Shown: positions 1 to 32,000, counted from the first letter of the stretch. The stretch is DNA of 32,000 nucleotides from an uncultured Chloroflexia bacterium (GCA_963718915.1 CAVRAI010000015.1:360001-392000), one strand, 5' to 3'. Program-made: numbers and translations. Notes: a model not told the origin generated them from the letters alone.

Positions 1-412
1 GACGTCGCTTCTCCTGCTCCGGGCTAATCAACGGAGCAATGGCGCCGGGAGGAAGATAGGCGACCAGCTCTGGCAGCAGTCGTGCGTACTCGGTGGCGTA
101 TGTTCCTGCGTCGCGCATCAATTCTGTCGGCGTAACAATGGCGAGCAGCGCCCGCAGGGCATCGATCAGTGGGCCGTAGGGTAGGGAACGATCTGGCTCG
201 AAGCAATTACCCTGGAGGGTGAGCATCGCGTCTCGGCGGATGCCCGTCTTGATTTCCGCGATCAGTCGCGACTTGCCAATACCCGCCTCACCAGCCAGTA
301 AAAGGGTATGCCCATGTCCCTGGCGCATCTGTCCCAGTTGGAGTGAGACGGACTCCAGATACGCCATGCGGCCAATCAGTCTTGGGCATATCGCAGAGTG
401 CGGAGCGGCCAT
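1..412 (-). CDS. AAA_16-type P-loop ATPase; N-terminal part of a large STAND/LuxR-MalT-like regulator (runs off left edge)
   Basis: Absent from the ORF track because there is no stop in the window. My own minus-strand translation from the ATG at 412-410 gives MAAPHSAICPRLIGRMAYLESVSLQLGQMRQGHGHTLLLAGEAGIGKSRLIAEIKTGIRRDAMLTLQGNCFEPDRSLPYGPLIDALRALL... The LIGR..E..L segment followed by the Walker A GEAGIGKSRL is the typical N-terminus of AAA_16 regulators. The frame stays open to the window edge. Confidence 0.6.
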   Translation of the reverse strand, partial: MAAPHSAICPRLIGRMAYLESVSLQLGQMRQGHGHTLLLAGEAGIGKSRLIAEIKTGIRRDAMLTLQGNCFEPDRSLPYGPLIDALRALLAIVTPTELMRDAGTYATEYARLLPELVAYLPPGAIAPLISPEQEKRR

Positions 413-564
413 GGCTCAATCTGCCCTTCACGAGTATTAGAGAACGGGCACGCATCGCCAACATCATACGGGGAACTCATGACACCACGCCTTCCATGCG
501 CAGTATATCCGCAAGCAAGGGCAATCAACAATACGCAGTCCTACCATAACACATGAGGCGCCTC

Positions 565-610
565 CGGAGAGACACAGAAAGCAGCCCCCGTCTGCTCCAG
601 GCGACGGGGG
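565..610 (-). terminator. Candidate intrinsic terminator downstream of the 893-aa ATPase gene
   Basis: An 8-bp GC stem, CCCCCGTC (585-592) pairing with GACGGGGG (603-610), has a 10-nt loop. On the minus strand it is followed by CTGCTTTCTGTGTCTCTCC (T-rich). It lies about 25 nt after the stop at 635. Confidence 0.4.
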
Positions 611-634
611 TGTAGGGTGCGCCTGGGGTGGACG

Positions 635-3316
635 TCAGTTGAAGGTAAAACCGGTCGGCCCGCGCTCGCTCTCATGATCCGCGCGCTCCATATTCGAGCG
701 CCGGTTGATCTCGCTATCCACCTCCTCGCGTGGCCGCCCATACGCCTCACGCGAGAGATCGCGGATGCCCTCCGCCCGCTGCCCGACGAACTCCACGGGC
801 GATGGCTGGGTCTGCAGCGTGAAGACGGGTGTGCGGTGGCCCTGAATCAGCAGCCGACCGTAGGCGGTGTAGTCCGGCAATGTAATCAGGTGTTGCGCGG
901 CAATTGGCGACGGCGCGAGAATCGACTCCATGGCTACGGCATCGGTGGCTCCCAGGCGGAACGAGATGATGCTGCCGACGTTGCCCAGCAGCGCATCGCG
1001 AATCTCGCCGGTAAGCTGGCCCACGTGCTGGTTGGCGAGCGTCAGCCCGACATGATATTTCCGCGCCTCCGCCAGCATCTGCGCCAGGCTGTCGGTGGCA
1101 TAGTTGTGGAACTCATCCACTACCAGCGAGACATCGCGCCGCTGGGCGTCGGGCAGTTGCGCGCGGGAGAGCGCCGCCCGCAGAATCATAGGCAGCAGAA
1201 TCAGCCCCAGGAAGTTGGCGTTTTCACTGCCAAGCCGCCCTTTGGCCAGGTTCAACAGCACGATCTTGCCGTTATTCATCGCCTCGTTGAAGGAGAAGCT
1301 GCTGGTGGACTGGCCCAGAATCCGCCGCATAGTGCGGTCGGTGACGAAGTGCGAGAACTTGGACACGAGCCAGTCCAGAACCTCGCTCCTGTGAAAATCA
1401 TTGGTGGCGCTGATCTGATCGGTCCAGTAGCGTTTGACAATGGGATCGGTGACGTGCGGCAGCAGATGCTGTCTCACGAAGTGGTGATCCTGGAAGGCCC
1501 GCAAGACTTCCACCAGCGTATTCCCTGGCGCGCTCATCACGGTCAGCATGACATTACGCGCCCCATGCTCGAAGCGTGGCCCGATGATGCCGGTATGATG
1601 TGGGTCGTAGAGCTTGATGAGCAGGTCGATGAAGGCATTCACCATCATCTCGCGTTCATCTTCGTCGCCGGTTTCCAGAGGATTGAGGCCGACGGGGAAC
1701 GCCTTATCCGCGGGATCGAAGAGCACGACATCGTGCATTCTTTCCTCAGGAATCTTGCCGAGAATCTGCCCAATCAGATCGCCATGCGGGTCAATCACAA
1801 TGACCGAGCGGCCGTCCAGAACATCCTGCAGGATGATATTTTCCAGCAGGGTTGATTTGCCGGTTCCGGTCTGCCCGACGATCCAGCAGTGGTGGTTCCT
1901 GCTGGCCTGGGGTAGCGTGACGGGCGACATGACGCCATGCACGCGATTGACGCCCAGGTGAATGCCATCGCGCACGGGCGCGCGGAACGGCAGCATCTCG
2001 ACGATGCCCTGGCGCGGCAGCCAGCGGCCCGTATCGGGAAGCGCGAACAAGCAGGCGACCTCGCCCATATGCGCCAGGAAGAGCGGCTCGGTCTGGGTAT
2101 CTAAGGCTGCCCAGGGGGTGAATGCCATCGCGCGCATATTGGCACAGGCAATCGCAAACTCGGTCTGTGGCTGATCTGGCAGCTTTGCGGAGCGCGGGCG
2201 CATGCTTACAGCGCCATCCGCCACGGGGAGGGTGGGCGTTTGCCAGGCGGCTTCCGCGGTGAGGAGTCCCGGCCCGCCCACCTCGCGTGTGATCGTGGCG
2301 GCCAGGTTCTCGCCGATGCGCGCGGCGCCGCTCAACTGGATGCGCAGCCGGAAGCTGGCGATATTCAACGCGAGCGAGCGACGCACCTTCAACTGCTGCT
2401 GCCACTCGCGCAGATAGAGCATTGTCTCGCCATTGGCCGCCGTCGAATCGCCAAATAGCTGTTTCTGCCCGGCATTTGTGGAGGCGCCGAGGTGCGCGGG
2501 GACCAGCATCCCCTCATCCCATGAATCGTTGACGTGCGTCGGCGCCATACACAAGCTAAGGGCGGTCTGCCCCTGCTGGCGCAACATCACGTCCAACACC
2601 TCCTCGATATCGATGGCCCCCTGCCACGGTAGCGGCAACGGTTCCTGAGCGAACCCATCGATGTAGCGGCGGCGCACCTCCAGCGTGTCGCGGATGATGA
2701 AGGGCGTGAGCGCCTTCTTGACAGTGGCGCTGTCGGTCACTGGCAGAAAGTGGTACTCGGGGAGCGTTGCCTCCAGGAGTTGCTCAAGCTCATCGGCAAG
2801 TTGCTGCGCCCGGCGGCGCAACGCTGCCGGCGTGGTATGCCAGCGACTGACACGCATCAGCAGATACGCGCTGATCGAAGCCTGCCATTCGTTGGCCTCG
2901 GAGGAGGGTGTCACGATGTAGCGCAGTTCGAATGCGCCATCCTCCCCCAGCGGCGCTGTCATCAATTTGCTGCTGCGCGCCGCCATCAGCGCCTGACGCG
3001 AAATGCGCGCCTTTGGGCCGAGTGAGGCCAGTCCCTGTAACTCGAACGCCGCGTAGGCGGAACGCGGCGCGTCAGACGACGCATCCTGCGGCCTGGGCAG
3101 GTAGATGGGGTCGCGATCAAGCGTGTGCGCGCGGTGTTTGAACATCAGCTTCACCCTAATCTTCCGCTGGCTTCGTAGATACCTACGAAATGAAAGCGAT
3201 ACGATCATCGTGATCGATGTGATCGATGCGACGATCACTAGAAAGATGGTCTTTGCGATGAACTGTTCGTTCGCGGGCCGACCACTCTGCCGCGTCGGAG
3301 CAGGTAACAGGCTCAC
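635..3316 (-). CDS. Membrane-anchored VirD4/TraG/TraD-like (T4SS coupling-protein family) P-loop NTPase with a large unassigned N-terminal region
   Basis: 893-aa ORF with a GTG start. It has one N-terminal TM helix (IAKTIFLVIVASITSITMIVSLSF). The C-terminal half carries Walker A HHCWIVGQTGTGKSTLL, then SVIVIDPHGDL, Walker B VSLVVDEFHNY and KYHVGLTLANQHVGQL. This matches the TrwB/TraG-D_C arrangement. I recognise no motif in aa ~60-470. Confidence 0.75.
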   Translation of the reverse strand: MSLLPAPTRQSGRPANEQFIAKTIFLVIVASITSITMIVSLSFRRYLRSQRKIRVKLMFKHRAHTLDRDPIYLPRPQDASSDAPRSAYAAFELQGLASLGPKARISRQALMAARSSKLMTAPLGEDGAFELRYIVTPSSEANEWQASISAYLLMRVSRWHTTPAALRRRAQQLADELEQLLEATLPEYHFLPVTDSATVKKALTPFIIRDTLEVRRRYIDGFAQEPLPLPWQGAIDIEEVLDVMLRQQGQTALSLCMAPTHVNDSWDEGMLVPAHLGASTNAGQKQLFGDSTAANGETMLYLREWQQQLKVRRSLALNIASFRLRIQLSGAARIGENLAATITREVGGPGLLTAEAAWQTPTLPVADGAVSMRPRSAKLPDQPQTEFAIACANMRAMAFTPWAALDTQTEPLFLAHMGEVACLFALPDTGRWLPRQGIVEMLPFRAPVRDGIHLGVNRVHGVMSPVTLPQASRNHHCWIVGQTGTGKSTLLENIILQDVLDGRSVIVIDPHGDLIGQILGKIPEERMHDVVLFDPADKAFPVGLNPLETGDEDEREMMVNAFIDLLIKLYDPHHTGIIGPRFEHGARNVMLTVMSAPGNTLVEVLRAFQDHHFVRQHLLPHVTDPIVKRYWTDQISATNDFHRSEVLDWLVSKFSHFVTDRTMRRILGQSTSSFSFNEAMNNGKIVLLNLAKGRLGSENANFLGLILLPMILRAALSRAQLPDAQRRDVSLVVDEFHNYATDSLAQMLAEARKYHVGLTLANQHVGQLTGEIRDALLGNVGSIISFRLGATDAVAMESILAPSPIAAQHLITLPDYTAYGRLLIQGHRTPVFTLQTQPSPVEFVGQRAEGIRDLSREAYGRPREEVDSEINRRSNMERADHESERGPTGFTFN

Positions 3317-3355
3317 AGCGGCGATGTGGGCTGGGCGGTTTAAAGACTCAAAGAC

Positions 3356-3895
3356 TCAGGGATAGCGGGGGTAGTGCGTCGAGTAGCCAGCGCACGGCCG
3401 TGTTTCAACCAGAATGCGCCGCCCGTGTGGTGGCAATGGCAGCGGTAGGTGACTGGCGCGCTCATTGTCACGCGCTTTGCCGCCATGTGTGCCGCCATGT
3501 GTGCCGCCATGTGTGCCGCCATGTGTGCCGCCATGTGTGTTGGCAGGGTCGTCAGTGGGCTGGGCGCGCTCTTCGCCCGGCCCGCCGTCGCCGTTGTATG
3601 CCAGGTGGAAGGATTCCTTCATCATCGTGGCCTTGTCACGCGCCAGCCCCCATGTAAGTGAAAATGGCTGGTAGGAGCGACTAATAGCTACAGGGACGGT
3701 GATCGTCGCGTGATGTGTCTCACGCCGGATGCGGCGAGCCAGAGCGAACCCGGAAGCGTCGGCAATGCTTACGCCCAAACCATGTCGCTGACTCACTAGA
3801 CGGACGGATTTTCCTGATAGAGAAATATTACTTAAGGACATGCCACCTGTCAAGACTTGCTGCGAAATTGTGAAGTAATCATCAATTTTAAACAC
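3356..3895 (-). CDS. Hypothetical small protein with a (THGG)5 repeat; start uncertain
   Basis: 179-aa ORF from a GTG at 3895, ending 40 nt upstream of the ATPase gene on the same strand. The 3' two-thirds has GC-rich third codon positions. The 5' ~200 nt is AT-rich and contains a consensus-like promoter, so the true start may be the GTG at 3796 or the ATG at 3625 (MMKESFHLAYNG...). No family recognised. Confidence 0.35.
   Translation of the reverse strand: MFKIDDYFTISQQVLTGGMSLSNISLSGKSVRLVSQRHGLGVSIADASGFALARRIRRETHHATITVPVAISRSYQPFSLTWGLARDKATMMKESFHLAYNGDGGPGEERAQPTDDPANTHGGTHGGTHGGTHGGTHGGKARDNERASHLPLPLPPHGRRILVETRPCAGYSTHYPRYP
3479..3538. repeat. Perfect 12-nt tandem repeat, 5 copies (GCCGCCATGTGT)
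   Basis: Read directly: five identical units at 3479-3538. In the minus-strand ORF they encode THGG x5. The unit length is a multiple of 3. Confidence 0.95.
3825..3853 (-). promoter_or_regulatory. Sigma70-like promoter candidate (TTGACA-17-TAATAT) on the minus strand
   Basis: On the minus strand, TTGACA (3853-3848), a 17-nt spacer, then TAATAT (3830-3825). It lies inside the annotated 5' end of the 179-aa ORF. Confidence 0.35.
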
Positions 3896-3941
3896 CTCAC
3901 ATGCGCTTTTGACCGCTACTCTGCTATTTAATTCTCAAGTC

Positions 3942-3960
3942 ATTTTAGGAAATCTAAAAT
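3942..3960. promoter_or_regulatory. 19-bp perfect-arm palindrome ATTTTAG-gaaat-CTAAAAT; candidate operator
   Basis: 7-bp perfect inverted arms separated by 5 nt. It sits centrally in the divergent AT-rich intergenic region between the minus-strand operon and the MerR-type gene. Confidence 0.3.
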
Positions 3961-4001
3961 AATTGGGTAAAATCGAGTGGGAATACTAGCCTTCTTGCGT
4001 A

Positions 4002-4030
4002 TTGATACATTTCTCTCCATACGCTACAAT
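4002..4030 (+). promoter_or_regulatory. Sigma70-like promoter candidate (TTGATA-17-TACAAT) for the MerR/GAF/GGDEF-like gene
   Basis: TTGATA at 4002-4007, a 17-nt spacer, TACAAT at 4025-4030. It is about 115 nt upstream of the ATG at 4148. Confidence 0.5.
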
Positions 4031-4147
4031 ACATTCGTCTGCGAATAGCTGTTCAATTGCTCAATATATATGAAATGTGTCGCTCCAAATCTCAACCAGT
4101 AGTGTCCTCCTGTTCCAGACGCCCAGAGACTGTGAAAGGTGGCAATT

Positions 4148-6541
4148 ATGAGTTGGCAGACAATCTCCGACAAAATACATGAGCATTTGCGCGATACCGA
4201 GACCAGGCAACGGCTGAACGGGCGCTTTACATCGGCTCGCAATCAACTGACGACGACGATTGGCGAGGCGGCAAAGCTGGCGAATATCTCACCTGAGAAG
4301 GCCCGCTATGCGGAAGTGATTGGCATCCTCAGCCCCGCTCGCAGCCGTGAACACAAGACTGACGAGAACAAAGGCAGCCCGCATCGGCGCTACAGTTTGA
4401 GCGAGCTGAATCGGCTCATCGTCATGGGTGATCTCATCGAGCATGGCTTTTCGATGACCGATATTGCCCGCTTCTTATCACGCGAACGAAGCTCGACCGA
4501 TATTATTCTGGATAGCATGCAGGCGCCGGATCTGGCGGCCCGCCTTCGCAAAGCCGAGTCGGCCTATCTCCAACGGATGCTGATCCCCCGGCTCCTGTAC
4601 TTTGCGCAGTGTCTCCTGCTGGGCGATGTTGTTGACTGCTCGATTGCGCTGGTTCTGCCCGTTGCCACGGATGCTGCTGAGGAACGTCCCACCTTCCCCG
4701 TGACGCGCGCGGACGATCTGCCGCTTGCTGGCCCCTCGCTCGTCGGCTGGCACTCGCGCAGCCACCCGTACTGTGTCCTCTATATGCGCGAGCCACGGAT
4801 GGATGACGCGACACGCTATGAACTGCGCTCGATCGATGAGATGTGCGAGGAGGCAGGAGTCGCGAACGTTCACAGTTGCCCGACAGGCGCATATCTCCTG
4901 ATCGAGCCTGAGTTTGCCCACCTGCTCTATGCGGCTCCAACCGTCCGCGCGCGCGCTGATGCGGAGACGCAGCCAGAGGATACCGAGCGCGATAGGCTCC
5001 CCAACCCACGAACGGTCGCCTACCGTCTCTTGCGCTATTTACAAGCGCCGCCTGATGCCACCACAGGCGATGGCGACGAGGAGGACGATTATTCTACTGG
5101 CCAGCGCTATTCGTCGCTCGGTGAGGGCATGGTCTATAGCTCGCCCGAATTCATGAGCGACATGACGGGCGACAGGCTCCTCACGCAGATTACCGAGCTG
5201 GTCATTCGACTTGGGAATACGGAGAGCGCCACGTCGTCGAGTCGGCGTGGCCGCTGGATCTTCTCGGCCATCCTGATGCCAGATAATCTCTATCTGCCGC
5301 CGGGACAGCAGAGTCTGGTGGTCATGGCTCAAAGCGAAGAGTCGCCGCATACGCTGGGAATGACACGGCTCACCCCCGGCAAGAACGAAGGACTGTCGAC
5401 GCTGGCGGCGCTCAGCGGCCATATGTTGCTGCGTCGCGCAATCGAGTCAACCGATGCCGCCGTGGCCGACGCTGGATTCGAGGACGAGCCTGGCCCGGCG
5501 CTCGCGCTTCCGGTTCTTGGCGCGTATGGACGGGCGCTGGCGGTTCTCTATATTCGCTCCAAATACGACAAAGATACCTCCACCTACCAGACATTCACTG
5601 CGGACGATCAGATGCTGCTGCGCGTCATTGGCCACATCATCAGCGGCATTGTCTCTGGATACCGGGGAAACTACCTGGCGCGCGATGTGCTTGCCGAGAT
5701 GATCAAACAGCCGCGATCGGTTGACCGGTTCTTTCAGGAGTTTAAGAGCGCGAATGCCTTCTGGCTAGACCTGGAGGCGGCGCTGCGGGGCGCCTCGGAA
5801 GCGAAGGAAACGCGCAAGTCCACCTCCACATCAGCCAGCAGGGCAACCAATCCCATCACGTTGATTGCCATCGATATCGATGGCCACTCGAACATCTTCA
5901 ACGAATATGGGAATAACACCGCGCGCAACCTGCTCCGCGCCGTGGGACGACGTATCGCTGGCCAGCCGCTATTGGCCAGCGGCACGCTGATGAGCGCGTC
6001 GGATCGTACCAGGAAGAACCTCTACCATATGTACGGCGACCGCTTCTGCCTGTTGCTAGAGAACTTCTCGCGGGAAGAGGCCGAGTTGTATGCCGCGAAT
6101 CTGAGGGATCTGCTCAGCGGGGACTACACACTGGAGATTTCGCGGGCAACGGGAACCCAGGCAGCGCCAGTGACGAAATTCCGGATCCATGAGGTGAGCG
6201 TGCGCATCGCGCTCATCAGCTACGATAGCGATAGCCTGCGCAGGTTGCTCGCGCCAGTCGTGGCTGGTAGCCGCCCAATCCCCGAACATGTCGACGAGCC
6301 GGTTCAATACGTGATATCGCTCATCACCAATGCGCTCGACACCGGACTAAATCAGGGAAAGCAAGTTGGGCCTGGCGCCATTCTGTACCTCGACACAACG
6401 CGGGGGCTGTTTCGCCAGTTGCTCCTTGATGCCGATGAGAACAGGCGCCCCACGTCTGGAGAGCGCCGTTCGGCAGTGAAACCCACCAACGGCGTGTCGT
6501 CCGTCAGAAACGATCGCAACTCGGATGTGTTTCGGAGATGA
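4148..6541 (+). CDS. MerR-type HTH / GAF-like / degenerate GGDEF-domain protein
   Basis: The ORF track starts at GTG 4139, but the ATG at 4148 follows GAAAGGTGG (a ribosome-binding site). The N-terminus TIGEAAKLANISPEKARYAEVIGILSP...HRRYSLSELNRLIVMGDLIEHGFSMTDIARFL has the MerR HTH pattern. The middle region ...ALALPVLGAYGRALAVLYIRSKYD...FTADDQMLLRVIGHIISGIV looks GAF-like. The C-terminus ITLIAIDIDGHSNIFNEYGNNTARNLLRAVGRRI...LYHMYGDRFCLLLENFSREEAELYAANLRDLL...VSVRIALISY aligns by eye with a GGDEF domain in which GG(D/E)EF is replaced by YGDRF. Confidence 0.8.
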   Translation: MSWQTISDKIHEHLRDTETRQRLNGRFTSARNQLTTTIGEAAKLANISPEKARYAEVIGILSPARSREHKTDENKGSPHRRYSLSELNRLIVMGDLIEHGFSMTDIARFLSRERSSTDIILDSMQAPDLAARLRKAESAYLQRMLIPRLLYFAQCLLLGDVVDCSIALVLPVATDAAEERPTFPVTRADDLPLAGPSLVGWHSRSHPYCVLYMREPRMDDATRYELRSIDEMCEEAGVANVHSCPTGAYLLIEPEFAHLLYAAPTVRARADAETQPEDTERDRLPNPRTVAYRLLRYLQAPPDATTGDGDEEDDYSTGQRYSSLGEGMVYSSPEFMSDMTGDRLLTQITELVIRLGNTESATSSSRRGRWIFSAILMPDNLYLPPGQQSLVVMAQSEESPHTLGMTRLTPGKNEGLSTLAALSGHMLLRRAIESTDAAVADAGFEDEPGPALALPVLGAYGRALAVLYIRSKYDKDTSTYQTFTADDQMLLRVIGHIISGIVSGYRGNYLARDVLAEMIKQPRSVDRFFQEFKSANAFWLDLEAALRGASEAKETRKSTSTSASRATNPITLIAIDIDGHSNIFNEYGNNTARNLLRAVGRRIAGQPLLASGTLMSASDRTRKNLYHMYGDRFCLLLENFSREEAELYAANLRDLLSGDYTLEISRATGTQAAPVTKFRIHEVSVRIALISYDSDSLRRLLAPVVAGSRPIPEHVDEPVQYVISLITNALDTGLNQGKQVGPGAILYLDTTRGLFRQLLLDADENRRPTSGERRSAVKPTNGVSSVRNDRNSDVFRR

Positions 6542-6593
6542 TATCATACCCGATTAGGCTGGGTTGTTGCCGTTGGAGTGGGCCGACCGCAGC

Positions 6594-6839
6594 CTGAAGG
6601 CTACGGCGAATTTCCTCGGCCGCAGCCTCGTCCACCCATTCGCCGTAGCGTTGACGCTACGGCTTGCCTGCCCTCGAAACCAACAACAACCCAGACAGAT
6701 TTCGTATCAGACCCGGTCGGGTCATTGTACCTGGGTGCGTGTCGGAGTCTGAAGGCCCCGGCGAATGGGGGAAATTCGCCGGGAGGTTTACGCTACGGCT
6801 AGCTGCTCGAACGCCAACAACCTGGACAGTCCTGCTATC
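6594..6839. repeat. Two imperfect tandem copies (about 105 and 91 nt) of a hairpin-containing unit in a convergent intergenic region
   Basis: Copy 1 is 6594-6698 and copy 2 is 6749-6839. Both have the layout CTGAAGGC..CGGCGAAT-loop-ATTCGCCG..GTT(G/T)ACGCTACGGCT.GC..CTCGAA..CCAACAAC..GACAG. Stem details are given in the findings. Confidence 0.6.
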
Positions 6840-6902
6840 TCAGGCAATGAGCAACGCCAGGAAGGTTGGCCCACCCAATCATCCTGACGTTGCCAAGCAA
6901 GC

Positions 6903-8768
6903 TTATATCTTCGACTGCATGTTATACAGGTTCGCATAGACGCCCTGTAACGCGATCAACTCCGCATGCGTGCCCTGTTCGGCGATTCCGGTGTCGGAGA
7001 GCACCACAATTCGCTGGGCATTGCGGATCGTGGACAAACGATGGGCGATAACCAGTGTCGTGCGGTTATGCGCCAACTTTTCCAGTGAGTCCTGGACAGC
7101 CTTTTCGCTCTCATTGTCCAGCGCGCTCGTCGCCTCATCAAAAATGATCACCGAGGGATTCTTGAGGAAGACGCGCGCGATACTCAGCCGTTGCTTCTGC
7201 CCGCCTGAGAGTTTGACGCCGCGCTGGCCGATATCCGTCTCATAGCCATCAGGTAGCGCCATGATAAAGTCATGCGCGTGCGCCTGTTTGGCCGCCTCGA
7301 TGATATCCCCCCTGCTGGCGTCGAGTCGCCCATAGCGGATATTGTCCGCGACGTTTCCCGCAAAAAGATAGACATCCTGCTGGACGATGCCGATATTCCC
7401 GCGCAACGAGTGGAGCGTGACTTCTCGGATATCCCGCCCATCCAGCAGAATTCTCCCCGCATTCACCTCGTAAAAACGCGGAATGAGCGAGCAAAGCGTC
7501 GTTTTGCCCACGCCAGAAGACCCGACCAGGGCAACGTATTCGCCCGCATGAATCTCCAGCGACAGATCCTTCATGACATAGTTGTGATCCTCTTTGTACT
7601 TGAAGCTGACATCCTGAAACGCTATATGACCTCGCACGTGTGTCAGGTCAACCGCATCCGCCGCATCCCGCAGGTCAGGCGCCACCTCCAAAATCTCCAT
7701 GAACCGGTTGAATCCGGTGATACCTTCCTGATAGAGCCTCATAAAATTGGACAGCTTCTGAATCGGATCGATGAGGATACCGATAAAAAGCAGGTAGGTC
7801 ACCAGATCGGCTAAATCCAGGGAGGCGCGCACGATGGCGACGCTGCCAAAGATAATGACCGCGATGGTGATGAGCTGAGTGAACGCGATCAGTCCGCTGG
7901 AGAAATACGCCTCACTCCGGTAACCATCCCTGCGGCTGGCGAGAAAGCGCCGGTTAGCATGAGCGAACTTTCTCGTTTCGACCTCGTCATTGGTAAACGA
8001 CTTCACCACTCTGATGCCCGCGAGCGTATCTTCGACCTGCGCGTTGATATCGCCGATGCGATCCTTGCTGCTGCGTAACGCGCGATTCATCCTCTTATTG
8101 AAGTAGAGCGCGTAGACCGCCATCACAGGCAAGAAGAGAAAGACGATCAGGGTGAGAGCAACGTTGATCTTCAGCAAGATGATGAAGGCGCCGACGACCG
8201 TCAGAACGGCCACGACGATGTCTTCGGGCCAATGGTGGTAGAGCTCGGCCAGGTCGAAGGTATCGTTGGTGATCCTGGTCATCAATTGACCGGTGCGCTG
8301 CTCATCGTAAAAGCTGAACGAGAGCTTTTGCAGATGCTCGAACAGCTCGCCGCGCATGTCGCTTTCCATCCTGGCGCCCATCATGTGCCCCTGGAAGTCA
8401 ATGAACATCGTGCAGAGCGTCAGGACAGCCACCAGCGCCAGCATCAGCGCGCCCGTCAGAACGATCTGGTTGAGCGCATGCGGCATGTCGTCTTCCAGGA
8501 CGTTCTTGGTGATGTAGCGCGCGCACAGCGGCAAGAGCAGCGTAATCGCTGAGACGATCAGCGCGCAGGCCATATCCGTGCAGAACAGGCCCAGATATGG
8601 TCTGTAGTACGAGAGGAACTTCCTCCCGCGAGAATAGGCGGGCGCGGGCGTGTTGGCTGCGTCGTCGGCCTTTCGCGACGTGTCAGCCGTGTCAGCGTTT
8701 GCCAGGGGAAGCTCGTTCGCCGCTGGCAGCGCCGACGGTTCATTCGAGATCGAGTCAGGTGAAAGCAC
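6903..8768 (-). CDS. ABC exporter, fused permease and ATPase (MsbA/ABCB-like half transporter)
   Basis: 621-aa ORF with a GTG start preceded by GAGGGG. It has an N-terminal six-TM-type region. The C-terminal part has Walker A GSSGVGKTT, the signature LSGGQKQRLSIARV and Walker B VIIFDEATSALD. Confidence 0.9.
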   Translation of the reverse strand: MLSPDSISNEPSALPAANELPLANADTADTSRKADDAANTPAPAYSRGRKFLSYYRPYLGLFCTDMACALIVSAITLLLPLCARYITKNVLEDDMPHALNQIVLTGALMLALVAVLTLCTMFIDFQGHMMGARMESDMRGELFEHLQKLSFSFYDEQRTGQLMTRITNDTFDLAELYHHWPEDIVVAVLTVVGAFIILLKINVALTLIVFLFLPVMAVYALYFNKRMNRALRSSKDRIGDINAQVEDTLAGIRVVKSFTNDEVETRKFAHANRRFLASRRDGYRSEAYFSSGLIAFTQLITIAVIIFGSVAIVRASLDLADLVTYLLFIGILIDPIQKLSNFMRLYQEGITGFNRFMEILEVAPDLRDAADAVDLTHVRGHIAFQDVSFKYKEDHNYVMKDLSLEIHAGEYVALVGSSGVGKTTLCSLIPRFYEVNAGRILLDGRDIREVTLHSLRGNIGIVQQDVYLFAGNVADNIRYGRLDASRGDIIEAAKQAHAHDFIMALPDGYETDIGQRGVKLSGGQKQRLSIARVFLKNPSVIIFDEATSALDNESEKAVQDSLEKLAHNRTTLVIAHRLSTIRNAQRIVVLSDTGIAEQGTHAELIALQGVYANLYNMQSKI

Positions 8769-10057
8769 AGGTTGCCCCTCAAAGTAGTGTTCAGGTCATT
8801 GCGGCGCGCCGATGGCGCAAATAGTTCACTCCGCGTCAGAAACCAATGAGCGAAGATAAGGGGTGAGGGGGCGCGAATAGAAGCATCAATACCACAGGGA
8901 GGTACGAGCAGGCCAGGATTGTCCTGGCGGAGACAAGGCGTATGGAGGTTGAAAGGAGGAGGTTTGCGCAATCGGGAGCATCGTAACGCCATCAGGCAAT
9001 CGCAGCGTTAATCCTCCAGGGCACTCCTCGGTGAAACTCCATCCCTTACCTGCGCGTTGGGTACAGATGTCGCGCGGTGTGTGCTTCTGGGCATCTCGAC
9101 AACTCCTTTCTGAACGGGCGACATGCCAGAGCATGCGCCATTCCACGCATCAAACCATGCATCAAATCAATCGCCCAACAGCATAACACGTATCGGGTGG
9201 AAATGTCATGAAGAAATCTTATCGGGAATGCCTGGCAAACGTTCCTCACGGAAGGGCAGGGCATTCGCGAGATGATCCCATCTGAACAATTGGCGCGACT
9301 GACGCGAGTGGCGCGATGGCGCACGAGCAGGCGCTGCGAACGCCCTATGATTCCTGTCAGCGCTGCTGATGGTTCAGCGCGTGGCCCCGCTCACCACTCT
9401 CTGACGGCTGTAGCGATCCGTTCGATGCGCCGACGTCTGGCGAACCTACCCGTTCGGTCAGGAATTCCTCCCAGGTCCTGCGCCCGACAGCCCGGTCGGG
9501 GGCCAGGATGACTCCAGCCCGAACCGCCCGCGCGGCCTTGCCTGGAAGCCAGAGCGGGATGATCGGTCGGCGCTGGTGGCTGGCCCGCAGATATTCGTGG
9601 AGCAGCTCATCCGTGCCGTAGACCTTCGGCCCCGCGATGTCGGGCGCCAATCCCATGGGCGTATCCAGCGCCAACTCGGCGAGCCGGGCCGCCACCTCGC
9701 TGGCGTCAATCGGCTGGAATCTGAAGCCGGACGGAAGTGGTATCACTGGGAGTTTCGCCATCTGCCGCGCCACCAACAGCATCAGATCATAGAACTGGGT
9801 GGCGCGCAGTGTTGTCCACGGCAGGCCCGAATCAGCCACCACGCGCTCTGCCGCCAGCTTGGACGCAAAGTAGCCGAACATGGCGCGGTCAACACCGCTG
9901 ACGACTGGAACCTTATCGGCGCCAACGACCGAGATATAGACCACGTGCTGTATGCCTCCTGCACGCGATGCCGCCCGAACCAGGTTCAGGGCCTTGTCCT
10001 CATCGCCTTTGGCGCCGCCCGCGCAGTGTACGATGATTTCGGCTCCATCCACGGCGG

Positions 10058-10147
10058 CGTCGATCCCCGCGCCCGTGGCCAGGTCGTGGGCCAGTTCGCC
10101 CGCAACCGGCATTACGGGCCGTCGATCCCCGCGCCCGTGGCCAGGTC
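10058..10147. repeat. 28-nt perfect direct repeat (10058-10085 and 10120-10147) flanking 34 unrelated nt
   Basis: CGTCGATCCCCGCGCCCGTGGCCAGGTC occurs twice with a 62-nt period, which is not a multiple of 3. It sits exactly at the break in the NmrA-like gene. Confidence 0.9.
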
Positions 10148-10175
10148 ACCAGCCACATACTCAATCCCTTCCTCG

Positions 10176-10202
10176 TTCCCATTCCCATTCCCATTCCCAT
10201 TC
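10176..10202. repeat. Hexanucleotide microsatellite (TTCCCA) x4.5, encoding (NG)4 in the NmrA-like N-terminal ORF
   Basis: Read directly. The minus-strand frame gives KNGNGNGNGNEEG. Confidence 0.9.
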
Positions 10203-10486
10203 TTATGGCTGTGCCTGCTGAGCACGCGCACCTCGCGTCCGGCGTCCCGCAGCCGCGCAACGACGTGGCTTCCCAGCGTACCCGTGCCTCCAGTGACCAG
10301 TATCGTATGTTGCATATCGTTTTCCTCTCTAGATTCCGTTCTTCGTTCTCCGCGCTCTGTGCGCCTTTTCAGCGTCACGCCCAGGAGACGAGCGCGCGCG
10401 TGTGGATGTGACACTCTTCATTGCGTCTCATCTATCCTGAATGGGTATACACGCCAGAGGGTAGGCCGAAGGAGAAATATGCGCCA

Positions 10487-10515
10487 TTGACACATCTGGT
10501 GGCAGATGGTACGCT
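10487..10515 (+). promoter_or_regulatory. Promoter candidate (TTGACA-17-TACGCT) upstream of the ABC-F gene
   Basis: TTGACA at 10487-10492, a 17-nt spacer, TACGCT at 10510-10515. If used, it implies a leader of about 360 nt. Confidence 0.3.
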
Positions 10516-10882
10516 GGCGGCGGAGTGCGCGCTTTGTCGCGCATGGTGAGATTCAGGAGTGTTTCACGCGATGCATCCAGCAGGCTATTGGATTACGACA
10601 GGTATCGTCAACAACAGCGATTTGGCTGTGGTTCCCTGTCGTACTGCGCCCAAATGCAGCTCGCCTGCTTTGATGCGCCACTGCATCTGACCCTTTCCCG
10701 AAGAGTTGAGAGTATGTGGCGGCTGTGGCCCGGTACAGAGGGGTCCACGGCCGCTTTGCGTTTGCAGCTTCTTGCGTGCCGTGCCGCCAGTGTCTCGCTC
10801 TCATCACGCATGTTACGCGCCCTGATTGATAGACACCCGCATCCTCCCTGTGCTGGCGTTGCCGCCGGAAACGGAGACATCC

Positions 10883-12520
10883 ATGACGCTGGTTGGAGTG
10901 CATTCCCTGCAAAAGTCGTTTGGCGGCCGTACGATTCTACGTGGAACCGATCTGGTGATTGCGTCTGGTGCGCGCATTGGTCTGGTCGGCGCGAATGGCA
11001 GTGGCAAATCCACACTGTTGCGCATTCTCTCTGGGGCGGAGGATGGCGATACGGGTGAGGTGGCTCGCAGGCGCGGGCTGCGCACTGCCTTTCTGCCACA
11101 GCATATACCCGGCGACGCGCGTACCCCATTGCAATTCGTCCTGGCGGCGCGGCCTGATCTGGTAGAGCTTGAGGCTGAGCTTGCCGCTTGTGAGACCGAT
11201 CTGGCCGATCCCGATGTGACCGCCGACATGCGGCGCATCGAGCGTGTGCTTGAACGGCAGGAGCGGCTACTGCGACGCTTCGAGGAGATTGGCGGCCCAG
11301 GCTTCGAGGGCGAGGCAAAGAGCTATCTGCGCGGGTTGGGGCTGGAGGATTCCGCCATCGAGCAGCCCATGACGGAACTGAGCGGCGGCCAGCGCAAACT
11401 GGTCGCGTTGGCGGCATGTCTGGCGCAGCGCCCTGAATTGCTGCTACTCGACGAGCCAGAGACGCACCTTGATCTCCCCCACCGCGAGTATCTCGAATCG
11501 CTGATCCAGGAGTTCACGGGCGCGGTGGTGATCGTCTCACACGACCGCTATCTGCTGGATGAGACAGTGAGCGAGATTGCCGAACTGGATCGCGGCGCCA
11601 TCACGATGTGGCCCGGCAACTACTCGGCCTATACGTTGGCGCGCGAGCTGGCGCTCCAACGACAACAGGTCGTCTATACGGCGCAACAGAAAGAGATTGC
11701 CCGGCTGGAGGCGGCGATAGCGCGGTTTAAGCTCTGGGCCAGCATCGTCGTCGACGAGCGGCATATCAAACAGGCGCGCAACAAGCAGCGTCAGATTGAT
11801 CGAATGGAGAAGGTCGAGCGGCCCGTACTGCAGCGTCGGACGATGGCGCTGGAGTTGCGCAGTGCGGCGCGTGGTGGGCAGAAGGTGCTGGAACTGCGCC
11901 ATGCCGATATGGCGTTTGGCGATGATATCGTCTTGCTGGACGCCAATCTGCTGGTGACGCGCGGCGAGCGGCTCGGCATCATCGGCTCAAACGGCGCGGG
12001 CAAAAGCGTGCTGGCGAAGCTGCTGACCGGAGAATTGACGCCGACGAACGGCCAGCGCTGGATCGGCCCAAGTATCTCGCTCGGCTACTTCGCGCAGGGC
12101 CACGAGACGCTTGATCCCGCCGCGACGCCAATCGACATCATTCGCGCTGAGCGATCCTACTATGAGGAGCAGGCGGTGGCGCTGCTGGGGCGCTATCTCT
12201 TTACGTATGAGCAGGCGCGCCAGCCCATAGGCACGCTCAGCGGCGGCGAGCGCAGCCGCCTGCAATTGCTGCTCCTGATGCTTGGCGGCGCCAACTGCCT
12301 GATTCTGGACGAGCCGACGAATCACCTGGATATCGCCTCAGCCGAGGTGCTCGAAGGCGCGCTCGAACGCTACGACGGGACGGTGGTGGTCATCTCGCAT
12401 GATCGCTACTTCCTGGACCGCATCGTCGACCGCGTCGTCGAGGTGCGCGACGGCGAGGTGGTGAGCTTCGAGGGCGGCTACTCGTACTGGAACGAGCAGC
12501 GCCAGGCGCGCGCCGGGTGA
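10883..12520 (+). CDS. ABC-F family ATPase (tandem ABC domains, no TM domain)
   Basis: The ATG at 10883 is preferred (GGAGAC ribosome-binding site; N-terminus MTLVGVHSLQKSFGGRTIL). Domain 1 has GANGSGKSTLL, LSGGQRKLVALA and LLLLDEPETHLD. Domain 2 has GSNGAGKSVLA, LSGGERSRLQLL and LILDEPTNHLD, after a helical linker. Confidence 0.9.
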   Translation: MTLVGVHSLQKSFGGRTILRGTDLVIASGARIGLVGANGSGKSTLLRILSGAEDGDTGEVARRRGLRTAFLPQHIPGDARTPLQFVLAARPDLVELEAELAACETDLADPDVTADMRRIERVLERQERLLRRFEEIGGPGFEGEAKSYLRGLGLEDSAIEQPMTELSGGQRKLVALAACLAQRPELLLLDEPETHLDLPHREYLESLIQEFTGAVVIVSHDRYLLDETVSEIAELDRGAITMWPGNYSAYTLARELALQRQQVVYTAQQKEIARLEAAIARFKLWASIVVDERHIKQARNKQRQIDRMEKVERPVLQRRTMALELRSAARGGQKVLELRHADMAFGDDIVLLDANLLVTRGERLGIIGSNGAGKSVLAKLLTGELTPTNGQRWIGPSISLGYFAQGHETLDPAATPIDIIRAERSYYEEQAVALLGRYLFTYEQARQPIGTLSGGERSRLQLLLLMLGGANCLILDEPTNHLDIASAEVLEGALERYDGTVVVISHDRYFLDRIVDRVVEVRDGEVVSFEGGYSYWNEQRQARAG

Positions 12521-12536
12521 GGGCAAACGCTACAGT

Positions 12537-12577
12537 GGTCGTATGGTGTCATGCTATTTCTGTGATACCATGCGACC
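12537..12577 (+). terminator. Strong hairpin downstream of the ABC-F gene (terminator or RNA-stabilising stem)
   Basis: A 15-bp stem, GGTCGTATGGTGTCA (12537-12551) pairing with TGATACCATGCGACC (12563-12577), has an 11-nt loop. The only two non-Watson-Crick positions are G-U wobbles on the plus-strand RNA; they would be A-C mismatches on the minus strand. There is no clear U-tract. Confidence 0.35.
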
Positions 12578-12705
12578 ATGCACTATGATGACAGTCTGTG
12601 AAAACAACGAGCGCGTAGTCGTCTGAACGAAAAAGCCTCCTGGTGTGCTGGCTGAGCTGATCTCTTGTCCCGGCGTCTCTTTCGCCGGAGAAAGGATCGC
12701 GTCCC

Positions 12706-13494
12706 ATGCGCATGCTTTCAGTTATTCATCACCGGAATGTTCGGCGATATTACTTTTTGATCGTTGCGCTCATTGCGCTGCTCGGCGCGTCGATGCTGAC
12801 GCTGGCAAATGTGCCGCGGGCGCTGGCCTGTCCCGTCTGTATTTCGCCTGACAAGATCACGCTCTCAGGCGATGGCGTCAGCGGCACAGCCTCTGTGACT
12901 GACCCTGGGTTGCTGGCATGGTTCAGCCCGGCGCTGTTCATGGGATTCGAGCAGCGCACCCCCATCGAGACGCCCATTCATACGGGACGTGGCATCCCTG
13001 GACAGGGCATTGAGCTGACACGCTACTACAACAACACCGGCGTCCCCGCGTCGTTCTGGACGCAGGGCTTCGACCATATGCGCTATTATCCTGGCGCGTC
13101 GGGGCAGCCGGGCTTCATCTACTACGAGGGGCCGGTCAGCGACGAGGCCAGAACCTTTGGAGAACAGATGAACCTCTGGCAGCGCACCGGAAAGTGGTAT
13201 GCCTTGACCAGCGCGGAGCAAGGCGAGATGGGTCAGGTGCTGGCCGCCGCTCATGGCGCCCCGCAGAGCAGCAGCGCCGCGCCGCCGCCATTCACCTCGC
13301 CTGGCGCGAAGGCGACAGAGCCACCCGCGATTCTGAGCGCGCTTGCCAATGTGCCGCTGGCGGTCGTCATCTTGTTGGCATGTCTCGTCTTGCTGGGGGG
13401 CGTCGTCGTGTATCGCCTGCTGTATACGCGCCGCCATCCACGGGTATTTACTCCGATAGTTGAGACTGAGGCTGAGGATTTGACGCCAGTGTAG
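12706..13494 (+). CDS. Hypothetical exported protein with an N-terminal signal/TM segment and a C-terminal TM anchor
   Basis: 262-aa ORF with good GC3 coding appearance and an AAAGGA ribosome-binding site. The N-terminal hydrophobic segment is YYFLIVALIALLGASMLTLANVPRALA. There is a Pro/Ser-rich linker, then the C-terminal TM VPLAVVILLACLVLLGGVVVY followed by RLLYTRRH. No family recognised. Confidence 0.6.
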   Translation: MRMLSVIHHRNVRRYYFLIVALIALLGASMLTLANVPRALACPVCISPDKITLSGDGVSGTASVTDPGLLAWFSPALFMGFEQRTPIETPIHTGRGIPGQGIELTRYYNNTGVPASFWTQGFDHMRYYPGASGQPGFIYYEGPVSDEARTFGEQMNLWQRTGKWYALTSAEQGEMGQVLAAAHGAPQSSSAAPPPFTSPGAKATEPPAILSALANVPLAVVILLACLVLLGGVVVYRLLYTRRHPRVFTPIVETEAEDLTPV

Positions 13495-14788
13495 CGCTCG
13501 ATGCTCTATGCCGCTGGCGTGTCGCTGGCAGCCAGAGCAGCACCGCGCCGACGGTGACCAGTGCCGCCAGCAGCCAGAAAATCGTGGTGTACGCCGTCCC
13601 CCGGAACAGCAGTACCCCGACCAGCGCCGGGCCAGCCGCGCGCGCCAGTGTGATCGCCAGCGCGAGTTGACCGTTGACGCGCCCGAAAATCGTCGTGCCA
13701 AAGCGGTCTGCCACCAACCCGGCGCGGGCAGGCGAGAAGACGCCAAACCCAGCGCCGAAGAGGATGATGAACGCCGCCAGTCCGACCGCGCCATGCGCCA
13801 GTGTCAGAAGAACGATGCCGAGCGCCAGCGCCAGAAACAACACGGCAGTAATCGCGGCGCGCGTCTCGGGAGCGCCGCGCCAGGTGGCGATGAAACGCCC
13901 GGCGAACGCGGTGACGCCAATCAGCGCGCTGGCCGCTGCCGCCTGAGGCGCCGATAGCCCCTGCTTACTCAGATAGGGGATGAGATAGACTACCAGCGCG
14001 GAGATGGCCAGTTGCGTCAGCGTGAATCCCGCCACCAACTGCCAAAAGCTCCATCCGTGCCAGGGCGCCCTGGTGGGCGTCCGCTCTCTCTTGCTGGCGA
14101 CGTTCGGAGCGGCAGGATACGGGCGGAGCATGATGGCATGTGGCAGCGCCGCGCCTATCAGCAGGATTGCCGCCAGCGCCAGAAGCGCTGTTCGCCAGCC
14201 CAGGTGTTCCACCAACAATGCCGCGACGGGGAGATAGACGACGCTGGCAAGTCCGCCGAGCGTGGTGAGCACGGTCAACGCCCGCTCGCGTCGCGGAAAC
14301 CAGGCGGCGACGGTGGTGAAGGCTGGCTCGTAGAGCGTGGCGGCCATCGCGATGCCAAGCGCGATCCAGAGACCATAGAAGGTTGGTAGGGATGTGACGG
14401 TTGCCCAGATCACCAGCGCCGCTGCCCCCAACAACGAGCCTGCTGCCATCAGCGCGCGTGGTGTGCGCATGCGGTCGAGCCAGCGGCCAATGGGTATCGC
14501 CATCAGCCCGGAGGCGAGCAGCGCCAGCGAATAGGCGCCGGTCAGGCTGGCCTGGTTCCAGTGCAGCTCGTGCTCCATCGGGCCAAGGAAGAGCGAGAAG
14601 GTGTAGTAGAGAATCCCCCAACTGGTAATCTCGGTCAGCGCGAGTGTTATCACCTGGCTCCAGGCGGCCGCATGCGAAACGGTGAGGTCTGTCTCGTTGT
14701 CTTCACCTAGTGCGCTTGCAGGCGCCGGGAGGTGGCTCACGGTTGCGCCCGCGGTTCCCTCGCCGGTAGCTCGCCATGGGCCAGCCAT
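13448..14788 (-). CDS. MFS transporter
   Basis: 446-aa highly hydrophobic ORF with about 12 predicted TM stretches and an MFS-like loop motif (PIGRWLDRMRTPR). The start is uncertain because the N-terminal ~45 aa overlap the upstream GNAT gene end. Confidence 0.8.
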   Translation of the reverse strand: MAGPWRATGEGTAGATVSHLPAPASALGEDNETDLTVSHAAAWSQVITLALTEITSWGILYYTFSLFLGPMEHELHWNQASLTGAYSLALLASGLMAIPIGRWLDRMRTPRALMAAGSLLGAAALVIWATVTSLPTFYGLWIALGIAMAATLYEPAFTTVAAWFPRRERALTVLTTLGGLASVVYLPVAALLVEHLGWRTALLALAAILLIGAALPHAIMLRPYPAAPNVASKRERTPTRAPWHGWSFWQLVAGFTLTQLAISALVVYLIPYLSKQGLSAPQAAAASALIGVTAFAGRFIATWRGAPETRAAITAVLFLALALGIVLLTLAHGAVGLAAFIILFGAGFGVFSPARAGLVADRFGTTIFGRVNGQLALAITLARAAGPALVGVLLFRGTAYTTIFWLLAALVTVGAVLLWLPATRQRHRASSATLASNPQPQSQLSE

Positions 14789-15348
14789 CTATCCCAGGTG
14801 GCGACGGAGGCGAGATCCAGCGCGGCGCGTGGCGGTGGCGGATCGGCGGATGGCTGGCGCAACACACCCTCCCACCAGCCGACATCGTGCCATGTGCCTG
14901 CTTTATAGCCGACATGACGATAGACGCCGACGGGTGTCATGCCCATCGCCTCGTGCAGCGCCACACTCGCCACATTGGGCAGCGTGACGCCCGCGTAGAC
15001 ATTGTAGTAGCCCAGCGCGCCCAGGATGTCGAAGAGTGGGCTGTAGAGCGCACGACCAATGCCTCGCCGACGCAACGCTTTGTGCACATAGACCGAAACA
15101 TCGGCGGACCACTGATAGGCGGCGCGCTCGCGATGCTGTCCGGCATAGGCATACCCCGCCACATCACCATCACACACGGCGACCAACCAGGGGAACCGCG
15201 CCAGCGTCTTCGCCAGACGGTGTGCCATCTCGTCTTCGTCCGGTGGAACCAACTCGAAAGATATGACTGTGCCGGTAACATAGGGCGCGTAGATCGCGGC
15301 TATCGCCGCCGCGTCGTCTGGGCGCGCGACCCGAATGACGATACTCAT
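14737..15348 (-). CDS. GNAT family N-acetyltransferase (phosphinothricin-acetyltransferase-like)
   Basis: The start at ATG 15348 (MSIVIRVARPDDAAAIAAIY...) is preferred over 15414. The acetyl-CoA motif is VHKALRRRGIGRALY. The overall pattern is typical of PAT/YwnH-like GNATs. Confidence 0.85.
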   Translation of the reverse strand: MSIVIRVARPDDAAAIAAIYAPYVTGTVISFELVPPDEDEMAHRLAKTLARFPWLVAVCDGDVAGYAYAGQHRERAAYQWSADVSVYVHKALRRRGIGRALYSPLFDILGALGYYNVYAGVTLPNVASVALHEAMGMTPVGVYRHVGYKAGTWHDVGWWEGVLRQPSADPPPPRAALDLASVATWDRWLAHGELPAREPRAQP

Positions 15349-15467
15349 AGGCAAGTCTCTCCCCGTGTGAAGTGTTGCTCCATCAGCAGCATAGCATGAG
15401 GCTTGGCAGGCCATTTGTGCAGTATGCCCGAAAACAAAGAGCGCCTGTGTGGTTATCCGCTACGCAT

Positions 15468-16322
15468 TTAGCGCGAAAGGTTCGGTAGACCGGCGTCACC
15501 ATCCGCGGGGAGAGGGATATAGGTGGAAAATTGCGGGTGCCGGTGCTTCAGATACGAACCAGGAGTCAGTCCCGAAAAGGCGCGAAACTCGTTACAAAGG
15601 TGTGCTTGATCACTATACCCGAACCGGAGGGCAAGCTCATTCCATGCCACTGGAGTGTCGTCGTAGGCATTCCGTGCGGTCAGCAGGAAGCGACGGAGAC
15701 ACCAATACTCCTTGGGGGCCAGGCCGACTGATTCCCGGAACAGCGCGATGAACTGTCGGTGACTGAAGTTTACCTGCTCGACAATCTCCGCGATTGACGG
15801 CGTGCCATTTCCAGGTCGGAGCTTGTGAAGGGCATAGGCAACGGCGGGATGATATGTAAGAGGGCGGACAGCCTGTGCAAGCAGGAATTGTTCTACAAGG
15901 TGGAATCGCTCTTCCGAGGTGGAAAGCTCCAGCAACCGTTCGCGCAACTCCCTTGCAGGCGCTCCCCAGAGCGCCTCAAGTGGCTCGTGCGCATCATGTA
16001 GCTCACTCATTGGCGAGCGAAAGAATGGGTAACTACCTCCCGGCTTGAATTGAACCCCAAGTCGCGTCATGCGACGCCCTGCGCTGAGGAGATACCAGTC
16101 GGCTCCTGGCCCACGGACCAGTGATTCATGGAATACGCGCTCATGGTGGCTACCGCGCTGTGTGACAATACGTTGTGGATCACCCTCTAACTGGATGATG
16201 AGTTGTGTGTTTCCCGACGGGAGCGCAACTTCACGGGTGAAGGGCTGGTCGCTCTCCTGCGTAAGCCAGAAATGCTCGACGAAGGAAGACAAGGGTGGCC
16301 CAGGAATATAGGTGAGATACAC
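15468..16322 (-). CDS. AraC family transcriptional regulator
   Basis: 284 aa. The C-terminal double HTH is IAEIVEQVNFSHRQFIALFRESVGLAPKEYWCLRRF...LALRFGYSDQAHLCNEFRAFSGLTPGSY. Confidence 0.85.
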   Translation of the reverse strand: MYLTYIPGPPLSSFVEHFWLTQESDQPFTREVALPSGNTQLIIQLEGDPQRIVTQRGSHHERVFHESLVRGPGADWYLLSAGRRMTRLGVQFKPGGSYPFFRSPMSELHDAHEPLEALWGAPARELRERLLELSTSEERFHLVEQFLLAQAVRPLTYHPAVAYALHKLRPGNGTPSIAEIVEQVNFSHRQFIALFRESVGLAPKEYWCLRRFLLTARNAYDDTPVAWNELALRFGYSDQAHLCNEFRAFSGLTPGSYLKHRHPQFSTYIPLPADGDAGLPNLSR

Positions 16323-16695
16323 GGCTCTTGCTCCCGTCTCTCGGTGGCCACGCGTACGGGCTTCATGCTCGCCGACTTGCCAATGTGTTCTTGCACAGGA
16401 CTCCAGGGTTCGAGCATGGTTGTTATCCTACCACGATTGTGGCAAAATCTTTGGACCTCTCAAAGGGCGGCGCGTCCGCAGTGTGAGCGCCAACTCCTTT
16501 CATCCCTGCGTGAGGCGACTACCTCAAAGCATGTCAATTTTTTCCAAGACAGATTGCTCTGGACAAATTAGCATACAAGTGGCCGTGGCACATCGCTTCG
16601 TGGGCGCTCTACTGCTTATTGATCCAGCGCGCTCCACGGCTATGCGTGTGCTGATGTTGCGGCTCTGGCCCATATCTGGCCCATATATTGAAAGG

Positions 16696-17283
16696 ATGTT
16701 CCTTGTGCAGGCACGACGGTCTTCGCTGCTGACGCTGCTTCTGGTGAGTCTCCTGGGTCTGGCCGCCTGTGGCAGCTCCTCGACAGCGGTATCCACCCCC
16801 ACACCAACATCAACACCGACTGCAACGCCACTGGTCAATACAGCCTACACCAGTACCGACGGCGCCTACTCCATCAAGATTCCCGCAACCTGGAAAACGG
16901 AGGCGCTGGATGCTCCTTCTACGAGCGGCGCTGTGTCGATCATCAACGAAGCTAGCAAGGACGTGTTTATCATCGAGCCGTTCACGTTCCGCACGACGGC
17001 CAGTACGCAGTCCATCCTGGGGTCTTCGATCAGCGACCCATCGTCGTTCAGCGGGTCAAAGGTAGATGATACTACCACGACGAAGACCTACCCATCCGGG
17101 AGCTGGATCGTCGCGACTGCATCAACTACAGTGGATGATACCGCGATGAGCGCACGGCTTTACAGGACAGAGTATGGCAATCGTACGTTTGCCCTCTTCA
17201 TCATGATGCCAACCGCTAACGCAACGTCGGATCAGTCCATGTACTTTGACCAGATGCTCATGTCATTCACGTTCCTGCAATGA
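16696..17283 (+). CDS. Putative lipoprotein, unknown function (possibly a PsbP/DcrB-like fold)
   Basis: The in-frame ATG at 16696 gives MFLVQARRSSLLTLLLVSLLGLAAC, a signal peptide with an LAAC lipobox, followed by a Thr/Pro/Ser linker. The upstream 128 codons of the tracked ORF look non-coding. The fold suggestion is inference only, from the motif YSIKIPATW. Confidence 0.6.
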   Translation: MFLVQARRSSLLTLLLVSLLGLAACGSSSTAVSTPTPTSTPTATPLVNTAYTSTDGAYSIKIPATWKTEALDAPSTSGAVSIINEASKDVFIIEPFTFRTTASTQSILGSSISDPSSFSGSKVDDTTTTKTYPSGSWIVATASTTVDDTAMSARLYRTEYGNRTFALFIMMPTANATSDQSMYFDQMLMSFTFLQ

Positions 17284-17312
17284 AACACATCCCGCAAGGA
17301 GGCGGTTAGTAT

Positions 17313-17645
17313 CTACCGGGCGAACCAGTTCTGGAACTGCATCATCAGCCCCATATCGCCCTGGATTTTGATCTTGCCGCCCATGAATGCGCTCACCGCA
17401 TCCAGCGCGCCGCTGAGGATGTTCAGCCAGTCGTCGGAGTCCACCGCAATCGTGGCGTTGGGGGATTGCGCCGCGCCCTGCGCGTACTCCATCGTGCCGT
17501 CGTGGATGTGCATTGTCCACGTGCCTGGCTCGCGCCCGGTGAAGTCGAACTGCAGTGTCTTATCCAATCCAGCCGCGCGGGCGGGCTGAAACGCTGCCTG
17601 GAGGGCTGGGAAAGAGTCGGCGATACTGGTGGGCTGGTCGGCCAT
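17313..17645 (-). CDS. SCP2 sterol-binding-domain protein
   Basis: 110 aa. The C-terminus DWLNILSGALDAVSAFMGGKIKIQGDMGLMMQFQNWF is the typical SCP2 motif. Confidence 0.8.
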   Translation of the reverse strand: MADQPTSIADSFPALQAAFQPARAAGLDKTLQFDFTGREPGTWTMHIHDGTMEYAQGAAQSPNATIAVDSDDWLNILSGALDAVSAFMGGKIKIQGDMGLMMQFQNWFAR

Positions 17646-17827
17646 GCGTTGCTCCTCTGTTGCTCTGCGCGAGAGTCACTCGCTCAACGACGTCTCATTC
17701 GCATGATTCGCACGACGCCATCTGCCGCCAGCATAGCACAGACCTTGCGCCAACTGCCATGTAGCTGGCTGCGGGAAGAAACACGCGAGACGCATGATCG
17801 TCCGCTGTTGCTATCACTCGTCCGCAA

Positions 17828-18349
17828 TCATGTGTCATCGGGCAAAATCTGCTCTTTCCTGGCCAGCTTCGCGGTCTCCTGTTTGTTCAACTCAATCGAC
17901 GCTGCGAGATACTGCGCCAGAAACTCAAGTTGTTCAGTCGTATAGGTCTCATACAACCTATTAAAAGCCTCGCCCATCGAGAGATACACATTTTCGCCGG
18001 ATGCGAGGGTCGCCAGGTTGGGGATGACGATGACTTTTCGGCGGTCGTTGGGATCCGGCGCCCGTTTCACGAAATCGCGCCGCTCGAGTCGGTCAATCAG
18101 GTTCGTGACCGCGCCGCTCGTCAGGCTCAGCCGTTTTGCGATCTGACCAGCCGTCATTGGGCCTTCCTGCATCAGTGCGCCTAACGCCTTCATATCGGTG
18201 ATGCCCAGGCCATATTTAGCTGCTGCGGCCTGGTGAAACAGAGCCGTCTCGGTGCTCGATGTCTCGCCAAGGAATTGCAGTTGCGCAACGAGCTCTTCTC
18301 GATGCCTGCGTTCCTGTTCGCCAGCGTCGCCTGTGGAAGAATTTGCCAT
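17828..18349 (-). CDS. MarR family transcriptional regulator
   Basis: 173 aa. The winged HTH is GPMTAGQIAKRLSLTSGAVTNLIDRLERRDFVKRAPDPNDRRKVIV. Confidence 0.9.
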   Translation of the reverse strand: MANSSTGDAGEQERRHREELVAQLQFLGETSSTETALFHQAAAAKYGLGITDMKALGALMQEGPMTAGQIAKRLSLTSGAVTNLIDRLERRDFVKRAPDPNDRRKVIVIPNLATLASGENVYLSMGEAFNRLYETYTTEQLEFLAQYLAASIELNKQETAKLARKEQILPDDT

Positions 18350-18359
18350 GCGCTACCTC

Positions 18360-18388
18360 TTGACAAATTGAATCTTTATCATTAAGAT
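18360..18388 (+). promoter_or_regulatory. Promoter candidate (TTGACA-17-TAAGAT) overlapped by a 17-bp imperfect palindrome; likely MarR operator region
   Basis: TTGACA at 18360-18365 and TAAGAT at 18383-18388. The palindrome ATCTTTATCATTAAGAT (18372-18388) has 14 of 16 symmetric positions matching. A direct repeat AAGATAGT occurs twice just downstream. It lies in the divergent marR/hydrolase intergenic region. Confidence 0.45.
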
Positions 18389-18481
18389 AGTTAATAATGA
18401 AGATAGTCGAACATCAAGACAGTTGACCGTAAAGGTAGTATAGCGTTCAACGGCCAACTGCGCAAGAAAGGATACCAGCGC

Positions 18482-19399
18482 ATGGCAACCAAAACCAGCG
18501 TTAGCAACCACTCGACCGCAGCCGCGCAGCAGTATGCGACGGGCTTTGTTACCGCGCCGGATGGTGGTGTCATCGGTTACCGCCAGCTTGGCCATGGGCC
18601 AGGGGTCGTTCTGCTCCATGGCGCGATGGAGTCGGCGGGCAGCCACATGCAGCTTGCCGTGGCGCTGGCCGACGCCTTCACCATCTATGTGCCCGACCGG
18701 CGCGGACGTGGCCTCAGCGGCCCCTATAGCAAAGAGTACTCCATCCAGAGCGATGTTGCCGATATGGAGGCCCTCCTCACCAAAACGGGCGCCCATAACG
18801 TCTTCGGCGTCAGCTCAGGCGCCGACATCTGGCTTCAGGCGGCGCTCTCGCTGCCCGCGATTCAGAAGGCCGCGCTCTATGAACCAGCGCTCTTCGCAGA
18901 TGCCTCGGAACCGCGTGCTTTTCTGACGCGCTTCGACCACGAGATGACCCAGGGCAGGCTGGCCGCAGCGATGGTCACGGCGATGAAAGGCGCTCAGATG
19001 GGGCCACCTATTTTCAACGCCATGCCTCGCTGGCTGCTGGAGTCGCTCACCGGCAGCGCCATGAAGGGCGAGCAAAAAAAGGCAAAAGCTGGCGATATCA
19101 CGATGGGGACTCTCGCCCCAACGCTTCACTATGACTTTGCGCTTGTCACCGCCATGAGCGGTCACTTTCAGGACTTCAAAGCCGTGCGCGCTGAGGTGTT
19201 GCTGCTCGGTGGGAGCAAGAGTCCGGCATACCTGAAGAAGGCCCTTGTCGCCCTGGAGAAGATCTTGCCGCACGTTGCCGGGCGCATCGAATTCCCCGGA
19301 CTCGACCATGGTGGATCGAGCGATGTCAGCAATACCAACCGTGGTGGCAATCCTGAACTCGTGGCGCAGGAGTTACGCCGCTTCTTCGCCGAACCATAG
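18482..19399 (+). CDS. Alpha/beta hydrolase fold protein
   Basis: 305 aa. It has VVLLHGAMES, YVPDRRGRGLS, the nucleophile elbow GVSSG, and a C-terminal LDHGG histidine region. Confidence 0.85.
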   Translation: MATKTSVSNHSTAAAQQYATGFVTAPDGGVIGYRQLGHGPGVVLLHGAMESAGSHMQLAVALADAFTIYVPDRRGRGLSGPYSKEYSIQSDVADMEALLTKTGAHNVFGVSSGADIWLQAALSLPAIQKAALYEPALFADASEPRAFLTRFDHEMTQGRLAAAMVTAMKGAQMGPPIFNAMPRWLLESLTGSAMKGEQKKAKAGDITMGTLAPTLHYDFALVTAMSGHFQDFKAVRAEVLLLGGSKSPAYLKKALVALEKILPHVAGRIEFPGLDHGGSSDVSNTNRGGNPELVAQELRRFFAEP

Positions 19400-19858
19400 G
19401 ATCGCCGGTGGGCTGGCCCAGAAATATCGCGCCGATAGGGTGGGGCGGCGCCGAAGAAGAGACAGACGAATGCGGATAGGCTCGCGGATTGCGGGATGAA
19501 CGGGATACGCGTATAGTTTGTTGTGTTGATTTCCGAGACCGACGGAAATGGTCTCGATGGAGGGGACTTTCATGCCGGTTATCTAGTATCTCCGATGGAT
19601 GCGCACAGGCGCCGCACAAGCTGACACCTGTCCATCCAGTTGGTTTGTTCAGGCTCATGGACGAATCAGCTCATCATTGGCATAGCGTGAGAACCACCCG
19701 AGGTTGATTCGGGGTGATTCGCAGGTGTTTTGCGCCTGCAGGCCGGTTGTGCCACGTTGAGCGGATTCCTCCACCTGAAACCATCTCTATCGTTTGCATC
19801 GCGCTTGCCAATGACCATTGCGGGCGCCGCAAACGACCAACCAGGCGGAGATACGACG

Positions 19859-20398
19859 ATGAAAATCGATGAAATCAAGCTGCTGTATGAGTTCAATGAC
19901 TGGGCCGATGCGCGCATCCTGGCGGCCTGCGCCAGAGTTAGCCCGGAGCAGTACGCCGCGCCGACTACCATCGGGACTGGGCACAGCGGGCTGCGCGCCA
20001 CGATGGTTCACCTGCTGGACAGCACCTGGCAGGCGCGGATCGCCCTCCAGGGGTACTACGAGAAACCCCTGGCAGACGAGGCGGCCTACGACGCGACTGA
20101 GCTGCACGAAGACGCCTTCCCGACGCTCGCCGCGCTGCAAGAGCGCTGGAAGACGGAACAACGGGAGATGTGGGCTTATATCGACACACTAACCGAGGAG
20201 ACGCTGAACGGCAAGATCCGCTATGTCATCCCCGGTGCGGTGCGCGAGCACGTCGTGTGGCATCTCCTGCTGGATACCATCAACCATGCTACGCAGCATC
20301 GTAGCGAGGCCGCCGTGCTGCTGACCCGCTACGGCCAGTCGCCAGGTGATTTTGACTTTGGCATGTTCCTGAACGAGCGCGCTCAAGCAAAAGCCTGA
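19859..20398 (+). CDS. DinB family protein
   Basis: The ATG at 19859 is preferred (GGCGGAG ribosome-binding site; MKIDEIKLLYEFNDWADARILAA...). The conserved His triad context includes ...MVHLLDS... and ...INHATQHRSE. Confidence 0.85.
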   Translation: MKIDEIKLLYEFNDWADARILAACARVSPEQYAAPTTIGTGHSGLRATMVHLLDSTWQARIALQGYYEKPLADEAAYDATELHEDAFPTLAALQERWKTEQREMWAYIDTLTEETLNGKIRYVIPGAVREHVVWHLLLDTINHATQHRSEAAVLLTRYGQSPGDFDFGMFLNERAQAKA

Positions 20399-20405
20399 GC
20401 GTCAC

Positions 20406-20435
20406 CAACCGTCCGCCGAACTCGGCGGGCGGTTG
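20406..20435 (+). terminator. Candidate terminator hairpin after dinB-family gene
   Basis: CAACCGTCCGCCG (20406-20418) pairs with CGGCGGGCGGTTG (20423-20435): a 13-bp stem with one mismatch and a 4-nt loop. It is followed by TCTGTTCC, a weak T-tract. Confidence 0.4.
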
Positions 20436-20835
20436 TCTGTTCCCGCCCCGTGTTTCACTCGCTCACCGTGTCGTAGAAGATCATCCATTCGAGTCGCCCC
20501 ATGGCCGTCTTAAAGCGTGTTTTGTAGCATCGTGTCTGGCATCTGCCACGCCATGGCGGCGTCGAGTTGAGCAGTGAGAGTCCGCGGGTGATCGGCACAT
20601 CGTCTTCGACGGGGTTGTCGAGGAGATTCCCGCGCTGTGGGAGTCGCCGACGTCTTCTTCTTTCGTCTTCGTCCACGCAATGCACTCGGCCGGTGCTACT
20701 TGGAATCCACACCCTCCGGTGATCTCCCCACGACCGGCCGCCGCGTCCACATGTGACGCCTCACGGACGCCTCTCGAACGCCTCACGACTCGGGCACGCT
20801 GGGCGCTACCTAGCACTCGCTGCGTGCAGAACGCT

Positions 20836-21372
20836 CTACCGTGGTTTATGTGGGTCGCTTTGACGAAGGATCTCGTCCACGACGCGTGCGAGCGGTGCGG
20901 TAGCGTCGATGATCGTACCGTTTTTCGGAAGGGCTGCTTTCGTCTGATACATGCGCACAGTGATTTCCCGTTCCTCTGGTGTTCCGCCCCAATCAGTTGG
21001 GTCCAGTGCCACTCGCTCATCAATCCGCCGGAGACTGGTGTCCAGGTCGACCGCAAGGACAAACACGCCGTCAAATGACGCGATGTATTTGGAAAAATTC
21101 CTCGAACCACCGCAGAAGAAGGTGACCGCCGCATCCTGGTTGGCGACCAGGGCGTTGACTTTCTCGACATCCCAAATGTGGTGCTCGGAAATGAAGGTAG
21201 CTGAGTGCTCGTGCTTGAGGCCATCCGTCGGGTGACTTGTGTCCGGATCGCCTTGATACGCCAATTCATCGTCACCATCAATGGCCTGGTAGCCGCGCCG
21301 CTGCAATTCTGTGCAGACCGTCGTTTTGCCGGAGCCGGACACGCCATCAATCAGATAATTTCTCCTGCCCAT
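20836..21372 (-). CDS. P-loop NTPase / nucleoside-kinase-like AAA protein
   Basis: 178 aa. The Walker A is at the extreme N-terminus (MGRRNYLIDGVSGSGKTTV), typical of small AAA_33 or kinase-like proteins. Confidence 0.7.
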   Translation of the reverse strand: MGRRNYLIDGVSGSGKTTVCTELQRRGYQAIDGDDELAYQGDPDTSHPTDGLKHEHSATFISEHHIWDVEKVNALVANQDAAVTFFCGGSRNFSKYIASFDGVFVLAVDLDTSLRRIDERVALDPTDWGGTPEEREITVRMYQTKAALPKNGTIIDATAPLARVVDEILRQSDPHKPR

Positions 21373-21404
21373 TGCTAGCTGCTACCCTTCTCATTGTCGC
21401 CTCG

Positions 21405-22281
21405 TCATGCAAGCAAGGATACCCGAAAGCCATGCCGCGGTGTTTGCAGATTTCTTACGAACTGCGTAACGCATGAAGAGGCTCGGCGTCCCAAGCGAGC
21501 GACGAGCAACCGAATCATCGTCACCTTGATGAATGTTTCGCTCGTCTGCACCTTGCGCTCGTCGTCTTTGCTCATGCGCCGATTCCGGGACAGCCATGAG
21601 AAGGTCCGCTCCACGACCCACCGTTTGGGTTGCACAGCGAATCCACGTACGCCACGGGAAGTACGCTGCACCACTTCAAACTCCCAGTCACCCACGGTCT
21701 TGCACCAGTCGGCCAACTCTTGGCCGCGGTAGGCCGCGTCAGCCCAGATCTTCTTGAGCCGTGGGACAAAGTATTTCAGTCCGGCCAGAAGCCTGCGAGC
21801 ACCTTGCGTAACGTGCATATTTGCCGGGGTGACATAGTACGAAATCGGGATGCCAAGCGTATCGACAAGCAGATGGCGCTTGCGGGCCTTGACGCGCTTA
21901 TGTCCGTCGAATCTACTGATGCGGGCTGATTCCTCGACGGTCTTGACCGATTGCGTATCCATGATGGCTACGCTTGGATGGGCATCTCTGCCTACACGGA
22001 AGCGTTCGGCCTTGTGAAGGGCGCGAGGAGGAGACCCCAGGCGCCCTTGCGAGAGAATTGCCGAAAATGATAGAAGACGGTCTGCCAGGGCGGAAAATTG
22101 CTTGGCAGGTAGCGCCAGGGACAGCCAGCATGGAGAATATAAAAGATCGCGTTGAAGATATACTGCGCAGAGAATGACGTCGCGTTCGGCAGGTGCGATG
22201 GGCCTCGTGCAGGAATCGTTGCATGCACGCCCACTCCGCATCGGTAAGGTCACTTGGATAGGTCGTGTTTATGCAGTCCAA
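21405..22281 (-). mobile_element. IS5-family (IS427/IS1031-like) transposase gene, split over three frames; probably decayed
   Basis: Frame A (from 22281) reads MDCINTTYPSDLTDAEWACMQ...TRRHSLRSI. Frame B reads IFNAIFYILHAGCPWRYLPSNFPPWQTVFYHFRQFSRKGAWG. Frame C reads RVGRDAHPSVAIMDTQSVKTVEE...GHKRVKARKRHLLVDTLG...IWADAAYRG...KRWVVERTFSWLSRNRRMSKDDE. Together these give the DUF4096 plus DDE_Tnp_1 pattern. The terminal inverted repeats are only tentative (about 21437-21449 and 22308-22320). Confidence 0.8.
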
Positions 22282-22397
22282 TGTAGCCTATCGCATCTCC
22301 GCATCGGCTACAAAACACGCTCTTAGCACACTTAGCGCATCATGGGGCATTCTTCAGACAGGTTCTACTGCCGTGCGATGTTGCGGAAAGCGGGGCG

Positions 22398-23027
22398 CTA
22401 CTTAAGGTTCCCCACGAATTCGGCGATGCCGTTGAGGATGAACTGGAGCGCCACCGCCGCCAGCAACATGCCCAGCACGCGCGAGAGCACCAGGATGCCA
22501 GTTGTGCCGATGCGCTTCTGAATCTGCGCGCAGAGCAGCATCGTGAACAGCGACACCGCCAGCGTGATGAGCGCGGCGAGACCGACGAGCGAGAGTTGAA
22601 TGGGATCGCTGCCAGCGTTGCTGACCAGCAGGATGATGGTGGTGATCGTGCCGGGGCCGGCGATCATGGGGATGGCCAGCGGAAAGACTGAGATATCCTC
22701 GCGAGTGAGCGCCTCGCGCGCCTCACGCCGGGTCTCGCGCGCGCCGGATGGACGTCCAAAGAGCATGTCGAAGGCGACGACGAAGAGCAGCGCGCCGCCC
22801 GCGATGCTGAATGCTTCAGAGGTGACGCCAAGATAGGTGAAAATGAACCGGCCAAAGGCGCCAAAGATGGCGATCACAATGCCGGCGATGATCGTCGCGC
22901 GGATAATGACCAGCGTGCGCTCGTGCGGCAGCATTCCGGCGGTCAGCGCCAGAACAACTGGCACAAGTCCCACCGGATCGACAATCGTAAAAAGCGCGAC
23001 CAGCGCCTTGATAAAGGAATTCAGCAT
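22398..23027 (-). CDS. MarC family (UPF0056) integral membrane protein
   Basis: 209 aa. The N-terminus FIKALVALFTIVDPVGLVPVVLALT is the hallmark of the family. It has multiple TM segments. Confidence 0.85.
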   Translation of the reverse strand: MLNSFIKALVALFTIVDPVGLVPVVLALTAGMLPHERTLVIIRATIIAGIVIAIFGAFGRFIFTYLGVTSEAFSIAGGALLFVVAFDMLFGRPSGARETRREAREALTREDISVFPLAIPMIAGPGTITTIILLVSNAGSDPIQLSLVGLAALITLAVSLFTMLLCAQIQKRIGTTGILVLSRVLGMLLAAVALQFILNGIAEFVGNLK

Positions 23028-23063
23028 ACTGCCGATTCTACCACCCCGCGGAGCCGATGTTGC

Positions 23064-24449
23064 CTATGCGGGTGGTTCCTGCGCCGCCACGAACTTCGCC
23101 AGTTGCGCCGCCGCCTCATCCAGCGCGGGCAGCGCCAACCCCGTTGTCCCTGATGCGCCATCGGCGGGCAAATCATCCGCCTGCTCCAGCAGCCCGTTCA
23201 AGATAGCCTCCTGGTCGGCGGGCGCGGCGTCCGTGGGAGCATAGAGCATGCTGGTGGCCAGCCGCAGGCGCAGGGCATCGGGCGCCTCGCCGAAGTCGCT
23301 GGCGGGCAATGTTGCGATATCCCACTCTGCCAGCAGATGATTCGCCAGGTCGGCGGAGGTCTTCACGCCACGCGCGGCGAGTTGATCGCGCCATGGGGAA
23401 AAGTCAGGGTAGAGATAGAACGCTCCCGCCGGTTGTGGGCAGCGCGCGCCTGCTGTCACCAGCGCTGAGTGTAGCCGTGCCGCCGCATGCGCATGAATCC
23501 GCGCCGAGCGGCGAACGAAGCGTTCCATCGCTTCATCAAAGGTAAACGCGACGATGGCTGCCTGCTGAATTGGGGTTGCCGCCGACGACCAGATCTCTCC
23601 GGCGAGCGAGCGCACCGCCGCGACCAGGTTCTCGCCAGAGGAGGTCGTGGGCAGCGCCGCGTATCCCAGCCGCCAACCGCCTGCCGAGAACGCCTTCGAC
23701 ATTCCGCCGGTCACGATGGTTCCTTCAGGGTAGAACCGCGCGGGCGAGACATGCGGACGCCAGCCGTGCGCCAGTTCGGCGTAAACCTCGTCGCTGAGGA
23801 TGGTAACGCCCTCGCCGCGCGCCCAGAGGGCGATCTGTTCGGCATCGGCTGTGGCGAACATGCCGCCGGTGGGATTGCTTGGCGTGTTGACGACCAGCAG
23901 CTGTGGATCGCCGCCCGCCTCATGTGCCGCCCGCAATGCCATTTCCAACGATTCGCGTGTCAGCCGGTGGTAATCGGCGGGGTCAGTGGCCACGGGAAAG
24001 ACACGTTTGCCTGCCAGATGCGCCTGTGGCGCGTAGCTCACCCACGATGGCGCTGGCAGGAGCACATCTCCCACGAGCGCGCGCATGAGCGCATAGAGCA
24101 CTGCTTTGCTGCCAGGGCCAACGACAATTGTTGCCGGGCTGGTGGTAAGCCCGCGAGTGCGCGCAAGATATGAGGCGATGGCGGCGCGCAGACCGGGCAG
24201 GCCGAGCACAGGCGCATACTCAGTGCTGGTGGCGGCGCGCGCAAGCTCCTCGCGCAGAGGTATCGGTAGCGGGAAAGGCGCCTCGCCAAAGCCCAGATGA
24301 ATTGTCCGCTGACCAGCGGTACGACGTGCGGCAACCGCCTCATTCATCCGCAGCGTCGCCGAGACCGGCGCACCAGCAACGGCGCTATTCAGGCCGAGTG
24401 GGTCTGCTATTGTCCCTTGCGTTCGCTGGCGAGCCTGCCGAACTGTCAT
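23064..24449 (-). CDS. Class I/II PLP-dependent aminotransferase
   Basis: 461 aa with a GGGAGG ribosome-binding site. It has NTPSNPTGG and the PLP-lysine motif GGMSKAFSAGGWRLGYA. Confidence 0.9.
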   Translation of the reverse strand: MTVRQARQRTQGTIADPLGLNSAVAGAPVSATLRMNEAVAARRTAGQRTIHLGFGEAPFPLPIPLREELARAATSTEYAPVLGLPGLRAAIASYLARTRGLTTSPATIVVGPGSKAVLYALMRALVGDVLLPAPSWVSYAPQAHLAGKRVFPVATDPADYHRLTRESLEMALRAAHEAGGDPQLLVVNTPSNPTGGMFATADAEQIALWARGEGVTILSDEVYAELAHGWRPHVSPARFYPEGTIVTGGMSKAFSAGGWRLGYAALPTTSSGENLVAAVRSLAGEIWSSAATPIQQAAIVAFTFDEAMERFVRRSARIHAHAAARLHSALVTAGARCPQPAGAFYLYPDFSPWRDQLAARGVKTSADLANHLLAEWDIATLPASDFGEAPDALRLRLATSMLYAPTDAAPADQEAILNGLLEQADDLPADGASGTTGLALPALDEAAAQLAKFVAAQEPPA

Positions 24450-24845
24450 AGTGCCTCCCTGTGTCTGCTGGTCTGCTGGTCTGCTGCGACTATGTGTCTG
24501 TCATAGAGCAAGCGCGTGTCCGCGCTGAGATGCGCTGATGGCCGCTGTTTTCTATCACATCCAGTGTACACCGTTCACGGAAACCGCGCGTGATAACCTG
24601 TGTCACTGGGCATTTTTGCTGACGCGGCTGTGACGTACGCCGAGAGACCCTAACTCGTCTGTGAGATTTGCACAGGACGCTGCGTAATACACTGTAAACC
24701 CTCGTTGTATCGCGGTCGCGTCGCCGAAAAGGGTACTGTCAGACCTTGACAGGTTAAGGTATCTTTATCGTAAGCTTCCATCCCTTATCATGGAGGCGGC
24801 GGACTCTGCGGTTGTTACCCATTCCATTGGAGGAGCAGAAGGCGT

Positions 24846-26108
24846 ATGCACCACTCCGGCGTAAAGAAACTTGTGACGCGCGGCATCTTCGTCGCGGTCG
24901 CGCTCTCGTCGTTGGGCCTGGCGGCCTGCGGCAGCAGCGGCGGCAGCAGCGGCAACAAAGCCCTCAAGATCGGCACAGAATTCCCGGTCTCGGGCACCGA
25001 TGCCGCGGTAACTCTGCCTGCACAGTATGGCGTTGATCTGGCAGTACAGCAGAACAAAGACCTCGGCAGCGGCTACACCCTCGACGTTGTCCACAAGAAC
25101 GACGAAGGCACCAGCGGCGCTGATCCGTCGATTGGCGCGGCCAACATCCAGCAGTTGATTGCTGACTCCTCGGTCATGGCGGCGGTCGGCCCATTCAACA
25201 GCGGCGTCGCCAAGCAGGAAATCCCGATTGTCAACCAGAATACTTTCACGCTTATTAGCCCGACCAACACGAACCCTGGCCTGACCAAGCAGGAGTTCGC
25301 CCAGGCCAACGGCATCAACTTTGATCTGCTGCACCCGGCGGGCAAGCCCGCGTCCTACTTCCGCATCTGCGGCACCGATGACATCCAGGGCAAAGTGGAC
25401 GCCGACATCGCGCTCGCCGCGCCAGTCAGCGCAACCAGCGCCTACGTTGTCGATGACAACACCACGTATGGCAAGGGCCTGGCGAATGTCTTCACGACCG
25501 AGTTCACCAGCAAGGGTGGCACGATCGTAGGCAACACGTCGATCACTCCAGACCAGGTGAGTAACCTCCCGCAGCTGGCGACGACCATCGTCGGCAAGAA
25601 TCCCACGGTCGTCTTCTACGGCGGCGTCACCTCTGGTGGCGGCGGCGCGCTGAAGAAGGATCTGGTGGAGAAGGGCGGCAACATGCCCATGGTCGGTGGC
25701 GATGGCATCGCCGATGACCCCGCCTGGATCACCACTGCGGGCGCGGCAGCGGTCAACACCTACGGCACAGTCGCGGCCCCCGACATCTCGGGCCTGACCT
25801 CGGCGACGGCGCAGGCGTTCATCACGGCCTACAAGGCGGCGTTCCCCGGCAAGGACCTCTTGCCGTACAGCGCGGCGTCCTATGACGCGGCGATGATCGA
25901 GATCACCGCGATCAAGAGTCTGATCAAGGCGGGCAAAGACGTGACGCGCGCCAATGTCCGTGATGAGGTTGCTGGCATCTCCTATGATGGTGTCACCGGC
26001 CACATCTCCTTCGACGCCAACGGCGACAACTCCGGGCAGAAGGTCTTCAGCGTTTACGGTGTGGGCGCCGATGGCAAGTGGGCCTTCACGAAGCTGGTCA
26101 ACGCCTAA
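24846..26108 (+). CDS. Branched-chain amino-acid-type ABC transporter substrate-binding lipoprotein (Peripla_BP_6 / LivJ-K-like)
   Basis: 420 aa. The signal peptide has an LAAC lipobox followed by a GSSGGSSG linker. It heads the livHMGF-type operon and has typical family motifs (VGPFNSGVA, YGKGLA). Confidence 0.9.
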   Translation: MHHSGVKKLVTRGIFVAVALSSLGLAACGSSGGSSGNKALKIGTEFPVSGTDAAVTLPAQYGVDLAVQQNKDLGSGYTLDVVHKNDEGTSGADPSIGAANIQQLIADSSVMAAVGPFNSGVAKQEIPIVNQNTFTLISPTNTNPGLTKQEFAQANGINFDLLHPAGKPASYFRICGTDDIQGKVDADIALAAPVSATSAYVVDDNTTYGKGLANVFTTEFTSKGGTIVGNTSITPDQVSNLPQLATTIVGKNPTVVFYGGVTSGGGGALKKDLVEKGGNMPMVGGDGIADDPAWITTAGAAAVNTYGTVAAPDISGLTSATAQAFITAYKAAFPGKDLLPYSAASYDAAMIEITAIKSLIKAGKDVTRANVRDEVAGISYDGVTGHISFDANGDNSGQKVFSVYGVGADGKWAFTKLVNA

Positions 26109-26143
26109 ACCTTCCGGCGGTTGCAAGTTGCGAAGTTAACACG

Positions 26144-26175
26144 ACGGAGCAGGCTTCATTTGAGGCCTGCTCCGT
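26144..26175 (+). promoter_or_regulatory. Intercistronic hairpin between the binding-protein and permease genes
   Basis: An 11-bp perfect stem, ACGGAGCAGGC (26144-26154) pairing with GCCTGCTCCGT (26165-26175), has a 10-nt loop and no U-tract. It is followed by TGCTATACT (26176-26183), which resembles an extended -10 element. Hairpins in this position commonly set binding-protein:permease stoichiometry; that role here is inference. Confidence 0.4.
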
Positions 26176-26235
26176 GCTATACTCGCCATACATTCGCCAT
26201 TGCTAGATCGTGGTGTCCCCGGAAGGAGGCAGGTC

Positions 26236-27186
26236 ATGCACATGCTGACGTTGGCCGATACTGCTGGTTTCAGTATCTTCTTTCAGCAGATTGAGAACGG
26301 CGTTACCCTCGGAGCCATGTATGCGCTCGTGGCGCTCGGATATACCCTGGTATACGGCATCATCGAGCTGATCAACTTCGCACACGGCGACGTCTTTATG
26401 TGGAGCACACTGGTAACGCTGGTGGTTGTTCAGGCGTTGGGCATCACCGGCGCACTGACCGGGCTGGCGTTGATAGGGGTATTAGCGCTCCTCATCGTGA
26501 TCGGCGTTGCAGTCTCCGCTGGATTGAATGTGGGTATCGAGCGCCTCGCCTATAAGCCACTGAGGCGCGCGCCGCGTCTGGCGCCACTCATTGCCGCGAT
26601 TGGCGCATCGTTCATTCTGGAAAACGCCGCCCAGCTCTGGCGCGGCAGTTCGTTCGTCGCCTTCCCCGCGATCTTTCCCCCAGGAAAAATCACCATAGGC
26701 TCGGTCAACATCAACTACCTGGATATCTTCATTGTGGTGCTGGCGGTTGGGCTGATGATTGGTCTGGATCGCGTTATCCGTCTGACACGCCTCGGCAGGG
26801 CAATGCGCGCCACAGCGCAGGATCCGGAGGCAGCCTCCCTGATGGGCGTGAATATCGATCGCACCATCGTCTACACCTTCTTGATCGGCGGAGCACTGGC
26901 AGGCGCGACCGGCGTGCTATATAACCTGTATATCGGCCAGGTCTGGTTCCTGACAGGCTTTCAACTTGGCCTGATTGCCTTCACCGCGGCAGTGCTCGGC
27001 GGTATTGGCAACGTCAACGGCGCAGTGCTCGGTGGCTTTCTGATTGGGATCATCAACTCCCTCGCTATCCAATACATTCCGTCGGGCTTCCAGTGGAGCA
27101 ATGCGATTGTCTTTGCCATCCTCGTTCTGATTCTGGTCTTCCGGCCTTCTGGATTACTGGGTCAGCGAGTCCCGGACAAAGTATAG
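26236..27186 (+). CDS. livH: Branched-chain amino-acid ABC transporter permease (LivH type)
   Basis: The ATG at 26236 follows GGAAGGAGG. The N-terminus FFQQIENGVTLGAMYALVALGYTLVYG is characteristic of LivH. Confidence 0.9.
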   Translation: MHMLTLADTAGFSIFFQQIENGVTLGAMYALVALGYTLVYGIIELINFAHGDVFMWSTLVTLVVVQALGITGALTGLALIGVLALLIVIGVAVSAGLNVGIERLAYKPLRRAPRLAPLIAAIGASFILENAAQLWRGSSFVAFPAIFPPGKITIGSVNINYLDIFIVVLAVGLMIGLDRVIRLTRLGRAMRATAQDPEAASLMGVNIDRTIVYTFLIGGALAGATGVLYNLYIGQVWFLTGFQLGLIAFTAAVLGGIGNVNGAVLGGFLIGIINSLAIQYIPSGFQWSNAIVFAILVLILVFRPSGLLGQRVPDKV

Positions 27187-27198
27187 GAGGCTGCGCGC

Positions 27199-28494
27199 AT
27201 GTCTCTTCCGACTTCAGGGCAGCGCCAGTCATGGCGCGCGACTGCGCAAACGCAGATCAACTCGACACTGGATAACACGAAGATTGGCCAGAAACCCCTG
27301 CGCTGGTATCTCAGCGGCTGGCGAATGGGCATCTTCTGGCTGGTGATAGCGGCGCTTGTGCCGTGGGTTCTGGATACCAGCCTCCAGGTGACCGCGATCA
27401 CGGTTTCCATCTATGTCATGCTGGCGCTCGGCCTCAACATTGTTGTGGGTTACGCGGGCCTGCTCGACCTCGGTTACGTCGCCTTCTATGTGATTGGCGC
27501 CTACACCATGGCTGCTGGCTCATTTGGCTTCATCCAGTTAGCCAACGGCGACACAAAAGCGGTGCCATCCTTCCCCTTCTGGGTATTGCTGCCAGCGGGC
27601 GCGCTTCTGGCCGGCTTATTTGGGGTGCTCCTGGGCGCGCCGACGTTGCGTTTGCGTGGCGACTATCTGGCTATCGTCACGCTCGGCTTCGGCGAGATCG
27701 TGCCAATTGTCTTCAACAATGTGCCGTACTTCTATGGCCCAGTTGGCATCAGCGCACTGCCGCCGGGTAATATTGGGCCCATCTCGTTTAGTGATCCATC
27801 GTTCCCCGCGCCGTTCTACTATCTGGCGCTCGGAATTGTCGTGCTCATCGTTCTGGCGGTGCTCTCGCTACGTGGCTCGAGCCTGGGTCGCGCATGGGTC
27901 GCAATCCGCGAAGATGAGACGGCGGCGGCCTCTTCTGGCATCAATCTGGTTCGCACCAAGCTGCTGGCCTTCGGTCTCGGCGCAACGGTGGGCGGCATCG
28001 GCGGCGTGATGAACGCGGCGTTTACGACATCCATCACCCCGAAGGACTTCAGTTTCAACATCTCCATCACCATCCTTATTATGGTGGTGCTGGGCGGGTT
28101 GGGCAGCGTCCCCGGCGTGATTCTCGGCGCGATTCTGCTGCGCTTCTTCGATGTCTATCTGCTCGGCCAGCTCAACGATGCGGTTCATAACAGCATCCTG
28201 GTCGCGGGCAACAACGCGCCGCTCCACTTCCTGACGGGCGTCGACTTTAACACCTCGAAGTACCTCATCTACGGTCTGATTCTGGTGGCGATGATTCTCC
28301 TGAGGCCACAGGGATTGATTCCCGACAAACGCCGCACGCGTGAACTGCATGGCGTAGGCGCCGCTCCCGAATCGCTCTCCGCAGTGGGCATTGTGGCGGA
28401 GGAAGAGGCTGGAGTAGCTGTTGGCGGCGAGGGTTCTGAAGATGAGACCGCTTTTACCGGCGCTGGCTCTGATGCGCAGGGACGGGAGGACTGA
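27199..28494 (+). CDS. livM: Branched-chain amino-acid ABC transporter permease (LivM type) with an acidic C-terminal tail
   Basis: AGGAGG ribosome-binding site. It has LNIVVGYAGLLDLGYVAFYVIGAY and the LRLRGDYLAIVTLGFGEI motifs of LivM. Confidence 0.9.
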   Translation: MSLPTSGQRQSWRATAQTQINSTLDNTKIGQKPLRWYLSGWRMGIFWLVIAALVPWVLDTSLQVTAITVSIYVMLALGLNIVVGYAGLLDLGYVAFYVIGAYTMAAGSFGFIQLANGDTKAVPSFPFWVLLPAGALLAGLFGVLLGAPTLRLRGDYLAIVTLGFGEIVPIVFNNVPYFYGPVGISALPPGNIGPISFSDPSFPAPFYYLALGIVVLIVLAVLSLRGSSLGRAWVAIREDETAAASSGINLVRTKLLAFGLGATVGGIGGVMNAAFTTSITPKDFSFNISITILIMVVLGGLGSVPGVILGAILLRFFDVYLLGQLNDAVHNSILVAGNNAPLHFLTGVDFNTSKYLIYGLILVAMILLRPQGLIPDKRRTRELHGVGAAPESLSAVGIVAEEEAGVAVGGEGSEDETAFTGAGSDAQGRED

Positions 28495-28497
28495 CCC

Positions 28498-29325
28498 ATG
28501 GCACAGGAAATGCCCGTTCATACGGGGCAACCAGCAACTTCAGGGAATGCATTGCTGTCGATACAGGGCCTGATGATTCGCTTCGGCGGCCTGACAGCCG
28601 TGGACGGTGTGGATATTGACGTGATGCCGGGCCAGATCTATAGCATCATTGGGCCGAACGGTGCTGGAAAGACCACCGTCTTCAACGCCATCACGGGTAT
28701 CTACAAGCCAACGGCGGGCCGGATTCTCCTCGATGGACAGAGCATTGCCGGGCTAACACCAGATAGGGTGTTGAGTCGTGGCATCGCCCGCACCTTCCAG
28801 AACATTCGCCTCTTCAACAACATGTCTGTGCTGGAGAATGTGCTGGTTGGTCAGCATGTCAGGTTTCCGCATGATCTCGCCTCGCTCACGTTCAAGCTCC
28901 CCAACTATCGCCGGGCCGAGCACCGGGCGAACGAGCGGGTAACTGAGTTGCTGGGCTTCTTCGGGCCAGCGCTGGTCGCGCGCCAGAATGAGCTCGCCTC
29001 CAGCCTCTCATACGCCGAGCGTCGACGAGTCGAGATTTCGCGCGCGCTGGGTTCCTCGCCCAGGATGCTGCTGCTGGACGAGCCAACCGCGGGTATGAAC
29101 GACGCGGAGACCGCCGAGGCAATTCGCTATATCCAGCGTCTGCGTTCCGAGTTTGGGCTGACCATTCTACTGATCGAACACAAACTTCAGGTGACGATGG
29201 GCATCTCGGATCGCATCGCTGTGCTGGACTATGGCAAGAAGATTGCCGAGGGGACACCCGCGGAAGTGCAGCAGAATGAGCGCGTGATCGAGGCGTATCT
29301 GGGGCGAAAGGCGAAGGTGGAGTAG
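28498..29325 (+). CDS. livG: ABC transporter ATP-binding protein (LivG type)
   Basis: It has FGGLTAVDGVDIDV, GPNGAGKTTVFN, LSYAERRRVEISRAL, LLLDEPTAGMN and the C-terminus VIEAYLG. Confidence 0.9.
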   Translation: MAQEMPVHTGQPATSGNALLSIQGLMIRFGGLTAVDGVDIDVMPGQIYSIIGPNGAGKTTVFNAITGIYKPTAGRILLDGQSIAGLTPDRVLSRGIARTFQNIRLFNNMSVLENVLVGQHVRFPHDLASLTFKLPNYRRAEHRANERVTELLGFFGPALVARQNELASSLSYAERRRVEISRALGSSPRMLLLDEPTAGMNDAETAEAIRYIQRLRSEFGLTILLIEHKLQVTMGISDRIAVLDYGKKIAEGTPAEVQQNERVIEAYLGRKAKVE

Positions 29326-29327
29326 CT

Positions 29328-30032
29328 ATGTTGGAATTGCACGGCGTTGACACCTTTTACGGCCCAAGCCAGATATTGAACGACGTCACGTTACAGGTCA
29401 ACCAGGGAGAGATTGTCTGTCTGCTGGGAGCGAACGCCGCCGGTAAGACCACGACGATGAAGACGATCTTCGGCATCGTTCGTCCACGACGTGGCGTTGT
29501 CACCTTCGAGGGTCAGCAGATCAGCGGGACCTCGACCGACAGCATCATTGGCAAGGGGCTGGCGCTCGTGCCGGAGGGACGCCGTGTCTTCTCGCGGATG
29601 TCTGTCCACGAGAACCTGGAGATGGGCGCCTATATGCGCAATAACCGGGCGGAACTCCAGAGCGACATCGAACGTGTCTATACGCTCTTTCCCCGGCTGA
29701 AAGAGCGTGACAAACAGCTGAGCGGCACAATGTCTGGGGGCGAGCAGCAGATGCTCGCGATTGGGCGCGCGCTGATGTCACGTCCGCGTCTGATGTGTAT
29801 GGACGAGCCTTCGATGGGCCTCTCGCCGATTCTGGTGCAGACTGTCTTCGACACGATCCAGGAGATTCGCAAGACCGGCGTGACCATCTTCGTCGTCGAA
29901 CAGAACGCCTCCATGGCGCTCGACGTCGCCGACCGTGGCTACGTGCTGCAACAGGGGCGTATCGTCTTGAGCGATACCTCCAAGAACCTTGCTGATAATG
30001 ATCTGGTGCGTCGCGCCTATCTTGGTGGCTAG
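29328..30032 (+). CDS. livF: ABC transporter ATP-binding protein (LivF type)
   Basis: It has GANAAGKTTTMKTIFG, LSGGEQQMLAIGRAL, MCMDEPSMGLSP and the C-terminus VRRAYLGG. Confidence 0.9.
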   Translation: MLELHGVDTFYGPSQILNDVTLQVNQGEIVCLLGANAAGKTTTMKTIFGIVRPRRGVVTFEGQQISGTSTDSIIGKGLALVPEGRRVFSRMSVHENLEMGAYMRNNRAELQSDIERVYTLFPRLKERDKQLSGTMSGGEQQMLAIGRALMSRPRLMCMDEPSMGLSPILVQTVFDTIQEIRKTGVTIFVVEQNASMALDVADRGYVLQQGRIVLSDTSKNLADNDLVRRAYLGG

Positions 30033-30044
30033 AGGGCCAGGCGC

Positions 30045-30710
30045 ATGCGGATCGTGTTTCTGGGCGACAGCTTGACGGAGGGCGTGGATGGCGCATCATA
30101 TCTGCGCGCGTTGGGCGCATTGGTCGCCAGCGATCCACCGCCCGGTGGCGTCGCGCTAATCAACGCGGGTCGGGGGGGCGATACCGTGCTCCATCTGACC
30201 CGCCGCGCGGCGCACGATGTCGCTCCCCACGCGCCCGACTGGGTGGTGATTTTCGTCGGCGTCAACGACTGCCGGACATGGTATGTGCGGCGGTCATTTC
30301 CCACGCGCGCGAATCTTGGTTCAGGGTATTACTTTCTCCGGCGCAAAGGCATCTGGCGCGCTGTCACTCCCCGGCGCTACGGCGATGGGCTGCGGACGCT
30401 GATCGACATGCTGCGGTCGCTGACCTCCGCCCGCATTGCGGTATGCACCCCCGCGACGGCCAGCGAAGCGCTTGATGCGCGCGCCGAGCGCATGCTGGAT
30501 TGCTATGCGGCGCAGGCTCGGAAGGTGGCGGACGAGCGCGACTGCGCGTTGATTGACGTGCGCGCCGCGTTTCAGGCGGCTGCGGCGGCTCGAGTGCGCG
30601 CTGATTCACCACCCACAGGCTACCAGCTCACCTGTGACGGAGTGCATCTCAGCGACGCGGGCGCTGACCTGGTGGCAGGCATTTTCCGCGACTGGCTGCT
30701 CACACTTTGA
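30045..30710 (+). CDS. SGNH/GDSL hydrolase family protein
   Basis: The N-terminus MRIVFLGDSLTEG is block I. GVND is block III. The C-terminus DGVHLSDAG is block V (DxxH). Confidence 0.85.
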   Translation: MRIVFLGDSLTEGVDGASYLRALGALVASDPPPGGVALINAGRGGDTVLHLTRRAAHDVAPHAPDWVVIFVGVNDCRTWYVRRSFPTRANLGSGYYFLRRKGIWRAVTPRRYGDGLRTLIDMLRSLTSARIAVCTPATASEALDARAERMLDCYAAQARKVADERDCALIDVRAAFQAAAAARVRADSPPTGYQLTCDGVHLSDAGADLVAGIFRDWLLTL

Positions 30711-31401
30711 TGCAGGTGTATGCCGAGTGAACCCGCGAAGCGCCGTGATTGACGCTTTGGATCGCGAATCCCGCATGCTCGATCATGGGTTCGAGCAGCC
30801 AGCTAAACGTGCTGTACTCCTCGCGGAGATGCGTTTCCAGTTCGGCGCGCGTCCAGCCCTGCTCGGAACGTTCGGGCGCACTGGCCAGCCACGTCTCGAT
30901 GACACGCTCGGCCTCGTGTGGCTCGAAGGAGAAGACGAGATCGCGGAGGTAGAGTATGCCGCCGGTTGTCAGCATGGCCGCGATGCGCGCGAGGGCAATC
31001 GCCTTCCAGAAGTCGGGAAGGTGATGCAGCGCGTGTCGAGAGTAGACGAAGTCGGCGGGCGCGCCCTGGTGTTCATACGAAAGGAAGCCGCGCTGCACGC
31101 ACTCGATGTTCTTAACCCCTGATTCCGCGGCTTTCAGGCGCAACTGCGCCAGCATCACGGGCGATACGTCCACCGCGATGACACGGCGACAGAGCGAAGC
31201 GGCAGCCAGCGCGAATGCGCCGGTTCCAGCGCCGAGGTCAACAAGCGTGTGCGTCTCGTTCAGGCCGAGATCGCGTAGCACGGCCAGGTCGTCGGCGGGA
31301 TTCGTTCCCGCCTTGCGGTCGTACTCTGGCGCATAGCCGGGATCGAGATGCTCGCTGCCCGCATGGGCGAGCTCATCAAGAAACCAGGAAGGTGTAGACA
31401 T
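30700..31401 (-). CDS. Class I SAM-dependent methyltransferase
   Basis: Motif I is LVDLGAGTGAFALAAA. The start is uncertain. The ATG at 31401 (MSTPSWFLDELAHAGSEHLD...) fits the family N-terminus as I remember it. The ATG at 31479 lies 2 nt after the upstream stop, so translational coupling is possible. Confidence 0.8.
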   Translation of the reverse strand: MSTPSWFLDELAHAGSEHLDPGYAPEYDRKAGTNPADDLAVLRDLGLNETHTLVDLGAGTGAFALAAASLCRRVIAVDVSPVMLAQLRLKAAESGVKNIECVQRGFLSYEHQGAPADFVYSRHALHHLPDFWKAIALARIAAMLTTGGILYLRDLVFSFEPHEAERVIETWLASAPERSEQGWTRAELETHLREEYSTFSWLLEPMIEHAGFAIQSVNHGASRVHSAYTCIKV

Positions 31402-31481
31402 CTCCGGAAACCATACCTCCTTGCATGTGAATTGCTGAATCCCCATCACCACCTGCGCATGAAGATGGGATACACCCATCC

Positions 31482-31817
31482 CTATGACGTTCCCGATGCG
31501 TCCGGCTCTTCTACAGGCTCCTCGGCAGTATCTTCGGAGGTTTCGCCAGCAACAAATTGTACATCTGGCTCAGAGAGCGCATTGACCCAGCAGCGAATAG
31601 CAAAGAATGGGCTGAACTGGTCTGGATTCTCGCTGAATGTCTGGATAGCCAGTTGGAAATCCGGGTTGAAAAGAGCCAGCGATAGCCCCGGAAATGTCTG
31701 GACCGTTGTCGCGTTATCCTCAAGGTAATGTCCCCAGGATTTTCCACAGCGGCAGAAGCGCTTTTCGGGAAAGAGCCGTACAATGTCGCCACAACGGGCG
31801 CAGTAGAGCAGCTTCAC
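31482..31817 (-). CDS. Small Cys4 zinc-ribbon-like protein with an acidic tail; unknown function
   Basis: The GTG at 31817 lies 5 nt after GGGAGG and gives (M)KLLYCARCGDIVRLFPEKRFCRCGKSWGHY... with CxxC...CxC spacing. The C-terminus is rich in E, D and T. No family recognised. Confidence 0.5.
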   Translation of the reverse strand: MKLLYCARCGDIVRLFPEKRFCRCGKSWGHYLEDNATTVQTFPGLSLALFNPDFQLAIQTFSENPDQFSPFFAIRCWVNALSEPDVQFVAGETSEDTAEEPVEEPDASGTS

Positions 31818-31843
31818 ATGTGCCTCCCGGATTCTGTGTGAGG

Positions 31844-32000
31844 TCACTCTTCTTTCAGGAATGCCAGCACGGCCTGTGCCGCCTTCTCGCCGCTGGTGAT
31901 CGCGCCGTGGATGCTGCTCGACTCGGTGTATTCGCCCGCGAGAAACAGCCCTTTCGTCGGCAGGCTATTCTGTGGCAGCGTTGCGAAGATGCCCGGCGTC
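31844..32000 (-). CDS. C-terminus of an FAD-dependent amine-oxidase/desaturase-family oxidoreductase (5' part outside the window)
   Basis: Absent from the ORF track. My own minus-strand translation gives TPGIFATLPQNSLPTKGLFLAGEYTESSSIHGAITSGEKAAQAVLAFLKEE*. LFLAGEYT....HGAI.SGE.AA is the conserved C-terminal FAD-binding motif of this family. Confidence 0.6.
   Translation of the reverse strand, partial: TPGIFATLPQNSLPTKGLFLAGEYTESSSIHGAITSGEKAAQAVLAFLKEE

Follow-up and report, generated by a model that had tools for sequence, protein, structure and literature searches.

The window, i.e., the whole 32-kb stretch of DNA that was analysed, carries a minus-strand gene for a P-loop ATPase and, divergent from it, a plus-strand gene for a MerR-like protein. 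Three open reading frames had been claimed for this region in an earlier note (635–3316 (−), 3356–3895 (−), and 4139–6541 (+)), and all of them exist in the sequence, the first as a maximal ORF of 893 aa. The true coding sequence of the ATPase was assigned to 635–3145 (−), encoding 836 aa with the ATG at 3145 and the stop at 635–637. This internal start was chosen by gene callers and shared by 15 of 15 full-length homologues, the resulting product is 100% identical to an 836-aa database protein (P0001), and an SD-like AGGGTGA lies 5′ of the ATG at 3157–3151. Compared with close relatives, substitutions by codon position were 37/16/84, i.e., with a strong third-position bias, and not a single indel was detected across 300 codons. 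The 57 codons further upstream (3146–3316 (−)) are absent from all homologues, and in the related loci L090 and L091 an in-frame stop is located just 5′ of the ATG. Substitutions in this extension were distributed evenly (17/16/17 and 20/20/24) and accompanied by 1-nt indels, its codon score was 0.05, and by these measures it is judged to evolve as non-coding DNA. The N-terminal transmembrane helix for which the protein had been called membrane-anchored sits exclusively within codons 1–57 of the maximal ORF, so that the anchor is an artefact of ORF extension. In the 836-aa protein, the top 19-residue Kyte–Doolittle value was 1.45, reached within the ATPase module in a hydrophobic helix that is conserved, and 17 family members stayed at or below 1.76, most of them with their peak in that same helix; no TM-like segment was thus found in any of them by this measure, and the ATPase is predicted to be soluble.

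The 179-aa ORF at 3356–3895 (−) is most probably not a gene and instead represents the ATPase-side intergenic region or leader. It had been placed 40 nt upstream of the ATPase gene; the distance to the true ATG is 210 nt, and the ORF lies within an intergenic region of 1002 nt. Searches against Pfam, PADLOC, NCBIfam, and PHROGs retrieved no family match, tblastn found no counterpart in relatives of 79–82% identity, and the frame is split in L090 and reduced to 69 aa in L091. Its substitutions by codon position (33/31/29 and 28/27/31, plus frame-breaking indels) contrast with those of the ATPase (37/16/84) and the MerR-like gene (26/14/87). Its codon score was −0.015 vs 0.29–0.42 in eight of nine confident genes, its GC3 was 0.59 vs 0.70–0.79, and a conserved −35 element (TTGACA) falls inside it. 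The peptide repeat (THGG)5, which had given it the description of a repeat-bearing protein, arises because a perfect 12-bp tandem DNA repeat of 5.2 copies, TGCCGCCATGTG, underlies it (3478–3539; TRF score 124, 100% matches); the repeat is unique to this genome and part of a segment of ~270 nt that is missing from L090 and L091. With the extension and the small ORF both being non-coding, the ATPase and the MerR-like gene lie ~1 kb of non-coding DNA apart. In relatives, gene callers predict small ORFs of 71, 76, and 161 aa in this interval, which were considered as a fast-evolving homologous peptide; they were unrelated to one another by tblastn, and a likeness of their tails seen by eye (‘LPLPL..G.I’) was unsupported.

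The longest-ORF reading of this GC-rich DNA had produced both the false TM helix and the false 179-aa repeat protein, and codon-position statistics against close relatives exposed the two errors. For GC-rich genomes, the practical lesson is that longest-ORF reading can yield false genes or gene segments.

The spacer at 3896–4138 is AT-rich as had been observed (GC 0.40 vs about 0.60 elsewhere), and an Rfam search of 3000–4300 returned nothing. Promoter-like sites are enriched (six found vs 1.1 expected), in agreement with the proposal of near-consensus promoters facing both ways, each side matching the consensus at 10 of 12 positions. The candidate ATPase promoter (TTGACA-17-TAATAT, 3825–3853 (−)) lies inside the small ORF and would imply a leader of ~670 nt; L090 and L091 share its −35 region CTTGACAG without change and have TAAGCT as the −10 element. 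The predicted promoter of the MerR-like gene (TTGATA-17-TACAAT, 4002–4030 (+)) is nearly invariant in the same two loci and is followed by a highly conserved 5′ UTR of ~110 nt (to 4147); in L001 and L084, a match persists in the part next to the MerR-like gene. The 19-bp palindrome ATTTTAG-GAAAT-CTAAAAT is indeed present at 3942–3960, but 12% of shuffled sequences were as good and its arms are degenerate in L090 and L091, so that it is at best a weak candidate operator. Promoters targeted by MerR-family regulators have an over-long spacer of 19–20 bp that contains a palindromic operator. No operator of this type was found here, as both candidate promoters have 17-bp spacers and the palindrome is neither significant nor conserved. 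Additionally, a short hairpin, UUUCGUAG-GUAU-CUACGAAG, is predicted in the leader ~25 nt upstream of the ATPase ATG (3171–3190 (−)); its fold z-score was only −1.8, and L090, L091, and L084 preserve its stem, which reads GTCGT/ACGAC in L092.

The MerR-like gene was assigned to 4148–6541 (+) (ATG at 4148) and encodes 797 aa, identical at 100% to a database protein of the same length (P0054), with an N-terminal MerR HTH, a middle region of ~430 aa, and a degenerate GGDEF-like domain. The HTH was recovered by Pfam (MerR_1 PF13411, 25.3 bits with a cut-off of 21.6, E-value 1.7e-5) and by profile matches to TnrA/GlnR-type structures (2.5e-7). The GGDEF-like domain reached 7e-5 in Pfam, with a score of 23.1 just under the cut-off of 23.8, and 5.6e-4 in the PDB profile search against the DosC GGDEF domain. 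The active-site motif of diguanylate cyclases is GG[DE]EF; here it is replaced by YGDRF, in which G633 and D634 never vary among 19 homologues and R635 and F636 hardly do, and the domain is probably non-catalytic, judging from these residues. A GAF domain, also proposed earlier, was not detected in the middle region by sequence searches (no Pfam match at E ≤ 0.1, no PDB profile match). The divergent MerR-like gene was kept in all six testable loci of the clade with an ATPase identity of at least 74%, even where the MerR-like protein dropped to 41% identity with the ATPase at 74–91%, and was present in none of five loci of the sister clade (ATPase identity 35–54%). Because of this distribution, the gene counts as a neighbour specific to one lineage rather than as an obligate partner. 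The description of the ATPase as regulator-coupled hence holds for the one clade as far as gene order is concerned, but not for its sister clade, and no operator was demonstrable; in the former clade, the MerR-like product may regulate the ATPase.

The C-terminal half of the ATPase (686–1960 (−)) is a motor of the T4CP/VirD4 type as assigned by Pfam, hhalign, and a structure match to TrwB, consisting of a RecA-like NBD with an inserted all-alpha segment (aa ~495–625), which lies between the Walker motifs in the structure model. The sequence contains all four motifs read in the earlier note (GQTGTGKS, VIVIDPHGD, LVVDEFHNY, and LTLANQHVGQL). Across 37 relatives, no variation occurs at their key residues: G424, G427, G429, and K430 in Walker A (aa 424–431, 1853–1876 (−)), D677 and E678 in Walker B (LVVDEFH, 1106–1126 (−)), and Q706 and Q710 of ANQ..Q; R695 is nearly invariant (≥ 90%). 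The motor scored above the Pfam cut-offs for TrwB_AAD_bind (PF10412, 33.4 bits vs 20.5, E-value 3e-8) and T4SS-DNA_transf (PF02534, 32 bits vs 20.1, E-value 8e-8), and DUF87 was matched as well. The PDB profile search of the ATPase retrieved TrwB at 1.9e-7, and Foldseek aligned the TrwB structure 1e9s with a TM score of 0.65 on the target and an rmsd of ~5 Å. NCBIfam cut-offs were missed throughout, with scores for the TraD/VirD4 models of 64.7 vs 366 (TIGR03743), 42.8 vs 250 (NF045973), and 35.6 vs 647 (TIGR03754), and further scores of 29.7 vs 643 (TIGR00929, VirB4), and 14 vs 970 (NF040819, HerA). The motor is nearer to T4CPs than to VirB4, since profile comparison by hhalign gave 8e-37 against the T4CP-like Haur_5107 of Herpetosiphon vs 3.5e-6 against the VirB4-like Haur_5109 of the same locus. 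With its FtsK/HerA-type NBD, Walker A and B motifs, and inserted all-alpha domain, the motor belongs to the VirD4/TrwB (T4CP) branch of the FtsK/HerA superfamily.

The N-terminal half (aa 1–~395, 1961–3145 (−)), described earlier as devoid of any nameable motif, had no Pfam match, including none to PF03135. Its AF2 model (pLDDT 81, pTM 0.81) predicts an alpha/beta domain with a beta-alpha-beta-beta-alpha-beta unit. Among solved structures, Foldseek returned only VirB4/TrwK as the top 12 matches, all of them weak (E-values 1e-5 to 2e-4, TM 0.32–0.40), and the model of the full ATPase aligned end to end with TrwK (E-value 2.4e-15, 931 columns). The VirB4 N-terminal domain would thus be the sole solved structural analogue, by a weak fold-level match. 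In BFVD, the N-half matched proteins of Bacillus phages (best E-value 5e-9), one match being annotated as ‘component of type IV transporter system’. The domain is rare, with 28 cluster representatives among 1.84 billion proteins, and its relatives occur on proteins long enough to carry the motor. No plasmid or viral record covered it, and it was absent from 72,556 plasmids; a profile search of a word-indexed database with N-halves gave three close fragments only, a metagenome scan with five N-halves gave two loci only, and a full-alignment profile scan of genome contigs was saturated by ATPase-only relatives from Patescibacteria and revealed no new N-domain loci.

As stated previously, no T4SS or relaxase gene was recognised in any substantial ORF of the 32-kb window; it contains no integrase gene either. 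The N-domain family has 11 further loci, which likewise had no T4SS, relaxase, or integrase gene beside them, and no relaxase, VirB4, or integrase was found within ± 8–10 kb in the 12 loci; the ATPase is an orphan in the window and in these 11 other loci. Immediately downstream, the window edge cuts through a gene for a LuxR-type AAA_16/TPR/GerE regulator, of which the 5′ part is included (1–412 (−)). Its product shares 90% identity over 137 aa with one of 624 aa (also cut) in L091, and L092, L095, and L001 have equivalent AAA_16/NB-ARC-TPR-GerE genes. Chromosomal synteny with housekeeping and regulatory genes is conserved across deep divergence, and a single IS transposase is located 18 kb from the ATPase. 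No methylase, nuclease, or other effector adjoins the ATPase among the window genes, and in place of the self-contained module proposed earlier there is a single gene with no operon partner.

Taking these results together, 635–3145 (−) probably encodes a soluble, stand-alone P-loop NTPase of the VirD4/TrwB branch with a VirB4-NTD-like N-terminal half, functioning outside conjugation, secretion, and catalogued defence. The earlier proposal that the ATPase, a small repeat protein, and a MerR/GAF/GGDEF protein form a regulator-coupled, membrane-anchored module for DNA handling or anti-phage defence would be in line with matches from PADLOC, which, applied to the three proteins of the locus, returned mad8 on the motor (E-value 3.6e-20) and mad1 on the MerR HTH (2.4e-6). 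It is further favoured by the pairing with the MerR-like gene in six of six loci of the first clade, and a distant homologue (L089, 35%) adjoins a NERD-helicase, a PP2C, and an AAA+/nSTAND protein. However, HHpred alignments against the PDB were the source of the mad profiles (10.1101/2023.03.30.534895), so that the mad8 match restates no more than a TrwB/HerA-like P-loop. Detection of MADS needs MAD6, MAD7, and MAD8 within at most 10 genes, usually also with a methylase, a specificity subunit, and a kinase (10.1101/2023.03.30.534895). Neither MAD6 nor MAD7 was matched by PADLOC, and DNA methylase, kinase, and specificity subunit were absent by Pfam in the neighbouring window genes. MADS was rejected in view of how its profiles had been derived; the profile matches are common to Mad8/Mad1 and this locus, and the 8-gene operon is missing here. 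Considering also that neither the TM helix nor the small ORF is coding, that no effector adjoins, and that the MerR-like gene is lacking in the five sister-clade loci, the ATPase lies outside any catalogued defence system, and the module reading is very unlikely. A decaying, functionless remnant of an integrated conjugative element, to which the orphan status and the IS transposase could point, is even less probable: the ORF is intact and free of indels across 300 codons, with a strong third-position bias in its substitutions, all catalytic residues are invariant, and the ATPase holds 74–91% identity while the neighbouring MerR-like protein falls to 41%. Such purifying selection argues against decay, and the earlier note was right on this point.

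Service in trans to a T4SS or conjugative element elsewhere in the genome, either as a true coupling protein or as a VirB4-like ATPase, would agree with the Pfam T4CP families above threshold, with T4CP genes often being distant from virB4 (PMC12102498), and with a 28%-identical relative on the Herpetosiphon plasmid pHAU01, two genes from a VirB4-like gene. Set against the missing TM domain throughout the family, the deeply conserved chromosomal synteny, the 12 loci devoid of relaxase, VirB4, and integrase, and the absence of the N-half from plasmids, we regard this role as quite improbable. The ATPase could instead be the effector or sensor motor of a TPR/STAND/CHAT/kinase signalling or conflict system under the neighbouring TPR-bearing regulators, given that such neighbours recur in settings that are otherwise unrelated: the LuxR-type AAA_16/NB-ARC-TPR-GerE gene directly downstream in the clade of the window, the kinase-TPR and sigma-70 genes in L086, the kinase-TPR and CHAT-TPR genes in L114, and, in the surroundings of an ATPase-only relative from Bradyrhizobium, a TPR gene and two CHAT genes. 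Such genes are, however, very abundant in large filamentous genomes, L002 and L087 are without them, and a key paper on these systems mentions neither VirD4, VirB4, nor coupling proteins (PMC7159879), making this association unlikely. We consider it doubtful, and put it forward very tentatively, that the family, which would combine a VirB4-type N-domain with a VirD4-type motor in a soluble, chromosomally fixed protein, survives from the VirB4/VirD4 split as an intermediate or offshoot that Chloroflexota have kept outside secretion, with analogues in Bacillus phages and plasmids. If so, it might translocate DNA or protein and be linked to TPR/STAND/CHAT/kinase signalling in a bacterium with multicellular, mycelial growth.

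In the stand-alone NTPase, the Walker A and B, arginine, and glutamine motifs of the RecA-like NBD are all intact. By analogy to TrwB, HerA, and FtsK, the protein would most likely assemble into a hexameric ring and spend ATP on moving or remodelling a polymer, probably DNA. The N-terminal transmembrane domain of T4CPs anchors the hexamer in the membrane, whereas in T4SSs the VirB4 N-terminal domain serves as a platform for assembly and docking. The N-half may take the place of the membrane anchor of true coupling proteins and, following the VirB4 example, mediate oligomer assembly or partner docking. The gene appears to be vertically inherited, conserved, and chromosomal in a Ktedonobacteria-like lineage (judged from the names of relatives), its host probably being a soil bacterium of that type. 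The ~1-kb stretch towards the divergent MerR/degenerate-GGDEF gene is presumably non-coding, which makes probable artefacts of the TM helix, the small ORF, and the peptide repeat encoded in it.

TrwB/VirD4 (PDB 1e9r, 1e9s, 1gki) are the top sequence and structure match for aa ~400–820 of the ATPase, sharing the RecA-like NBD with all-alpha insertion, Walker A/B, and ANQ. Unlike them, the ATPase has a soluble N-domain of ~395 aa instead of a TM domain, no relaxase or T4SS neighbours, and NCBIfam TraD/VirD4 scores far below the cut-offs. With VirB4/TrwK (PDB 7o42, 7o43, 8rtb, 8rtd), it shares a soluble N-terminal alpha/beta domain of ~400 aa followed by a P-loop motor, but the similarity is weak and at fold level (TM 0.3–0.4), PF03135 is not matched, the motor is nearer to T4CPs, and VirB3, VirB6, and VirB8 partners are lacking. 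If the resemblance of the N-domain is real, it bears on the divergence of the two signature T4SS ATPases, and a soluble protein of this kind would be tractable for biochemistry. HerA (HerA-NurA; SIR2-HerA, DUF4297-HerA) belongs to the same superfamily, yet matched more weakly than TrwB (motor TM 0.44–0.52 on the target); its matches in Foldseek against the PDB were restricted to the motor, with none for the N-half model, and the ATPase has neither the HerA N-terminal domain nor a NurA, SIR2, or DUF4297 partner.

Orphan VirD4-like ATPases are very numerous, with thousands in Patescibacteria alone, and the present family is a clean case: its protein is predicted to be soluble and is under purifying selection, and the lineage that carries it is a filamentous, free-living one within Chloroflexota. 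Of 5,713 VirD4-like homologues in Patescibacteria, which have been proposed as the sister group to Chloroflexota, just 148 were near virB4, and exaptation was raised by the authors (PMC12102498). The nearest motor relatives outside the family are PF26449-bearing VirD4-like proteins of ~800–940 aa from this group (40–50% identity over aa 419–876); they have a different N-terminal domain, several with an N-terminal TM helix, and when the N-half was compared by hhalign with the PF26449 N-domain of these CPR proteins, no homology emerged except for a linker motif of ~40 residues. A literature search for PF26449 retrieved nothing. In 80 sampled Patescibacteria loci, the commonest neighbours were xerC-like, gyrB, and gyrA genes (about a quarter each); the FtsK-like role that these might suggest for the CPR relatives does not transfer to the window gene. 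Finally, phrog_5156 matched the motor at 1.7e-56, and this family, together with proteins of ~550–900 aa from Bacillus phages Slash, G, and JL, carries the motor at the same position in a protein of equal length (profile 384–818 of 824). The fold of the N-half is closer to these phage proteins (E-values 5e-9 to 1e-6) than to any solved structure, whereas at the sequence level the N-half does not match them, and the ATPase is chromosomal and syntenic where theirs are phage- or plasmid-borne.

The gene at 635–3145 on the minus strand encodes an orphan VirD4/TrwB (T4CP)-like P-loop NTPase with a rare, soluble N-terminal domain; what the earlier note had observed here was confirmed in part, and its interpretation was supported in part. 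The three open reading frames (ORFs) on which that note relied were present where it had placed them. Its claim of a membrane anchor did not hold: the N-terminal transmembrane (TM) helix lies in a 57-residue extension that is absent from all 15 full-length homologues, which start at the internal ATG at 3145 or near it. The maximal ORF comprises 893 aa from a GTG at 3316; the identical database protein (P0001) has 836 aa. An SD-like AGGGTGA precedes the ATG, with nothing comparable before the GTG, and in two 90–92% relatives (loci L090 and L091) the reading frame is interrupted shortly before the ATG. When the window was compared with these two loci, substitutions by codon position 1/2/3 were 17/16/17 and 20/20/24 in the extension, with 1-nt indels, and 37/16/84 and 28/20/70 in the first 300 real ATPase codons, with zero indels. 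The ATPase is under purifying selection, and the membrane anchor is, on these comparisons, an artefact of ORF extension. Since no TM-like segment was found in the 836-aa protein or in 17 relatives with the same N-domain (best 19-residue hydropathy ≤1.76, the maxima mostly falling in a hydrophobic helix that is conserved in the ATPase module), the ATPase is predicted to be soluble. Over 635–3316, the opposite strand and the other frames of the gene contain several long ORFs of up to 412 aa (e.g., 617–1855, plus strand); these are shadow ORFs typical of coding DNA with 60–65% GC and not genes.

The motifs reported earlier for the C-terminal half were confirmed (GQTGTGKS, Walker A; VIVIDPHGD; LVVDEFHNY, Walker B; LTLANQHVGQL), and G424, G427, G429, K430, D677, E678, Q706, and Q710 (836-aa numbering) were invariant among 37 relatives. 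This half matched Pfam TrwB_AAD_bind and T4SS-DNA_transf above gathering thresholds, and the ATPase family profile searched against PDB sequences had TrwB as its top match (1.9e-7), followed by HerA and DotL; scores against NCBIfam equivalogs were far under their cut-offs. With hhalign, the ATPase aligned at 8e-37 over 375 columns with a T4CP-like protein of the Herpetosiphon plasmid pHAU01, but at only 3.5e-6, around Walker A, with the VirB4-like protein of the same locus, and phrog_5156 (824 positions) has its match to the motor (E 1.7e-56) at a corresponding place along the protein. The full-length AlphaFold model (pLDDT 85, pTM 0.73), in which an all-alpha insertion (aa ~495–625) lies between Walker A and Walker B, was superposed on TrwB with a TM of 0.65 on the target and an rmsd of ~5 Å. 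Judged from its sequence, the C-terminal half is a T4CP-type motor.

No Pfam match was obtained for the N-terminal half (aa 1–~395), and phmmer, run exhaustively against 1.84 billion cluster representatives, recovered only 28 proteins carrying it, the full-length matches (~830–1100 aa) being long enough to carry the motor. Its model, predicted with confidence (pLDDT 81, pTM 0.81), consists mainly of beta-alpha-beta-beta-alpha-beta-type elements, and each of the best 12 matches among solved structures was to TrwK/VirB4 from plasmid R388 (E 1e-5 to 2e-4, probability 1.0, TM 0.32–0.40), followed by unrelated ferredoxin-like and BBE-type domains with E values of at least 2e-3. The full-length model aligned end to end with TrwK (E 2.4e-15, 931 columns) at a low global TM-score, which probably reflects a different domain orientation. 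Among viral models, the N-terminal half matched proteins of ~550–900 aa from three Bacillus phages, Slash, G, and JL, at E 5e-9 to 1e-6; a further match (3e-4) carries the annotation ‘component of type IV transporter system’. Because of the TrwK matches of the N-terminal half and the full-length model, together with the T4CP-type matches of the motor, the modelled architecture would be VirB4-like, i.e., a soluble N-domain followed by a motor that is, for its part, VirD4-like; the tentative likeness of the N-domain to VirB4 is at fold level only.

Pfam scans of all substantial ORFs in the window detected no T4SS, relaxase, integrase, or tRNA, bearing out the absence of conjugation genes reported earlier. 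Matches comprised ABC transporters, an MFS transporter, GNAT, AraC, MarR, DinB, one IS transposase, MarC, an aminotransferase, a branched-chain amino-acid ABC system, a GDSL lipase, and a methyltransferase. The transposase, an IS-type DDE protein (DDE_Tnp_1; 21405–22253, minus strand), is the sole mobile-element gene in the window and lies 18 kb from the ATPase gene. Loci of ATPases sharing the N-terminal half fell into two clades, clade A (ATPase identity 74–91%; L090, L091, L001, L113, L084, L092, L095) and clade B (35–54%; L086, L002, L114, L087, L089). T4SS genes occurred at no family locus of either clade. Co-occurrence with the divergent MerR-like gene held in clade A, where it is retained in 6/6 testable loci even at 41–50% MerR-like identity, but not in clade B, where the gene is absent and the neighbours are unrelated. 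Clade A loci usually also carry an ABC-F gene on the far side of the MerR-like gene and, on the ATPase side, a LuxR-type AAA_16/NB-ARC-TPR-GerE regulator, an ABM protein, and a hydrolase. In the window, the 5′ end of the LuxR-type AAA_16/TPR/GerE (STAND-like) gene (1–412, minus strand) is located directly downstream of the ATPase gene on the same strand, and this gene is syntenic in L091, L092, L095, and L001.

The MerR-like gene (4148–6541, plus strand; 797 aa; identical database protein P0054) encodes the MerR-type HTH expected from the earlier reading (Pfam 1.7e-5; family profile against TnrA/GlnR structures 2.5e-7) as well as a GGDEF-like domain (Pfam 7e-5, just below the gathering score; DosC match 5.6e-4), which is degenerate because its active-site motif is YGDRF, conserved across 19 homologues. 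A GAF domain was matched neither by Pfam nor by PDB family-profile search. The HTH (4244–4483, plus strand) is nearest to the TnrA/GlnR subfamily and not to metal- or drug-sensing MerR proteins; TnrA and GlnR are nitrogen regulators under glutamine synthetase control.

The defence-type function put forward earlier was not supported by PADLOC, which returned only mad8 (3.6e-20) and mad1 (2.4e-6). MADS is an 8-gene operon including a methylase, a specificity subunit, and a kinase; its profiles derive from alignments made with HHpred against PDB, and its model needs MAD6, MAD7, and MAD8 jointly (10.1101/2023.03.30.534895). With that set and the operon missing, and the mad profiles being PDB-derived, MADS was rejected. 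TPR-bearing STAND, kinase, and CHAT genes recur beside family members in unrelated contexts. At L086, L114, L089, and L109 (Bradyrhizobium p131_1), loci of family members or ATPase-only relatives whose surroundings are otherwise unrelated, the neighbours include Ser/Thr kinase-TPR, CHAT-TPR, sigma-70-like, NERD-helicase, PP2C, and AAA+/nSTAND genes. Such neighbours could point to a role in conflict or signalling, or be coincidental given the large genomes; the main paper on TPR/STAND/CHAT/kinase systems makes no mention of VirD4-/VirB4-like ATPases (PMC7159879).

The nearest motors outside the family are those of Patescibacteria (40–50% identity, ATPase half only), whose N-domain (PF26449) is not homologous to the N-terminal half described here. 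Their commonest neighbours were xerC-like, gyrB, and gyrA (each at ~1/4 of 80 sampled loci, L004–L083), no T4SS-type cluster stood out among these loci, and there are hints of a chromosome-handling role for the PF26449-bearing VirD4-like ATPases of CPR bacteria. Subsets of the same loci have a conserved ~140-aa protein directly upstream or a ~190-aa membrane protein directly downstream. Only 148 of 5,713 VirD4 homologues in Patescibacteria were reported near virB4, and exaptation was raised (PMC12102498). In PLSDB, ATPase-only relatives (24–36% identity) were present on 240 plasmids, of which 196 are non-mobilizable, and the N-terminal half was covered in 0/240. We propose that the ATPase belongs to the T4CP branch and probably acts as a soluble NTPase hexamer that would translocate or remodel a polymer, most likely DNA, outside conjugation and secretion, with its VirB4-NTD-like half serving assembly or partner docking; in clade A, it is possibly controlled by the divergent MerR/degenerate-GGDEF regulator.

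The “repeat-bearing small ORF” of the earlier note (3356–3895, minus strand; 179 aa) is, by all sequence measures applied, not a gene. It had zero matches in Pfam, PADLOC, NCBIfam, and PHROGs, and tblastn upstream of the ATPase in 79–82% relatives found nothing. Similarity is spread over two frames in L090, the ORF has just 69 aa in L091, and substitutions against these loci lacked codon periodicity (33/31/29 and 28/27/31 at positions 1/2/3), and indels break the frame. Its codon-usage score was −0.015 vs. 0.29–0.42 for 8/9 confident genes and its GC3 0.59 vs. 0.70–0.79; gene-caller ORFs in the same interval of other relatives (71, 76, and 161 aa) were unrelated to it or to each other. What reads as “(THGG)5” in the peptide is, at the DNA level, a perfect 12-bp tandem repeat (TGCCGCCATGTG; 5.2 copies, 3478–3539), and the C-terminal ~270 nt of the ORF, repeat included, are missing from L090 and L091; this VNTR-like insertion into the putative ATPase leader is specific to the strain. 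Because a −35/−10 pair (TTGACA-17-TAATAT, 3853–3825, minus strand; −35 invariant in L090 and L091) lies inside the small ORF, the region 3356–3895 is suggested to be a long leader of the ATPase transcript. Within it, a ~30-nt block (3683–3713, minus strand; GATCACCGTCCCTGTAGCTATT.GTCGCTCC) is almost invariant in the window, L090, and L091, the DNA around it being 69–75% identical, and may be a regulatory DNA or RNA element.

The true intergenic region between the ATPase and MerR-like genes spans 3146–4147 (1002 nt) and includes the AT-rich spacer noted before (3896–4138; GC 0.40 vs. about 0.60 elsewhere). The 19-bp palindrome is present at 3942–3960, but 12% of shuffles equal it and its arms decay in the closest relatives. 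A candidate promoter of the MerR-like gene (TTGATA-17-TACAAT, 4002–4030, plus strand) is followed by a ~110-nt 5′ UTR, both nearly unchanged in L090 and L091 and identifiable even in L001 and L084. DNA-level conservation across 4002–4147 (plus strand) exceeds that of the flanking coding sequences and suggests an autoregulatory operator or structured leader; the segment had no Rfam match. Some 25 nt before the ATPase start codon there is a hairpin (3171–3190, minus strand; 8-bp stem, 4-nt loop) whose stem is kept in L090, L091, and L084 and occurs as a compensatory variant in L092; its folding z-score in the window is only −1.8. The intergenic region is unusually long in all clade A loci (about 0.7–1.5 kb; about 736–1480 nt for the window and its equivalents in L090, L001, L084, L092, and L095), with conservation confined to the MerR-proximal ~180–280 nt and ~60 nt before the ATPase ATG, and its middle shows fast turnover with unrelated spurious ORF calls.
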